From Spongiibacteraceae bacterium (lineage in GTDB: Bacteria; Pseudomonadota; Gammaproteobacteria; Pseudomonadales; Dasaniaceae): 64,000 nt of DNA. Each line of letters opens with the position of its first letter. Position 1 is the stretch's first letter. Shown in pieces: positions 1 through 64,000 of the stretch. The translations under genes and the position numbers were made by a program. The DNA is taken from the NCBI GenBank assembly GCA_028280715.1, contig JANQLG010000012.1, positions 62,211-126,210 on the forward strand, read 5' to 3'. The notes beneath the pieces are model-generated. The model worked only from the letters and a program-made list of their open reading frames with translations. It did not search any database and was not told the DNA's origin.

Positions 1-1
1 A

Positions 2-706
2 GGCGAAGCCTTCTACCCGGTTGCAGCACGCCTGCTTTCCGAATTAGAGGATGCAAAGGAAGAACTACACAATCTGTTTGCCCTTAAACGGGGAAAGCTG
101 GCTGTAGCAGCAATGCCCTCTTTCGCAGGACATCAATTACCCAGCATTATCAGCGAGTATCGGAAGCGCTTTCCGGCCATCAATATCACTGTTCATGATG
201 TGCTGGCTGAAAAGGTAGTGGAAATGGTTCGCTCCGGCCTGGTAGAGGTGGGTATCACCTTCGATCCAGATATTGCCTCTGATGACCTGCTCTTCGAACC
301 ACTGTTTGAGGACCAGTTTGTCATTGCACTACCGGACAAGCACCCGCTGCTAGAGCATAAAACTTTAAGCTGGAATCAAATCAAAGATCAACCCTTAATT
401 GCACTGCAACGTCCCTCCAGTATTCGAGAACTCATTGAAAGCCGCCTGGAGGAGAAAGGGAGAAAGCCCATCATTGAGCTGGAATCGCATCAACTGGTCA
501 CCATTATCCGCATGGTTGTATGCGGGCTTGGCATTAGTATCATGCCCTCTCTATGTAAACCCCAGATTGAACAGCTGGGCAGTCATTGGCGCCCTCTTAA
601 AAGCCCTACAATCAGTCGCAAAGTGGGCATGCTAGTAAGAAAACGCACCCCTTTATCGACAGCTGCCAAAGAAATGGTACATGCCTTAAAACAATACGTG
701 CATTAA
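2..706 (+). CDS. LysR-family transcriptional regulator, C-terminal substrate-binding part (5' truncated by window edge)
   Basis: Reading frame is open from position 2 (GEAFYPVAARLLSELEDAKEELHNLFALKRGKLAVAAMPSF...). This linker plus periplasmic-binding-like co-inducer domain is typical of LysR-type regulators. Confidence 0.7.
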   Translation, partial: GEAFYPVAARLLSELEDAKEELHNLFALKRGKLAVAAMPSFAGHQLPSIISEYRKRFPAINITVHDVLAEKVVEMVRSGLVEVGITFDPDIASDDLLFEPLFEDQFVIALPDKHPLLEHKTLSWNQIKDQPLIALQRPSSIRELIESRLEEKGRKPIIELESHQLVTIIRMVVCGLGISIMPSLCKPQIEQLGSHWRPLKSPTISRKVGMLVRKRTPLSTAAKEMVHALKQYVH

Positions 707-859
707 CCGAGAAACTGCCATTCATTTAAAACACTTTGGGCTTTGAAATAGCGCGCACTTCTGCCAAAAAATAATGGCAGCTATGTCACAGCTACCTATA
801 CTTGATATAAAAGGTGGGATTTTATCTTGTAATCTATAATACACAGGCATTTAGCCCTA

Positions 860-1861
860 TTGGGCACAAGAATTAATATGCAATCACCTAGCACTCCAGA
901 CAATGAGGCTCATCGCCTGGCCACTCTCAAATCCCTGAATATTTTAGATACTGAAGCAGAAGAACGCTTTGATCGTATTACGCGCATGGCGAGAAAATTG
1001 TTTCAGGTACCTATTGCGCTGGTAAGCCTGGTTGACGAAAACCGACAATGGTTTAAATCCTGTTTTGGTATTGATGCCACAGAAACACCGCGCGACATCT
1101 CATTTTGTGGACATGCCATATTAGGCAACGAAGTGTTTAACATACCCGATGCCTCGCAAGATACACGTTTTGCCGATAATCCATTAGTTACCGGTGCACC
1201 CAATGTTCGCTTTTACGCAGGCAGGCCATTAAAAGCGCCCAATGGAGACAAAATTGGTACACTCTGTATTATCGACCAGGAACCCAGAAACCTGGACGAT
1301 GAGGATCTGATAATACTTGACGACCTGGCCGCAATGGTCGAGCAAGAATTGTCTGCCGTGCAACAAGCATCGATCGATGAGCTTACCCAAATCAGTAACC
1401 GCAGGGGTTTTCATCAAATAGCCGAGCACAGCTTGCAGGTCTGCAAGCGTCAAAATATTCCTGCCTGCCTGGCATTTTTTGATCTAGATAGCTTTAAACC
1501 AATCAATGATCAATTCGGCCATAAAGAAGGCGATAATGCGCTGCGCTTTTTCGCTGAACAATTACAGCTGGCTTTTAGAGAAACTGATTTAGTAGCGCGT
1601 ATAGGTGGCGATGAATTTACAGTTTTTTTTATCAACACGTCGACAGACTTGGCAAATGCTTTTGTTGAACGATTCACTTCCCAACTGGAAGAGGCCACAC
1701 AAACAGACAAACGTCCCTATAAAATCTCTTTCTCCTATGGTTTGGTTGATTACGATAGCAAGCGTCACCATTCGATTAACGAGTTAATGATCGCCGCCGA
1801 TAAAATTATGTATCAACACAAACAGGAAAAAAATCAGCGAAAACACCTTTCATCGCTTTGA
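860..1861 (+). CDS. GAF domain-containing diguanylate cyclase (GGDEF)
   Basis: N-terminal GAF-like region. C-terminal GGDEF domain carries the RIGGDEFTVFF active-site motif. Confidence 0.8.
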   Translation: MGTRINMQSPSTPDNEAHRLATLKSLNILDTEAEERFDRITRMARKLFQVPIALVSLVDENRQWFKSCFGIDATETPRDISFCGHAILGNEVFNIPDASQDTRFADNPLVTGAPNVRFYAGRPLKAPNGDKIGTLCIIDQEPRNLDDEDLIILDDLAAMVEQELSAVQQASIDELTQISNRRGFHQIAEHSLQVCKRQNIPACLAFFDLDSFKPINDQFGHKEGDNALRFFAEQLQLAFRETDLVARIGGDEFTVFFINTSTDLANAFVERFTSQLEEATQTDKRPYKISFSYGLVDYDSKRHHSINELMIAADKIMYQHKQEKNQRKHLSSL

Positions 1862-1964
1862 ATATATAGTTATTTCATCACCTACTGCTAAACCCTTTTC
1901 ATTCTAAAGTTCATCCAACTCGCCTCCTATACTTAACAAGAAGACCAGCGAAGGAGGTATCACC

Positions 1965-2726
1965 ATGAGCACAATTACTCAACACACTCCCTCTTATCCT
2001 ATTCGTACTGTTCCCATGACTCGCCCTTTTGTTTGGTTAGCACGGGGATGGGAGGATTTAATGCATCACTTCCAGGCCAGCTTTACTTATGGCGCAATGG
2101 TAACCTTTATGGGAGCTTTAATTCTCGCCTACGAACGGCACCCACTGTTCATCGCCGCAGCCATGAGCTGCTTTATGATGGTGGCACCGATTTTAGCTGC
2201 AGGTTTAACAGAACTATCCCGCTGCAGCGATCTCAACGAAGAAGCCAATTTTGATAGTTCGTTAAAAGCCCTGCGACGCAACCACGACAACTTATTGAGC
2301 TTTGCCGGTTTTCTACTGGTAATCAGTGTTATCTGGTTTGCTGCTTCCTACTGGCTGATGGCCGCTATTATTGGTGAAGTAACACCGACCATTGCGCAAA
2401 CTGTTTGGGGCGATGTACTCCACAATATGACTGGCACTCAACTTACTGCCTATGCCATTTCCGGTGGTTTATTAATTGGCTTGGTGTTTGCGCTTTCAGT
2501 AGTCACGGTACCCATGATTATTGATCATCATGTCGATGCGCGCTCTGCTATGAAAACCAGTTTGCGGGTATTCGTTAAAGATCTACCTGCCATCGCCATG
2601 TGGGGCGTGATCATCCTTGCACTGATCGCCATTGCCTTTGCATCGTATCTGATCGGCATGTTGATTATTTTTCCGCTACTGGGGCATGCGACCTGGTATG
2701 CCTATCAGGATTTGGTAAAACACTAA
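1965..2726 (+). CDS. Polytopic integral membrane protein (DUF2189-like)
   Basis: 253 aa with 5-6 hydrophobic segments. An SD-like GAAGGAGG lies upstream. The family assignment is a recollection, not a verified match. Confidence 0.45.
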   Translation: MSTITQHTPSYPIRTVPMTRPFVWLARGWEDLMHHFQASFTYGAMVTFMGALILAYERHPLFIAAAMSCFMMVAPILAAGLTELSRCSDLNEEANFDSSLKALRRNHDNLLSFAGFLLVISVIWFAASYWLMAAIIGEVTPTIAQTVWGDVLHNMTGTQLTAYAISGGLLIGLVFALSVVTVPMIIDHHVDARSAMKTSLRVFVKDLPAIAMWGVIILALIAIAFASYLIGMLIIFPLLGHATWYAYQDLVKH

Positions 2727-2749
2727 TCTATCGGTAGTAGATAATCTGT

Positions 2750-3271
2750 TTACTCAGCAGGCTGATCTTCCAGCTTGGTGGTTTCACGGGTATCCATGAT
2801 CGCTGCGATTTTCCAGCCCTGATCGGTACGGATGACAAAATAGGCTTCCTTAAAGCTTTGACGTTTTTCAGTACCGATTAGGATACGGACAGAGTGAGTT
2901 TCAATATCGGCCCATATCGTCGCGATATCGCCTTCTACCCGGCTATCGATAATGTTAGCCGTGCGAGTATAGGATCTGGTCATTTTAAAAATAACGGGAA
3001 TGATGCCCGACCAGTACTCTGGTAAATTCTCAGTCAAGCCTTTAGGGTCGACACCCGCATGGGCACTCTTGATCGTAAACTGCACACCACCATCGACCAT
3101 AGTGTTGATCAATCCTTCCTCATCCTCATTGGCAAAGGCGGCATTAAAATCCAGTACGACTTGCTCATGGGGTGCAGCTGCATATGACAATGAAGCCACC
3201 AGTAACCCTGCAATCAAAACTCCAGCCATCAAGCCCCAACTACCTAACAAGCGATGAACATATTTAGTCAT
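2750..3271 (-). CDS. Secreted NTF2-like/DUF4440-like protein
   Basis: Signal peptide MTKYVHRLLGSWGLMAGVLIAGLLVASLSYAAA followed by an NTF2/SnoaL-like fold pattern. The ORF-track start at 3331 probably over-extends, so 3271 is used. Confidence 0.45.
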   Translation of the reverse strand: MTKYVHRLLGSWGLMAGVLIAGLLVASLSYAAAPHEQVVLDFNAAFANEDEEGLINTMVDGGVQFTIKSAHAGVDPKGLTENLPEYWSGIIPVIFKMTRSYTRTANIIDSRVEGDIATIWADIETHSVRILIGTEKRQSFKEAYFVIRTDQGWKIAAIMDTRETTKLEDQPAE

Positions 3272-3447
3272 TTCTTTGCCCTTTACTCTGCTTATATTCT
3301 CGTGTTTTAAAATGCTAACAGTCTTGCTCACAGGGTTCCAAGAGATTGCCTATAGCAATAGCCAATATCTTGATTTACAACAAATAAAAGCCGTGTAATA
3401 TTTTCGTTCTGTCATTGTTAAACCAATAAATACATAAAGGGCATTTT

Positions 3448-4965
3448 ATGGAAGCCAAACATTCGGCGGGTACACCCTCTGAAACCAATCATCTGGACAA
3501 CAGTAATACTACCCCTCGATATCGTCTGTTAGCTATTATGCTTGGGCCAGCTGTGTGCTTGTTATTGTCCTCTTTACCTGCGCCGGAAGCTCTTTCCATT
3601 GAATCCTGGAAACTCATTGCACTGACGTCCTGGATGGTATTGTGGTGGATGACAGAAGCTGCACCGGTTGCCGTCACCGCTTTATTGCCTATTCCTTTTA
3701 TGCCAATTTTAGGCATCAGTACCCAACCTGCTGTTACAGCCAGTTATGGCCACCCTTTAGTGTTTTTATTTTTAGGCGGTTTTTTAATTGCAGCAGCCAT
3801 GCAGAGATGGGGCCTGCATAAACGAATTGCACTTAGAATTGTCCAGTTAGCAGGCAATAGCAGTCGTGGCATTATCGGTGGTTTTATGGTTTCCACAGCA
3901 TTCCTTTCGATGTGGATTTCCAACACAGCAACATCACTGATGATGTTTACTGTCGGCATTTCCCTAATTGATTTTGTGTCATCAAAAGTTGAAGACCGTG
4001 CTCAAGTGAGAAATTTCGGCATAGCACTTATGTTAGGAATTGCTTACAGCGCCTCTATCGGTGGAGTTGCAACCTTAATCGGAACACCACCGAACACACT
4101 ATTGGCGGCATTTCTATCAGACAATTACAACATCACTATTGATTTCTCTACCTGGATGGCGGTTGGCGTACCGATTATGCTCATTATGCTTCCTATAGTC
4201 TGGATATTGTTATGTCGATGGATTTTTCCGGTCGGTGATTTACATATTGGGGAGGTTTCAGAATTGGTTTCAGGTGAACTGCATGAATTAGGCGCCATGT
4301 CCCGCGGTGAAAAAGTCGTCATGGTGGTGTTTTGTTTGACGGCTGTTGCCTGGATTACACGAAAGTGGCTGGTGGCTATGACAGGCCTAAATATTTCAGA
4401 TACCTCAATTGCGTTAATGGCAGCATGTGCACTGTTTGTTATTCCGGTATCTTTGCAGCGCAATCAATTTACCGTTGAATGGGAGGCAGCGCACAATGTG
4501 CCCTGGGGTATTTTGATTTTATTCGGTGGCGGCCTGGCGCTAGCTGGTGCTTTTAAAAGTACTGGCTTAGCTGCAACAATTGGTGAATATGTTGGCGGGT
4601 TAAATACCCTGGATATCACGATGATTGTTTTAGTGGCAATCGCAGCTATTATTTTTCTGACTGAAGTGACCTCCAACACGGCAACCACTGCAACGTTTCT
4701 ACCAATCTTAGGCGCTGTCTCTGTTGGTTTGGGCTACAGCCCAATGACATTAGCTATTCCTGCCGCATTAGCAGCGTCTATGGCCTTTATGATGCCCGTG
4801 GCCACGCCACCTAACGCCGTTGTATTTTCCTATGAAGAGATGCACATCAGTGACATGATGAAAGCGGGAATTTGGTTAAACCTAATAACTATCAGCTTGA
4901 TCTATTTGGCCATGATCACATTTATCCCCATACTTTTCGATCTCGGCTATAGCAGTATTTTTTAA
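3448..4965 (+). CDS. DASS/SLC13 family divalent anion:sodium symporter
   Basis: 505 aa polytopic protein. It has two TPPN-type re-entrant loop motifs (GTPPNTLL, ATPPNAVV) that are diagnostic of the DASS family. Confidence 0.8.
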   Translation: MEAKHSAGTPSETNHLDNSNTTPRYRLLAIMLGPAVCLLLSSLPAPEALSIESWKLIALTSWMVLWWMTEAAPVAVTALLPIPFMPILGISTQPAVTASYGHPLVFLFLGGFLIAAAMQRWGLHKRIALRIVQLAGNSSRGIIGGFMVSTAFLSMWISNTATSLMMFTVGISLIDFVSSKVEDRAQVRNFGIALMLGIAYSASIGGVATLIGTPPNTLLAAFLSDNYNITIDFSTWMAVGVPIMLIMLPIVWILLCRWIFPVGDLHIGEVSELVSGELHELGAMSRGEKVVMVVFCLTAVAWITRKWLVAMTGLNISDTSIALMAACALFVIPVSLQRNQFTVEWEAAHNVPWGILILFGGGLALAGAFKSTGLAATIGEYVGGLNTLDITMIVLVAIAAIIFLTEVTSNTATTATFLPILGAVSVGLGYSPMTLAIPAALAASMAFMMPVATPPNAVVFSYEEMHISDMMKAGIWLNLITISLIYLAMITFIPILFDLGYSSIF

Positions 4966-5029
4966 TCGCACACGTTACTGCTACCAAATCAGTACTGCTA
5001 TATCTGTCGAACTTTTCAATGCGAGCAAT

Positions 5030-7381
5030 TCAGAGCGATTCTTTTACAGATTTTCCGATACGCTCTTTTTGTTCATCGTCCAAACTTAATTCCACAGGTA
5101 ATTCCTCAAGCTCAACATCATTAATCATGTTATTACGATCTGTTGCTTCACTAATCACCTGTTGTGGCGACTGTTCAATGTCCTGCAATAATCTACTGCC
5201 CAGAAGTAAATCTGTGGGTTTGCCCATGTCACCTTTGCTGTAATCACAAACACCTTGGGGGAAAATTTTTTCCAGTATTTGTTGATAAGAAGACATATCA
5301 ATAGAGCCATAAACGCCTTTATCTAGTGCTGTTTTTACGGGCTGCAAATGACATTTGAAAATGTCACCAGCAACATCCGCGCCGGCCAATTGTCTGGAAA
5401 CAGAATAAGAGGGGTAAACATCCATACAGGCCCCTTTTTTCAAATCATTCCATGCACCATTCCAAACATCACTCCCAGCGGCAATAATTTTTCCTTCATT
5501 GTCAAAACAAGTATCAACCGCCTGTTTTGGTTTAGCTTTTTTAGTTAACCACTGATCCAGCACAGCAAAAGCTTCAGGCTCACCGGTATGGGGTTTTCGA
5601 GTCACCCATATCAAATGGTTTTCGCTATGGCCCTGCTCTCGCAACAACCGTTTTCGAGCTGAGAAAGAGGCAGATAAATGATGCATGTCCAATTCATCCT
5701 CTAAATAATGCCGTAAATCAATAAGAGGAATCGGCAAATGGCCTAAAAATACATGACCACTGCGATAAACAGCATGCATTGCTTTTATATGACCCTCACT
5801 GCGCACGGCGGGCTTTTCCAACGTTCCATGCCGCATATTTTTATGACTCCAAATGGAAATTCTGATGGGAAAAACATCGCCATTTAAAAACCAGAAATGT
5901 TCCTTACGTAAATCCTTTTGTGCTTTCCAGCCACCGATACTGGCATTGAGTTTTAAAAATTCATCAATGGTAATTTTATTGTCCAATAATGTTTTCAATC
6001 CGTATTGAACACCAACATTGTCCCAAGTGGTTCGGCCATAACCCTGTTCATCAGTACCATAAATTAATTTCAAATCATTCCAATGCGTCCAGTTAACGGA
6101 TTCCACCACATCCGGATGATAATATTTTGCTTTATGCGTAAACGTCGGGTTATTCACCAGAGCTGTTAAACCGCGCCAACCATTGGCGCACTCGGTCTCA
6201 CCATTTTCCATACTGGGAAAAACACCGCTCCTGATTTGTGATAACCGTTGAAACCAGCGAAAACGGCTGGTGATTTCGGCACTGGCATTCAGTCCTTCGA
6301 TATCACGACGATTCTCCCAATCCTGCCAGCGTGGATTATTTCTGTCAGTGACATCGAAAAAGTATTCCAACAACTCACAGTCCATCGCATAAGCTTTCTG
6401 CGTCACCATGTCTGGATAGGCATATTCGGCAATGGCTGCATCGAGAATATCGGGATTATTTTGCGCAAGGATATATTGTTGTACTGCGCCTCCTGATCCG
6501 CCAATGCCAACGGTATAAAGCGGCTCGCCATAAAGTGCAGTAAATTGTTTCTTAACCCTTAGAGCTACATCTTCCGAAGTCCATAAGTTGTAATGATTGG
6601 ATGTTTGGGTACCAGTGGAATAAATAACGGCATAACCCTGCACGAGTTGTTCATACCTGCGTTTAAAAATAATTCGAGGTGACAAACGTCCTTGTCGGTA
6701 GCCAATACCCACACCGCCGCGAAACTGATAAATTAATTTTTGATTCCAATTACTGCCATTGGGGTTATCTAACGTTTCATTGTCGCCACGTAAAGCGACA
6801 ATCATATAGAGAAAGCGATTTATCGTGCCTATCTCTACTCTAACAACAAAATCAATCTCTTTACCGTTTACCACAATTTTTTCAATATCATCATTCGCCT
6901 GTGATAGAGGATAAAAGCTATCTTCGGTATCAACACGTTTGTAATAGTAATTGGCTTGAGTGGGCAGCAGACAATCTTTACTGTAACCCATAACCTGATC
7001 GGTAACAGTGCCCTGCTTATTCAATTTATAAACAGGCACCCCCCAACCCTGATAATTATCAATCAAGGGTTGCCCAAGCCCGGATCGTCTTATCCCACAC
7101 AGAAAAGGATATTGTGGTTCACCCGCAAACAAAGGCTCAACCGGACCTACTTCACCGATATGTATGGGAAAGGTAAAAGTCTCTTCAGGTCGACTGATAA
7201 CCGAAGGATGTAAACCCTGATAGGAAGGCAGCGATATATCCTTTTCAACCGGAGGCATTCCCACAACATATACGGGAGGAATTGATTTAGAATCAGGATG
7301 TAAATAAAAACCTGCGCAGGATATTAATAACAGCGCAAAAAACATCCAGGCAAAATGCAATTTCTTTTTTACAAGCAACAT
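5030..7381 (-). CDS. Large secreted hypothetical protein, possible alpha/beta-hydrolase
   Basis: 783 aa with an N-terminal signal/TM segment (MFFALLLISCAGFY). Contains a GIGGSGGA motif that fits a GxSxG nucleophile elbow. No other motif recognised. Confidence 0.4.
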   Translation of the reverse strand: MLLVKKKLHFAWMFFALLLISCAGFYLHPDSKSIPPVYVVGMPPVEKDISLPSYQGLHPSVISRPEETFTFPIHIGEVGPVEPLFAGEPQYPFLCGIRRSGLGQPLIDNYQGWGVPVYKLNKQGTVTDQVMGYSKDCLLPTQANYYYKRVDTEDSFYPLSQANDDIEKIVVNGKEIDFVVRVEIGTINRFLYMIVALRGDNETLDNPNGSNWNQKLIYQFRGGVGIGYRQGRLSPRIIFKRRYEQLVQGYAVIYSTGTQTSNHYNLWTSEDVALRVKKQFTALYGEPLYTVGIGGSGGAVQQYILAQNNPDILDAAIAEYAYPDMVTQKAYAMDCELLEYFFDVTDRNNPRWQDWENRRDIEGLNASAEITSRFRWFQRLSQIRSGVFPSMENGETECANGWRGLTALVNNPTFTHKAKYYHPDVVESVNWTHWNDLKLIYGTDEQGYGRTTWDNVGVQYGLKTLLDNKITIDEFLKLNASIGGWKAQKDLRKEHFWFLNGDVFPIRISIWSHKNMRHGTLEKPAVRSEGHIKAMHAVYRSGHVFLGHLPIPLIDLRHYLEDELDMHHLSASFSARKRLLREQGHSENHLIWVTRKPHTGEPEAFAVLDQWLTKKAKPKQAVDTCFDNEGKIIAAGSDVWNGAWNDLKKGACMDVYPSYSVSRQLAGADVAGDIFKCHLQPVKTALDKGVYGSIDMSSYQQILEKIFPQGVCDYSKGDMGKPTDLLLGSRLLQDIEQSPQQVISEATDRNNMINDVELEELPVELSLDDEQKERIGKSVKESL

Positions 7382-7686
7382 AACAATGTCTCCTCTACAT
7401 CATTACTGTAGACATCACATGCAGCTCTTATTTTTAATAGTGCATATAGTATTTTTAGACTATTTAAAGCAGCGGGCTTGTAGTTAATTGCTATAAGAAC
7501 GGATTTAAAATCTGATCACTCTTAATCCATGACAAGATTTTTATTTAAGTTGGCAGTTATTAACAGGAAAGGCTTTGAATTAAGCAGGATAAAAAAATCA
7601 AATGAAATTTTAAGACTAAATCGAACTAAGTATTAGACAATAAAATTCTAAATCATTTTGTAGCTATTGATGACTATGAGTTATGT

Positions 7687-8322
7687 CTATGAACCGTAGG
7701 CTTTTAGAAAAAAATCAACTGACTGTTCAACTAATTGATCAATTTCAGCCTTTGAAACAGTATCAATACCAATCATCATTTTGGTTTTTTTCACTCCACA
7801 CAACAATGCAATAAATTGTAATGCAGCGAGTTCAGCATCGTCGGCATGGCAATGACCGGCGTCAATTTGTTTTTGTAAGTAACTGATAAAATTTTGTTGA
7901 ATCCAGACGGGGCCAGCTTCCCAAAACATTTGCGACACTTCAGGATGCGCCTGCGAGCCTGCCACACACAAACTTTCCAACCGAATAGCCTGCTCACTAA
8001 ATAGCAACTCGCAGAATTCGCACCCCATTTTGGTTAGGGTTTCTCTTAAGGAAAGACCCGACGGAGAAAGAATTTCAGCTGGAGTATGCTCTCTGCAGGC
8101 GCAATTAATGGCCTCCTTGAACAGGGCTTCTTTACTACCAAAATGGCTATATAGCGTCTGTTTGGATACACCCGCCATTTCAGCAATCTCAACCATACTG
8201 GCATTATCGAAACCGGCATGAAGAAATACATTGGCCGCAGCATCCACAATAGCCTGACGACGCTGCTCCTGCTGTTCAGCTCTGGTGGATTTCATAGTAT
8301 TTATTGACGCCGCTTTACTCAC
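7687..8322 (-). CDS. TetR/AcrR family transcriptional regulator
   Basis: N-terminal TetR-type HTH (ASMVEIAEMAGVSKQTLYSHFGSKEALF). Divergent from the MFP-RND efflux operon. Confidence 0.8.
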   Translation of the reverse strand: MSKAASINTMKSTRAEQQEQRRQAIVDAAANVFLHAGFDNASMVEIAEMAGVSKQTLYSHFGSKEALFKEAINCACREHTPAEILSPSGLSLRETLTKMGCEFCELLFSEQAIRLESLCVAGSQAHPEVSQMFWEAGPVWIQQNFISYLQKQIDAGHCHADDAELAALQFIALLCGVKKTKMMIGIDTVSKAEIDQLVEQSVDFFLKAYGS

Positions 8323-8476
8323 TAACTTTGCTCGCTATAAGTGCCTGAATGTAAAGAATTAATGCTCACTCTCTGTTATTGAACAGATGATGTGCACTTT
8401 TGAAGAGCCCTATAGGCTTGATCGCCCAGTGTATATTCATTAGACTAGACCGTCCAGTCCAGCCAGATAAAGATAT

Positions 8477-9727
8477 ATGTCCCATAGCTGGCTCGATGTA
8501 AAGACTGCCCATAACCATATTAAGGATAAAAGGGAGGATAATGCATTGAGAATTTATCTCTATTTAAAGCCCTACTTATGTTTAAAACCCTATTTATGGA
8601 AAGGCTTGTCGGTATTGCCCTTGGCATTAATCGCAGGTTGTGGCGCAGAAAACATCTCACCTTCGGACTTAGCAATTAACCATAAAACGGTTTCTGCCAA
8701 GCAAGTCACCATCCAACCTGATTACCAAGTAGCCCGCGAATTTATTGGTGCACTTAAAGCACCACAACGTATCGATTTAGGTTTTGATTCGGCGGGACCG
8801 ATTGTCTCTGTGTTGGTTGAAGAAGGTGATAACGTTAAAGCCGGGCAAGTACTGGCAGAATTGGATTCCTCCGTCTTGAATGCAGAACTAGAAGCGACTC
8901 AGGCACGAAAAAGAGAACTATTGGCAAGGCTTGATTTAAACAAACGCGATCTGGAACGCCAGAAAAAATTGCGGGAAAAAAGTTTTGCCTCCGAGAGTCG
9001 TAGCGACCAGCTCATTTCGCAACAACAATCACTGATTGCACAAATTGATCAAGTCACCGCATCAACGCTATCCTTAGAAAAACAGTTAGAGAAAAAAGTA
9101 TTGTATGCACCTTTTGATTCCAGTGTATCCAATCGTCTTCTAGATGAAGGCGCCGTCGTTAAAGAGGGAACTGCTGTCCTACAGTTGCTGGAGTCCGGTA
9201 GATTAGAAGCGCGTATTGGGGTTCCACTTCGCCTTGCTCGTAAACTGGAAGCAGGTGGCGAAGCCGAAGTTGTTATTGAACGACAGATACATCAAGCAAA
9301 ATTTTTATCTATCGGCACCTCAGTAAACTCGACTACCAAAACTATTCCCACTGAGTTAGAAGTTTTTGTAAATGATGGCGCTAAAAAATTGTACGACGGA
9401 CAAATCATTCGCCTCAAAGTGAACGAAACTCGCTCACAAAGTGGCGTATGGATTCCAGTGGATAGTTTGATCGCCGGTATTCGCGGCAGCTGGGATGTTT
9501 TTGTGCTGTCGCCCGTAGATGACAAAGAACCCAGTGATGACTCATTGCATATCATTGAACGCAGAAAAGTCAATGTCGATTATGTCGGCGGTGGACGCGC
9601 TTTTGTCAGCCATGGTCTTAACACAGGCGATTGGTTAGTCGATGCCGGCGCGCACAAAGTAGCTACCGGACTGCAGGTAAAAATTGCTCACCCCGTTGAA
9701 GTAGCTAGCGTACCAATAATTCACTAA
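8477..9727 (+). CDS. RND efflux periplasmic adaptor (membrane fusion protein)
   Basis: Lipobox (LALIAGCG), coiled-coil hairpin, and the beta-barrel/MP domains typical of HlyD/AcrA-family MFPs. Immediately upstream of the RND pump. Confidence 0.8.
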   Translation: MSHSWLDVKTAHNHIKDKREDNALRIYLYLKPYLCLKPYLWKGLSVLPLALIAGCGAENISPSDLAINHKTVSAKQVTIQPDYQVAREFIGALKAPQRIDLGFDSAGPIVSVLVEEGDNVKAGQVLAELDSSVLNAELEATQARKRELLARLDLNKRDLERQKKLREKSFASESRSDQLISQQQSLIAQIDQVTASTLSLEKQLEKKVLYAPFDSSVSNRLLDEGAVVKEGTAVLQLLESGRLEARIGVPLRLARKLEAGGEAEVVIERQIHQAKFLSIGTSVNSTTKTIPTELEVFVNDGAKKLYDGQIIRLKVNETRSQSGVWIPVDSLIAGIRGSWDVFVLSPVDDKEPSDDSLHIIERRKVNVDYVGGGRAFVSHGLNTGDWLVDAGAHKVATGLQVKIAHPVEVASVPIIH

Positions 9728-9769
9728 CGAATTCACTAACGCGTTTCCATTTAGTAACAGGATATTACC

Positions 9770-12700
9770 GTGATCTTCAAACTGCTGAGCAACGTCAGGG
9801 TAGTCGCTCTCTTCACTGCCTTAATTGTGGTCGCAGGTTTAGCTGCACTCAGTGAATTGCCTCGCACCGAAGACCCGGAACTGGCTATTCGCTTTGGCAC
9901 TATTCTCACCAACTTCCCTGGCGCTGATGCCGAACGAGTAGAATCTTTAATTACCGAACCCATTGAACATGAAATGCGTACCCTGCCCGAAGTTGGTAAT
10001 GTCGCTTCTTCATCTTCATTCGGATTATCCGTTGTAACCATTGAACTTGAGGACTCACTCAAGCCCTCTGAGTTGGATAGAGCATGGTCTGAAGTCCAGG
10101 AAGAATTGGATTTGGTAATCGGTAAATTGCCCTCTGATGCCTCCAAGCCATTTCTCGATAAAGACCGTTTTTCCGCGGTGACTATGGTGTTTGGATTGAC
10201 ACTCGAAGACACAGACAATCGAGAGTCGGAACATTATATTTCACAACTTAGCCGATACGCCGAAGATCTTGAAAGTGTTTTACTCTCGGTAAAAGGCACG
10301 GAATACGTCATCATCATTGGCGACCCCGGCGAAGAAATTATCGTAGAACTGGATATGGGCAAAGTGATATCCAGCGGTTTAAGTGTGACGGAAATTAGCA
10401 ACCGAGTTGCCCTCGCAGACACTAAAGTATCCGCAGGTTCAATCAACGGCGCAGGCCATCGCATTGCCATTGAAGTAGCCGGTAGCTTTGAAGACCTGGA
10501 ACGATTAAGACGCATTCCTTTAGTAGTCGGTAGCGAAGGTGTATTGATGCTCGGTGATATTGCCACCATACAACGCTTACCCGTCAACCCTGCTACCGGT
10601 TATGCGTTACTTTCAGGTCAGCGCGGTATCGCCGTGGGCGCACGCATGGACAGCAATATGCGTAGCGACATATGGCGAGAACGAATCTTGAAACGCGTAG
10701 ACAGTTATCAACAAACATTGCCTTCCAATGTGAAGGTTGAAATGATTTTCAATCAGGAAGAATACACAAATACCCGACTTCGTTCGCTGATCATTAATGT
10801 CATGATTGGCTTTTCACTGATCGTAGCCGTGCTGATGTTGTCACTAGGCTGGTGCTCCGCGCTGATTGTCGCCATCTCGTTACCACTCACTGCATTATTT
10901 GCCCTTGCTGCGTTGAATACCTTTGAACGCACAATCGATCAAATGACTGTCACCGGCTTAATTATTGCGTTAGGAATCATGGTAGATAACTCTATCGTCA
11001 TGGCAGATACCGTAGCACGATATCGAGCGACCGGTTTATCTATGTTCGAAGCACAGAAAAAAGCTGTTCAGCATTTGTGGATGCCACTACTAGGATCAAC
11101 ACTCACCACTATTTTTGCTTTTTTACCGATGATTCTTCAACCCGGTCCAGTTGGCGAATTTATTTCCGGTATTGGTGTTGCTGTGACCGCTTCACTAACC
11201 GGTTCATTCTTAATATCACAAATCTTCGTCGCGAGTTTAGCTGCACGCTTTTTAAACACGACTGCAGAGCGCAATGGCCATTGGTACACGGCAGGCATAA
11301 AAATTAAAAGCGCCGCTACTTTTTTACGCAATATAATTTTTAACGCCCTGTTAAAACCCTGGAAAACCAGCGCCATTATTTTTCTGGTTCCCATAACCGG
11401 TTTCTATACAGCAATGCAATTACCGACGGAGTTTTTCCCCGCTTCAGACCGGGACATGTTTAATCTGGAAATCAGATTGTCCGGCTCAAGCAATGCACAA
11501 GCAACACGTACACTGGTCGAACGCGTTGACGCAGTCATAGCCAATGATCCTGATATCGAATCACTGCATTGGTTTATAGGCAGTAACGCTCCCAAGGTGT
11601 ACTACAACCTGCCCTTTAATGCTGATGGTGCACAAAATTATGCACAGGCGATGATCAAAATGACGGATTTTAAAACCGCCAATCGCCGCGTACCGGAACT
11701 TCAAAAACAACTGGATCAATTATTCCCTGAAGCACAATTTATTATCAGGCGCTTTCAACAAGGACCGCCCTTTGCCCCTATCGAAGTGCGAGTAAAAGGC
11801 CCAGAGATTGAACAGCTCGCGCTTATCGGTGAAGACATTAAGCAACGTCTACTATCAATCAACGGTATTACCCAAAGTAGCGCCTCCATGTCTCAGGGTG
11901 TACCGAAAGCCACGATTATGGCTGATGAAGGCATTCTACGCAGCATTGGTTTAGCATTAGGCAATACTGCCACACAAACAGTCGCGGCTACCGATGGGCT
12001 GATTCAATCGCAAATACTAGAGGATACCCAATCCTTACCGATACGTGTTCGCGCCAGCGATTTTAAGCAGGATGATGGCGAACTATTAATGGACTTTCCC
12101 CTTATTGGCGCAAGGCAAGATTCCAGTGGGCTATACGGCACACCACTTTCATCATTAGCCAATGTGGTATATATCCCCGTGCGTAATTCCATAAGCCGCT
12201 GGAATGGACAACGCACGAATACGATAACAGCCTATTTGCAAGATGGATTACTGCCCAGCGAAATGTTGAGCATCTTTGTTGCGGATTTAGAAAAAAATCC
12301 ACTCACACTACCTCCGGGCTATACACTGGAATATGGTGGTGAAGCACAGGAAAGCGGTGACGCCATAGGTGGACTGTTAGGGAAAGTCGGGCTGATCATT
12401 ATTCTTATGATTATCTCTATTGTGATGGCATTTAATTCATTCCGCCTCACTAGTGTAATTATGCTGGTTGCCGTGATGGCAGCCGGATTAGGTATGCTGT
12501 CTCTAGGTATATCCGGTTATCCCTTTGGCTTTACCTCCATATTGGGCATCATGGCTATGATAGGGCTCGCAATTAACGCCGCTATCGTCATTATTGCTGA
12601 ATGTCGATCAAGTGCAGAAGCGAGTAAAGGAAATAAAGAAGCTATCGTTGATTCGGTCATGAATTGTTCAAGGCATATCACCTCCACCACCATCACCACT

Positions 12701-12901
12701 ATTATGGGTTTTATGCCGTTGTTAATTGCTGGCGGTGGTTTCTGGCCTCCCTTTGCTATCGTTGTCGCCGGCGGAACATTACTCACCACAATGTTATCGT
12801 TAATTTTAGTACCGATATTATTTTCAAAAATAGCCGCAAGACGTGCATTTCCAGCAGTAGATCACGAAGGGCAATCGTTATTGCTCGAAGATGGTGTTTA
12901 A
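9770..12901 (+). CDS. RND efflux transporter permease (AcrB/HAE1-like)
   Basis: 1043 aa with 12-TM architecture and two large periplasmic loops. Conserved AcrB-family stretches present (GLIIALGIMVDNSIVMAD, TTIMGFMPLLIAGGG). Confidence 0.9.
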   Translation: MIFKLLSNVRVVALFTALIVVAGLAALSELPRTEDPELAIRFGTILTNFPGADAERVESLITEPIEHEMRTLPEVGNVASSSSFGLSVVTIELEDSLKPSELDRAWSEVQEELDLVIGKLPSDASKPFLDKDRFSAVTMVFGLTLEDTDNRESEHYISQLSRYAEDLESVLLSVKGTEYVIIIGDPGEEIIVELDMGKVISSGLSVTEISNRVALADTKVSAGSINGAGHRIAIEVAGSFEDLERLRRIPLVVGSEGVLMLGDIATIQRLPVNPATGYALLSGQRGIAVGARMDSNMRSDIWRERILKRVDSYQQTLPSNVKVEMIFNQEEYTNTRLRSLIINVMIGFSLIVAVLMLSLGWCSALIVAISLPLTALFALAALNTFERTIDQMTVTGLIIALGIMVDNSIVMADTVARYRATGLSMFEAQKKAVQHLWMPLLGSTLTTIFAFLPMILQPGPVGEFISGIGVAVTASLTGSFLISQIFVASLAARFLNTTAERNGHWYTAGIKIKSAATFLRNIIFNALLKPWKTSAIIFLVPITGFYTAMQLPTEFFPASDRDMFNLEIRLSGSSNAQATRTLVERVDAVIANDPDIESLHWFIGSNAPKVYYNLPFNADGAQNYAQAMIKMTDFKTANRRVPELQKQLDQLFPEAQFIIRRFQQGPPFAPIEVRVKGPEIEQLALIGEDIKQRLLSINGITQSSASMSQGVPKATIMADEGILRSIGLALGNTATQTVAATDGLIQSQILEDTQSLPIRVRASDFKQDDGELLMDFPLIGARQDSSGLYGTPLSSLANVVYIPVRNSISRWNGQRTNTITAYLQDGLLPSEMLSIFVADLEKNPLTLPPGYTLEYGGEAQESGDAIGGLLGKVGLIIILMIISIVMAFNSFRLTSVIMLVAVMAAGLGMLSLGISGYPFGFTSILGIMAMIGLAINAAIVIIAECRSSAEASKGNKEAIVDSVMNCSRHITSTTITTIMGFMPLLIAGGGFWPPFAIVVAGGTLLTTMLSLILVPILFSKIAARRAFPAVDHEGQSLLLEDGV

Positions 12902-13675
12902 TCTTCCCGCCAGGCGAATACCTGCCTTCAGTAATTGCTGGTTAAGCGTATTAATATTGTTATCGCTATAGTTAAAGCCGAGATTTATAACTCCATTGCT
13001 CTGCTCATCAAAATCATAAACCTGCTTACGCAAAGCTTTGGACTCTTTGGCGTAATCGAGATAAGTCGCTAATTGCCATTTAATGATTTCTTCTTCATTA
13101 GCATGATCAATAAAATCAACATACTCGCTGTAGCTCAGTTGCTGCCCTTCAATTAACTGCGTATCCCATACACGATGCAGGTTTGACGGCTTGCCAAACC
13201 ATTTAACAGCAATATTATTCCCTCCCCTATCATCTCGCCGACCCACATGCAGAGGCTGATGAATATCGGCGATAAAATGCACATAAAAGGCCAAAGCTTG
13301 CCAGCGTTTTTCACCCTTCACTTCAGGATTTCGCAGTTGACTTTCAAAACGCTGCAGCGCGTCCAGCACATCACCTCTATTACTACGCTTAAAATTTTCT
13401 ATTGTTTCATGATCATCGATAGATATGTAATGCCAAGGCTTAGCTCTATCCCAGTTTTTATCTGATCGAATAGCATCAGGCCATGTAGATAACTGCGCTA
13501 GCGATCGACCATTAGTAATCAACATGATCTCCTGAAGCACTTTAGGTGTGAGATGATTTTCGGCAATTTGCGCAACGATGCGATGGCCATTTTTGCCAAA
13601 GCTGTAGACAGGAGAATGCCCAAAAAGTAAAAGACTAAAAAAGATACAGCTTATAATTAATCGTATCCGGAACAT
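12878..13675 (-). CDS. Secreted S1/P1-family zinc-dependent nuclease
   Basis: Signal peptide followed by the S1/P1 N-terminal signature (SFGKNGHRIVAQIAENHL...WHYISIDDH). The 3' end overlaps the RND gene end by 24 bp on the opposite strand. Confidence 0.75.
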   Translation of the reverse strand: MFRIRLIISCIFFSLLLFGHSPVYSFGKNGHRIVAQIAENHLTPKVLQEIMLITNGRSLAQLSTWPDAIRSDKNWDRAKPWHYISIDDHETIENFKRSNRGDVLDALQRFESQLRNPEVKGEKRWQALAFYVHFIADIHQPLHVGRRDDRGGNNIAVKWFGKPSNLHRVWDTQLIEGQQLSYSEYVDFIDHANEEEIIKWQLATYLDYAKESKALRKQVYDFDEQSNGVINLGFNYSDNNINTLNQQLLKAGIRLAGRLNTIFEQ

Positions 13676-13711
13676 AGAAAACCCTAGACCGGTGTATTTT
13701 CCAAATTCACA

Positions 13712-15082
13712 CTACCCTTTTACAGTTTGCCAAGGGCCTGTAATAGCTAACGTTTTCGCCGGAGAATAAATATTTACAAACATTGTATTTCCGTCTGCAG
13801 AAAAACATGCACCAGCAGTTTCAGTTCGTAGCTTCAGATGAGCAAATGGGTACACCTTTCCCTTTGGAGAAACTCCGCGCATATAATTGTTTATATCGCT
13901 ACCATATTGATCTTCACATACCAGCAAATGCCCTTGCGGCGTAACAGTTAAATTGTCACCAAAGTTGTATAAGGATTTATCAGTACTTTCCAAAAATAGC
14001 TGAATACGGCCAGGCTTATCCGTTTCCTCTGCTTTGCCCTCATAAACAGAAGGCTGGTAACGCATAATTTGGCCATATTTCGCAGCGCCGCCACTGGTAC
14101 AACAAAAATACAATTCGTTGTCTGCCCAGTGAATACCTTCTCCACGAGCGAAAACAGCAGCACCATCAGCAAACCCTCGTTGACGCAAATCATCTTCAGG
14201 GCTCTCTGGGTTCGATAAATCAATCCATTGTGTATTGAACCATTGATTAACTGACATATTGACTGACGACCAGTTACGGCTATCGAATTGTTTTTGCTGT
14301 GTTAACACCAACGCCTGCAATTTTCCACCTTTAGCCAGCTTGCCGTATTCATTCGGAATAAAACGATAAAACAGACTATCACTACGATCTTCCGTTAAAT
14401 ATACGATACCAGTTTTAGGATCAACTGCCGCCGCTTCGTGATTAAAACGCCCCATGGCTGTAAGAGGCAGTGGATCAATCAAGCCATTGGTATTTGCACT
14501 TACTTCAAATATATAGCCATGCGATTTACCGATACCAGATTCCGGGGTAGCCACTGATTCTTCGCAAGTCAACCAGCTGCCCCACGGCGTAATGCCACCA
14601 GCACAATTACGAATAGTACCGATCAAACTTAAAAATTCCTTCTCGGTCTGCCCAGTTTTGAGATTGTAAATAATATTACTGGTGCCACCAGGAAGTGCGA
14701 CACCATCTGCAAAACTGTCAAACGCTTTATCACTCTTAAAGTTTTTAAACATTGAGTCAGAATTTTTCAAATGCTTTGGATCGAGTTCATGATTACGAAT
14801 TAAAACCACTCGTTCAGAATCTAACTGAAAACACCCCATCCCATCAGCACGATTTGGCACGGGGAACCCATCCGACATTTTATCGCCTAACTGGGAGATG
14901 ATTTTATAGCTAAAGCCCGCAGGTAAATCGAGCAGCTTGCTAGGGTCTGGAATCAAAGGACCATACCCTTCAGCAGAGGCTAACTGGATTTCCGCTGTTG
15001 CGGTTTTACCCATAAAACTAGTAGCCAAACCAGTGAAGGCCATAGCACCGGCACCTAATGTAAATTGTCGCCTGGATAGCAT
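13712..15082 (-). CDS. Tat-secreted PhoX-like (DUF839) protein, putative phosphatase/beta-propeller
   Basis: Twin-arginine signal (MLSRRQFTLGAGAMAFTGLATSF). Repeated propeller-like segments. Family assignment by recollection only. Confidence 0.4.
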   Translation of the reverse strand: MLSRRQFTLGAGAMAFTGLATSFMGKTATAEIQLASAEGYGPLIPDPSKLLDLPAGFSYKIISQLGDKMSDGFPVPNRADGMGCFQLDSERVVLIRNHELDPKHLKNSDSMFKNFKSDKAFDSFADGVALPGGTSNIIYNLKTGQTEKEFLSLIGTIRNCAGGITPWGSWLTCEESVATPESGIGKSHGYIFEVSANTNGLIDPLPLTAMGRFNHEAAAVDPKTGIVYLTEDRSDSLFYRFIPNEYGKLAKGGKLQALVLTQQKQFDSRNWSSVNMSVNQWFNTQWIDLSNPESPEDDLRQRGFADGAAVFARGEGIHWADNELYFCCTSGGAAKYGQIMRYQPSVYEGKAEETDKPGRIQLFLESTDKSLYNFGDNLTVTPQGHLLVCEDQYGSDINNYMRGVSPKGKVYPFAHLKLRTETAGACFSADGNTMFVNIYSPAKTLAITGPWQTVKG

Positions 15083-15309
15083 TATTACTGCCCTCGGAAA
15101 TGATGGTGTAGAAATTAGCGAATGCTATATATTACTTTGACAATATTTCATTAAAAAGTCTCATTTTTATTAAAATAAAGACCTTACATTTAACAAAACT
15201 TTCAATGCCTGTAGCAAGTTTAAAATTGATATTTACTAGTATATGCATAAGCAAAGTGAGTATAAAAGATAACCCGCTATATATATCATTGATCACACTA
15301 TGATGTAAT

Positions 15310-15540
15310 TTATTTTTTGGCACGAAAAAAACCTGACTGGGAGATCAAAACAATACCTGTGCTTATACATAAAAAACCCAATAATATGGTGGTAGAAGAC
15401 GACGTTTCTGTCGACTTAAAATCAGCCCTGCTATGATTGTGCAAGGTTATTGACTCTCCGGAATTACCTTTTATACCCGCCCCAAAACCAATAATAATTA
15501 GAAAAATACCAGCAATAAATTTTGATAAATCTCTTCTCAT
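15310..15540 (-). CDS. Small two-TM membrane protein (hypothetical)
   Basis: 76 aa with two hydrophobic helices. Lies in a 660-bp AT-rich intergenic region. Weak call. Confidence 0.25.
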   Translation of the reverse strand: MRRDLSKFIAGIFLIIIGFGAGIKGNSGESITLHNHSRADFKSTETSSSTTILLGFLCISTGIVLISQSGFFRAKK

Positions 15541-15743
15541 AACAATTGACTTATTAAATATATTAGAAAGTTATGGCAATGGCAGCACCCGAGCCATCAT
15601 CCCCGCCTATAACACCGAAGCCCATAATCAATAAAATAGTTATGGTAAACCAGTTTCTCTGATTTTCCGCCAGGGCGTTTTTAAGAACTTACGCTTTTTT
15701 CTTTGCTCTTGCTTCCTGCTTATTTTCTAGCGCCAATTAACCA

Positions 15744-16712
15744 TCAAGTTAAAAAACGTAAAAAGACACAACGTTTTGGTATTCTTATTGAGCCTTTTTC
15801 TAGCCCATTGTTATTCAAACAGGTTAACTCCGGCCTATTAGGTAGGTCTTTCGGCAGTTTAACATTCCAGACCAAACCAATATTCATTAAACGGTTTAAA
15901 ACCCACCAACCCGGATCTGGTTGATGATGATAAATACCAAGAATTGCCGAACCAGGATACGCGTGATGATTATTATGCCAGGATTCTCCCATAGTTAAAT
16001 ACGCGGCAAATGGAACATTATGACCTTGAACTGCAGAGCCAATAATATGCCAATCTCTCTGACCCTGATTATGCGCAAAATAACCAATTAACCAATGCCC
16101 TGTGACAGAAACGGCTATTCTCGCCGAAACTCCCCATATGACCCAAGGCATACCGCCAAAGTAAAAAAATACGGCAACCCATGGAAGCTGCTGTAGCATC
16201 CAGGTTTTTTCCATAAAGTGATAAACCCCATCTTTCTCTATTCTTTTTTCTATAACAAATGTTGGAGGATGCCTGAGTTCTAAATCACAGTTTAATTGCC
16301 ACCATCCATCACGTAAAAAACCTTCACCGTGGCGCAGGTAACGATGACATTTGTTTTTTCGTTGCGCCCAGTCTCTTAAATCATGTTGTTGAACCATACC
16401 AAAGGGACCAGCCATTCCAACTAGCACGCCCAAATACACAAATAAATATTCCATCCATTTAGGGCATTCGTAACTGTTGTGAATCAGCCTTCTGTGCATT
16501 CCCAGTGAATGCCCCAGACACAATGTTAAAGCCGTCAATATGACAAAGACTAAAAATGCAGACCAGTTAAAAAATAGGCAACCACCTATAATAGCAACTA
16601 TTAAATGACCTAAATACCAAATGGATTTAACGGGAGACCATCTCACAACACCATCTTCGGCATTAGTCAGAATACTTTCTTGCATTCTGGGCGTTTCATT
16701 ATTTGTATCCAT
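15744..16712 (-). CDS. Acyl-CoA (delta-9) fatty-acid desaturase
   Basis: Three histidine boxes (HSLGMHRRLIH, HNQGQRDWH, WHNNHHAYP) and 4 TM segments, typical of membrane stearoyl-CoA desaturases. Confidence 0.85.
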   Translation of the reverse strand: MDTNNETPRMQESILTNAEDGVVRWSPVKSIWYLGHLIVAIIGGCLFFNWSAFLVFVILTALTLCLGHSLGMHRRLIHNSYECPKWMEYLFVYLGVLVGMAGPFGMVQQHDLRDWAQRKNKCHRYLRHGEGFLRDGWWQLNCDLELRHPPTFVIEKRIEKDGVYHFMEKTWMLQQLPWVAVFFYFGGMPWVIWGVSARIAVSVTGHWLIGYFAHNQGQRDWHIIGSAVQGHNVPFAAYLTMGESWHNNHHAYPGSAILGIYHHQPDPGWWVLNRLMNIGLVWNVKLPKDLPNRPELTCLNNNGLEKGSIRIPKRCVFLRFLT

Positions 16713-16795
16713 ACGCTCTCTAACTTAACGGGAATTAGCCGCAAATATTTAAATTCACATACTCAACCTGATGATACGATGTAACTGTCAATAAC

Positions 16796-17453
16796 TTACT
16801 CTATCTCTCTAAAAACACCGGACTGTTCAAACATTATTCCTAGAAGAGGATGCTCAACATCAAGATCAAAGCGAAATCTTTCATTATCTAAAGCCGTTTG
16901 TACAACTACCGTTTTTCCCGGAGTCAACCAATGCGGAATGGGCACCTTAAAGCCCAACACATTGCAAAAAAAAACGCTGGCTTTCAAAACAAATAGCACC
17001 ATCTTTTTCTGAAACCTTTAAATACATACCAAAACCAAAACCTACCAACTCAACCAGCCCTGATTGTTCTTGAATACACTTCGTAGATTTCACACGATTT
17101 GTTTTGCTATTGGAGAAACGATAAAAACGATCCCAGGTCATGCCGTGTAAGATGGGATCAGGGTATACCTTCACGGTAATTGGCACATGCTAACCTTGAT
17201 AAAACGCCAGAGGAGCGCCAATCAATCTACATAGTTGCGCCCAAATACGTCCAACAGCAGACATCGACACAACATCCATAATGCCTTCATAAGTAGTTTC
17301 TCGATGAGCATACTCCGTACTGAAACGCTTCTGGATATCAGGATGCAACCTTGCCCACGCATCACACCCTAACAATGTTTTATAGTTAGCATGTTCACTG
17401 GCGCGGTTTTTTATCAGTTTTTTGGGCAAACCTGGTGGTGGGTTTCTAGTCAT
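16796..17453 (-). pseudogene. Disrupted DUF4166 paralog (in-frame TAG plus frameshift at a T9/A9 homopolymer)
   Basis: Three ORF fragments (17190..17453, 16947..17186, 16796..17002) together align to the intact paralog at 18595..19119 (WGIPMP~LGFKVPIP, RYRFSVNV~RFRFDLDV). There is an amber codon at 17190-17192. The frame change falls inside an A9 run at 16966-16974. Confidence 0.55.
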
Positions 17454-18574
17454 GACAACCTCCTTTGCTCAATACCCCATCGTGCCGCGATGACAAAAAA
17501 TTCTTTCAGGGTAAACAATCCCATGCATGGCATGGCTCCTGTAACCACCCCGCCCTTGGCCATCTTATTAATGATAATTTCTGCTGAAATGGTAGGAACA
17601 TTGGGGCCAAAACCATCCTCTGCAATTAACTGCCATACCAAGGTTTTGTTTTTATCCTCTTCGCTCACGCCTTTAAGCACCACAAACATACCGCCAGCAT
17701 CGCTGCCCCAACGCAAAAACCACTCACTCATCACAAACAGCCAATCGGTGTAAAGCGACCAATTGTTGACCAAACCTGCACGACTCAACCATGAAAGCCC
17801 CCATAACCCTAGATGCATCAATGTGACTTCCAGGCCAGCCTGAAAAGAAACATTCTTAATCATTGGATAACGCACAGGTAGTAGTGCTAGGTCAGGAATA
17901 TCACAATTGCTCATCCAACGCTTACCTAATGGCCGACCAAAATCATAACGATTAATATCCTGCCAGCCATAAATGGTTTTTTGTTGTCCATTACATAATG
18001 TGGAAAAGGGCTTTCCGGTATACGACAAAATAGAGGCGACTGTGGCTTTTCCTCGTTCGGTTTTATTACCCGGAGAAATACCAAAACGAATAGTTTCCAG
18101 AGACACAAACTCATCAATATATTCATCAATCACCGCCGCGGTTAATCCTGGCACTGTGCTGGCGCCACTGACAACCATCACACCTTGAGATTGAGCCTTA
18201 TCATTTAGCTGAGATATATTGGCAACGAAGGCACGATCATCAGCCAAATCAACATAGTGACAACCTATTTCAATACAAGCATTCGCCACTTTATATGCCT
18301 GGTCGTCGTCTCGTTGTGCATGAAAGGGACCGGAAGCATTAACCACAATGCTTGGACTAACTTGAGTTAACAGCTGCGCCAGATCATCCTTCAACACATC
18401 AACGGCAAAGCACTCAACGGTTTTACCAAAATCATTGATTAATTGTTGCTGAAACATCTTGGCTTTAGTCAATGAACGGCCAGCAATGGCAACTTCGTAG
18501 TCATAGTGCTCCACCAAACTCAGTACGAGCCTTTTACCAAAGTTGCCATAACCACCGATCACCAGAATTTTCAT
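17450..18574 (-). CDS. Saccharopine dehydrogenase NADP-binding family oxidoreductase
   Basis: N-terminal Rossmann signature (MKILVIGGYGNFGKRLV). Co-occurs with DUF4166 genes on both sides. Confidence 0.7.
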   Translation of the reverse strand: MKILVIGGYGNFGKRLVLSLVEHYDYEVAIAGRSLTKAKMFQQQLINDFGKTVECFAVDVLKDDLAQLLTQVSPSIVVNASGPFHAQRDDDQAYKVANACIEIGCHYVDLADDRAFVANISQLNDKAQSQGVMVVSGASTVPGLTAAVIDEYIDEFVSLETIRFGISPGNKTERGKATVASILSYTGKPFSTLCNGQQKTIYGWQDINRYDFGRPLGKRWMSNCDIPDLALLPVRYPMIKNVSFQAGLEVTLMHLGLWGLSWLSRAGLVNNWSLYTDWLFVMSEWFLRWGSDAGGMFVVLKGVSEEDKNKTLVWQLIAEDGFGPNVPTISAEIIINKMAKGGVVTGAMPCMGLFTLKEFFVIAARWGIEQRRLS

Positions 18575-18594
18575 ACTTCATCCTTTATTGACAT

Positions 18595-19119
18595 TTATTC
18601 ACTATCAATGAGCTGCAATTCACCTCCATAACGAATGACACTGCCGATCAGGAACATCGTGACGTTGACACTAAAACGATAACGCCCTTCATATTCTTGC
18701 TCATAGGCTATCACTTGTGGGCTGAATACATTTGGCATGGGAATTCCCCACAACCGTGTTTTGATAAATTGATAATGCAATGCCCGATCCTTTTCGATTG
18801 CTTTAAAGGACAACGCCAACGGGCCTAAATACTCAATAAGAAAATCACCGTCCTGAGTGAAATGGGATTCCACCTTCAGTCCATCGAAATTGCGTTTCCA
18901 GTGCATAGTGTTTTCTGTATGTTCACAGTCCACCGATAATTGCGCCTGCGGATTGGCTTTAGGAAACTGAAATAGTCGGCAAATAATTCTTGCCGCCCAA
19001 TTACCCTGCTGCACATTGGCAATACCCTCAATGCGCTGTTTGCCGTCATGCACTTGCTGTAACAAGGGAGATAAACGTTGAAAGGATTCCCCCATATGAG
19101 CCATCAACACACTAGCCAT
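18595..19119 (-). CDS. DUF4166 domain protein
   Basis: 174 aa. Paralog of the disrupted gene downstream of the saccharopine-DH-like gene. Confidence 0.55.
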   Translation of the reverse strand: MASVLMAHMGESFQRLSPLLQQVHDGKQRIEGIANVQQGNWAARIICRLFQFPKANPQAQLSVDCEHTENTMHWKRNFDGLKVESHFTQDGDFLIEYLGPLALSFKAIEKDRALHYQFIKTRLWGIPMPNVFSPQVIAYEQEYEGRYRFSVNVTMFLIGSVIRYGGELQLIDSE

Positions 19120-19190
19120 TCAATAACTCCTTTTTAATTTCCAATACGGTTAATTGTCAGTAGCAAAAAATACCGCCGCCCTAAAGTCAG

Positions 19191-19634
19191 TTATGGCTTT
19201 TCACCACTGCTTTCCCCAATCAGAGGCTTTCCCTTTAGCCATAACAACAATCGCCTTAACCGAACGAAAAGGGGATACACCACTTTGGCAAGCTGGCGAT
19301 GACGCAGGATATTGCGATTAAGCCAACCCACAAAACCTTTGGCATCGCTGTGATTGGCAATCAAGCAAATGGCCTCATCACCAAAACAAAAACGGCCCTG
19401 GTAAAATACAATCGCACCCTGGTCGATATCCAGGCCATTAGCAGCGGCCGCTACCAATTCCTCAGGGTTGTGCCGACTATTGCGCACAGTGATATCGGAA
19501 TTATTCGTATCAATGGCACAAGCGAAGTGATTGCAAATAGGGCATTCTTTGTCGTACAAAACAACCATGGCCTCTCGCTTGTTCATCACTCTACTCACTT
19601 CATCCGTTTTAATTTCAGTCATTTCTGTCATCAC
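19191..19634 (-). CDS. DCC-family thiol-disulfide oxidoreductase (DUF393)
   Basis: Motif VVLYDKECPICNHF matches the DUF393/DCC1 pattern YDGxCxLC. Confidence 0.65.
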   Translation of the reverse strand: MMTEMTEIKTDEVSRVMNKREAMVVLYDKECPICNHFACAIDTNNSDITVRNSRHNPEELVAAAANGLDIDQGAIVFYQGRFCFGDEAICLIANHSDAKGFVGWLNRNILRHRQLAKVVYPLFVRLRRLLLWLKGKPLIGESSGEKP

Positions 19635-19642
19635 AGAAATGT
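19620..19642. promoter_or_regulatory. Inverted repeat CATTTCTGT-N4-ACAGAAATG (related half-site to the 20203 palindrome)
   Basis: Shares the TTTCTGT/ACAGAAA core with the 19-bp palindrome. Lies between the regulator gene and the DCC gene. Confidence 0.4.
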
Positions 19643-19660
19643 AATGGCAAATTTTTTTCG

Positions 19661-20203
19661 CTAGCTTTTTTTGCGCCCCGAACCAGGAATAAACTTAGCG
19701 ATCTTCGCCCCCATTTTCATCAGACTCACCAACGTCGGCTTGGGCAAAGCCTTCACTTGTTCATACCAATCCGTCAGCGTCGAGACGAAGGTCAGCATAT
19801 TAGCAATCTTGTCTTTTACTGCAGTTGGCGTTTCCTTATCACTTTCCATCTCCAGCACACACTGACGCAGCATCGTCAACGTCGGTTCCAACTCACGCTT
19901 CTTGCGCTCTTCCACAATGGTCATCAGCATTTCCCAAGTATCACCCTTCACCACGAAAAAATCCCGGCGATCTCCCAGTACATGCTCGATCTTAATTAAT
20001 CCCCAACTTTGTAGCTCCCGAATACTGGTGCTGACATTGGATCGCGCCACCCCCAGCAACGCTGAAATATCCTCAGCCGTTAACGGGTCAGGTGATAAAT
20101 ACAACAAAGCATGGATTTGGGATACCGTACGATTAACCCCCCACCGGGTGCCCATTTCGCCCCAGTGAAGAATGTATCGTTGCATTAGTGGTGTGATATT
20201 CAT
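19661..20203 (-). CDS. GbsR/MarR-like winged-helix transcriptional regulator
   Basis: N-terminal wHTH (WGVNRTVSQIHALLYLSPDPLTAEDISALLGVARSNVSTSIRELQSWGLI). A 19-bp perfect inverted repeat abuts its start codon. Confidence 0.6.
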   Translation of the reverse strand: MNITPLMQRYILHWGEMGTRWGVNRTVSQIHALLYLSPDPLTAEDISALLGVARSNVSTSIRELQSWGLIKIEHVLGDRRDFFVVKGDTWEMLMTIVEERKKRELEPTLTMLRQCVLEMESDKETPTAVKDKIANMLTFVSTLTDWYEQVKALPKPTLVSLMKMGAKIAKFIPGSGRKKS

Positions 20204-20246
20204 TGCATACAGTTATTTCTGTTATTACAGAAATAACTGTATGCAA
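20203..20246. promoter_or_regulatory. 19-bp perfect inverted repeat (TTGCATACAGTTATTTCTG-N6-CAGAAATAACTGTATGCAA)
   Basis: Read directly from the sequence. It lies between the rtcB2 stop and the GbsR-like regulator start. Candidate operator and/or bidirectional terminator. Confidence 0.5.
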
Positions 20247-20350
20247 GAACATTATCAAAGTCAACCCTATCTATAGATTTTTGGTAAAGATCCAACCTCC
20301 AACACATCGCTACTAAATAATAATCTTAGGCTTAATTCTTCTTACTATCG

Positions 20351-21562
20351 TTAACCCTTAACACACACCACCTGCTTTAACGTGTGAACCACTTCCACCA
20401 GATCAGATTGGTTGGCCATCACCTCATCAATATCTTTGTAAGCGCCAGGAATTTCATCAATAACCTTTGAATCCTTCCTACATTCCACGCCCTTTGTTTG
20501 CTCTAACAAATCAGCACGCTTAAAGACTTTGCGTGCAGCACTGCGACTCATCCTGCGCCCGGCACCGTGAGAGCAACTGCAAAACGCATCCGCATTGCCC
20601 TTGCCTCTGACAATGTAAGAACGTGCGCCCATACTGCCCGGTATAATACCCAACTCGCCTTCTCGTGCACTAATCGCCCCTTTGCGCGTAACAAAAACGT
20701 TCTCGCCAAAATGTGATTCTTTCTGCACATAATTATGGTGGCAATTAATGGCAGTGTTTGTGACACTAAATTTTGGCAATAGTGGCTGGATGGCTCGTAT
20801 CACCAAACCCATCATTTGCTCACGATTGATGCGTGCATATTCCTGAGCCCAATTAACCGCTTCTATATAGTCATCAAAATAATCAGCGCCCTCGGTAAAG
20901 TACGCCAGATCTTTATCGGGCAAATGATGCTGATGCCTGGAAATATCTTTCCGGGCCAGCTGGATAAAATGTCTGCCTATGGCATTGCCAATACCTCGGC
21001 TCCCCGAATGCAGCATGATCCAGACTTGATCACTTTGATCGATACATAATTCGATAAAGTGATTACCACTACCCAAGGTTCCCATTTGTTTAACCCAGGC
21101 TTGCTGAGGCTGCCTCAGCATTTTCAGCAATACCGGGTGTTTTTCAAATAGTCGATCAACACCAGGCGCCAACGTTTGGCACGCCTTGGTTCTGGCAGAA
21201 ACTAATTTATGCGCGCTACTGCCCACTGGTACTGCACGCTCAATAGCTTCGCGAATATTTTTCAAGTTATCCGGCAACTGTGAACTTTTCAACGACAAAC
21301 ACACAGCATTCATACCACAACCGATATCGACACCCACCGCAGCAGGAATAATGGCGGACTTGGTTGGAATCACCGAGCCTACCGTTGCGCCAATGCCAGC
21401 ATGCACATCGGGCATAGCTGCAATATGTGAATGCACGATGGGCAGCTGCGCAATATTTTTTAATTGCGTCAAAGCAAGATTATCAATATCACGAGTATAA
21501 ATCTTTACCGGCTTCACGCCATTTTTTGCATTTTTGTTTAATTCGATTTTAACTGTCATCAC
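20351..21562 (-). CDS. rtcB2: RtcB-family RNA ligase, second paralog (3'-phosphate/5'-OH ligase)
   Basis: 403 aa with RtcB metal/GMP-binding motifs (MPDVHAGIG, GSGNHFIE, CHHNY, SCSHGAGR). Same TLKQVVCVKG C-terminus as the rtcB at 31178. About 50% identical to that copy by eye. Confidence 0.9.
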   Translation of the reverse strand: MMTVKIELNKNAKNGVKPVKIYTRDIDNLALTQLKNIAQLPIVHSHIAAMPDVHAGIGATVGSVIPTKSAIIPAAVGVDIGCGMNAVCLSLKSSQLPDNLKNIREAIERAVPVGSSAHKLVSARTKACQTLAPGVDRLFEKHPVLLKMLRQPQQAWVKQMGTLGSGNHFIELCIDQSDQVWIMLHSGSRGIGNAIGRHFIQLARKDISRHQHHLPDKDLAYFTEGADYFDDYIEAVNWAQEYARINREQMMGLVIRAIQPLLPKFSVTNTAINCHHNYVQKESHFGENVFVTRKGAISAREGELGIIPGSMGARSYIVRGKGNADAFCSCSHGAGRRMSRSAARKVFKRADLLEQTKGVECRKDSKVIDEIPGAYKDIDEVMANQSDLVEVVHTLKQVVCVKG

Positions 21563-21744
21563 GATACCACTATCAAATATTGATTAATGATTTCATCAAG
21601 TGCGCCGCAGCGCGACTCGCTCATCAGTTTCCTGGTGGCGAGTTTTGCTGCTTTGCGCTTGGCTCCATTGGATTTCTCATGCACCCCACCCTTTCGCATA
21701 ATGGGATTGATGGCATGAGGGTTTCTCCGTTTTTGCTTAGCCAT
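21559..21744 (-). CDS. Small highly basic protein (61 aa), hypothetical RtcB2-associated
   Basis: MAKQKRRNPHAINPIMRKGGVHEKSNGAKRKAAKLATRK... Overlaps the rtcB2 start by 4 bp, suggesting translational coupling. No family recognised. Confidence 0.4.
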   Translation of the reverse strand: MAKQKRRNPHAINPIMRKGGVHEKSNGAKRKAAKLATRKLMSESRCGALDEIINQYLIVVS

Positions 21745-21756
21745 TTTCTTCCTCCT

Positions 21757-22701
21757 CTAGGCGGCCATACGAAACCATTGTTGTTTTTTCAATGTTTTTA
21801 ACCGACGCTTGGCCTGTTTATCGCCAGCAATAAAGGAAGGGCCTTCATTGACTGTTTCAAAACAAAACTGCCTTGGCAGTTTGGTATACAGGGAGCGAGG
21901 CGGTTTTGAATAATTAATATGCTTCAATGCCGCACCTGTCTCAAAGCTATGGTAGTAAATTGTATTAATCCCTATTTCTTCTACCAAAAACTTAATAGCT
22001 GCACTCAACATCGCCTCACTCCATAGTGCTTTGTGTCGGTTAATTTCAGATTGCAAATAGGTCATTGCCCTATCGACATAAATATCTAATCCGTAATAGC
22101 AAAAGGCTTTTTCCTTTTCTTTAATTGCCAACTTCATTTCATCGGCCAAATATTCGACTTCGCGCAACCAATCATTCTGAATTTCTTCAATCAGTGCTTC
22201 ACCTGTATTAAAGTCCAGATCAATCCTGGCCCAAGCCAAAGTACTACGCGTATCAGATATAGGATGGGCAAAGAATTTAAACAAATCCAAATCGTTACCA
22301 ATGCAATGACGATAGATCTGATCGTGGCGGTTACAGAAATTCATCTGCAATACCAAGTTAGTACCGGGGCGAGAGGTTTGATAATAGCGATAACGCTTTA
22401 CCCTTTCCCTCCCCCATGTTCCTAAAGTCAAAACATAGGATTCGTAATTTTGTGGCCATAATGTCTCAATATCCTCTGCTCTAAGAACACCACTACCGCA
22501 ACGAGCCAACAACGATGTAAATAAAGGCTTATTCATTAACTTGCCTAACTTACTTTTCTTTAAATCCGCCACCTGGCTAGGTCCATTACGTAGCAAATTG
22601 CGCTGTAATAAATAAGCCGCGTAATAATCCTTATAATAAGTAAATAAGGTCCTATCCTTTGGCAGGCAATCAATAATTTCCTGTGCTAATTTTGCTTGCA
22701 T
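21757..22701 (-). CDS. Hypothetical protein (314 aa), first gene of the rtcB2 operon
   Basis: No recognisable motif. Ends 13 bp before the small basic ORF. Confidence 0.45.
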   Translation of the reverse strand: MQAKLAQEIIDCLPKDRTLFTYYKDYYAAYLLQRNLLRNGPSQVADLKKSKLGKLMNKPLFTSLLARCGSGVLRAEDIETLWPQNYESYVLTLGTWGRERVKRYRYYQTSRPGTNLVLQMNFCNRHDQIYRHCIGNDLDLFKFFAHPISDTRSTLAWARIDLDFNTGEALIEEIQNDWLREVEYLADEMKLAIKEKEKAFCYYGLDIYVDRAMTYLQSEINRHKALWSEAMLSAAIKFLVEEIGINTIYYHSFETGAALKHINYSKPPRSLYTKLPRQFCFETVNEGPSFIAGDKQAKRRLKTLKKQQWFRMAA

Positions 22702-22785
22702 TTTTCACCCCTTATTGCCTTTTTTAAGGCATAAGCATCCCTTCATCGGCAGATAAAACTGCAGACGACAAAAACATTACTTAGA

Positions 22786-22807
22786 GAACTAAGTAATCAC
22801 TATCAGA
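22786..22807. promoter_or_regulatory. Palindrome ATTACTTAG-AGAA-CTAAGTAAT in the 368-bp gap upstream of the 314-aa gene
   Basis: Perfect 9-bp inverted repeat with a 4-bp spacer. Candidate operator. Confidence 0.3.
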
Positions 22808-23069
22808 AAAGTTGGGAGTTACAGGAAATCAGTATTAACTGAAAAATTGACCGGCAAGGCCCAACAATGTGACAGAATTTTTATTGATAAACATATCGAG
22901 CCTCCTTTTGATTAGGGTTAATGTGAATAAAAAATCAGCGACGCTGCTGATGGGCGCGAACTATAGTTAGATCACTATTTATTTTCAAGTAAAAATATAA
23001 ATTTTTTGAAAAAATTGTATTACTACCGAAAAATATCACTCTCAAAAACAATCGCTTGATCAAGGAGCA

Positions 23070-23837
23070 TTAATCAATCACCTTTCGAAAAACCTCATCG
23101 TATGCACTTAACTTTACAGCATCACCAACGGGGACCTGTTCAGCTCTGTTTTTAATCGCATCGTAGCAGGACAACATATAATCCTGAATCTCCGGATTGA
23201 TATTTACCTTTGCGCTTTCAGTGAGATGCTGTTTTTCCACTAATAGCTGATCTATTAGTAAACTTATAGAATGACCCTGAAAATATCTATCCTTAAGATA
23301 TTGGAACGGTACAGGAGGGTTGGTATTTTCATCGACAATCCATTGTGCACAAAGTAATGACCTTAACGCATAGAGACAACTCTTGGCGTTATTCCATACC
23401 TTATCATCCTCCAGCTTTTTCTTTGCCATGGACAAATAATGGTAAAAAACTGCCTTGGCATTAAAAGACTGAGCGGCCAACTCCTTGAGCAAGACAACCT
23501 TCGATGTGTCCTGACGATAGACAATGGGAGAATAAAGCCATTCGAACAGTGGCCCATTACCCTTTTTTAGCAAGCGCAAGGACTTACCAATATCCCATCC
23601 ACCCGCATCCAGATCGCCAATGAATACTGTATCGATCACATCGCGTTTTTCAAAGGGCGATAGATACCAATGAGCTGGATGGCAATAGATAAAACGTACA
23701 TCGTAATCGCTGTCTTTAGATGCAAAGCCCCAGGCTCGACTACCTGTCTCAACTGCTAGCAGTATAGTAACGTCATTACTGGTTTCTATTTTCGTCAGCA
23801 AGCTGAGTATTTCTTGTTGTTTATTCACTGGTGTCAA
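23070..23837 (-). CDS. Pol-beta superfamily nucleotidyltransferase (RNA-repair-associated, RlaP-like)
   Basis: GS-x9-DxD signature (VETGSRAWGFASKDSDYDVRF). Overlaps the upstream paralogous NTase by 4 bp. Lies in a cca/rtcB context. Confidence 0.6.
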   Translation of the reverse strand: MTPVNKQQEILSLLTKIETSNDVTILLAVETGSRAWGFASKDSDYDVRFIYCHPAHWYLSPFEKRDVIDTVFIGDLDAGGWDIGKSLRLLKKGNGPLFEWLYSPIVYRQDTSKVVLLKELAAQSFNAKAVFYHYLSMAKKKLEDDKVWNNAKSCLYALRSLLCAQWIVDENTNPPVPFQYLKDRYFQGHSISLLIDQLLVEKQHLTESAKVNINPEIQDYMLSCYDAIKNRAEQVPVGDAVKLSAYDEVFRKVID

Positions 23838-24739
23838 TCGCCTTTAGCACGCAACACTATGGACTCAATTTCTCGCAGGGCTGCAACGGCTTTATCCTCC
23901 GTGACAATGCATGCATCTAATGAACCATAATGCTGCTCTAAACACTCAAGCAATAATGCTTTGATCGCCTGTTTATCGGCTGCCAGCGGCAATTGGCTAT
24001 CCAGGTAAAGTTGTTCCAATTGTTTTTCCTTATCCGCAAAGTAGTCTTCGACTTGTTGCTGCGTCCAATCTCCTCTACGGATCGCTTTTAACTGTTCTTT
24101 GTTTCTTGCTAAATCCAAATCCTGCTCAACCAGGATTTGTTCTATTTCATTCAACAGACGAACAACGTGATAAGCAAATTTCACATCGTAACCAAATTGT
24201 TCAATGATCTTTTGGCGACCACCTTCCGGAACCTTGGTACGCATTTTATGTATTTGCGCATAGGCATAACCTTTAAATCGCGCCCAGCTACCTTTATGTA
24301 GAAAAATATGTCGCTTTTCACGGACACGCTCACCCACTGCCGTGCTATATAGCACGCAGTTTCTAGGTACAAATAATGAATCGATGATATTGGGGTTGTT
24401 ATCCATTAACAGTCGAAAGTATTTAATGACCGAATAGATGGTTAGATCATATTCACGCCCCTTCCCGCCCATGGCTGATTTATCGATCATATGATGTTGC
24501 TGGATTTGTTCAAACATCGGCTCAGTATCATCGAAACCAGGTATCTCTCCACGCAAGTGAGGAAACACCCAATCACGTGGGGGAATCGCAAAACCATAGA
24601 CATCCATATCTGAATGATCTCCAGCGACACCATAGGCTATCGAACCCATCACCACTTCATATTGAACCGCTGTATCCAAAAATTTGGGAGGTGATTTTAA
24701 CAACCCCATTTTTATTAAATGCTGAGTTTTACTGCTCAT
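23834..24739 (-). CDS. Pol-beta superfamily nucleotidyltransferase (second, RlaP-like)
   Basis: MGSIAYGVAGDHSDMDVYGF nucleotidyltransferase motif. Directly downstream of cca. Confidence 0.6.
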   Translation of the reverse strand: MSSKTQHLIKMGLLKSPPKFLDTAVQYEVVMGSIAYGVAGDHSDMDVYGFAIPPRDWVFPHLRGEIPGFDDTEPMFEQIQQHHMIDKSAMGGKGREYDLTIYSVIKYFRLLMDNNPNIIDSLFVPRNCVLYSTAVGERVREKRHIFLHKGSWARFKGYAYAQIHKMRTKVPEGGRQKIIEQFGYDVKFAYHVVRLLNEIEQILVEQDLDLARNKEQLKAIRRGDWTQQQVEDYFADKEKQLEQLYLDSQLPLAADKQAIKALLLECLEQHYGSLDACIVTEDKAVAALREIESIVLRAKGD

Positions 24740-24765
24740 TACATCCTTTCCTTTTAGTAGCCGTT

Positions 24766-26001
24766 TTATACGGCAGAGCGCACACTAGCCATATACTTAG
24801 CTATCGCTGTAATTCTTAAACGCCTTATTTGTTCGGCCAACTTTACACCTTCATAGCCTTGTTCAAGCAACGGTTTAACATCAACATTCTTTGCCTCATC
24901 ACCACAGCGAATCAAAAGCTCGCCATTGGGATAATCTCGATGCTCTAAACCTTTTCTACCTCTAGCATCGGCTTCACAGGCCTGTGCAAAGTAGCGCACT
25001 CTTTCTGGCCTTCGAATACCATCAAGCGATTCCAGCAGACGCATGATCGAGCGCGGTTGCATTTCTAGCATTTTATGACAGCGCAAGTGATTTTTAGTCA
25101 CCTGTATAGCGATATCACGAAAGTCATTAGGCACTTTGTATCGCTCACAAACATGTTCAACCAGGGGAACGCCATTGTCCTCATGCCGAATATGTTTCGG
25201 CCACTCGTCTTCAGGGGTTAACCCTTTACCGAGATCGTGAAGTAAACCTGCCCAGGTGACCACCAGCTCATTATATTTAGATCGCGCCAAATCGATAACG
25301 GCCATCACATGATCCCCGGTATCAATCTCCGGATGATATTGCTCAGGCTGAGGAACACCAAACAAACAATCCACCTCAGGCAACAAAACCTTGAGTGCAC
25401 CACATTGTCTAAGCACAAGAAAAAACTCACTGGGTTTTGGCTCAGTTAATGCCCGAGACATTTCTTTCCAAACACGCTCTGGTGTTAATTCCTCTAATTC
25501 TCCCTCATCGACAAGCTGCTTCATCAATGCCAATGTGTCATCATGAACGGAAAAACCTAACTCTCCATAGCGGGCTGCAAATCTGGCAACCCTTAACACC
25601 CTAAGCGGATCTTCGACAAATGCCTCAGAAACATGGCGCAGTAATTTATTGCCTAAATCATCTCGCCCACCATATGGATCAACATAGCTACCATCTTCTT
25701 TTTTTGCGATGGCATTGATTGTCAGATCCCGGCGGGATAAATCATCTTCTAAGGTCACCTCTGGACCGAAATCACACACAAAGCCCGTATGCCCTTTACC
25801 CGATTTTCTTTCTGTTCTGGCCAGCGCGTATTCATCTTTTGTTTCTGGGTGAAGAAAACAGGGAAAATCATTACCAATTTGTTGGTAACCTAGCGACAAT
25901 AACTCCTCTTGGGTAGAGCCAACAACCACCCAATCTCTATCCGCTACGGGGCGACCAAGCAATTCATCACGGACCGCACCTCCTACTAAATATTTTTCCA
26001 T
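24766..26001 (-). CDS. cca: Multifunctional CCA-adding tRNA nucleotidyltransferase with HD domain
   Basis: Near-collinear with E. coli Cca (YLVGGAVRDELLGRPVADRDWVV...RDLTINA...HD domain LHDLGKG). The ATG at 26001 (MEKYLVGG) is used rather than the ORF-track start at 26019. Confidence 0.9.
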   Translation of the reverse strand: MEKYLVGGAVRDELLGRPVADRDWVVVGSTQEELLSLGYQQIGNDFPCFLHPETKDEYALARTERKSGKGHTGFVCDFGPEVTLEDDLSRRDLTINAIAKKEDGSYVDPYGGRDDLGNKLLRHVSEAFVEDPLRVLRVARFAARYGELGFSVHDDTLALMKQLVDEGELEELTPERVWKEMSRALTEPKPSEFFLVLRQCGALKVLLPEVDCLFGVPQPEQYHPEIDTGDHVMAVIDLARSKYNELVVTWAGLLHDLGKGLTPEDEWPKHIRHEDNGVPLVEHVCERYKVPNDFRDIAIQVTKNHLRCHKMLEMQPRSIMRLLESLDGIRRPERVRYFAQACEADARGRKGLEHRDYPNGELLIRCGDEAKNVDVKPLLEQGYEGVKLAEQIRRLRITAIAKYMASVRSAV

Positions 26002-26016
26002 TAATTCCACCAGTAA

Positions 26017-26055
26017 CAAAAAAAGCGGCTATTTATCTACTAATAAACAGCCGCT
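26017..26055 (-). terminator. Rho-independent terminator after the SPFH gene
   Basis: On the minus strand, AGCGGCT...AGCCGCT forms a 7-bp GC stem plus an extended AU stem, followed by TTTTTTT. It sits between the SPFH stop and the cca start. Confidence 0.55.
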
Positions 26056-26060
26056 TAACT

Positions 26061-27206
26061 TTAATTTGGGGACAATTTAACCAAGTCATTCAAGACACCG
26101 TCAAGACCACCATACACAGAGATCTTGTCGATACGCTCAGTGACTCGCTCCAATGACTCCAACTCTTTAAGCCGCAATAGGGTTGGGTTGTTTTCCATCA
26201 TTTTTGCGGTGTTATGCAATGAACGCATCGCTTGAGTTTCTTCGCGACGCTTGATCAAGTTTGCTTCAGCTTCTTTTTGAGCTTCTACTACCTGATTCAA
26301 AATCACTTTCATATCACCAGGCAAAACGATGTCCTTCACACCCACGCTTTGCAGCACAATACCGTATTCCTTGAATTTATCGCGAACACTTTCCGCAATA
26401 ACAGTATTGAGAGAGTCTTTATCCTCCAATAACTGGTCCAAAGTTTTGGTACCAACCGCTTCTCGCAAACGCAACTGCAGCTCACGATAGATGAAACCTG
26501 CGTAATCACTCAGCTTCAGTGCCACGATTTCTGGGCTATCGATACGATAACTCGCAGATAGATTGATTCGCAAACTGACACGATCCTTAGTCAAAATTTC
26601 TTGACCATTGACCTCTGCTACTTGCAAACGCATATCCAGTAACTTAACAACCACTGAACGATTGTATTTCCAGAAACCATAGCTACCTGGCTCTAAGATT
26701 TTTTCAAGCTTACCATTTACCAATAACAAACCCACATGTTCATCTGGCACTTCGTTGTAGCTAATCGCACGAGCAACTTCTTTACTCGCGCCAATCTTTA
26801 AGCCACGACCCAATAAACCAATTAACTTTTCATCAATTTGGTAATTGGCATCAATATCAATAACGTCGACGCGGACATCTTCAACATCTTTCCAGAATAC
26901 ATATAAAGAGCCTGGTGCCAACACATCCACTAAGTGACGATCTCGATAGATCAAGCCTACTTGAGTATCAGTCAATTCAACACGATCCAAATAGTCTGAA
27001 AGCTTATCAGCATAAGTATTTAGCAAGAATTTGGTATTCTTGTGCTCAAATTCCACAGCAGTGACATCATAGGTTTCAAGTTTTATATCACCACTGATAA
27101 TTTCCACACGGTGACGACCTGGACCTAATACACCAACAAATCGATTACGGCGATACATCAATGCCTTTTGACTATCAGCGATATCAATTGTTTTCCATAG
27201 CAACAT
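26061..27206 (-). CDS. Cytoplasmic SPFH/band-7 (slipin-like) domain protein
   Basis: 381 aa with no N-terminal TM. SPFH core plus a C-terminal coiled coil (EAQKEAEANLIKRREE). Confidence 0.7.
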   Translation of the reverse strand: MLLWKTIDIADSQKALMYRRNRFVGVLGPGRHRVEIISGDIKLETYDVTAVEFEHKNTKFLLNTYADKLSDYLDRVELTDTQVGLIYRDRHLVDVLAPGSLYVFWKDVEDVRVDVIDIDANYQIDEKLIGLLGRGLKIGASKEVARAISYNEVPDEHVGLLLVNGKLEKILEPGSYGFWKYNRSVVVKLLDMRLQVAEVNGQEILTKDRVSLRINLSASYRIDSPEIVALKLSDYAGFIYRELQLRLREAVGTKTLDQLLEDKDSLNTVIAESVRDKFKEYGIVLQSVGVKDIVLPGDMKVILNQVVEAQKEAEANLIKRREETQAMRSLHNTAKMMENNPTLLRLKELESLERVTERIDKISVYGGLDGVLNDLVKLSPN

Positions 27207-27570
27207 AATATTACTCCTTCTATTACAAACTTAATAAGGCGAGGCTCACCCAGGATCAACGAGGTTATTGATTTGCATACTTTAGGCAAAGAACAACAGC
27301 GGCTTGCTGCGTAATGATTCAAAGCATTTCCTAAGTTAAAAACTCTTCCTTAAACCGAGCTTTTACAATCATTACGGGTCAAACATGTTGTCTCCGCGTA
27401 AAGCATGAACCCATCAACAACGGCGATGATGCCGGCGTTTCAAACGTTGATAAACCTCATCAACGATTAAAACTATGAGCCTCTAACAGATTTTTATGCA
27501 AGGACCTGAACCTTGTGGGGACTCGAACCCCTAGTCTCTCGACTATACCAAGAGTCGTTTTTCAGACGAC

Positions 27571-27646
27571 GGTTACTTTGACAGGAATCGAACCTGCGGC
27601 CTATCGATTATGAGTCGACTGCTCTACCCAACTGAGCTACAAAGTA
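27571..27646 (-). tRNA. tRNA-Met/Ile2 (anticodon CAT), AU-rich acceptor stem
   Basis: Cloverleaf read by eye: acceptor UACUUUG/CAAAGUA, D-arm GCUC-AGUUGGGUA-GAGC, anticodon loop CUCAUAA, T-arm GCAGG-UUCGAUU-CCUGU, discriminator A, followed by CC. Confidence 0.75.
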
Positions 27647-27772
27647 CGGGCTTTAAGGTTTTGATACAGATTGGTACACACGACACCAGAGATGCTTGTG
27701 CCAGGCCGACATTCAGAGACGACTCCGCTAACCTGCCAACAACGGCTTAAAGTCTTTTGCAACTTGCTACGA

Positions 27773-28336
27773 TTAAGCAGCAAGCCAACATCTTTGCCCA
27801 CTAAAACGGGCTTTTAAGTATTCCATCTGATCACCACGAATCTGGCGATTATCCAGATACATAAATTCAAAAATATTCGGCGCAAAAGGAATGGCTAATA
27901 ATTCCATACCTGCTTGTTCTGGAGTACGACCACCTTTATGGTGATTGCACCGTTCACATGCAGCGACAACATTGGTCCAACAATCCTTACCACCTTGTAC
28001 ACGTGGCACAATGTGATCACGCGTTAACTGCCTGTTATCGAATTCCATTCCACAATACATACAACGTTGACCATCACGCCGAAACAACATCCTGTTAGTT
28101 AGCAGTGGTTCGAAGTTTTGTTTTCCAACATCACCACTGCAGGCAATGATCGGAGCTAGTTGCAAACTTGACTGCAAGCCTTCGCGGTTTACTCCACCAA
28201 AGATCCATAATGACTCAGAACCAAGACTCCAAATCACTTGCTCTTTTACATACATAGTGGCCGCTTCTTGACGGGTTACCCAAGCTTGAGGAACCCCTGA
28301 CTTATTCAATTTCAAAATGCGAGTTTGCTCTTTCAT
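27773..28336 (-). CDS. HNH endonuclease
   Basis: C-terminal HNH motif (CMYCG...LTRDHIVPRVQGG...CERCNHHKG). Embedded between the tRNA array and tRNA-Met. Confidence 0.85.
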   Translation of the reverse strand: MKEQTRILKLNKSGVPQAWVTRQEAATMYVKEQVIWSLGSESLWIFGGVNREGLQSSLQLAPIIACSGDVGKQNFEPLLTNRMLFRRDGQRCMYCGMEFDNRQLTRDHIVPRVQGGKDCWTNVVAACERCNHHKGGRTPEQAGMELLAIPFAPNIFEFMYLDNRQIRGDQMEYLKARFSGQRCWLAA

Positions 28337-28414
28337 ACTCCTACCTCTACTTCATCACTTTCACTCTCACAAATAAAGATGCACTTCCCCTGTGCGACTT
28401 ATCATCCGTAAGCT

Positions 28415-28492
28415 GGTACCCAAGGTGAGAGTCGAACTCACAAAATCAACAGATTCTAAATCTGCACGCTTTGCCAATTTGCGTACCTGGGT
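28415..28492 (-). tRNA. Atypical class-I tRNA with anticodon TAG (Leu-like D-arm and anticodon loop, no long variable arm)
   Basis: ACCCAGG-UA-CGC-AAAUUGGCAAA-GCG-U-GCAGA-UUUAGAA-UCUGU-UGAUUUU-GUGAG-UUCGACU-CUCAC-CUUGGGU-A-CCA. D-arm and anticodon loop resemble tRNA-Leu(UAG), but the variable region is only 7 nt. Confidence 0.55.
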
Positions 28493-28539
28493 AAATTTTG
28501 TGTGCACACATCCCTTGTGCTTGTCTTTCATCCTTAAAC

Positions 28540-28614
28540 TGGTTGGGGCAATGGGAATCGAACCCACCTCCGCCGGATTAAAAGTCCGGTGCACAACCGC
28601 TATGCCATACCCCA
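28540..28614 (-). tRNA. tRNA-Lys (anticodon TTT) with Gln-like U1-A72 body
   Basis: UGGGGUA.../...UGCCCCA-A-CCA acceptor. Anticodon arm CCGGA-CUUUUAA-UCCGG. T-loop UUCGAUU. Confidence 0.65.
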
Positions 28615-28630
28615 TCTTTCGAAAATAAAT

Positions 28631-28708
28631 TGGTCAGAGTGGTAGGACTCGAACCTACGACCCCCTCCATCCAAAGGAGGTGCGCTAACCAGACTGCGCT
28701 ACACTCTG
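28631..28708 (-). tRNA. tRNA-Pro (anticodon TGG)
   Basis: CAGAGUG-UAGCGCAGUCUGGUUAGCGC-A-CCUCC-UUUGGAU-GGAGG...GGUUCGAGUCC...CACUCUG-A-CCA. Confidence 0.8.
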
Positions 28709-28723
28709 AAAATCTTTTTACTA

Positions 28724-28798
28724 TGGAGTGCGCAACTGGAATCGAACCAGTGAAAACGGAAGTTGCAGTTCCGCGCATTACCTCTCTGCCACACGCAC
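28724..28798 (-). tRNA. tRNA-Cys (anticodon GCA)
   Basis: Anticodon arm CGGAA-CUGCAAC-UUCCG. Discriminator U73 then CCA. T-loop UUCGAUU. Confidence 0.75.
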
Positions 28799-28817
28799 TT
28801 TTTGCTCATTGTAAAAG

Positions 28818-28891
28818 TGGCTACGGTGTCCGGACTCGAACCGGAATCCTCGGAGTCAAAGTCCAATGCGTTACCATTTCGCCACACCGCA
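28818..28891 (-). tRNA. tRNA-Gln (anticodon TTG)
   Basis: U1-A72 start, discriminator G73 and CCA encoded. Anticodon arm UUGGA-CUUUGAC-UCCGA. T-arm UCCGG-UUCGAGU-CCGGA. Confidence 0.75.
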
Positions 28892-28901
28892 AAAAATTTG
28901 G

Positions 28902-28972
28902 GGTGATGCCGGGAATTGAACCCTGGTCTCCTGGTCCACAGCCAGGCGCTCTACCACTGAGCTAACATCACC
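28902..28972 (-). tRNA. tRNA-His (anticodon GTG), CCA not encoded
   Basis: GGUGAUG acceptor. D-arm GCUC-AGUGGUA-GAGC. Anticodon arm CCUGG-CUGUGGA-CCAGG. One mismatch in the T-stem. C73 is followed by CAA. Confidence 0.7.
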
Positions 28973-28978
28973 ACAATT

Positions 28979-29062
28979 TGGTGGGGAGGGAGTCGAACCC
29001 CCAAAGCTTTCGCGACGCGTTTACAGCGCGCTAGAGTTGCCACATCTCTTCTGTGCCTCCCC
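28979..29062 (-). tRNA. tRNA-Tyr (anticodon GTA), class II with long variable arm
   Basis: Anticodon loop CUGUAAA is identical to E. coli tRNA-Tyr. 3' end is ...UUCGACU-CCCUCCCC-A-CCA. The T-arm/acceptor register could not be resolved cleanly by eye. Confidence 0.55.
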
Positions 29063-29068
29063 GCTATT

Positions 29069-29143
29069 TGGCTGGCCTGGTAGGGGTCGAACCTACGATT
29101 CTCCGGTTAACAGCCGGACGCTTTACCACTCAGCTACAGACCA
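29069..29143 (-). tRNA. tRNA-Asn (anticodon GTT)
   Basis: UGGUCUG.../CAGGCCA-G-CCA. Anticodon arm UCCGG-CUGUUAA-CCGGA. T-arm GUAGG-UUCGACC-CCUAC. U1-A72 is normal for tRNA-Asn. Confidence 0.8.
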
Positions 29144-29235
29144 ACAATTTTTAAGCGACCACATTGTTAAAAAACAGCTACCGTGTTGGCGGGTAGCGCA
29201 CCATGTCATTCAAAAAAATTCTACCGTAAAAAAAC

Positions 29236-29269
29236 AAAACCCCGGCTGGGTTCACCAACCGGGGTTTTT
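29236..29269. terminator. Bidirectional rho-independent terminator between rtcA and the tRNA array
   Basis: AAAACCCCGGCTGG-GTTCA-CCAACCGGGGTTTTT. GC-rich 9-10 bp stem flanked by A/T runs on both sides. Confidence 0.6.
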
Positions 29270-29506
29270 GATTACAAACTCCACTCCGGTTGGCACTAGC
29301 CTCCCGGAATTTCCAAAAGACTAGATTTTCGTTTTTTCACCTACAGACATCACTAGGTGACTTACATTTTTATTAGGCAGACTTTGCCCCTGCTTGCGAC
29401 ACTGCAAACATAAAAACCTTTCATTTATTGACAAATCTTTTGTCGTTTTCCTAAATAAATGGCATATCAAATTAACGATTACCTCTACGCAAAAATTTAC
29501 AGACAT

Positions 29507-29550
29507 AAAAAAACCCGATAGATATTTTTCAAAAATACCTACCGGGTTTT
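29507..29550. terminator. Second hairpin with flanking A/T runs (possible terminator)
   Basis: AAAAAAACCCGATAG...CTACCGGGTTTT. Imperfect stem with a large loop. Confidence 0.3.
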
Positions 29551-29859
29551 AAACTTGTTTAAAGCTATTCAACCTGGAAGGCATAAGTGCCTTCCAAAAA
29601 GAAAGACACTGCTACCGATTATTCTCCACATGCGTGAGTGGGTTAATAACCATACGAATGCTATAACAGCACTGCATTAGGTTTTGTTGACCAAAAAATT
29701 TACTCATTACTTTTACTATTCGTTTTGCTTTATTTAAATCTTAATGAAAAATTAAAAAATTATTTCCATCAATTTAGTTGCAGCAATAATAGTATTCAAA
29801 ATTTCAAAGTCAACAAATTATTTATGAAAATATATACTTTATTAAAAAATTTATATTTT

Positions 29860-30885
29860 CTAAACACAAACCTCCCATACACCTTTTTCAATTTCACTCA
29901 ATTGAATATCAATATTCATTAACTGACTTATAATACTAATGTTAGTTAACAGGTGTTGACTTGGTTTTAGCGTTCGAAAAATACCACCCACACCCAATAC
30001 CATTGGCAACAACAACTGATCTGCCAGATATTCTCCTACACTAACATCAACTTTAAGGTAGCGTTTTACTTCTCGAATCGCCTTTTTTGCCACTCGCTCA
30101 GCACTAACACCATGCTCACCTACAACTTCTACCACTTCACTGACGTTTTCACTACACAAACGCAGTGAGAGAATATTGCCAGGACCTTGAGAACGTACAA
30201 GCTGTTGCTTAAGTGTCGACGCTGGCCACAACCCAATACGCCTAACTTGATCAAGTTCTCGTTCAGTAATATGCTCTGGTAAACACGCCGAAGTCGCAAC
30301 GGCTAAACGTGAAACTTCACGGCCACGTTCAACCAAATTTAGCCTTGTGGTTTTCTGCACTGGATAAATTCTTACACGCCAGGCACCACCGCCAGCAGGA
30401 TAAAAACCATAACGTTGTAACTCGACATCAGCCCGATAGCCCATTTGTGCAATAGCTGGCAAAAAACACTCAGCAATAAAATCAAAGCTAGGCGCAAATC
30501 CGTTATGTGTGCCACCTTCGAGATAAATTTCACTCACCTCTTTAGCGAATAACAGTGGCATATATACTGTTTGGAAAACCAAACTGGTACTGCCAGCTGA
30601 ACCCACTGAGAATCGGTATTCTCCAGCTTTAATCATCCCTGGCCTAAAAGTAACTTCCCTAGAACCCAATTCATCACCGGTTATTTCTGCATCGCAAATC
30701 ATTTGCGCAGCTCGTAGGCAAGTTAAGTGCTGCCGCAGCAAACCAGGCTTGGAACGACCTGCACGAATATTTTGTATTCGCACCGATTTTCCTAAACACA
30801 TTGCCAGGGTCAATGACGTTCGAAATATCTGTCCGCCACCCTCTCCTAATGAACCATCTATTACAATCACACTATTTTTCCTCAT
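29860..30885 (-). CDS. rtcA: RNA 3'-terminal phosphate cyclase
   Basis: Collinear with E. coli RtcA (IDGSLGEGGGQIFRTSLTLA...RAGRSKPGLLRQHL...FYPAGGG...GEYLADQLLLPM). Start taken at the ATG at 30885 (MRKNSV). The ORF-track TTG extension translates the upstream tRNA-like element. Confidence 0.9.
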   Translation of the reverse strand: MRKNSVIVIDGSLGEGGGQIFRTSLTLAMCLGKSVRIQNIRAGRSKPGLLRQHLTCLRAAQMICDAEITGDELGSREVTFRPGMIKAGEYRFSVGSAGSTSLVFQTVYMPLLFAKEVSEIYLEGGTHNGFAPSFDFIAECFLPAIAQMGYRADVELQRYGFYPAGGGAWRVRIYPVQKTTRLNLVERGREVSRLAVATSACLPEHITERELDQVRRIGLWPASTLKQQLVRSQGPGNILSLRLCSENVSEVVEVVGEHGVSAERVAKKAIREVKRYLKVDVSVGEYLADQLLLPMVLGVGGIFRTLKPSQHLLTNISIISQLMNIDIQLSEIEKGVWEVCV

Positions 30886-31177
30886 GTTTATTTGGTGGAC
30901 GTGACGGGATTCGAACCCGCGTATAACAACAACCAAGGCATTACTCTTGGTCAGTCATAGACTTGGAAACGCGCGCCAGCTGACACCCGCATTAGAGCAT
31001 CGAGCCTGCATCCTCAACCGTACATCTATCACTGATTACGTTGCCACCAGTTTTACCCGGCTACCTTCATGCTAATCATTTTAGGTAGTGACACTCCCTA
31101 CGCATCAGCACACCCTATAATCTCAAACAAATAGTGCCGTCCCTTGGCACTATCCCTTGGTACAATGAAACATCCCT
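30886..31177 (-). ncRNA. Candidate structured ncRNA in the rtcB-rtcA spacer, ending in a tRNA-like T-arm/acceptor/ACCA module (Y-RNA/YrlA-like?)
   Basis: The 292 nt between rtcB stop and rtcA start has no convincing ORF. The minus-strand 3' end reads ...GCGGG-UUCGAAU-CCCGU-CACGUCC-A-CCA and sits immediately before the rtcA ATG. An anticodon-like hairpin ACCAAG-AGUAAUGC-CUUGGU lies just upstream. A distal GGGUGUG (about 230 nt upstream) could pair with the CACGUCC acceptor strand. Confidence 0.35.
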
Positions 31178-32404
31178 TTACCCTTTTACACACACCACTT
31201 GTTTTAAGGTGTACACGATTTCCACTAAATCCTGTTGCGCCTCCATCACTTTATCGATGGGCTTGTACGCAGCCGGTGTTTCATCAATCACACCTTTGTC
31301 TTTTCGGCACTCAACATCCGCTGTTGCCTGAAGGTGCTCTTCCAAAGACACCATTTTTTTTGCTTTAGTGCGCGACATCACGCGACCTGCACCATGGCTA
31401 CAACTACAGAAGCTTTCTTCGTTGCCAAGTCCGCGAACAATGTAAGACCGAGCTCCCATGCTTCCGGGGATAATACCCATTTCACCTTCGCGAGCGCGTA
31501 CCGCACCTTTGCGTGTAACCAACACATCTTTTCCATAGTGGTGCTCGCGAGACACATAATTATGATGACAGTTCACCGCTTCCATCCGCGCCTCAAAGAT
31601 CATCCCTAATTCTTCGGTAACCGCTGCGATAACACGAGCCATCATTACTTCTCGGTTAATACGTGCAAAATTTTGTGCCCATTCCACCGCTTCGACATAC
31701 TCATCAAAATGTTCAGTACCTTCTGGCAAGTAAGACAGGTCACTATCAGGCAAATGAATATGCCAACGCTCCATATCTTTCTTAGCCACTTCAATAAAGT
31801 GCGTACCAATGCAGTTACCAACACCACGTGAGCCGCTATGCAACATAAACCATACTCGACCATACTCATCCAAACACACTTCGATAAAGTGGTTGCCAGT
31901 ACCTAAAGTACCCAGATGGTTAATGTTGTTGGTATTTTTCAATACCGGATGTTTATCTACTAACACATCAAATTGTGCTGACAGCGGCATCCAGGCTTTC
32001 ATCACATCATCAGGGACATTACACCACGCACCTTTATCCCGCTTACCGCGCAAACGCCTTGAACGACCATGCGGTACTGCTTTTTCAATCGCATCACGAA
32101 TACCGGCCAAGCTATCAGGCAACTGCTCCGCGGTCAGGCTGGTTCGCACCGCCATCATCCCGCAGCCGATATCTACTCCAACGGCTGCAGGAATCACCGC
32201 ACCTAATGTAGGAACGACGCTGCCAATTGTTGCACCCTTGCCAAGGTGGACATCCGGCATTGCCGCCACCCATTGATGAATAAAGGGCATTCGCGAAATA
32301 TTCTTTAATTGCTCTTTAGCATCTTCTTCAAAAGGAACGCCTCGGGTCCAAGTTTTGATAGGTACACCACCGTCTTGCATTACTTCATAGCGCTCTTGAG
32401 TCAT
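31178..32404 (-). CDS. rtcB: RNA-splicing ligase RtcB
   Basis: 408 aa with canonical RtcB motifs (MPDVHLGKG, GTGNHFIE, CHHNY, SCSHGAGR). Divergent from rtcR. Confidence 0.95.
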   Translation of the reverse strand: MTQERYEVMQDGGVPIKTWTRGVPFEEDAKEQLKNISRMPFIHQWVAAMPDVHLGKGATIGSVVPTLGAVIPAAVGVDIGCGMMAVRTSLTAEQLPDSLAGIRDAIEKAVPHGRSRRLRGKRDKGAWCNVPDDVMKAWMPLSAQFDVLVDKHPVLKNTNNINHLGTLGTGNHFIEVCLDEYGRVWFMLHSGSRGVGNCIGTHFIEVAKKDMERWHIHLPDSDLSYLPEGTEHFDEYVEAVEWAQNFARINREVMMARVIAAVTEELGMIFEARMEAVNCHHNYVSREHHYGKDVLVTRKGAVRAREGEMGIIPGSMGARSYIVRGLGNEESFCSCSHGAGRVMSRTKAKKMVSLEEHLQATADVECRKDKGVIDETPAAYKPIDKVMEAQQDLVEIVYTLKQVVCVKG

Positions 32405-32469
32405 TGCCTTGTCCTTTAAGTACTGAGTACTTATTAATAATTTTTATCCCATCTCTTTGCCTATGAGTA

Positions 32470-32486
32470 TTGCGAAGGCAGTGCCA
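32470..32486 (-). promoter_or_regulatory. Sigma54-type promoter (-24 TGGCAC, -12 TCGCA) upstream of rtcB
   Basis: The minus strand reads TGGCAC-TGCCT-TCGCAA about 65 nt upstream of the rtcB start. Matches the GG-N10-GC consensus expected for RtcR-dependent rtcBA transcription. Confidence 0.5.
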
Positions 32487-32631
32487 ACATTCTTAAAAAG
32501 GTAGAAAATATTTTTATCTTATTGTTTTTAAAGGTTTTATTTTTAGCAGAGTAAAAATTCAAGAAGTTTATCATTCGATTGAATGTATATTTTTATATCT
32601 ATTTTGATATCTATATATTATATTTGATAGC

Positions 32632-34224
32632 ATGAAAACCGTAGCGATCAGCATTCTAGGTACCACTATGGACCGTCGTGGTAAGGGCGAAAAACGCTGG
32701 GACAAATGGCGCCCCACCATTTCCATGTGCCAACACGATGACCTATTGATTGATCGTCTGGAACTGCTATTCGACAACCACTCGCAGAGCCTGGCTGAGC
32801 AAGTCAAAGAGGATATCGCCCGCGTCTCTCCAGAAACCGAAGTGATTTATCACCACGTCAACTTTCATGACCCCTGGGATTTTGAAACGGTCTATGGCGA
32901 ATTGCTCGACTTTGCACGAGGCTATTCTTTTAAACCAAGTAAAGAGCGCTACCTAACACACATCACAACCGGCACCCACGTTGCTCAAATCTGCTTGTAT
33001 CTGTTGACCGAAGCTGGCTACCTGCCAGGCCAATTAATCCAAACATCCCCGGCACCTAGAAACAGTAATGTAGCAGGCCAATATCAAATTATTGATCTGG
33101 ACTTATCCAAGTACGATCAAATTGCGTCGCGCTTTAAAAAGGAGCACTTTGAAGGCACCACTTACTTAAAGGGAGGAATAAAAACCAATAACAAAGCCTT
33201 TAACCAAATGATCGAGCAATTGGAGCAGGTATCGATTCGCTCAAGTGAGCCGATTCTTTTAACTGGCCCCACCGGCGCCGGCAAATCACAACTGGCCCAA
33301 CGGATTTATTCACTAAAAAAACAGCGCGGCCTAATCAGCGGTAATTTGGTCGTCGTCAACTGTGCGACCTTAAAAGGTGAGAATGCCATGTCTGCGTTAT
33401 TTGGCCATAAGAAAGGCGCCTTTACCGGTGCAACAACCGATAGAGCAGGCCTGCTTCGCGAAGCCGATGGCGGCATGTTATTTCTGGATGAAATTGGAGA
33501 ACTTGGTACGGACGAGCAAGCCATGCTGCTACGCGCAATAGAAGATAAAAAATTTATGCCATTCGGCGCTGACAAAGAAACCACCAGCAATTTCTTATTA
33601 ATCGCTGGTACTAATCGCGATTTGAGCGGTCAAGCTCAACGGGGAGAATTCCGCGAGGATTTACACGCCCGCATTGATTTGTGGACCTATCGACTACCTT
33701 CACTTTCAGAAAGGATGGAGGACTTCGAACCAAATCTCGATTATGAACTGGAGAATTACTCCACCAAAACCGGTTATCTCATCAGCTTTAACAAAGATGC
33801 CAGAAAAAAATACCTGCAGTTCGCAACATCGACAGAAGCCACATGGTCAGCCAATTTTCGGGACCTCAATGCCAGCATTACACGCATGGCAACCCTGGCC
33901 AATGGCGGTAGGATTACTGTAAGCGTCGTTAATGAAGAAATTGACCGACTGCAACACAAGTGGCAATCGACAAGCAATAAAAGCCACACCAATGACACAA
34001 CATTACTCAAATCCATTCTCGGTGAAAACAAGATTAAGTCACTGGACTTATACGAGCAGATGACACTAGCACCGGTATTAAAAATTTGTCAAAGCGCCAA
34101 CTCTATGGCCGAAGCAGGAAGAATCCTCTTCAATGTGAGCCGGGAGCAGAAAAAATCCAATAACGACTCACATCGGATAAAACAGATCCTGGATAAACAC
34201 CAGATTAAGTTTGGCGACCTATGA
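32632..34224 (+). CDS. rtcR: Sigma54-dependent transcriptional activator RtcR (CARF-AAA+-HTH)
   Basis: N-terminus collinear with E. coli RtcR (KTVAISILGTTMDRRGKGEKRWDKWRPT...HITTGTHVAQICLYLL). Central AAA+ sigma54-interaction domain (LLTGPTGAGKS...GAFTGA...LFLDEIGEL). Confidence 0.9.
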   Translation: MKTVAISILGTTMDRRGKGEKRWDKWRPTISMCQHDDLLIDRLELLFDNHSQSLAEQVKEDIARVSPETEVIYHHVNFHDPWDFETVYGELLDFARGYSFKPSKERYLTHITTGTHVAQICLYLLTEAGYLPGQLIQTSPAPRNSNVAGQYQIIDLDLSKYDQIASRFKKEHFEGTTYLKGGIKTNNKAFNQMIEQLEQVSIRSSEPILLTGPTGAGKSQLAQRIYSLKKQRGLISGNLVVVNCATLKGENAMSALFGHKKGAFTGATTDRAGLLREADGGMLFLDEIGELGTDEQAMLLRAIEDKKFMPFGADKETTSNFLLIAGTNRDLSGQAQRGEFREDLHARIDLWTYRLPSLSERMEDFEPNLDYELENYSTKTGYLISFNKDARKKYLQFATSTEATWSANFRDLNASITRMATLANGGRITVSVVNEEIDRLQHKWQSTSNKSHTNDTTLLKSILGENKIKSLDLYEQMTLAPVLKICQSANSMAEAGRILFNVSREQKKSNNDSHRIKQILDKHQIKFGDL

Positions 34225-34980
34225 AGCACCAAAACCTTCCACGACAGACTTCCATAACACTTCAAACTCCATAGTGAACGCCTTGTAGCTGGCCGTTTCA
34301 GATTTTAAACGCGCCTCCTCTATAGCGTCATTAGAATTCCATATGGTGTGACGCTGCTCTTCTTTTTCAGTTATTTCCGCTACTCCGTAAACAAACCCTG
34401 TTCGAACATCAATCAAAGCACCAGAAGTTGTTGAAGAAACGTAGGCTTTTTGGTTGGGAATAAAACCCAGGCTCACCAGTGACAATGGACCAAGCGGCGT
34501 TCCCTCCACATGAAATACCGTTTCAACGGAATAGATCAGCAAAAGATCCGTCTTAAGCCTTGCAGCCGAACGCCTTAGATCTTTCAAAGATGTAAGTTCT
34601 GCGGGCAGCAATAAACGACTCATCGGCGCAATAGCCGAAATCATAGGCAGCCTTGCAAGGCGCGACAAATCCTCATCACTTTCTATATCCCGATTAGTAA
34701 TCACACTATAGCGCCCTGAACCATAACCATGATTGGTCTTAGTGAAATACCCCGACGCCTGAACCCGAATAACCGCAAGCCTGGCCGGAAAACCACTGGC
34801 AGGCTCAACATTCATAAGGTCTGCAATATCCTCATCGGTTAATGCTGTAATATTGACTCCACCAGCAGGCGTTGTGTAGGTAGCCGCACAGCCCTGAAGA
34901 ACTAATAGGAGAATTACAACACCAATACTCTTACTCTTGGCAAACCTGAATACAGATAAATAAATTGCTATACAATTCAT
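34219..34980 (-). CDS. Lipoprotein, hypothetical
   Basis: Lipobox LLLVLQGC. No family recognised. Confidence 0.45.
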   Translation of the reverse strand: MNCIAIYLSVFRFAKSKSIGVVILLLVLQGCAATYTTPAGGVNITALTDEDIADLMNVEPASGFPARLAVIRVQASGYFTKTNHGYGSGRYSVITNRDIESDEDLSRLARLPMISAIAPMSRLLLPAELTSLKDLRRSAARLKTDLLLIYSVETVFHVEGTPLGPLSLVSLGFIPNQKAYVSSTTSGALIDVRTGFVYGVAEITEKEEQRHTIWNSNDAIEEARLKSETASYKAFTMEFEVLWKSVVEGFGAS

Positions 34981-35061
34981 GACTAACTCCCTGGAATGGT
35001 TAAATATACTGTCAGTCTAGAGTTAGCATGATTTTGGCAATAGCGTCAGTTAAGCCGTAAA

Positions 35062-35991
35062 ATGGTCTTCACAGATAAAAATAATTGTGTTATGGCAAAC
35101 CTATACAGCAAAATTCATCGTTTAAAAGCTCAAGGGTGGACATGGGATAAATTTCTTCAGGAAATTGAAAAACACTACCCAGCCGGGTTAGAAGAAAAAA
35201 CACTTAAAGCTCATTTTAAACAGCCGCACCGAAAAGCGTCTAACCATGTAACCCAAGCTATAGAAACGGTCCACAATATATATTTTCCTTCACCCTTCCC
35301 TGAAGATATTGAAGCTTTAGTGCGAATCTATAATCGATTGTTAAAAAATACCTCTCACGCGCCCACCGATGAAAACATTAATGATCTATCTCTGTTTATA
35401 TCCGGCGAACTAAAACAATCGCGAAACCAAAATTTACTTCGCGATGTTCGTTTACATTGGTTAAAGGCTAATATTTATTTCGACCAGCTACCCAACTTGC
35501 GCCAATCAGGCAACAAGGCATTATTACTGGAAACTAAAAACACCGCTATTAAACACTACTATCTCGCGATAGAATTGATCAACCATCACAACGCTACTCA
35601 AAACCCTCCTAGCGTAAGTGAGTTTGTTTTATATAAACTGCAACAGAATATCTTAGCTTGTCATCTGAACTCAGTAGTGCCAGACAAACGCCTTACAGAT
35701 AAAGCTGTTTTAAACCATTTAAAGGAATCTGATTTTTTCCTACAGAGTAAAACCGTTCTAGAACAGGAACCGTTTCAGTGGGTGGTCGCAAGAAATGGAT
35801 TGCGCTTTAGCTCTATCACTAAAAATAAGGATGATTGCCAGTGGTTCTTTAACGCGCTTATCAAATCCAATAAACATTTTGAAGATTTAAACTATAGTCC
35901 TGTAGGCTATCCAGCAATCATTAACAGCATGGAATTTGATTGGGCTATTGAACATATTTTAAATGATAAAAATAGAATCCAAGACGAGTAA
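35062..35991 (+). CDS. Hypothetical protein (309 aa)
   Basis: Long ORF with helical-repeat-like composition. No motif recognised. Confidence 0.4.
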   Translation: MVFTDKNNCVMANLYSKIHRLKAQGWTWDKFLQEIEKHYPAGLEEKTLKAHFKQPHRKASNHVTQAIETVHNIYFPSPFPEDIEALVRIYNRLLKNTSHAPTDENINDLSLFISGELKQSRNQNLLRDVRLHWLKANIYFDQLPNLRQSGNKALLLETKNTAIKHYYLAIELINHHNATQNPPSVSEFVLYKLQQNILACHLNSVVPDKRLTDKAVLNHLKESDFFLQSKTVLEQEPFQWVVARNGLRFSSITKNKDDCQWFFNALIKSNKHFEDLNYSPVGYPAIINSMEFDWAIEHILNDKNRIQDE

Positions 35992-36008
35992 ATATATGGG
36001 AGATAACA

Positions 36009-36194
36009 ATGACATATAAGTTAAAGCGAACACTTTTAGCCCTATCAATCATCGCTTTACTCATATCAGGCTGCTCGACAAGTAATTATCATATTGATTG
36101 TGATATATCCTCAACGCCAGAGAATAATGAACTGTGCTCACCCGCTTCAGAGCAGAAAAAAAATGATGAAGATGATATGGAGAGAATGGATTAA
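36009..36194 (+). CDS. Small lipoprotein (61 aa)
   Basis: Signal plus lipobox LLISGCS, acidic C-terminus. Confidence 0.35.
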   Translation: MTYKLKRTLLALSIIALLISGCSTSNYHIDCDISSTPENNELCSPASEQKKNDEDDMERMD

Positions 36195-36199
36195 GCAAC

Positions 36200-36868
36200 T
36201 CATATCCAGGTTATACCATCAGGCAAGACATAATCACTGTACTCAACATGCAAGACTCTTCTATATGAAGCATCATTAGACTTACTCGATGCATGCAACA
36301 GATGCGGTCGCATCGCTAAAGCGGAACCGGCTCTTCCTGTAATATGATCTGCCTTATGAGACTGCACATAACGATTAATGCGCTCTTGCGTCATTTTCTC
36401 ATCTTGATGACTACCGGGAATAACCTTTAAACACCCGTTTTCTTTTGTTACCTCATCAAGATGAATTCTAAAGGTCACCATGCGATTAAGTACATCAATG
36501 GTTGGCTGCACATGATGAATACCATCCTTAACACTCCATGGCCCCCAGCCAGTCATTTCAAACTGATCAGATACAGCGATGGTTTTATCCTGATGCCAAG
36601 TTACAAGCCAATTATTGTCAGGGGATTTTATAAAGAGTATTGCTCTAACCAGATTCGGAGTTCCCGACAAATAATAACCCACCTTCTTAAGGACACAATC
36701 CGAATATACTAATTCCTTAACAGACTCGAGTTTCTTTTCAGCATTTCGTAACCCACCCACTCGTCCGGGCTCTATTGCCAATTCATCTAATTCGGATAAA
36801 ACCTTATCTATAGATTTAGCAGTTAGAAAACCATCAATTAATTCAAAACCCACTTCTGAAAAAGACAT
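36200..36868 (-). CDS. Phytanoyl-CoA dioxygenase (PhyH)-family Fe(II)/2OG oxygenase
   Basis: 222 aa with an HxD...H-like arrangement typical of the PhyH family. Assignment by recollection. Confidence 0.5.
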   Translation of the reverse strand: MSFSEVGFELIDGFLTAKSIDKVLSELDELAIEPGRVGGLRNAEKKLESVKELVYSDCVLKKVGYYLSGTPNLVRAILFIKSPDNNWLVTWHQDKTIAVSDQFEMTGWGPWSVKDGIHHVQPTIDVLNRMVTFRIHLDEVTKENGCLKVIPGSHQDEKMTQERINRYVQSHKADHITGRAGSALAMRPHLLHASSKSNDASYRRVLHVEYSDYVLPDGITWI

Positions 36869-37450
36869 CTATTGATACCTATAATGCCCTGTGATCCGAT
36901 AGCTAAACAACATATCCTCCAATTTAGGGCCTGCACCAATATTATGAACAATCATAGGATTACCTGAATCAGGATGGAATTTATCTGTCACAATACCTAT
37001 GTGTGGCAAATTACCCGGCAACATCCAGGTAACAATATCGCCTGCCTTATAGTCAGAAGACTTTGAAGAAACTGGCAGCGCAACACCCTTTCTTGAAAAA
37101 AATGTTTGTAAATTTGGCACTCTGCGATGATCGATATTTTTATCCGGTTTAGATAAGCCCCAGATTCTTTTTGATGGATATTGATCGAAGCTTTCTGCAA
37201 TATCTTCATGAACTAGTTTTTGAAGATCTATATTGAGCGCCCGATAGCTGCGAATCACAACATCTGTACAGACTCCGATATTCTCTGGCACATCACCACC
37301 AGGATAGCCTATGGAATAATAAGCTCCGTTATATTCAATGTCATATTTAGTACGCTCCAAAGCGGCAAGCACAAGACTATCTTCAAAAGTTTCAGCCTGA
37401 GCTTTGGAAGTCACTATCAATAAAAACAATATTAAACGGACTAAACTCAT
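36869..37450 (-). CDS. Secreted DUF1287-like protein
   Basis: Signal peptide (LILFLLIVTSKAQA). Stop/start overlap with the PhyH-like gene. Confidence 0.45.
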   Translation of the reverse strand: MSLVRLILFLLIVTSKAQAETFEDSLVLAALERTKYDIEYNGAYYSIGYPGGDVPENIGVCTDVVIRSYRALNIDLQKLVHEDIAESFDQYPSKRIWGLSKPDKNIDHRRVPNLQTFFSRKGVALPVSSKSSDYKAGDIVTWMLPGNLPHIGIVTDKFHPDSGNPMIVHNIGAGPKLEDMLFSYRITGHYRYQ

Positions 37451-37521
37451 ATCATTTATTCTTTAAACACGTCTAGTATCAATTCCTTGAAATTAGTAAC
37501 TCAACCGGTCGCATAAGATAA

Positions 37522-37764
37522 CTAATCAATATTGACATCCGTATTTCGGGCCACTATACCCACTGACCTTAATAAAAAGGCAATGCTTTTATAAGGCAGA
37601 TCAATGACCAACTCAATCATGTCATACCATACATCATTACCCCGATGATGCTTGGGCCACAGATAATGAATAAAGAGGTATCCACTAATACAAGCAAAGA
37701 ACACAATCCAGTCAAAGCCATTGACAATCAAATCATAGACTAGATATGAACTGATAAAAAACAA
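37522..37764 (-). CDS. Small membrane protein (80 aa)
   Basis: Two hydrophobic helices. Weak call. Confidence 0.3.
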   Translation of the reverse strand: MFFISSYLVYDLIVNGFDWIVFFACISGYLFIHYLWPKHHRGNDVWYDMIELVIDLPYKSIAFLLRSVGIVARNTDVNID

Positions 37765-37823
37765 TAAAATTGAAATAATTGCCCTGAATGTATCGATGAT
37801 ATACCTTCCTTATTAGCAGCTAA

Positions 37824-38063
37824 TTATATACTAAACTCCATTCTTAACTGGTCGACTCTATCTGACAGCTCCCCCTGAAGCTCATCACGGTTTAACCTGC
37901 CAATTATATTTCTCAAAACACGTTTTTCATCTTCATCAACCACACCATCGCGTAATGCAATATCGACGATCTTATTTAGCTCATCGACATCCAGCTTACC
38001 ATCATCAGCAAAGCAGTTAATCGAATGAAAGCTCATTTCTAAATAATCGGTGGTATCACTCAT
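37824..38063 (-). CDS. TerB-like small acidic protein
   Basis: DGKLDVDELNKIVDIALRDGVVDEDEKRVLRNII resembles the TerB/DjlA-N fold pattern. Confidence 0.4.
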   Translation of the reverse strand: MSDTTDYLEMSFHSINCFADDGKLDVDELNKIVDIALRDGVVDEDEKRVLRNIIGRLNRDELQGELSDRVDQLRMEFSI

Positions 38064-38095
38064 TCCTGTATCTCCTTTTTAATCGTTAGATCAGT

Positions 38096-38629
38096 TTATT
38101 CAAAATTAGTAATAAGATATTGCCTTAACTGGTGTTTATTCGGATGTTGATCAAGCCACTCTTTAAAGACATCGAGCTTATCAAAATCATCCGGACTCAA
38201 TTGCTGCCTATAATGCTCTTTTAAATTTTCTTTCTGCTTCTCAATACGAATGTTTCGTTGCCAAGCATCCGTAAAAATGGAAGGCAGTTTAGTGTGATTA
38301 TCCTGCGACTTAAGTAACTGCCACTCACCCTTATCGAGCCATACTTCATCACAATAACTACAGAGTTCAATTTTATTATTAGATTCAGCACCTATTTGAA
38401 ACTTTGTCATCAGGCGGGAACATTTGGGGCATAGTTTGGCTTTACCAACATCTTCAACGACTACGTCGTCTAAGTCTCCTTTATCAACATCAATATTTTG
38501 ATCAATCCAGTAACGGTAATTGATTAATGGTAACAATACACCTTCGCACTTCGGGCAAGCAGCAGCAACCAAACCTTCATCTATAGATACTGGAGCCAAT
38601 CGATAACCCTTACATTGCGTACAATTCAT
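38096..38629 (-). CDS. Zinc-ribbon (TFIIB-type) domain protein
   Basis: Three CxxC pairs (CTQCKG...CPKCEG; CPKCSR...CSYCDE). Confidence 0.5.
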   Translation of the reverse strand: MNCTQCKGYRLAPVSIDEGLVAAACPKCEGVLLPLINYRYWIDQNIDVDKGDLDDVVVEDVGKAKLCPKCSRLMTKFQIGAESNNKIELCSYCDEVWLDKGEWQLLKSQDNHTKLPSIFTDAWQRNIRIEKQKENLKEHYRQQLSPDDFDKLDVFKEWLDQHPNKHQLRQYLITNFE

Positions 38630-38672
38630 AAATAATCCCCTACTCTATTAGTTATTTCCGCACCGATCTAAA

Positions 38673-39515
38673 CTAGGACCGCGGCATACAGCAACGCTTA
38701 TAACGTTTGCCACTACCACAGGGACAGGGTGCTTTTTTTCTGGGCTTGATATCTTCAGCAATGGCCAACACCTCTTGCTGGTAAAATTCTGTTAATGATT
38801 CATACAAATGTGGATGCTTATTTTTTAATAACTGCGGCCTTTCAAAAAAGTACTCCGATGCCACTGCAAAAAACTCTGCACGATTACTAGCACCATAATC
38901 GCGAATATTGCTACGCCTGCTATCAATTTCTTTAATTTTCTTTTCTATCAGATCAAACCAGGGTATCGAAAATCTAAATGCCTGTAGTCTTTCAGGAAAA
39001 CCATCACAGTCGCCATCAGCCATATCCACTAGATGGGCGAATTCATGGATACCAACATTTTTTTTATCCCTACTATTTTCAAACCCTGAATAGAGATGAG
39101 GCCGACTTAGTGCCATTTTGCCAGTCATAGGCCCTGTGCCCACCATACCACTTATGGTTGAATCTGGCTGCCCACACTCAAAGTTTTCATTAAAAACTCC
39201 TGGAAATAGATAGACTGCTCTTAAATTGAAGTAATGCCACTTAGGAAAGCCCCATACAGGAATGATTGCACTGGCAGCCACTAGCAAACAGTCTTCATCA
39301 GACACTTCAATTTGACCTGCCTCTACAGCTGTAGTTTGTAAAAAAAGCAGTGATCGCTGTTGAAAAAGTATTTTATCTTTATCATTTAATGTGCGGTAAA
39401 AAACTACCTTATCATTAAGGAAGTCTGACCAAGACTGTTGCCAAGTTATTACTTGTTTGGATTTATTAAACCCAAACAACTGACGTAACCATTGCTTTAG
39501 CTGACTAAACATCAA
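38673..39515 (-). CDS. MtfA/M90-family zinc peptidase fused to a C-terminal SEC-C motif
   Basis: HEFAHLVD zinc site. Collinear with E. coli MtfA (AEFFAVASEYFFERPQLL vs ECFAVLSEYFFSAPELF; FYQQ). The C-terminus carries CPCGSGKRYKRCC (SEC-C). Confidence 0.75.
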   Translation of the reverse strand: MMFSQLKQWLRQLFGFNKSKQVITWQQSWSDFLNDKVVFYRTLNDKDKILFQQRSLLFLQTTAVEAGQIEVSDEDCLLVAASAIIPVWGFPKWHYFNLRAVYLFPGVFNENFECGQPDSTISGMVGTGPMTGKMALSRPHLYSGFENSRDKKNVGIHEFAHLVDMADGDCDGFPERLQAFRFSIPWFDLIEKKIKEIDSRRSNIRDYGASNRAEFFAVASEYFFERPQLLKNKHPHLYESLTEFYQQEVLAIAEDIKPRKKAPCPCGSGKRYKRCCMPRS

Positions 39516-39545
39516 TCTATTTTTCGTAAATAGTGAAACAAAATA

Positions 39546-40121
39546 TTATAGGCGCCCATAACTTCTCCTTAGCAAAGTGGTCTTGGTGGCAATGGCACCA
39601 CATACCACACCTGCCACCACACCGAATAGATGTGACTCAAAGGACACGCCAGTTTGTATTGGCAAAATCCCATAAATCATTCCGCCATAAAAGAAGATGA
39701 CAAATAGGGCAATGGCAATATTTTTAAAACTGCGATCAAACCAGGCGATAGTAATGGATAAACTCCATAGACCAAATATCCATCCGCTAGCACCAATATG
39801 ACTGGCTTCTCTGCCAAATAACCAGACCAGTATGCCGGTTACTAAGATAATGATCAGACTGCTGATAAGGTAGAAGCTGACCGGCCGCACTAAACAGATA
39901 GCACTAAAAATACTTAAGCCAATGATGTTATTGATTAAGTGCCAATAGCTGCCATGGATAAATGGCGCAGTAATGATGTGGTACCAGTTTTCCGGTGAAC
40001 GAGGAATAATGCCGTATTGATTAAATTGTCCATCCAGTATGATATTGAAAATGTGGATAATACTGATCAACATTACCACACAGGTAATAACTCGTACTCT
40101 TAACCACAAAGAGCTCGTCAT
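39546..40121 (-). CDS. Rhomboid-family intramembrane serine protease
   Basis: 6-TM core with the GASGWIFGL (GxSG) catalytic motif and a downstream His. Start overlaps the stop of the giant AAA gene. Confidence 0.8.
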   Translation of the reverse strand: MTSSLWLRVRVITCVVMLISIIHIFNIILDGQFNQYGIIPRSPENWYHIITAPFIHGSYWHLINNIIGLSIFSAICLVRPVSFYLISSLIIILVTGILVWLFGREASHIGASGWIFGLWSLSITIAWFDRSFKNIAIALFVIFFYGGMIYGILPIQTGVSFESHLFGVVAGVVCGAIATKTTLLRRSYGRL

Positions 40122-43100
40122 TACTCATCTCTCTTAGGTGACTTCTTTGATGACCGTTTTGGAGAGCTTTCTATAACTTGGGCTTCAGCCACGTGGGTTT
40201 CGAGATTACGCAACTGCTCAGAAATATCTTTCATTTTATTATGCGTACGAAGATCAATTTCCAGTTTTTTATCCATACTTCGCACTAAAGGAAAAATACT
40301 ATGCTCAATGGTTTCTGCCAGAACAGTCAGCACTTTATCAATTCCGGGTACAGGTTCATTAACGACTTTTACTGATGGTTTACTCTGCTTAACAACATCT
40401 GCCAGCTTATCGACAACATTCGCTAATTCCTGTGAAGATCTATCACTGCCACTCACTGATGACGTACTTACCTGAGTGGCTACATCTTTTAATTCTTGAA
40501 CACCATTGACCAAATCCACTAACTGGGCAACCACTTTTCCACCCACATCCGCATCATCACCACCCATGGCTTTATTACGCAGAAAATCCTTTTTAATTTG
40601 CTGCCAACGTCGCCCCTCTTCCGCCGTAATATTGCCTCGAAGTTCTACTAATTTGAGCAAATTGTCTTCTGCCCCCGTGGTGAGCAATTGCGCTTCACCC
40701 AAATAATGATCTGCAATCATCTGCATTAATTCTTCTTCATTCATTACTGCAGAAATTTTTTCCGTCATTTTATTCATGTTGCGATAACTGCCCTGTAGTT
40801 TAAAGGCAGGTTCGGTGCGATATTTATCATCCTGCGCTGCTGATGCGATATACTGCTGGTTAATTTTTAGGACGACATCCTGGACAACAAACATTTTTTT
40901 CAGGATTTCGGTGATTTCATTAATTTCTGCACCACTGTATGAATGGCTCAAATCAGTAGTAGCAACATTCGCTCCTTTGGCCATATTAATCAGTTTGTAG
41001 ACATCATCCATTTCACGCACTGCTAGTGGAGCTAATACGGAATTAGAGGTCAGCGCATTCTCGACATAACTCAAAGCAAACTGCTCATCCATGCCACCTA
41101 AAATATCACCCAAGTTATAAATATCGGCACGGTTAGCCAGCATATCCGGTATTTTGAAAGCTTCACCGGATTCGGTATAAGGATTACCGGCCATTACCAC
41201 ACAGAATTTTCGACCGCGCATATCATAGGTTTTGGTGGCACCTTTCCAAACACCTTCAATACGGCGCGTACCATCACACAGCGAAATAAATTTTTGCAGA
41301 AATTCGGGATGGGTATGTTGTATATCGTCTAAATACAACATTACATTGTTACCCATCTCCAGCGCTAAATTTAACTTGCCGAGCTCTTGCCTTGCAGTAG
41401 CATTGGGTGCCTGCTCTGGGTCCAGTGATAAAACATCATGACCTAGGGAAGGGCAATTGATCTTCATAAAGATCAAGCCCAAGCGATTAGCCACATATTC
41501 CATCAAGGTGGTTTTACCGTAGCCTGGCGGAGAGATCATCATCAACAAACCCATGAGGTCGGTACGCTTGTTTTCACCAACAGTGCCCATTTGCTTGGCC
41601 AGATTGTCACCAATTAACGGCAAGTAGGATTCATTGATTAATCGATTACGCACAAAGGAGCTGAGCGGCCTTGGCTTGAATTCTTCTAACCGCAGTTTTT
41701 CTCGCTGTTCTTTTATGGTGTTTTGGCGCAACTCTAAATAATGATGATAGGAAGGCACCACTTCGAAGCGATGTTTTTCCATACGCTGCAAATAAGAATC
41801 CAACGAAAATTGTAGCTGTCGATTTTCTATTGTCGGGTGATCGCCTAATAGCCCTTCTATTGTTAGTTCCAGATCCACCTCGGTTAAACGGCGCTCTAAA
41901 CGTTCATCGGCATTAATGAGAGCCACTGCTTCTGGGATATACCCTTCCATGCCTTCGAGGTTTTTTTCTTTGATTAGTGCATCCAACCAAGCCGTCGATA
42001 AGTTCCAACGCTCTGCTGGCCATCCCATCATTTTATCCAAGGCCATTTGATAACGCCGCCAGGTACTATCATCCATGGAGCGTTTTAATTCCTCGACCAA
42101 ATAGGTGGCATATTTGCTGCCGATAAATTCGACCCTTTCTCGACCCAATTCAGCCACTAAATAATCGGCCGCTCGGCGAATATCCAACTCATTAACAGGA
42201 ATCGGATGCAACTCAACAAAAACAGTCAGCGCCTCGCGCACTTCACTTGCTAATAACTCAATAGCTTCTGAACTAGCAAAAACCGATTGCATTTGGGCGG
42301 CAGACTGTGCTCGTTCTGGCCAAGTGGTGAAAGATAGCGCCTCACGCTCCGCTTCACTGGGTTTGTTTTTGGCTAAATTTTTTATATTGGCCCAGAATAC
42401 TTGTGCCAATCCGCGACTTAATGGATCATAGCGCAACAAGTCAGCACGATCGATAGCAGGTATTAAAGCTTTTAATAACAACACCGCATCGTGATCGTGA
42501 ACACCCTTCTCATATCCCTCTTTATAGCGGGGCGCAGCAAAATCTCTCACTAAGGCGTTAATCAATTCATCATCCAATAAACTCTGCTGTAGTTTATCCG
42601 CCGTCAATTCATTCTGTTGGTGCTTGGCCGCTTCAATGATTAAAGATGCCAGATACTCTGACCGATAGACCTCTGGTGTCTCAGACTCCAGTGACATATC
42701 CCAATAATCACGCATTGCTTGTAAATCGGAGTGAGTAATAGGCTCATAAAAATCGGTACCCGTTAAATGCAAATTTAATGCGCCACTACGAGGGATAATG
42801 GTTAAATCCAGCTCCTGAGTATTAACTGAAAACTTATGGCGAGGCCCTAGTTTTATAATATTACCGCCATCTTCAAAGATATCTGTTTTATCACGCAACG
42901 AACGTAACGCTTGTTCTTTAATTGCTTTAAAGCGAGCCTCAACGTCATCGGCTTTTACCGCGCTATCCAACTCACGCAATTGTTCAATCAGCTCACGAGC
43001 TTTCAGCACTAAAGCGTCGGAGGCAAAATACGTATTTAATTCATCCGCCTCTGTAAATTTAAGCGAGCGTTTTTCTATACTAGCAAGAATACGATCGGCA

Positions 43101-45448
43101 GCATCGGTAATCGATTGCGCTTTTCGCTGACGCTCATCGAGTAATTGCTGTTTATGGCTTTCAAAGGATTCATATATTTCCTCACGCTTATCCATTATAT
43201 CTGCAAGGAATTGATCAAAATTTGTGAACTGGCTTTCCAACTCTTCCAATTGCACTAGCAAGCGGGACAGTTGTTCGTCACATTTTTCCGGCGTTGTTGC
43301 CAAGCCTAATGCGTTGGTAATACTTTGAGAAAATAATTTAAACTGTGCACCGAACTGAGCAACGGCTTCTTCTGAACCGAGATTTTTCTGTTTATGCTTG
43401 GCATTAGCTTTGCTCTGATTCAGTTTTGAATAAACCTGGGAAATGGCATCAATGATACAGGTACGAACAGTGGCATCTTCGACCTTTAAGGTTCCCATTA
43501 ATTCTGATAATAAATCCAAGCCTGATGCTGTTGTTTCAATAGTATCTATTAATGGCTGCAGAGCAGCATTGGTCTCAGCCTGATCGACTTCTTTATTAAG
43601 CGTATCAATTTTTATCAGGTATGGCTCAAGTGCTTTTTCATCGGAGAGGAAAACCACCGTCTGTTCACTGAGAGACTCTTCTGTACGCTGTAGCTCCTGA
43701 TCCAACTCTTCAATGCGAGCAACATCGATATATCGATTGTCTTTAATGGTGGTGAGGTGGCCACGCTGGCGCCGCAGCTTTCCCAATGCATCGACAAACT
43801 CTTCAGCTGTTTCCCAGTTTTCTGAGCGAATAACCTGCAGCAATTCTTCCTGATCACGTTCAGCCTCCAGCATAGTTTTCGCCGATTGCTGGCGAATACT
43901 TTCGACTTTTTCAAATTCATCAATGACCAATTCTGAAGTCGATGAGATCTCTTTAAGAGTCACTGCTATATCTTGGGTTTCGGTATCTTCAACCCAATAG
44001 TGATCATCAAAAACCTTTTTCGCTGCCTTGCTCAGCTCTTCATACAAACGTAGCGACACTGACTGATTGTCAATCCTTCGACAAATACTATATAAGTCGG
44101 ATACACCTCGCACCAACTCAGCATTACCGATCCTGCCAAAAAATGTTTGGCTGGCAGGTGCTTTACTGGCAAATTCTGTGCTCTGGTAGGGCGTTTGCCA
44201 AATTTGCATAGGATGTACACGTATGGGTTCTTCTTCGGCGGAAAAAATAACCAGCTGACCATTTTCTGCCAGAGCATAACCATGGCTATAAATAGGATTT
44301 TGTAATTGTTTTTCGATCAGGTTGTAGGCAAATAATCCAACATTGCCCTCTTCTTGTTCATAGAAAACATAGAGAACATCTTCTCCATTGGGTGAACGAA
44401 TAGATCGCTTAAACTTTAAGCCTGCAACCTCTTCATCAAAGGCCTTGTATTCGCCCGTTTGTAAGTAGTAACCACCGGGAAATATCAATCCATGATCTTC
44501 AGGCAGCTGCACACAGGACTGCCCAATGGCATCAACACGTAATACTTTTTGGATTAAGGTGTTATAGATATAATAACGCCAGCGCTCTTCTTGGTAAGGT
44601 CTGATTTTTAACAGTATTAAGCTACCAACTGCAGCATAAGCTATTTGCGCATCATCCAGTGATTGAGTTTTATCTTCGACTGACTCCCGATAAACCCCTA
44701 ATCCATCTTCAGTATTATTTTCGATTTTGATGGTAAGGTCACCGCCCAAGGTTTCAACGAACACGGTGTCAAGCACATTAATGTGAGGATGACGGCCATG
44801 AATGGCGTCTTCTCGTGTCGTATCAATCCATTCAAAATCGTACTCGGGAGGCAGTTGAATATCGCGCTCGCCACGATTATCGATATAGCGCAATTCCTTT
44901 TCATCAGCCGAAACTGACCAGCGAAAGACGCGAATATCTTCAAGTCGCTCACCAATTTGAAAACCTGCCAACAACTTACCATCTTTAATAGTAAGCTCAA
45001 CCAGCTTGGTATGTTTGTAGTAACGATATAACTCTTCAAAATCACTAACAAAACTACTCTGGGTTAAAAAAGTACCCGCCAGCGATACTGGCTCCATTTC
45101 ATAGTTGCCGTCTGTCTGCTTAATATCAAACAACGCAAACACATCTTCAATTTTGGTTTCTTTTTTAAGACCAATAAAGACGTTGTAACCAAAGAGTAGA
45201 TGATCACCTACCTGGACGATATCTCTGGCAATGCAGTTATTTTCTGTGCGCACTCGAACTCGAGCGAGTACATCCATATCCAAACTACCAAATTCTTCTA
45301 AGCGAGACTCATTAAGCGCCTGTACTTTTTGGCTGAGCGTTTGCCCCTGGCTTACCAGGCGCTTGCGAATAATGTCGTAAGCACCGCCTTCGGCTACTGC
45401 GCTGTCGACTATATCGTTAGCTTCCACAGCCTGCTCTTGCTGTTCCAT
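40121..45448 (-). CDS. Giant (1775 aa) coiled-coil protein with a single C-terminal AAA_5-type (MoxR/dynein/midasin-like) ATPase domain
   Basis: Walker A ISPPGYGKTT. Walker B VMLYLDDIQ. AAA_5-like sensor stretch KFCVVMAGNPYTESGEAFKIPDMLANRADIYNL. The 1200-aa N-terminal region and the C-terminal tail are rich in heptad-like E/K/L/Q segments. Directly downstream of yqiJK-like flotillin genes. Confidence 0.8.
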   Translation of the reverse strand: MEQQEQAVEANDIVDSAVAEGGAYDIIRKRLVSQGQTLSQKVQALNESRLEEFGSLDMDVLARVRVRTENNCIARDIVQVGDHLLFGYNVFIGLKKETKIEDVFALFDIKQTDGNYEMEPVSLAGTFLTQSSFVSDFEELYRYYKHTKLVELTIKDGKLLAGFQIGERLEDIRVFRWSVSADEKELRYIDNRGERDIQLPPEYDFEWIDTTREDAIHGRHPHINVLDTVFVETLGGDLTIKIENNTEDGLGVYRESVEDKTQSLDDAQIAYAAVGSLILLKIRPYQEERWRYYIYNTLIQKVLRVDAIGQSCVQLPEDHGLIFPGGYYLQTGEYKAFDEEVAGLKFKRSIRSPNGEDVLYVFYEQEEGNVGLFAYNLIEKQLQNPIYSHGYALAENGQLVIFSAEEEPIRVHPMQIWQTPYQSTEFASKAPASQTFFGRIGNAELVRGVSDLYSICRRIDNQSVSLRLYEELSKAAKKVFDDHYWVEDTETQDIAVTLKEISSTSELVIDEFEKVESIRQQSAKTMLEAERDQEELLQVIRSENWETAEEFVDALGKLRRQRGHLTTIKDNRYIDVARIEELDQELQRTEESLSEQTVVFLSDEKALEPYLIKIDTLNKEVDQAETNAALQPLIDTIETTASGLDLLSELMGTLKVEDATVRTCIIDAISQVYSKLNQSKANAKHKQKNLGSEEAVAQFGAQFKLFSQSITNALGLATTPEKCDEQLSRLLVQLEELESQFTNFDQFLADIMDKREEIYESFESHKQQLLDERQRKAQSITDAADRILASIEKRSLKFTEADELNTYFASDALVLKARELIEQLRELDSAVKADDVEARFKAIKEQALRSLRDKTDIFEDGGNIIKLGPRHKFSVNTQELDLTIIPRSGALNLHLTGTDFYEPITHSDLQAMRDYWDMSLESETPEVYRSEYLASLIIEAAKHQQNELTADKLQQSLLDDELINALVRDFAAPRYKEGYEKGVHDHDAVLLLKALIPAIDRADLLRYDPLSRGLAQVFWANIKNLAKNKPSEAEREALSFTTWPERAQSAAQMQSVFASSEAIELLASEVREALTVFVELHPIPVNELDIRRAADYLVAELGRERVEFIGSKYATYLVEELKRSMDDSTWRRYQMALDKMMGWPAERWNLSTAWLDALIKEKNLEGMEGYIPEAVALINADERLERRLTEVDLELTIEGLLGDHPTIENRQLQFSLDSYLQRMEKHRFEVVPSYHHYLELRQNTIKEQREKLRLEEFKPRPLSSFVRNRLINESYLPLIGDNLAKQMGTVGENKRTDLMGLLMMISPPGYGKTTLMEYVANRLGLIFMKINCPSLGHDVLSLDPEQAPNATARQELGKLNLALEMGNNVMLYLDDIQHTHPEFLQKFISLCDGTRRIEGVWKGATKTYDMRGRKFCVVMAGNPYTESGEAFKIPDMLANRADIYNLGDILGGMDEQFALSYVENALTSNSVLAPLAVREMDDVYKLINMAKGANVATTDLSHSYSGAEINEITEILKKMFVVQDVVLKINQQYIASAAQDDKYRTEPAFKLQGSYRNMNKMTEKISAVMNEEELMQMIADHYLGEAQLLTTGAEDNLLKLVELRGNITAEEGRRWQQIKKDFLRNKAMGGDDADVGGKVVAQLVDLVNGVQELKDVATQVSTSSVSGSDRSSQELANVVDKLADVVKQSKPSVKVVNEPVPGIDKVLTVLAETIEHSIFPLVRSMDKKLEIDLRTHNKMKDISEQLRNLETHVAEAQVIESSPKRSSKKSPKRDE

Positions 45449-45521
45449 ATCACTTTCCTTAAGCTCAAACAGTGGTTAATAAAAGAGGCAGAGACATTTC
45501 ACCCCTGCTATGAAAACCTGA

Positions 45522-47471
45522 TCAGGCCTTCTCTTGCTCTTCATTAACGGCTGTTGGCTTGCCGTCGATGATGCGGCCAATCAGCGCTGCAATGGTATCG
45601 CTCTTATCAGCCAAACCGTCTACAGCTTTACCAATTGACAAGGACTTGGCGAAATTATTAAAGAAGTGATCTTCTCCACCCACGATATCAATTTTGGCTT
45701 TCTGTAGGGCAACAGCCAGCACTTCAGCATTTTCTCTGGCGATATCCTTACCCGCATCAATTGAAGCCAATGCTTCTTTCAGCGCGGTTTCTAGCCCCAT
45801 GCGATATTCCTCGTGCTCTCGCGCATCAGCACTCATACTGTTCATGGCTTCGAATTTATCTACTAAGCCGTCTGCTTCCGCCTTAAATTGCTCACGAGTC
45901 ACATCGGCACCGGCCATACCTATTTCTTTAGCTGCCTGCGCTTCTGAATTACCTTTGGCGGCTATGACTTCAGCCTCAGCTTTACCCGTTTCACGTTGTG
46001 CGCTAGCTTCCGCATCGCCTTTAGCCTTAACAACAGTAGCTTCTGCCAAACCTTCTTTTTCCTGCGCATCGGCTTTCGCTTCCTGAACTTTGGCATCAGC
46101 CAAACCAGGTGCCGCACGCTCAGCCTGAACACCTTCGGCCAGTTTTTTCTTAGCATCGGCTTCTTTGGCCGCAGCTTCCAGTTCTGCTTGCGCAATGGTC
46201 GTTATTTCAATCGCTTTATGTTTTGCAGAAAGCTCTTCAGCCTCAGCCGCTTTGACTTGCTTAACCTTTTCCTCATCAGCCTGAGCTTCAGCTGCTAACA
46301 CTTGCGTTTGTTTCGCACGGTCAGCTTCAGAGACTTCACGAACTTCCTTAATACGTTCCTCTTCTATAGCAACGGTCTTATCAACGGCAACACGTTCACG
46401 AATAACATTAGCAATTTCTTTTTTCTCAACTTCCACCGCTTTCTCAGCTTCAATTCTTTGCAACTCCACCTCACGTTCTCTGGCAACAATTTCCAAATCA
46501 CGTGCACGTGTTACTTTTTCTTCTTCTATCGCTACAGCACGCTGACGATTTTGCTCTGCTACTTCAATTTCACGCTTTTGATTTTCAGTTTGTACTGATA
46601 GATCTTGTTCAACTTGAATAGTAGTTGCCTCTGCTTTGCGCCGTTCTTCTTCCTGAACTTTCTTGGTTTCTGCTTCTTCACGAGCACGGATAGTGGCAAT
46701 TTCACGCTCTTGTTTCGCTTCTGCATCTGACTGTTGACGCTCTAATTCAAGCATCGCCTCAACTGTTTCGACATTTTTCTTCTTAATGGCTAACTCTTCG
46801 TCGCGCTCAAGAATATTGGTCCGAATATTTTGCTCAGCAGTTAATTCCGTAATTTTCTTAATACCTTCAGCATCAAGGATATTAGAGGGATCAAGTGAAG
46901 CCTTTGGTGTCTGCTCTAAATAATCAATGGCCACATCTTCTAATACATAACCGTTCAGGTCATCACCGATAACCCGAATAATTTTTTCACGGAATTCCTG
47001 GCGATTTTCAAACAACTTAACAAAATCGATTTGTTTACCCACTGTTTTTAAGGCTTCAGAAAACTTTGCATTGAATAACTGATTAACAGCTTCTTTATCC
47101 GACGCTCTTCCCGCCCCAATGGATTTAGCAACCTTTAACACATCATCGGCTGTTTCATTCACTCTTAGATAGAATGCAACGGTTATATCCGCCCTCATAT
47201 TATCCGCACAAATCAAACCATCCTGGCCTCGGCGATCAACCTCAAGGGTGATTAATGAAATTTTCATTAATTCCTTTTTATAAATAATGGGATACACCAA
47301 AGCACCGGTAAAATGGACCTTTGGTTTAGCACTCATATCATTAACAATTAATGCTGTACCCTGCTCAACCTTTACATAGAACGACTTAAATAATGCGGCA
47401 AACCCCATAAGAATGACAAAAAAGATGCCGACTCCCATAATGATGGGCATAAGAACTGATAGATCAGCCAT
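45522..47471 (-). CDS. yqiK: Flotillin-family SPFH protein (YqiK-like)
   Basis: N-terminal TM, SPFH domain, then a long EA-rich flotillin repeat region. Architecture and N-terminus resemble E. coli YqiK. Confidence 0.85.
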   Translation of the reverse strand: MADLSVLMPIIMGVGIFFVILMGFAALFKSFYVKVEQGTALIVNDMSAKPKVHFTGALVYPIIYKKELMKISLITLEVDRRGQDGLICADNMRADITVAFYLRVNETADDVLKVAKSIGAGRASDKEAVNQLFNAKFSEALKTVGKQIDFVKLFENRQEFREKIIRVIGDDLNGYVLEDVAIDYLEQTPKASLDPSNILDAEGIKKITELTAEQNIRTNILERDEELAIKKKNVETVEAMLELERQQSDAEAKQEREIATIRAREEAETKKVQEEERRKAEATTIQVEQDLSVQTENQKREIEVAEQNRQRAVAIEEEKVTRARDLEIVAREREVELQRIEAEKAVEVEKKEIANVIRERVAVDKTVAIEEERIKEVREVSEADRAKQTQVLAAEAQADEEKVKQVKAAEAEELSAKHKAIEITTIAQAELEAAAKEADAKKKLAEGVQAERAAPGLADAKVQEAKADAQEKEGLAEATVVKAKGDAEASAQRETGKAEAEVIAAKGNSEAQAAKEIGMAGADVTREQFKAEADGLVDKFEAMNSMSADAREHEEYRMGLETALKEALASIDAGKDIARENAEVLAVALQKAKIDIVGGEDHFFNNFAKSLSIGKAVDGLADKSDTIAALIGRIIDGKPTAVNEEQEKA

Positions 47472-47518
47472 AGTGGTTACTCCATTTCCTAATAGTTAAA
47501 TAACAATATTTTTAATAG

Positions 47519-48214
47519 TTAGCTTCCAGAAAATTCTTGCTCAGAAACAACGCGGTATACGTTTTCTTCTTTTAAATGCTCCAACAGCACAACGCGATCT
47601 CCTTTTACGAATTCATCATCACCTGTTGCTCTCACTTTGAGAATAAGCCCCGCCCCACCATCTTCTAACATAGCCTCACCAAAACCCTGATCAACTCGAG
47701 AGGTTCTGACAATCGCCGTCTGGCCTAATATATGTTTTACGGTTTGTTGTTGTGCTTTTTTGAATAACGGCCTTAATGGCTTAATAACAACGGCGGTTAT
47801 CATAACCGCTACGTATAGCGACCCGAATAAAATGGGGATTCCGACTAAAAACTCTAAAAAAGCACCTGGAACTAGGCCAAATAGAAAATGAACGGCATAG
47901 TAGGATAACAGCCATCCAAACAAAGATATAAACGAGATAATGACGGTGACGGGAACGCCATGCAGACCAAACCTCAACATCAGCCCGGCCAACACATCGG
48001 GATTTGATAACCCATCTGCATCAACAGCAAATGCACCGTCAGTTTCAGGAAGATCAAAATCGAGAATGTCAATTTCTACAAATCCCAAAACAGCAACCAA
48101 CCAATACAGAACGGTAATAGCTAAGAAAAACGTAAAGAAAACGGTCGGGAATGAAGCAATATTTTGGTAAAACGGATCCATTCCCTCCGTTAAAAAAATT
48201 GCAAACATTCCCAC
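47519..48214 (-). CDS. yqiJ: YqiJ/NfeD-like membrane protein
   Basis: Multi-TM N-terminal half plus a soluble OB-like C-terminus. Positioned upstream of the flotillin as in the E. coli yqiJK operon. Confidence 0.6.
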   Translation of the reverse strand: MGMFAIFLTEGMDPFYQNIASFPTVFFTFFLAITVLYWLVAVLGFVEIDILDFDLPETDGAFAVDADGLSNPDVLAGLMLRFGLHGVPVTVIISFISLFGWLLSYYAVHFLFGLVPGAFLEFLVGIPILFGSLYVAVMITAVVIKPLRPLFKKAQQQTVKHILGQTAIVRTSRVDQGFGEAMLEDGGAGLILKVRATGDDEFVKGDRVVLLEHLKEENVYRVVSEQEFSGS

Positions 48215-48281
48215 CTCCTTTTTTGATTGTGTTTATTCCTAAGACACTGATACTTAACAATACGTATCAGTTAAGAATTAA

Positions 48282-48968
48282 CTATTTTTTGTTTTTCAAT
48301 CTTTCCAAGATATCATCCGCGCTCTTACCACTAGGGGCAATTCCAGCTTCCTCCAGTTTAGTCTGTAAAGAGGTATCAGATGTTTCCTCAGCAAGCTCAC
48401 TGGCTGCAGACATTTGTGCTGACTTCAACGCCTGCTTTTCTTTGATACGCTCCAATGAATCCATTGCAGTACGCATTTTTGAATGTGAGCCGCTATGCCT
48501 TTCAGCCACTGCAGTCTGCGCTCGCTGTACATTTTCTGTCGCTTTTACCGTATCCACCTGCTGCTTAATACGTTTTAAATTGCGCTCTGTTTGCTTAATC
48601 GCCGTGCGAAGATTGTTGGCGCTAGACTCAAAACCGACAGTAGATTCTTTTTCCTGAGCTAATTGGTTTTCAAAATCGGCAATTTTTTCAGCCACTTCGT
48701 GCGCCAAAGCATTATCATCCTTTTCTAATGCTTTAATCGCATAGCCCTCATGCTCTTCTATCTGCTTTTTAAGATTGGCACACTTTTCTTCGGATAATTT
48801 TTGCCTCGCCATAATCTCAGCGAGACTATCTTTAGACTGCTTTAGCTCCTCAGAAGCATCACGAACTTCCTGATCCAGTATCCGCAACGCCTGACTATCA
48901 ACAATTGCTTCACCAGCCTCATTCACACCACCACGTAAAGCGGTCATCATTTTTGCCCAAATATTCAT
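48282..48968 (-). CDS. PspA/IM30 (Vipp1/YjfJ-like) family protein
   Basis: 228 aa, all helical coiled coil, with a PspA-type N-terminus (MNIWAKMMTALRGGVNEAGEAIVDSQALRILDQEVRD). Confidence 0.8.
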   Translation of the reverse strand: MNIWAKMMTALRGGVNEAGEAIVDSQALRILDQEVRDASEELKQSKDSLAEIMARQKLSEEKCANLKKQIEEHEGYAIKALEKDDNALAHEVAEKIADFENQLAQEKESTVGFESSANNLRTAIKQTERNLKRIKQQVDTVKATENVQRAQTAVAERHSGSHSKMRTAMDSLERIKEKQALKSAQMSAASELAEETSDTSLQTKLEEAGIAPSGKSADDILERLKNKK

Positions 48969-48988
48969 TGATCTGCTCCTATCATCAA

Positions 48989-49617
48989 CTAGCTGGCTTC
49001 TACGGAAAGGTTTAAGAATTCGCTATAGGCTTCCGTCGCCTGTATAACGTTACTTGCCAAAACTTCTATCTCGAAAATCACATTCGACAAAATAGATGTT
49101 GAACTCAGCGCACCAAACATGTGGTAGTAATCACCATTTTTTCCAAGACTATCGAGACTAATGGTGGAAAGAGGGAAATACTTATGAGTTCTTAAGATCG
49201 TTTCATTAAAACGATTAACATCAACCACTTCATCAACTGACCACAGTACCGCTTCAACAATAATCTGTTCACCAGATACCGTTAGGAAAACCGGCAAATC
49301 CCCATACTCCCCCATAACAACATGCAGGGCAGGCTCCACACCATCAATCAATTCAATGGTTGCTCGGCCACTAGAAAACAAATCAGACTCCTTTAGCGAC
49401 TCAAACAAGCTACTGGTCGTCCAACTATTGGTATTCTCAGTCATGCTTCTTTCTCCTTTTACTGTATTTAACTCACCAGGCATACGCAGTTGCTTTTCCA
49501 ACTCAGTCAACCTCCCAGCGTTCTCCGGAAGAATCCAAACCTCCTTCTTCACCAACCCCTGCTCACGCAAGCGGCGTCGGTATTCACGCTGATAATATGC
49601 TGATGACTTTGCTTTCA
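48989..49617 (-). CDS. YjfI-like DUF2170 protein with basic N-terminal extension
   Basis: The C-terminal ~130 aa align with E. coli YjfI (EYGDL..., HMFGALSSTSIL, EAYSEF). The MKAKSS ATG at 49617 is preferred over the ORF-track start at 49672. Confidence 0.55.
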
Positions 49618-49632
49618 TGGCCAAACTATAAT

Positions 49633-49671
49633 TTGTTACATGTGATATTGCAAATAATTTTACATGTAACA
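49633..49671. promoter_or_regulatory. Inverted repeat TTGTTACATGT-N17-ACATGTAACAA upstream of the yjfI-pspA-yqiJK operon
   Basis: 11-bp perfect arms, 16-54 nt upstream of the proposed start codon. Candidate operator. Confidence 0.35.
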
Positions 49672-50080
49672 AAAAATAAACTCCTATCTATTTGATTTTA
49701 TTAATATAAATAAAAACCAAAAACACTCACCACCCCAAAAAGATGGAAGTTTTAATCAGCAGAAAGGAGAAAATAGAGAGAAGACCGCAACATTTTCCTA
49801 TGCATTATTATGTTTATTGGTTGCTATTATCTTGAAGCATTGCAGCTTATATCATTACAAAATTATTTTTATAAAGCGACACCCAATAAATCACAGCTTT
49901 ATTACAGGAGCAATAATTAGGAATTGTAATTACTAAACAAAAAAACAGCTCAATCAAAACTGAAGCTTTGCAGTTATAGCCTAGATTAGCCTCTTAAACG
50001 GACGTTTAATAGCACGCATGAGTTCCGCCAAACATGCTTCAGCTGCCTTCAACTCCTTAGAAAACTGAAGACCATTCATT

Positions 50081-50109
50081 AAAAAAGCCACCCGATGGGT
50101 GGCTTTTTT
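50081..50109. terminator. Bidirectional rho-independent terminator
   Basis: AAAAAAGCCACCC-GAT-GGGTGGCTTTTTT. Perfect 8-bp GC-rich stem flanked by A6/T6. Confidence 0.8.
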
Positions 50110-50115
50110 AATGAA

Positions 50116-50191
50116 TGGTCGGGACGGCAGGATTTGAACCTACGACCACCACACCCCCAGTGTGGTGCGCTACCAGACTGCGCTACGCCCC
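50116..50191 (-). tRNA. tRNA-Pro (anticodon GGG)
   Basis: CGGGGCG-UA-GCGC-AGUCUGGUA-GCGC-A-CCACA-CUGGGGG-UGUGG...GGUUCAAAUCC...CGUCCCG-A-CCA. Canonical cloverleaf. Confidence 0.85.
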
Positions 50192-50309
50192 GTGAGAGGG
50201 TGGCCATTATACCGAAACGGACTTGGGTAACAAGCCAATTCTGATGGCTCAAGGCATAAAAAAACCGGGCTGTTTTGCCCGGTTTTTAAAAGGAGAAACT
50301 ATTCGCAAA

Positions 50310-50666
50310 TCAAATGGTTAGTACTTTTAGTACATCTTCCAGTTCATCGATCATTTGGCGAATCATTACTTTGAATTCGCTGTTTTCTTCACCTTCACCC
50401 TCACCTGACATACGCTGACGAGCACCGCCAATGGTGTAGCCCTGATCATACAGTAAGCTGCGAATTTGGCGAATCAGGATCACGTCTTCACGCTGGTAGT
50501 AACGGCGGTTACCACGGCGTTTAACCGGTTTCAGGTTTGGAAACTCCTGCTCCCAGTAGCGCAGTACATGTGGTTTTACTGCACATAATTCACTGACCTC
50601 ACCGATGGTGAAATAGCGCTTGCCCGGAATTACCGGTAATTCATCATTGTGGCTCGGTTCCAGCAT
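50310..50666 (-). CDS. MerR-family transcriptional regulator
   Basis: N-terminal MerR-type HTH ([25 protein letters not shown]). Overlaps the ihfA 3' end. Confidence 0.55.
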
Positions 50667-50949
50667 AGGCCTCTACTCGTGCTTTCAACTTCTGCCCAGG
50701 TCTGAAGGTCACTACACGGCGTGCAGAGATGGGTATTTCTTCACCCGTTTTCGGGTTACGTCCCGGACGCTGACTTTTGTCTCTCAGATCAAAATTGCCG
50801 AACCCGGATAATTTGACCTGTTCGTTATCTTCCAAGGAGTGGCGAATCTCTTCAAAAAAGTGTTCAACCACTTCTTTGGCTTCGCGTTTATTCAGGCCAA
50901 GCTCTTCATATAGCTTTTCGGCCATTTCCGACTTGGTAAGCGCTGTCAT
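50644..50949 (-). CDS. ihfA: Integration host factor subunit alpha
   Basis: 101 aa, strong match to the IHF-alpha consensus ([41 protein letters not shown]). Confidence 0.9.
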
Positions 50950-50996
50950 CCACTCGGTTCCTTAACTCGTTAACCAAAGTGACTCATTCAAGAGTC

Positions 50997-53387
50997 CTAG
51001 TTTCTGAGCATGGCACCGAATCTGTTTTCCAGTTCTTTAACCACACTCTCAACGGAGGCATTAACCTCATTTTCATTAAGAGTGCGCGAAGAATGCTGAT
51101 ACGTCAAGCCGATGGCCAGACTTTTTTCTTTAAGATCAATACCTTTACCCTCATAGATGTCAAACAGCCTGAGGTTTTTCAGGTCATCACCAGCGGCTTC
51201 TCGCACGGTTTCGAGGACAGTTTTTGCCTCGATTTCACGATTTATCAGAATAGCTAAATCACGGCGAACTTCCGGGAATTTGGACAGTTCTGTGAACTTC
51301 GGCAGGTCAGAATCGGTAATAGCCGACAGTTTTACCTCAAAAAGGTAAATTGTTTGGTTGAATCCGAGCTCTTTTTGCAGCTGCGGGTGAATCGCGCCGA
51401 TATAGCCTACTAATTTACTATCCCTCATCAGCTGGGCGGTCTGACCGGGGTGCAAAGCCGGGTGCTTACCCTTCTCAAAGGTGAAATCGGTACTATTACC
51501 ACCCAAACCTAAAATGGACTCCAAATCCCCCTTTAGGTCATAGAAATCGACCATTTCACCGTTTTCCGACCAGGATTCAGGCTCTCGGCGGCCAGTAATG
51601 GCCGCTGCCAGCATCACATCCTGTACAGGTAGGCCATTACCATCGGGAATAAAACGCTGACCTGACTCGAACAGACGCAAGCGGTATTGCTGGCGGTTAA
51701 GATTATGCTGCAAGGTTTGTAACAGGCCCGGCCACAGGCTGGTTCTCATCACCGACATATCCGCCGATATGGGGTTCTTTAATGGAACACTGGCGCCCCC
51801 AGGACATACCAGTTGCTGCAATTTAGGTTCAACGAAGCTGTAAGTGATCGCCTCCTGATAGCCTCTGGCAACCAATTGGCGCCTAATAGCTGTCACCGGT
51901 AGTTCGGTATCAGATTTAGGCTTGAGGTGCATATCAGCATGGATCGGGGTCACTGGCATGTTGTTATAGCCGTACACCCGGGCCAATTCTTCTAATAAGT
52001 CCGCTTCAATCTCAATATCGAAACGCCAGGAGGGTGAATCAGCACGCCAACCGGCATCGGTTTCAGTCACGTTCATACCCAAGCGTTGAAGAATCTCAGT
52101 GACTTCTGCACGTGGGATTTCCAGGCCCAGCAAACGCTCGATGCGCGCTGCACGTAACTCAACCGCAACTGCCTTCGGCATTTGCTTTTCCTTACGCACT
52201 TCAATCAAAGGGCCAGCCTGGCCGCCGACAATCTCAAGAATCAATTGCGTTGCTCGCTCAGCAGCAATAGCCTGCAGCTCGTAATCAACACCACGCTCAA
52301 AGCGCAGTGACGAGTCAGTATGCAAACCGTAAGAACGAGCACGGCCGGAAATGTTTACCGGTGCGAAAAATGCCGACTCTAAAAAGATATGCTTGGTATT
52401 GTCGTTAACCGCCGTGGCTTCACCACCCATAATCCCCGCAAGCGCTACCGCTTTGTCGTGATCAGCAATCACCAGCGCACCTTCATTCAGCTCTATTTCC
52501 TGGCCATCAAGCAAGGTGATTTTTTCTTTGTCAGCCGCCTGTCGAACAACGATACCACCGGACAATAAATTCAAATCAAAGGCATGCAGTGGCTGACCTA
52601 ATTCCAGCAATACGTAGTTGGTAATATCAACAATCGCATCAATTGAGCGAATACCACTGCGGCGCAGTTTTTCCACCATCCAAAGCGGTGTTGGAATCGA
52701 CACATCAACGTCACGAATAACACGGCCAACATAACGCGGACAATCTTCTGCCGCCTGAATGTCAACAGGCAACGTTTCATCTATCGTAGGTGCTACAGCA
52801 TCAACCGCAACTTCGGTCACCACCTCTTTATTTAATACGCCGACATCACGGGCAATACCTCGAATCGAAAAACAATCGGCGCGATTTGGGGTTAAATCAA
52901 CTTCAATGATGCTGTCATCAAGACCAAGATAGTCACGAATATCGGTGCCAACAGGTGCATCATCGGCCAGCTCCATCAGGCCATCACTGCTTTGTGCCAT
53001 ACCCAGCTCTTGCTCAGCACACAACATGCCAAAGGATTCTACGCCGCGCAGCTTGGCTTTTTTAATTTTCAGCGTATCGCCGTTTGGCATTGGCAGTGCA
53101 GCACCCACCGTAGCAAAGGGTACTTTTAAACCTTCGGTAGCGTTGGGGGCACCACAAACCACCTGTACAGATTCACTACCGTTATTGACTTGGCAAATGC
53201 GCAGCTTGTCAGCATCCGGATGCTGTTCAACAGAGAGAATTTCACCGACGATAACACCACTAAAGGCACTGGCTACAGATTCCATACCATCGACTTCAAG
53301 ACCGGCCATCGTCAATTGTTCAACGAGGTCCGCTGTCGGCAGGTTTGGGTTAACCCATTCACGTAGCCATTGTTCGCTTATTTTCAT
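50997..53387 (-). CDS. pheT: Phenylalanine--tRNA ligase beta subunit
   Basis: 796 aa with tRNA-binding, B3/B4, B5 and FDX-ACB domains. Conserved position after pheS. Confidence 0.95.
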   Translation of the reverse strand: MKISEQWLREWVNPNLPTADLVEQLTMAGLEVDGMESVASAFSGVIVGEILSVEQHPDADKLRICQVNNGSESVQVVCGAPNATEGLKVPFATVGAALPMPNGDTLKIKKAKLRGVESFGMLCAEQELGMAQSSDGLMELADDAPVGTDIRDYLGLDDSIIEVDLTPNRADCFSIRGIARDVGVLNKEVVTEVAVDAVAPTIDETLPVDIQAAEDCPRYVGRVIRDVDVSIPTPLWMVEKLRRSGIRSIDAIVDITNYVLLELGQPLHAFDLNLLSGGIVVRQAADKEKITLLDGQEIELNEGALVIADHDKAVALAGIMGGEATAVNDNTKHIFLESAFFAPVNISGRARSYGLHTDSSLRFERGVDYELQAIAAERATQLILEIVGGQAGPLIEVRKEKQMPKAVAVELRAARIERLLGLEIPRAEVTEILQRLGMNVTETDAGWRADSPSWRFDIEIEADLLEELARVYGYNNMPVTPIHADMHLKPKSDTELPVTAIRRQLVARGYQEAITYSFVEPKLQQLVCPGGASVPLKNPISADMSVMRTSLWPGLLQTLQHNLNRQQYRLRLFESGQRFIPDGNGLPVQDVMLAAAITGRREPESWSENGEMVDFYDLKGDLESILGLGGNSTDFTFEKGKHPALHPGQTAQLMRDSKLVGYIGAIHPQLQKELGFNQTIYLFEVKLSAITDSDLPKFTELSKFPEVRRDLAILINREIEAKTVLETVREAAGDDLKNLRLFDIYEGKGIDLKEKSLAIGLTYQHSSRTLNENEVNASVESVVKELENRFGAMLRN

Positions 53388-53476
53388 TTTCTATCCCAAA
53401 ACTCTTTATGAAGGCTGTAGGGTGGAACTCGCTCCACCTTTCTGGAGGATTAAAATCCACCCTACTGGCTTAAGCT

Positions 53477-54481
<1,005 letters not shown>

Positions 54482-54545
54482 TTATGTACGTTGTCTCTAT
54501 TTATGTTTGTTTCGATTCAGGTGAACCGTAAAAAAACCATTGTCT

Positions 54546-54587
54546 AAAACGACAAATAGGGAAAGAGCGGCAGCCCTTTCCCTATTT
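54546..54587 (-). terminator. Hairpin plus U-tract between rplT and pheS (operon terminator/attenuator)
   Basis: AAATAGGGAAAG-N10-CTTTCCCTATTT perfect 12-bp stem, followed by GTCGTTTT on the minus strand. Confidence 0.55.
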
Positions 54588-54638
54588 AAGTGTTTTGTAA
54601 AATCAGAATCTAATCTCTTAGATCCCAAAATTCAAACA

Positions 54639-54995
54639 TTAAGCCAAGGCTGCTTTAGCTTTCTCAACTACAACAGCAAAAGCAGCTTTATCGTGTACAG
54701 CCAGATCAGCCAGTACGCGACGATCCAAACCGATCTCTGCTTTTTTCAGGCCAGCAATCAAACGGCTGTAGGACAAACCGTTAGCACGGGACTGCGCATT
54801 AATACGAGTGATCCACAGTGCACGGAACTGACGCTTACGCTGACGACGGTCACGGTAGGCGTATTGGCCGGCTTTGATAACCGCTTGTTTGGCAACACGG
54901 AAGATACGCGAGCGCGCTCCGTAGTAACCTTTGGCTTGCTTTAAAATCTTTTTGTGACGACGGTGTGCTGTCACACCACGTTTTACGCGAGGCAT
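54639..54995 (-). CDS. rplT: 50S ribosomal protein L20
   Basis: [30 protein letters not shown]... canonical L20. Confidence 0.95.
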
Positions 54996-55041
54996 AGTAG
55001 TCTTCTCCTATCTAGGACTCTTGAACAATGAGTGACAGCGC

Positions 55042-55236
55042 TTACTTAGCGCGTAACATACGATCGACCAGTACTTTGTCTGAAGCGTGAACTTCTGAAG
55101 TACCGCGCAGCTGACGCTTACGCTTGGTAGTCATTTTGGTCAAGATGTGACTCTTGTGAGCGCTTTTACGTTTGTAACCGGAACCGGTTTTTTTGAAACG
55201 TTTAGCTGCCCCGCTATGTACTTTAGCTTTTGGCAT
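55042..55236 (-). CDS. rpmI: 50S ribosomal protein L35
   Basis: [30 protein letters not shown]... canonical L35. Confidence 0.95.
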
Positions 55237-55342
55237 CGTTAGATACTCCGCATTTGAGGCTTATTACAGCCTAATCATTAATAAAACAAAAAAGTGTGCG
55301 GCCCTTTTTACCTATATAGATAAAAAATATGAGCTCACGCAG

Positions 55343-55870
55343 TTACTTTTTCTTACTTTTTGGGGCAATCACCATCGTCAATTGACGACCTTCCATTTTC
55401 GGAAACTGTTCTACAGTACCCAGCTCTTCGAGATCTTTCTCGACGCGCTTGAGCAACTCCATCCCAATTTCCTGGTGGGCCATCTCACGACCGCGGTAAC
55501 GCAAGGTCACCTTGGCTTTATCCCCATGTTCAAGGAAACGTATCAGGTTGCGTAGTTTTACCTGATAATCCCCTTCTTCCGTCCCAGGACGAAACTTCAT
55601 TTCCTTAACCTGTGTACGAACCTGCTTTTTACGCTGAGCAGCTTGCTGCTTCTTGGCCTCGAACACATGTTTGCCGTAGTCCATAATTTTACAGACTATC
55701 GGATCGGAATCCGTTATTTGCACTAAATCCAGAGCCGCTTCAGCTGCTGCTGCACGCGCTTCTTCGATAGGTACTATGCCGACCTGTTCCCCATCGGCTC
55801 CAATTAGGCGAACTTCACTGGCCTGTATGTCGTCGTTTATATTCGCCCGCTTACTATTACCTTTCTTAAT
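55343..55870 (-). CDS. infC: Translation initiation factor IF-3 (non-canonical ATT start)
   Basis: The frame extends upstream of the ORF-track ATG. ATT AAG AAA GGT... ([33 protein letters not shown]...) is preceded by GGAGAGA. An AUU start is the established autoregulatory feature of infC. Confidence 0.85.
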
Positions 55871-55921
55871 CGTTATCTCTCCGTTGGTTACTCTCTATAT
55901 ACAACTACTCTTACTCTGGAA

Positions 55922-57865
55922 TCATTCAGTTGGTTCAGTTTCAGAAACAACACGGCCGCGTCGGGCTACGTCTTCAGCGAGGCGCTGCTCAAAGGCTTCC
56001 AGAGACATGGAGCCGAGGTCCTCACCGCTACGCGCACGCACGGCCACGGTTTGATTTTCCACTTCCTTACCGCCAACTACCAATAGATAAGGAACTTTCT
56101 GAATTGTGTGCTCGCGGATTTTAAAGCCGATTTTCTCGTTTCTCAAGTCTGCTTCGACCCTAATACCCTTATTTTTCAAGGATTCTTCCACTTTTCGGAC
56201 ATAATCGGCGTGTTTATCGGTAATATTGGCGATTACAACCTGAGTTGGCGCCAGCCAAGCTGGGAAGGCGCCAGCATAATGTTCGGTCAAAATACCGATA
56301 AAACGCTCCAGCGAACCCAATATCGCCCGGTGAATCATCACTGGTGTCTGACGGTCGCCATGCTCATCAATGTACTGGGCACCCAAACGCCCAGGCATAG
56401 AGAAATCCAACTGAATAGTGCCGCATTGCCATGCACGCTGTAGACAATCATACAAAGTGAACTCGATCTTAGGGCCATAAAAAGCGCCCTCACCTTCTTG
56501 AATCTCATACTCAAGATCATTGGCCTTCAGGGCGTCGGCTAACCCTTGCTCCGCCTTATCCCAGATTTCATCAGAGCCTATACGCTGCTCTGGCCGGGTC
56601 GATAACTTAACGTCAATGGAGTCTTCAAAGCCAAAGTCACGATACACGTCGTAAACCATGCGAATACAACTGGTCAGCTCCTCCAGTATCTGGCTTTCTG
56701 TACAAAAAACATGAGCGTCATCCTGGGTGAAAGAGCGAACACGCATTAGGCCATGCAGGGAACCCGATGGCTCATTACGGTGGACAATACCAAACTCAGC
56801 CATGCGATATGGCAAATCACGATAGCTCTTCAAGCCCTGGTTATAAATCTGTAGATGGCCGGGGCAGTTCATCGGTTTTACCGCATAAGTACGTTTCTCG
56901 GATTCAGTGGCAAAAATATTGTCGTGGTATTTATCCCAGTGACCGGACTTCTCCCACATCGACACATCCATAATCATCGGCGCGCGTACTTCTTCGTAGT
57001 CATACTCAGTCAACTTGGCACGCATATAATTTTCTAGTGACGTGTAGATACTCCAGCCCTTGGCGTGCCAAAACACCATGCCAGGTGCTTCTTCCTGCCA
57101 GTGAAATAAATCCAGCGTTTTGCCCAACTTTCTGTGGTCACGCTTTGCCGCTTCTTCAATTCGGGTAATATGAGCCTTCAAATCCTTCTTGTTCGCCCAA
57201 GCAGTACCATAAATACGCTGCAGCTGGGTATTGGCAGAGTCGCCACGCCAATAGGCACCCGAAACTCTCATCAACTTGAAGTAATGACAAAAACGCATAT
57301 TGGGTACATGCGGGCCGCGGCACATATCAATATACTCTTCGTGATGATAAAGACCAGGCTGGTCATCGCGAGCAATATCCCGTTCTAAAATTTCCATTTT
57401 GTAGGTTTCGCCGCGCGCAGCAAAAGTATCATAAGCCTCCTGCCAACTGACCTTTTTCTTAACTACATCGTAATCAGTCTTCGCTAACTCCAACATGCGT
57501 TTCTCTAATGCAGCCATGTCTTCATCGGTCAGGGTTTTGTCGATATCAACATCGTAGTAAAAACCATTGTCGATGGTTGGGCCAATGGCCATTTTGGCAT
57601 CGGGCCATAATTGTTTAATAGCATGACCTAACAAGTGCGCGCAGGAGTGGCGGATAATCTCCAGGCCATCTTCATCCTTCGCCGTAAAAATCACCAAGTC
57701 GGCATCTTCTTCAATCATGTCGACGGCATCGACTCGCACACCGTTAACCCGACCACCCAATGTGGCCTTAGCCAGACCAGGGCCTATGTCATTGGCAACA
57801 TCGAGGACAGAAACGGGATTATCAAAGGAGCGCTGACTTCCGTCAGGGAGAGTAACAACAGGCAT
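55922..57865 (-). CDS. thrS: Threonine--tRNA ligase
   Basis: 647 aa with TGS, second-additional and class II catalytic plus anticodon-binding domains. Begins [14 protein letters not shown]. Confidence 0.95.
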
Positions 57866-58045
57866 TGCTTTTTCCTATATCAGTGGTGAACCCTACCAAA
57901 GCCCACGTGAAAATAACTACAAAAACTAAAAATCAATAAGCGGTAAGTTTTAAGGGCGACCACTCTACCACAGCCCAGATTCATGTAAAGCCAGAATCAT
58001 GTAAAGCCAAATTCATTTAAAAAAGGCACATACAAAATTGTAGTT

Positions 58046-59113
58046 TTATGACGCCGACAAAATCCGCTTAACTGCTGCAATAAACTGCTGCATTTCTTCA
58101 TCGGAGCCAATACTCACTCGCAGATATTCATCGATACGCGCCTTGCTGAAATAGCGCACAATGATATTTTCTTCGCGCAGAGCTTTGAACATTGCCTCAG
58201 CCGACATCTGCGGAGGTTTAGCCATTACAAAATTGGTTTTGGACGGAATCACTTCAAAACCCAACACCTCTAATTGCGCAGTGGTCCACTCACGCGTTGC
58301 AATGATCTTATTACAGCAATCATTAAAATATTCCCTATCCTCAATCGCCACCGTCGCCGCCAGTTCAGCAACACGATCCAATGAATAGGGGTTAAAGGAA
58401 TTTTTGACTCGCTCCATACCTTCAATTAATTCTGCACTGCCGACAGCAAAACCGACACGCGCTCCGGCCAAAGAACGGGATTTGGATAAGGTTTGAATCA
58501 CTAACACATTGGGATAACGATCAATCAAGGCTGTCGCCGACTCACTGCCAAAATCCACATAGGCTTCATCGACAATCACCACGGTTTCGGTATTGCTCTT
58601 CAGTAACTCTTCGATGACTGACAGCTCCATGCCGATGCCCGTCGGTGCATTGGGGTTAGGAAAAATAATTCCGCCGTTGGGCTGCAGGTAATCATCCAGA
58701 TTGATGGAGAAATCGTCAGCAAGTGGCAACTCGACATAGTCAATATCAAACAAACCGCAATAGACGGTATAAAAGCCATAGGTGATATCGGGAAACAGCA
58801 GCGGTTTGTCTTGTTTAAAAAACGCCTGAAAAGCAAAAGCCAGCACTTCATCGGAGCCATTACCGACAATCACCTGTTGCTCACTGATATCGTAGTGCTT
58901 GGCAATGGCCTGCTTGAGTTGCGCGTTAGCCGGATCAGGGTACAGTCTCAGGTTATCGATGGCATCCTTCGACAATGCCTCTAACACCTTGGGTGAAGGC
59001 GGATAAGGATTCTCATTGGTGTTAAGCTTGATCAGATCAAGCTGTTTAGGTTGCTCGCCGGGTACGTAGGGATCTAACTGATCGACTAAACCGCTCCAGT
59101 ATTTTGAGGGCAT
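58046..59113 (-). CDS. hisC: Histidinol-phosphate aminotransferase-like class I/II PLP aminotransferase
   Basis: NPNAPTG and [18 protein letters not shown] align with HisC motifs (SPNNPTG; TLSKAFALAGLRCGF). Start taken at MPSKYWSG. Confidence 0.6.
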
Positions 59114-59266
59114 GGGTTTAAGGGTTCCACAATCTACTAAATGCCGGAAAGTATACACCAAGAAATGTAGCGACAATATTTACGACAAAATTTAAAACAA
59201 CATTCGAGCCATTATCCTTGCCGCTACCAAACCCAATCCCTCAACCTCAAGAATAGATTAAAGGGA

Positions 59267-60412
59267 CTATTTCATTACGTAAGTATTGATGGTTTCTTTA
59301 GCAAAGGACTTTCCCGTACTTGAGTCATACTTACCCTCTTCCATGACTTGCTGAGCATATTGAAATAAGGGCATAAAAATCGGTTGGCCGTTGACTTTCT
59401 CATGTAACCTTAAGGAGTCATGGCTTTCAAAAACCTGCAGCCATTCCTCTCGTACATCTGCCCAGAATTGTCCAGCTAAGGACATATATTGATCCCCTGC
59501 AGAGAAATCAAAGTCAGTAATTCTCTGATAACGAGCCAGACCTTCCTCCTTTGATAAATAAGGCTCTTCTACAGCAGGCTCACCAGTTTCATCAACCACC
59601 AATTTCCAATTCTCTTCCTCCTGCACCCAACCGTTACGGGTTATGGTATGGCGGTTAAAACCTTCGAGTACTTGATAATCGCTTCTTATACTGTGTTCTC
59701 TACGTGGCAATGGACGCCGAGTCGTATCGCTAATCCAACTGGAAAAACTGGTATTGTGTTGCCAGCGACCTATCGATTCATAACGTGGCGAATCATCAAC
59801 TTGAAACACCGCCTGGCTCCATTTGCCGGAACGCTCTTTACGGGAAACCCGCTGTTTGGACCACTGATTCCTGTGATCAAAAACCAGCAATTCATCATCC
59901 TCATAGGTCCAATCCTGACGCCAGTGCTTCATCACCATCGGTGCTGAGACCGATCCGTCTTCCTGCTCAAAATACATCACCATCAGATGCTGTAAGCTGA
60001 TGAAATCCTCACGTTCTTCTAGCACATAAACATATTCGGTACCCCAGGATTGATAAGGGCGATCACGTTTAAATTGCTTGCTAAAGCCAACGGTTTCCAA
60101 AAAATCAAAGCTGACTTTATAGGGCCCCGCCATCGCCAGAATTGCCCTGCGGTCCTTTTCAAAACTGGACAGGCCTTGTTGCTGAATTGCCAACCAACCA
60201 GAATGCGGTTCAGTATCTAAAGTGACTGACGCACCCCGACTACTACCACCGCGGGGAGCATTATTACATTCACTACCGATAGCCCAGCTAAACACGTAAC
60301 GTTGATGGTCGCTACTACAGTTTTTTTCCTGCTCCGCTGAATAGGCCAATACACTGTTAGTAAAAGCGAAGACCAAAACTGCTATAACCCATTTCGTTAG
60401 TTGAAAAGTCAT
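59267..60412 (-). CDS. Secreted hypothetical protein (381 aa)
   Basis: Signal peptide (VIAVLVFAFTNSVLAYSA). No family recognised. Confidence 0.45.
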   Translation of the reverse strand: MTFQLTKWVIAVLVFAFTNSVLAYSAEQEKNCSSDHQRYVFSWAIGSECNNAPRGGSSRGASVTLDTEPHSGWLAIQQQGLSSFEKDRRAILAMAGPYKVSFDFLETVGFSKQFKRDRPYQSWGTEYVYVLEEREDFISLQHLMVMYFEQEDGSVSAPMVMKHWRQDWTYEDDELLVFDHRNQWSKQRVSRKERSGKWSQAVFQVDDSPRYESIGRWQHNTSFSSWISDTTRRPLPRREHSIRSDYQVLEGFNRHTITRNGWVQEEENWKLVVDETGEPAVEEPYLSKEEGLARYQRITDFDFSAGDQYMSLAGQFWADVREEWLQVFESHDSLRLHEKVNGQPIFMPLFQYAQQVMEEGKYDSSTGKSFAKETINTYVMK

Positions 60413-60755
60413 CTTTCACCTATGTTTAAAAAAATTATTCATATCTTTCCAAAAGCAAAACTAACACATTAATTATGCTGCACACTCTATACCTATCTAT
60501 ACCTAGCAGTAACCAGCAAACCTCTGCTTTTCTATCTGTCTTAGGAAGATAAACAACTAGACAACAGATATTAATGATAATGATAACTATTTTCAATAAG
60601 ATATTTTATTTAGTGTAGTGCTGATTTAATCTGTACAAGGAGCTGAGCATGGGAGACCGTGATTTTGTTTCTAAAGCGCTCTCCAGGGAGGCTATTTGGC
60701 AGCAATGCACTATCCTAGATAGACAGTTTTATTCACTATCGACATCGAGGCTGAT

Positions 60756-61079
60756 ATGGAAGAGCAGGAAAAAAATCGTTTGATGTTGCAGTTTGAACAC
60801 TTGCTGCGCAAAACCAATAAAGACAATATCAATCCGGTTATAGACTCATTAAGTATTGATGACCTGGAGCCGATCATTAGCTTGGTGGCAAGATGCCGGG
60901 CACGCTATCTCGCTTATGTTCATGACATCAGCAAAAAGTATGAAGGTACAGACGATTTCCCCAATGCAGAGGAGATGGAAAAGCTTAGGAAGTTACGTGT
61001 GGCTTTTGATGAGCTGACTAGTGGGTCTCAGGCGTTTGAGACGTCTATTTTGAGGGGGTATTTGGATGTGAAGGGGTGA
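60756..61079 (+). CDS. Hypothetical protein (107 aa)
   Basis: ORF only, no motif. Confidence 0.3.
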   Translation: MEEQEKNRLMLQFEHLLRKTNKDNINPVIDSLSIDDLEPIISLVARCRARYLAYVHDISKKYEGTDDFPNAEEMEKLRKLRVAFDELTSGSQAFETSILRGYLDVKG

Positions 61080-61259
61080 GAGAAATTAAGGTTCAGTGTT
61101 GTTATCTCATAACGCACAACAAGGGTGAACAAAAGCACGGCTAGACAATACCGTGAAGCAGTACTCTGCTCCAAACACCTCGCCATTGCGCAGTTCCTGC
61201 AGTCCAACTACAATCCAGCGCTATAAAATCTAATAAAGTTCAAGAAGGAGAACTTAGCA

Positions 61260-61697
61260 ATGTCAGCCAATCCAATCCAAGCGATTTCAACTTCTGACAA
61301 CGCAGAAGACTATTTAAACGCGTACTTTGATGCGTGGCGCAGAGGCGATATAGATGAAGTAATGGCTTATTTCACTGACGACGTGGAAATGGTGACGCCT
61401 ATCGGCACACTCCAAGGCAAAGATGCCGTTAGAAACGAATTCGTTGCACCCTTTTGTGTTGCGTTTCCAGGCAATGTACACGAGCCTCAGTGCGTCGTAT
61501 ACAAAGAAGGTGTCGCTTCTGTGGAATGGCGTTTCAAAGCCGAACACCTAGGAGAACTCAACGGAATCCCTGCCAGCGGCCTCAAGACAGATCTACCAGG
61601 GTGCTCGTTCTACTTCCTTGAAGGAAACCTTATCAAAAGCGGACATATCTATTACAACTTACCTACATTTCTTGCACAGATAGGGGTTGAGTCGTAA
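61260..61697 (+). CDS. SnoaL-like/ester cyclase (NTF2 superfamily) protein
   Basis: DYLNAYFDAWRRGDIDEVMAYFTDDVEM... matches the SnoaL-like polyketide cyclase family pattern. Confidence 0.55.
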   Translation: MSANPIQAISTSDNAEDYLNAYFDAWRRGDIDEVMAYFTDDVEMVTPIGTLQGKDAVRNEFVAPFCVAFPGNVHEPQCVVYKEGVASVEWRFKAEHLGELNGIPASGLKTDLPGCSFYFLEGNLIKSGHIYYNLPTFLAQIGVES

Positions 61698-61946
61698 GTT
61701 AGCTAAGGCATTATGTGAAGAGGCGATAACAGAAAACTGTTATCGCCTTTTTTGTTTTTGGAAGAAAAAAATTATTAGGTTGGTTTGGGAATTTAGCGCC
61801 ATAATCGGAATTACTTAAATTATTGGGGAAAGATTTATTTTTGGAATTAAAATGATTCATTTAAATAATTCTGTCCCTATTATTTATTTAACACCCCAAA
61901 AAAGCAGGCCCAAAGCGAAGGTATGGGGTCAGTTTTGCTTACCTTT

Positions 61947-62363
61947 TCAAGTTTTGCTTACCTTCCTTTGAACAAGCTTGATCATATCGTCGATAGTTTT
62001 TGCGTTTTCAGCTTCTGCATCTTCAATGCTTATATTAAACGTATTTTCCAATGCCACAATAATTGCCACATCGACCATAGAATCTGACTTTAGAAGAAAA
62101 GATAAGTCACTTGAGAAATCATCTTCTTTGTGAAGTCTTGATAGATCTACATCTAGCTGTTCTTCCAGTATCCCTATCACGCCACTTACGATTTCAATTG
62201 GCATATCTTCATGTGAATAATATTTATTGTAAAACTCGTTAACCGTTAGTGACTTCCTGCCAAAAAATATTTCATCGAGTTTTTCTTGGTGCTTTCTTTT
62301 ATCTCTTTTTATTGAGAAGTATATGCCTAAGATTAGGATGATTATTAGGGTGATGGTTTCCAT
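61947..62363 (-). CDS. N-terminal TM helix plus acyl-carrier-protein-like domain
   Basis: N-terminal hydrophobic helix (ITLIIILILGIYF). C-terminal DSMVDVAIIVALENTFNISIEDAEAENAKTIDDMIKLV resembles the ACP helix II region with a serine at the phosphopantetheine position (DSM). Confidence 0.4.
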   Translation of the reverse strand: METITLIIILILGIYFSIKRDKRKHQEKLDEIFFGRKSLTVNEFYNKYYSHEDMPIEIVSGVIGILEEQLDVDLSRLHKEDDFSSDLSFLLKSDSMVDVAIIVALENTFNISIEDAEAENAKTIDDMIKLVQRKVSKT

Positions 62364-62457
62364 GAGAGATTAACGCCTAGGAATGTTCAGCTTTGTGGCG
62401 CAGCCGTGCTTAAAACTGTCCAGCCGCAGGCGTTCATTGCGCGTTTTGTTATATGTT

Positions 62458-62811
62458 TTACTTTGGCTCTATTTGCCATGTAGCTTTACCACGCCCATCT
62501 GTTTCTAAAATTGAGTAAATAAACTCAAACTCGAATCCAATTTTTTCATTAGCTAGATATCTTCCAGAGGCCGACATATATTCCTTTAAAAGCTTATCCT
62601 TAACTGAGCTCTCTGAAAAATATACTCGTTTTATAGAGCCCTCGAGCATCCGGCAGCTGTATCCTTTGCACTGGGAGCCTCCACTTATTCTTAGATCTAT
62701 ATAGTCAGTCCCTTTTGAAAATACAGACGCCTTCCCCACGCAAACGCAACTTGAATTAGCAGCCACCTCAAAAGATGCTATTAAAAATATTAAGGCCGTA
62801 TATCTGATCAT
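62458..62811 (-). CDS. Small secreted Cys-containing protein
   Basis: Signal peptide followed by a SSCVCVGK motif. Weak paralog of 63627..63995 (FSCVGK). Confidence 0.35.
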   Translation of the reverse strand: MIRYTALIFLIASFEVAANSSCVCVGKASVFSKGTDYIDLRISGGSQCKGYSCRMLEGSIKRVYFSESSVKDKLLKEYMSASGRYLANEKIGFEFEFIYSILETDGRGKATWQIEPK

Positions 62812-62839
62812 TGGTGCATTGTTTTGTTATGCATTAAAC

Positions 62840-63580
62840 CTATTTTCTCTTAAATTCCTTGACACTTCGCTTATTTCTTTCCATGTATTCTTCCACTAAA
62901 TCTCGAGCTGACTTATGGTCTTGAGACATAAGGTCAACCAACTGTTGTGCGCTTTGAGCCTCTTCTGGAACCACTCTCTTCTCCCATTCAGAGTTAGCGA
63001 CTTCACTTAGATACTTTTGAGCTTCCTCATACCTTTCTAACAGCACTAGCGCCAAACCATAGTCATACGCAATTCGAGTATTTCGATACAATGTGTCTTT
63101 TTCTATCCTTTCGACAAAATATTGCAAAGAATCTTTCTGAACGATCTCACCTATGTAAGGTGACACCTTTGATATAAAGTCTTCCGCAACAATAGAAGAT
63201 TTTCGTTTGATATCAATCTCTCTATCACCTCTAGGTAGATAGTCAGAATAACTGAGTTTCAAACTTAGCTCATTTGCAAATAATGGCTGCAAGAACATTG
63301 ATATTACAGTCCCGCTTGGTTTGTGATCCATTATAAATCCACGCAAAAAATGCTCAGCTCCTGGAACACAAAAATAGCCATCAATCTCGTACCAATCGGG
63401 CTTTCGTTTTAGAATCGGTTTCAAAAACTTCCACCTAATTGCCTTCACATACCAAACTTCAAAAATTGATGTTACCGGCATTTCTACCTCATGCTGATAG
63501 ATTGAGCAGATGCATAACGCCGCCATATGGGGCAGCTTTGTAGTTGATTTATTTTGTGCTAGCGTAGAGACAAAGCACAT
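62840..63580 (-). CDS. Hypothetical cytoplasmic protein
   Basis: ORF in the AT-rich terminal patch. True start possibly internal (MPVTSIF). Confidence 0.35.
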   Translation of the reverse strand: MCFVSTLAQNKSTTKLPHMAALCICSIYQHEVEMPVTSIFEVWYVKAIRWKFLKPILKRKPDWYEIDGYFCVPGAEHFLRGFIMDHKPSGTVISMFLQPLFANELSLKLSYSDYLPRGDREIDIKRKSSIVAEDFISKVSPYIGEIVQKDSLQYFVERIEKDTLYRNTRIAYDYGLALVLLERYEEAQKYLSEVANSEWEKRVVPEEAQSAQQLVDLMSQDHKSARDLVEEYMERNKRSVKEFKRK

Positions 63581-63626
63581 TATGAAGCAACGGAGAAGCT
63601 GTCCCTCATGATGGCTTTGTTAGCTT

Positions 63627-63995
63627 TTATCTTTTGCTACGATCTAAGGAAACAAACCTAGCTGTTGCTAACTCCCAAGGAGCGAAATTGCTACAGTTAG
63701 TACCGGTTGCAACGTTATCAAAAAAAACACTCATTTCCATATCCATTGCAAAAGCTGATAGCAATGTACTGTAAGCCAACTTACATTGCTCTGGTGAAAC
63801 AGGGTACACGCTGCCACGACTATCTTCCGGACTGCAAATATTTACAACAGTATTCATTGATGTAAGTTTGAGGATAACTCTATTAGTACCGTGAATCCCC
63901 ACTTTATCGATTTTACCAACACACGAAAAACTATTGGCGGCATATGCAGTATTAATATTTATAAATAAAATAATTGGAACTAGAAATTTTGACAT
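63627..63995 (-). CDS. Small secreted Cys-containing protein (paralog)
   Basis: Signal peptide, FSCVGK motif, 5 cysteines. Confidence 0.35.
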   Translation of the reverse strand: MSKFLVPIILFININTAYAANSFSCVGKIDKVGIHGTNRVILKLTSMNTVVNICSPEDSRGSVYPVSPEQCKLAYSTLLSAFAMDMEMSVFFDNVATGTNCSNFAPWELATARFVSLDRSKR

Positions 63996-64000
63996 TTTTT

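Follow-up and report, generated by a model that had tools for sequence, protein, structure and literature searches.

A Spongiibacteraceae Version of bacABCDEF, a Conserved and Mechanistically Uncharacterised PspA-Flotillin-AAA+ Envelope-Stress Operon

The nine-gene locus at 37824-49617 of the window (the whole 64,000-nucleotide stretch of Spongiibacteraceae DNA analysed here) is a local version of bacABCDEF, a conserved, mechanistically uncharacterised envelope-stress operon that joins PspA, a flotillin and an AAA+ ATPase. Its first five genes correspond to bacA-E of Pseudomonas aeruginosa bacABCDEF (PA3732-PA3727; Mace 2008; Wallart 2024), with the same order and the same families: a DUF2170 regulator, PspA, a short NfeD, a flotillin and a giant DUF3686-AAA+ protein. 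The giant protein of the window and its P. paraeruginosa ortholog are 58% identical over their full length, and the TTACATGTAA operator pair and promoter layout are likewise common to both systems. The surveyed P. paraeruginosa locus (L043) runs A-B-C-D-E, then a PLD gene, yaeQ and recJ, matching PA3732-PA3725. The systems differ after gene E: in P. aeruginosa-group loci the sixth gene encodes a PLD/HKD protein, whereas the window has no PLD and continues with a rhomboid and an M90-SEC-C peptidase, then with genes for Zn-ribbon and TerB-like proteins. Taken as a whole, bac operon identity combined with the remodelling mechanism proposed below is, with high probability, the best explanation of the locus.

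The operon is already in the literature, and so is the proposal of ESCRT-like, ATP-dependent membrane remodelling (PMC11237479; PMC10948618). In P. aeruginosa the operon is co-transcribed, deletion of bacA raises BacB-F 6-13-fold, and osmotic shock is an inducer of BacB (PMC10948618). A computational description of the neighbourhood came from Ravi et al. (mSystems 2024), and their class of CesT/Tir-PspA plus band-7/flotillin plus YqiJ/YuaF plus a “novel AAA+ ATPase” is the window’s exact combination; they also reported abbreviated operons without PspA and an occasional PLD (PMC11237479), both of which were reproduced in our surveyed loci. The word “rhomboid” is absent from that paper, as are the M90/SEC-C gene, the operator and the affinity of the AAA+ module to MoxR and dynein (PMC11237479). 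What is new here is the regulation, namely the TTACATGTAA operator pair bracketing the -35 box of a sigma70-like bacA promoter.

ORF calling yielded nine consecutive genes, all on the minus strand (as are all features below) and separated, in order, by 20, 67, 47, 73, -1, 30, 43, and 32 nt. The first-pass annotation had placed nine contiguous genes at these positions, and both their number and their identities held (ORF calls, Pfam, hhalign); the start of the first gene, which it had put at 49617, lies one base away, with the ATG at 49618, and the mechanical ORF extends further, to a TTG at 49672. Matches above Pfam cut-offs were obtained for DUF2170, PspA_IM30, Rhomboid, Peptidase_M90 with SEC-C, and Zn_ribbon. 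The bacA-like gene (48989..49618; DUF2170, E=4.9e-52) is followed by the bacB-like gene, a PspA/IM30 family member of the YjfJ type (48282..48968; PspA_IM30, residues 2-227, E=2.5e-49).

A survey of 80 related loci, in which 70 or 68 loci were testable depending on the gene, showed that linkage of the giant gene extends well beyond this genome. The genes for the NfeD-like protein, the flotillin-like protein and the ATPase (C-D-E) were adjacent in all 70 of 70 testable loci, the DUF2170-PspA pair (A-B) was present in 54 of 70, and a rhomboid in 33 of 68; linkage of the core is conserved in hundreds of species. The giant ATPase had been proposed to be tied to both PspA and flotillin; the flotillin/NfeD pair is indeed a constant partner, and PspA is not. 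The invariant core has three members, namely the short membrane protein of NfeD/YqiJ type, the SPFH (flotillin) protein and a BacE ATPase of ~1750 aa, to which BacA and BacB are added upstream in most genomes. Downstream accessories differ by lineage: in 32 loci the ATPase gene is followed by one of the PLD family, and in Pseudomonas the PLD/HKD protein occurs both with a rhomboid and without one.

The bacE-like gene (40121..45448) encodes a 1775-aa protein that the first-pass annotation had been unable to place in a described family. It carries DUF3686 (residues 38-484, E=1.9e-208), DUF7902 (605-688) and AAA/AAA_5 (about 1300-1425), and is an ortholog of P. aeruginosa BacE/PA3728. More than 7100 homologs were found, the top 120 at ≥70% identity over their full length; relatives occur in at least 572 species, and identity across genera is 70-85%. 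The ~1500 aa of coiled coil originally envisaged were not borne out: two AF2 models with pLDDT of about 86 show segmented helical bundles, a beta-propeller of ~360 aa and, in the middle, a globular helical domain. The propeller (aa 59-418; 44195..45274; model m1b62ee45def7, mean pLDDT 86.6) comes after a long helix at the N-terminus (aa 4-53), and its Foldseek matches were generic (e.g. DCAF1 WD40, paraoxonase, trilobed protease propeller, clathrin terminal domain). The helical-bundle arm that follows (aa 436-856, including DUF7902; 42881..44143) comprises 12 helices of 16-58 residues with short breaks between them and pLDDT mostly of 80-92. The small beta domain (aa ~860-905) and the middle domain (aa ~930-1250; together 41699..42871; model m759f83f8373a) have pLDDT >90 over most of their length, and a separate structural match was not identified for either. 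Toward the C-terminus, a long helix (aa 1703-1759; 40172..40342; residues 853-909 of the C-terminal model, pLDDT ~77-83) has conserved alignment columns, is followed by a disordered Lys/Ser-rich tail, and may serve to bind partners or the membrane.

Between the middle domain and this helix lies the AAA+ module (aa ~1265-1500; 40949..41656), with Walker A SPPGYGKT at 1306-1313, Walker B LYLDD at 1371-1375, a pre-sensor-1 beta-hairpin at 1396-1409, sensor-1 N1422 and R1440. The motifs listed in the first-pass annotation (PPGYGKT, LYLDD, NP...ANRADIY) were all found and vary little or not at all across the family; in sequences down to 30% identity the Walker A, Walker B, sensor-1 and Arg residues show no variation, and on this basis BacE is predicted to be ATPase-competent. 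The module most resembles those of MoxR, dynein and midasin. MoxR-type ATPases are normally paired with a VWA/MIDAS partner. A Pfam search of the operon found no such partner or domain, unlike the MoxR remodellers (CbbQ-CbbO, NorQ-NorD, RavA-ViaA), which counts against the mechanism proposed below, and sequence identity of BacE to these systems and to midasin/dynein is only 10-17%. It further differs from dynein and midasin in having a single AAA+ module per polypeptide, and from all three groups in the beta-propeller at its far N-terminus. As in Vps4/ESCRT-III (CdvC/CdvB), the locus couples an AAA+ ATPase genetically to a member of the ESCRT-III superfamily, PspA; by analogy, a polymer-remodelling role is plausible.

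The bacC-like gene (47519..48214) encodes predicted TM-like segments and a soluble C-terminal domain, with weak homology to E. coli YqiJ (hhalign probability 83.6, E=8e-6); translation probably begins at the nearly invariant Met12 (near 48181). The bacD-like product (45522..47471) aligns with E. coli YqiK over 405 columns at 33% identity (hhalign probability 99.9, E=1.8e-32) and runs from an N-terminal TM segment through an SPFH domain and a long E/A/K-rich helix to a flotillin-type C-terminus. Neither protein matched a Pfam model, even at E≤10, D being too diverged from YqiK for Band_7, and the PDB held no sequence match for the flotillin. Genes A and B belong to the families of E. coli yjfI-yjfJ (DUF2170, PspA_IM30); in E. 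coli, however, yjfI-yjfJ and yqiJ-yqiK are two separate two-gene units, and no giant ATPase lies beside yqiK. BacC and BacD of P. aeruginosa are a short NfeD and PaFlo3, respectively, and deletion of paFlo3 (bacD) lowered biofilm by only about 20% (PMC13086221), a point against the preferred explanation.

Directly after bacE, a minimal six-TM rhomboid intramembrane serine protease (39546..40121; Rhomboid, E=1.3e-18) begins within the giant gene’s stop codon, an overlap that the first-pass annotation had noted; ATG and stop have one base in common. Across 37 homologs the HxxxN and GASG motifs and the TM6 His are retained, and the rhomboid directly follows E in 28 loci, with a 4-nt overlap in 15. 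The M90 (MtfA-like) zinc peptidase with its C-terminal SEC-C (38673..39515; Peptidase_M90 E=1.1e-57, SEC-C E=3.3e-7) retains an intact HEFAH motif and is a lineage-specific accessory, having a homolog at the same position in only one of 68 loci (L002). The Zn-ribbon protein (38096..38629), with two CxxC...CxxC ribbons (two Zn_ribbon_TFIIB stretches) and a helical C-terminus, recurs at varying positions in 18 of 68 loci, its Cys pairs conserved. The last gene (37824..38063) encodes a small acidic helical protein of 79 aa with repeated DG..D/E motifs; the gene itself stands, and its assignment to TerB is sub-threshold (Pfam, 16 bits vs a cut-off of 24.4, E=0.015). TerB-like genes occur in 22 of 68 loci at variable positions, in Pseudomonas often between D and E. 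These last three genes, which had been listed as part of the operon, are not constant members of the system; they are missing from most loci, and therefore may not be functionally integrated.

From gene order and domain logic we infer a mechanism in which BacC and BacD would organise the inner membrane locally, as an SPFH cage or a microdomain, and PspA would polymerise where the membrane is damaged. BacE may assemble as an AAA+ ring whose propeller-tipped helical arms engage the BacC/BacD and PspA assemblies, its ATP hydrolysis serving to remodel or disassemble them or to extract client proteins; the rhomboid, co-translated with BacE, and the M90 peptidase could target clients in or close to the membrane within that microdomain. 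The function of BacE in this scheme is likewise one that we infer, the giant ATPase of the published operon being still uncharacterised.

SPFH proteins are established scaffolds of membrane proteases, as in HflK/C-FtsH, stomatin-STOPP and mitochondrial SLP2-PARL-YME1L, and the locus could accordingly be read as an SPFH-organised proteolytic hub, in which a flotillin cage corrals rhomboid and M90 peptidase, BacE is the feeding unfoldase or extractor, and PspA is only a co-regulated membrane patch. The intact HEFAH motif fits such a hub, as does translational coupling of the rhomboid to BacE in many genera, with its catalytic Ser and His kept. We nevertheless regard it as unlikely: the rhomboid is missing in half of the loci and the M90 peptidase in nearly all, P. 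aeruginosa-group loci have PLD instead, and no MoxR-type AAA+ protein is known to thread substrates into proteases.

Giant ATPases with PLD nucleases or proteases are also a common defence architecture, and downstream effector-like genes differ between lineages here, as might be expected if the ATPase sensed infection and an effector (rhomboid, PLD or M90) then killed or arrested the cell. PA3728-PA3732 are, moreover, up-regulated in all phage-infected P. aeruginosa samples (PMC12041424), a response that, like osmotic induction of BacB, also speaks for the stress link of the bac operon. A dedicated anti-phage system, the defence role raised at first, is even so improbable, given that PADLOC models were unmatched beyond coiled-coil or SEC-C noise, that the locus sits in no island but among housekeeping genes (pheT, ihfA and tRNA-Pro; recJ in Pseudomonas) with no GC anomaly relative to its flanks, and that its stable gene order and cross-genus ATPase identity are unlike those of fast-evolving, patchy defence genes. 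We give very little credence to BacE as a DNA repair ATPase, with incidentally coupled membrane proteins and a Nuc-like nuclease as its PLD/HKD neighbour, a reading suggested by the Pfam text for DUF3686 (“ATPase involved in DNA repair”), the NCBI name “DNA repair ATPase”, RuvB and MCM among the Foldseek matches, the PLD-family gene after the ATPase, and recJ nearby in Pseudomonas.

Within the preferred bac operon reading, regulation would start from BacA, which exceeds the NCBIfam “biofilm formation regulator BacA” equivalog cut-off (319 vs 300 bits). A basic, putatively DNA-binding N-terminal domain of ~45 aa, conserved in 17 diverse sequences, precedes its DUF2170/CesT-like chaperone-fold domain. 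PDB 8q8o aligns with residues 64-203 only; for the N-terminal domain no PDB relative was found, and matches were weak (UrfF, E=0.006; MazE-like, E=0.1). Upstream of bacA, a sigma70-like promoter (49625..49653, consensus scan) comprises a -35 box TTGCAA (49653-49648) and a -10 box TATAGT (49630-49625). The self-complementary operator 1, TTACATGTAA (49660..49669), lies immediately 5' of the -35 box, and operator 2, TCACATGTAA (49645-49636), within the spacer. Counting sites with one mismatch or fewer across the 80 related loci, 94 of 118 fall no more than 150 nt 5' of gene A; they represent 50 of 53 loci and keep fixed offsets. The layout is kept in ~50 loci from several families. Conservation of the pair across genera suggests that BacA directly represses its own operon: the basic domain would bind the two operators, and envelope stress would lift repression, possibly through a partner switch between the chaperone-fold domain and PspA. 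The -10 box ends 6 nt 5' of the bacA ATG, before which there is no Shine-Dalgarno sequence, and the bacA mRNA is therefore probably leaderless. A consensus scan found no sigma54 consensus upstream of gene A; the published proposal for the bacA promoter is sigma54 (PMC10948618), which disagrees with the sigma70 leaderless layout proposed here.

Nine consecutive genes occupy the minus strand of the window from 49618 to 37824 (ORF listing), with intergenic gaps, in transcription order, of 20, 67, 47, 73, −1, 30, 43, and 32 nt. Gene A encodes a DUF2170 protein (CesT-like) that scored 319 bits, against a cut-off of 300, with the NCBIfam equivalog model “biofilm formation regulator BacA,” and is followed after 20 nt by gene B, a PspA_IM30 member by Pfam; this DUF2170–PspA-family succession is that of the bac operon. 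Gene C encodes a polytopic membrane protein with predicted transmembrane (TM) segments and gene D (45522–47471, minus strand) a protein of 649 aa bearing a TM segment at its N-terminus; neither has a Pfam match. Together they constitute a short YqiJ/NfeD-like membrane protein followed by a flotillin with TM, SPFH, and coiled-coil regions. Gene E (40121–45448, minus strand) encodes a giant protein of 1775 aa with DUF3686 (E = 1.9e-208), DUF7902, and AAA/AAA_5 matches in Pfam. The remaining four genes encode a rhomboid protein (Pfam), a Peptidase_M90 protein with an SEC-C motif (Pfam), a double Zn-ribbon protein (Pfam/NCBIfam), and a 79-aa protein whose Pfam TerB match falls under threshold. The first-pass annotation had proposed these gene identities from sequence, and they held against Pfam, NCBIfam, and hhalign comparison with Escherichia coli YqiK and YqiJ; its observations were confirmed, whereas its interpretation of the unit was only partly supported. 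Because the gaps are short, one gene pair overlaps by 1 nt, and no strong internal terminator is present, the genes are predicted to be co-transcribed as one operon.

Two minor features accompany the unit. The 73 nt that separate the flotillin gene from the gene for the giant ATPase contain a terminator-like hairpin (45488–45508, minus strand; 9-bp stem plus T-rich tail, a consensus match only). This hairpin may act as an attenuator, reducing expression of the ATPase in comparison with the scaffold proteins. Downstream of the TerB-like gene, at a distance of 59 nt, is an ORF of 80 aa (37522–37764, minus strand) with a single TM-like segment; a homolog occupies the same position in Maricurvus (L001:16170–16454), and the ORF may represent a tenth member of the unit.

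The closest characterized counterpart is in Pseudomonas aeruginosa, where PA3732–PA3727 form the bacABCDEF operon; these genes were co-transcribed by RT-PCR, and in a bacA deletion mutant BacB, BacC, BacD, PA14_16190 (BacE), and PA14_16200 (BacF) increased 6–13-fold (PMC10948618). PA3728–PA3732 were also up-regulated in all phage-infected samples of a 2025 study (PMC12041424). In the P. paraeruginosa locus L043, the gene order is a 1746-aa ortholog of the giant, a PLD-domain protein of 235 aa, yaeQ, and recJ, and on this basis we assign the giant as BacE and consider the PLD protein to be probably BacF of P. aeruginosa. The window unit differs in having no PLD gene in the place of bacF. It belongs to the same neighborhood class as that described by Ravi et al. 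(PMC11237479), in which PLD is sometimes present and abbreviated forms lack PspA. The system in the window is a new member of this operon family, distinguished by a lineage-specific set of accessory genes; since the family is already in the literature, the finding as originally stated has low novelty. The locus stands in a housekeeping context, not in an island.

Relatives of BacE were found by genome scan in at least 572 species, and the best 80 loci were analyzed by phmmer searches of the window proteins against all of their ORFs. These loci span Cellvibrionaceae, many Pseudomonas lineages, Xenorhabdus, Pragia, Gilliamella, Lysobacter, Arenicella, Kangiella, a Zetaproteobacterium, and Lampropedia. 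The suggested linkage of the giant gene to pspA, flotillin, and rhomboid genes extends across them to different degrees: YqiJ-like and flotillin-like genes lie directly upstream of the giant in all 70 loci with enough flank, the DUF2170–PspA pair occurs in 54 of 70, and a rhomboid gene, at any position, in 33 of 68. In 28 the rhomboid gene comes directly after the giant, and in 15 its start and the giant's stop overlap by 4 nt. Zn-ribbon (18/68) and TerB-like genes (22/68, in Pseudomonas often between D and E) are less frequent, and the M90 peptidase gene was found in a single locus of 68 (L002, from a close relative). On these counts across the best 80 loci, the invariant unit is NfeD–flotillin–ATPase; PspA and BacA are often added upstream, and the genes downstream are accessories that vary between lineages. 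What is new here is that the invariant partner of the ATPase is the flotillin/NfeD pair and not PspA, and that a translationally coupled rhomboid often forms a fourth component.

Among the accessory proteins, the window rhomboid scored 68 bits in Pfam (cut-off 22.6) and has the catalytic Ser and His; HxxxN, GASG, and the TM6 His are kept in an alignment of 37 sequences, with GASG and His at least 90% conserved. The M90 protein (195.9 bits in Pfam) contains the HExxH zinc site as HEFAH, and its score with the MtfA equivalog model was 54.8 against a cut-off of 400, so that it is a member of the M90 family and not an MtfA ortholog. The TerB-like match is weak (16 bits vs. a cut-off of 24.4, E = 0.015, 29 residues covered), and comparison of this protein with the N-terminus of the PLD protein gave only two matches, with E of about 0.01; the idea that it is a free-standing copy of that N-terminus was dropped. 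Clustering of unassigned neighbor ORFs revealed two further downstream genes in other loci. A PLD/HKD protein of ∼230 aa (PLDc_2, E = 1e-29) is encoded after either the giant ATPase or the rhomboid in 32 loci (L030:15246–15935, L043:15243–15950, and 30 others), and a TelA-like protein of 367 aa occurs in eight, e.g., in Pseudoxanthomonas (L069). Neither a PLD nor a TelA-like gene was found elsewhere in the window.

The flotillin-like and YqiJ-like proteins had no Pfam match even at E ≤ 10, including to the Band_7/Flot profiles in the case of the flotillin-like protein, and PDB searches with a 16-sequence flotillin-like profile and with a YqiJ-like profile returned nothing. In hhalign comparisons with the reference proteins from E. 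coli (NC_000913), the gene D family aligned with YqiK at a probability of 99.9 (E = 1.8e-32), and gene C gave a weak alignment with YqiJ (probability 83.6, E = 8e-6). Because homology to YqiK is clear despite the missing Pfam and PDB matches, the gene D product is assigned as a diverged SPFH member, and domain-based surveys may under-count its subfamily. A 2026 survey equated PaFlo3 with BacD and a short NfeD with BacC, and reported that deletion of paFlo3 lowers biofilm formation only marginally (PMC13086221). The mechanically called start of the YqiJ-like gene is a GTG (start region 48181–48214); Met12 is nearly invariant in an alignment of 16 homologs, and the true start is therefore probably ∼11 codons downstream, near 48181.

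The giant protein, which the first-pass annotation could not match to any described family, belongs to one that is described and uncharacterized: it is a DUF3686-family protein with an N-terminal beta-propeller and helical region, orthologous to BacE/PA3728. To our knowledge BacE has never been studied directly, and a literature search found no mention of DUF3686. More than 7100 homologs were detected, the best 120 of which align along their full length at 70–85% identity and are annotated either as “DNA repair ATPase” or as “AAA family ATPase.” Identity is 70–85% across different genera and about 55–60% to Pseudomonas, Lysobacter, and Lampropedia, with 58% over residues 1–1749 to the P. paraeruginosa ortholog, which has a PA3732–PA3725-like gene order; the host of the window lies near Teredinibacter and other Cellvibrionaceae. 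Such sequence conservation is unusually strong for a protein of 1775 aa. Hundreds of alignment columns beyond the AAA+ core are invariant, which indicates constraint over the whole length. A search of 1.84 billion cluster representatives with the N-terminal 500 aa matched 750 clusters, including Vibrio and Flammeovirga (Bacteroidota), whose full-length members are 1600–1900 aa with the domain at the N-terminus. The ATPase motifs quoted earlier for the giant are present and invariant across the family, and the AAA+ module is, judged by sequence, catalytically intact. Against the PDB, the giant gave only marginal AAA matches by sequence (E > 0.04) and a 25-sequence profile gave none, so no solved structure is detectable by sequence.

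BacE was mapped through two AlphaFold2 models built on 46-sequence alignments (29–83% identity). In the first (residues 1–880, mean pLDDT 86.6), a long helix (4–53) precedes a beta-rich propeller (59–418) and twelve helices of 16–58 residues arranged in segmented bundles (436–856). In the second (residues 851–1775, mean pLDDT 86.2, pTM 0.72), a small beta domain and a globular helical domain (∼930–1250) lead into the AAA+ module, which is of alpha/beta-plus-lid form and has a pre-sensor-1 beta-hairpin at 1396–1409; more helices, a conserved long C-terminal helix (1703–1759), and a disordered Lys-rich tail follow. A propeller, segmented bundles, and a globular helical domain thus take the place of the ∼1500 aa of coiled coil initially envisaged. 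Foldseek matches of the N-terminal model to the PDB were generic propellers and long-helix proteins with low TM scores, and the dynein, axonemal, and clathrin matches among them are not interpretable as homology. The C-terminal model matched RuvB, CbbQ, NorQ, MCM, Lon, and CLPB (E about 1e-5). With an AAA_5-type core, the pre-sensor-1 hairpin, and nearest structural similarity to the MoxR/dynein/midasin group, the original MoxR/midasin-type call was right. A VWA/MIDAS partner is typical for MoxR proteins; the window unit encodes none, and Pfam found no VWA/MIDAS domain in any of the ten proteins scanned. BacE was also considered as a Vps4-type classical AAA; the classical-clade fold with an N-terminal MIT domain was not found, and BacE is not a Vps4 homolog. 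The confident domain map and the placement of BacE in the MoxR/dynein/midasin group are new.

A 2025 review of bacterial ESCRT-III-like systems stated that bacteria appear to lack a Vps4-like ATPase and that control of PspA polymerization is an open question (PMC7619361), and Ravi et al. proposed ATP-dependent membrane remodeling by analogy with Snf7–Vps4 (PMC11237479). BacE, at ∼1750 aa, is highly conserved and, in the best 80 loci, always beside the NfeD–flotillin pair and usually beside PspA, which makes it an obvious candidate for a Vps4-like role. Starting from the gene content, the conserved synteny, and the BacE domain map with its intact AAA+ module, we infer a mechanism in which a membrane cage or microdomain would be built from the SPFH/NfeD pair, PspA would polymerize on stressed membrane, and BacE rings, acting through propeller-tipped arms, would remodel or disassemble both assemblies, or extract clients. 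The translationally coupled rhomboid and, in the window, the M90 peptidase would process membrane-proximal clients. A more specific reading, tentative and in our view rather doubtful, makes BacE the missing ATP-driven remodeler of bacterial membrane scaffolds: a MoxR/dynein-type AAA+ ring whose propeller-tipped helical arms would grip flotillin (SPFH) cages and ESCRT-III-like PspA polymers and take them apart or reshape them, functionally analogous to Vps4 but from another AAA+ clade. In this reading the translationally coupled rhomboid would clip the clients set free.

Compared with the general mechanism, other readings are less well supported. A role for BacE as a DNA repair ATPase has the annotation name as its only basis. 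The first-pass annotation had raised the possibility of a defense machine, and a dedicated defense system is contradicted by the housekeeping context, by the very high conservation, and by a negative PADLOC 2.0 scan, in which the ten proteins gave no meaningful match, only coiled-coil noise (PspA) and SEC-C-tail noise (M90). An SPFH-organized proteolytic hub is possible, but half of the loci have no rhomboid, so such a hub is not general. Returning to scaffold remodeling by BacE, both the candidate and the idea are already in the literature; the window therefore adds a member rather than a discovery, and the useful additions of the analysis are the BacE domain map and a model of the operator and promoter.

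Two copies of a self-complementary, operator-like site, TTACATGTAA, lie at 49669 and 49645 (minus strand), just before the ATG of gene A at 49618. The two sites bracket a −35-like TTGCAA, and a −10-like TATAGT ends 6 nt before the ATG, which is preceded by no Shine-Dalgarno sequence; the whole arrangement spans 49625–49669 (minus strand). Of 118 such sites with at most one mismatch in the 1.82 Mb of the 80 loci, 94 fall within 150 nt upstream of gene A, and in 50 of 53 loci, drawn from several families, they stand at fixed offsets. The common layout (operator, TTGAC(a), operator, TAnnnT, 6–7 nt, ATG) recurs in Cellvibrionaceae, Pseudomonas (including the P. aeruginosa group), Lysobacter, and Lampropedia. 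Because the −10 element ends 6–7 nt before the ATG, the bacA mRNA is probably leaderless. For P. aeruginosa bacA, a sigma54 promoter was proposed, with no mention of an operator, palindrome, or DNA binding (PMC10948618); the layout in the window disagrees, being sigma70-like and probably leaderless. No match to the sigma54 consensus (TGGCAC-N5-TTGCW, ≤2 mismatches) occurs between the tRNA-Pro terminator and gene A, and a sigma54 promoter for this gene was rejected; in the whole window, matches are at chance level (39 observed vs. 38.6 expected).

A basic N-terminal domain of ∼45 aa (KSSAHYQREYRxRLREQGLVKKEVWILPE) is common to all BacA orthologs; in the window protein it lies within residues 1–63 (49430–49618). 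The BacA structure 8q8o aligns only with the equivalent of residues 64–203 and lacks this domain, which is a candidate DNA-binding domain. Profile searches found no PDB relative for it, the only matches being UrfF (E = 0.006) and, in Pfam, a MazE-like family (E = 0.1). BacA would directly repress its own promoter, which is of sigma70 type and probably leaderless, a reading that fits the derepression in the bacA deletion mutant. The conserved operator/promoter architecture and the N-terminal domain missing from the crystal structure are new, and together they provide a concrete, testable model of regulation, distinct from the sigma54 promoter proposed earlier. An AT-rich spacer of about 450 nt separates gene A from a tRNA-Pro(GGG) gene and its strong, 20-bp-stem terminator upstream (50072–50192, minus strand). 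Further upstream are a MerR-family gene (50310–50666), ihfA, and pheT, and DUF1287 and PhyH genes lie downstream of the unit (36200–37450).
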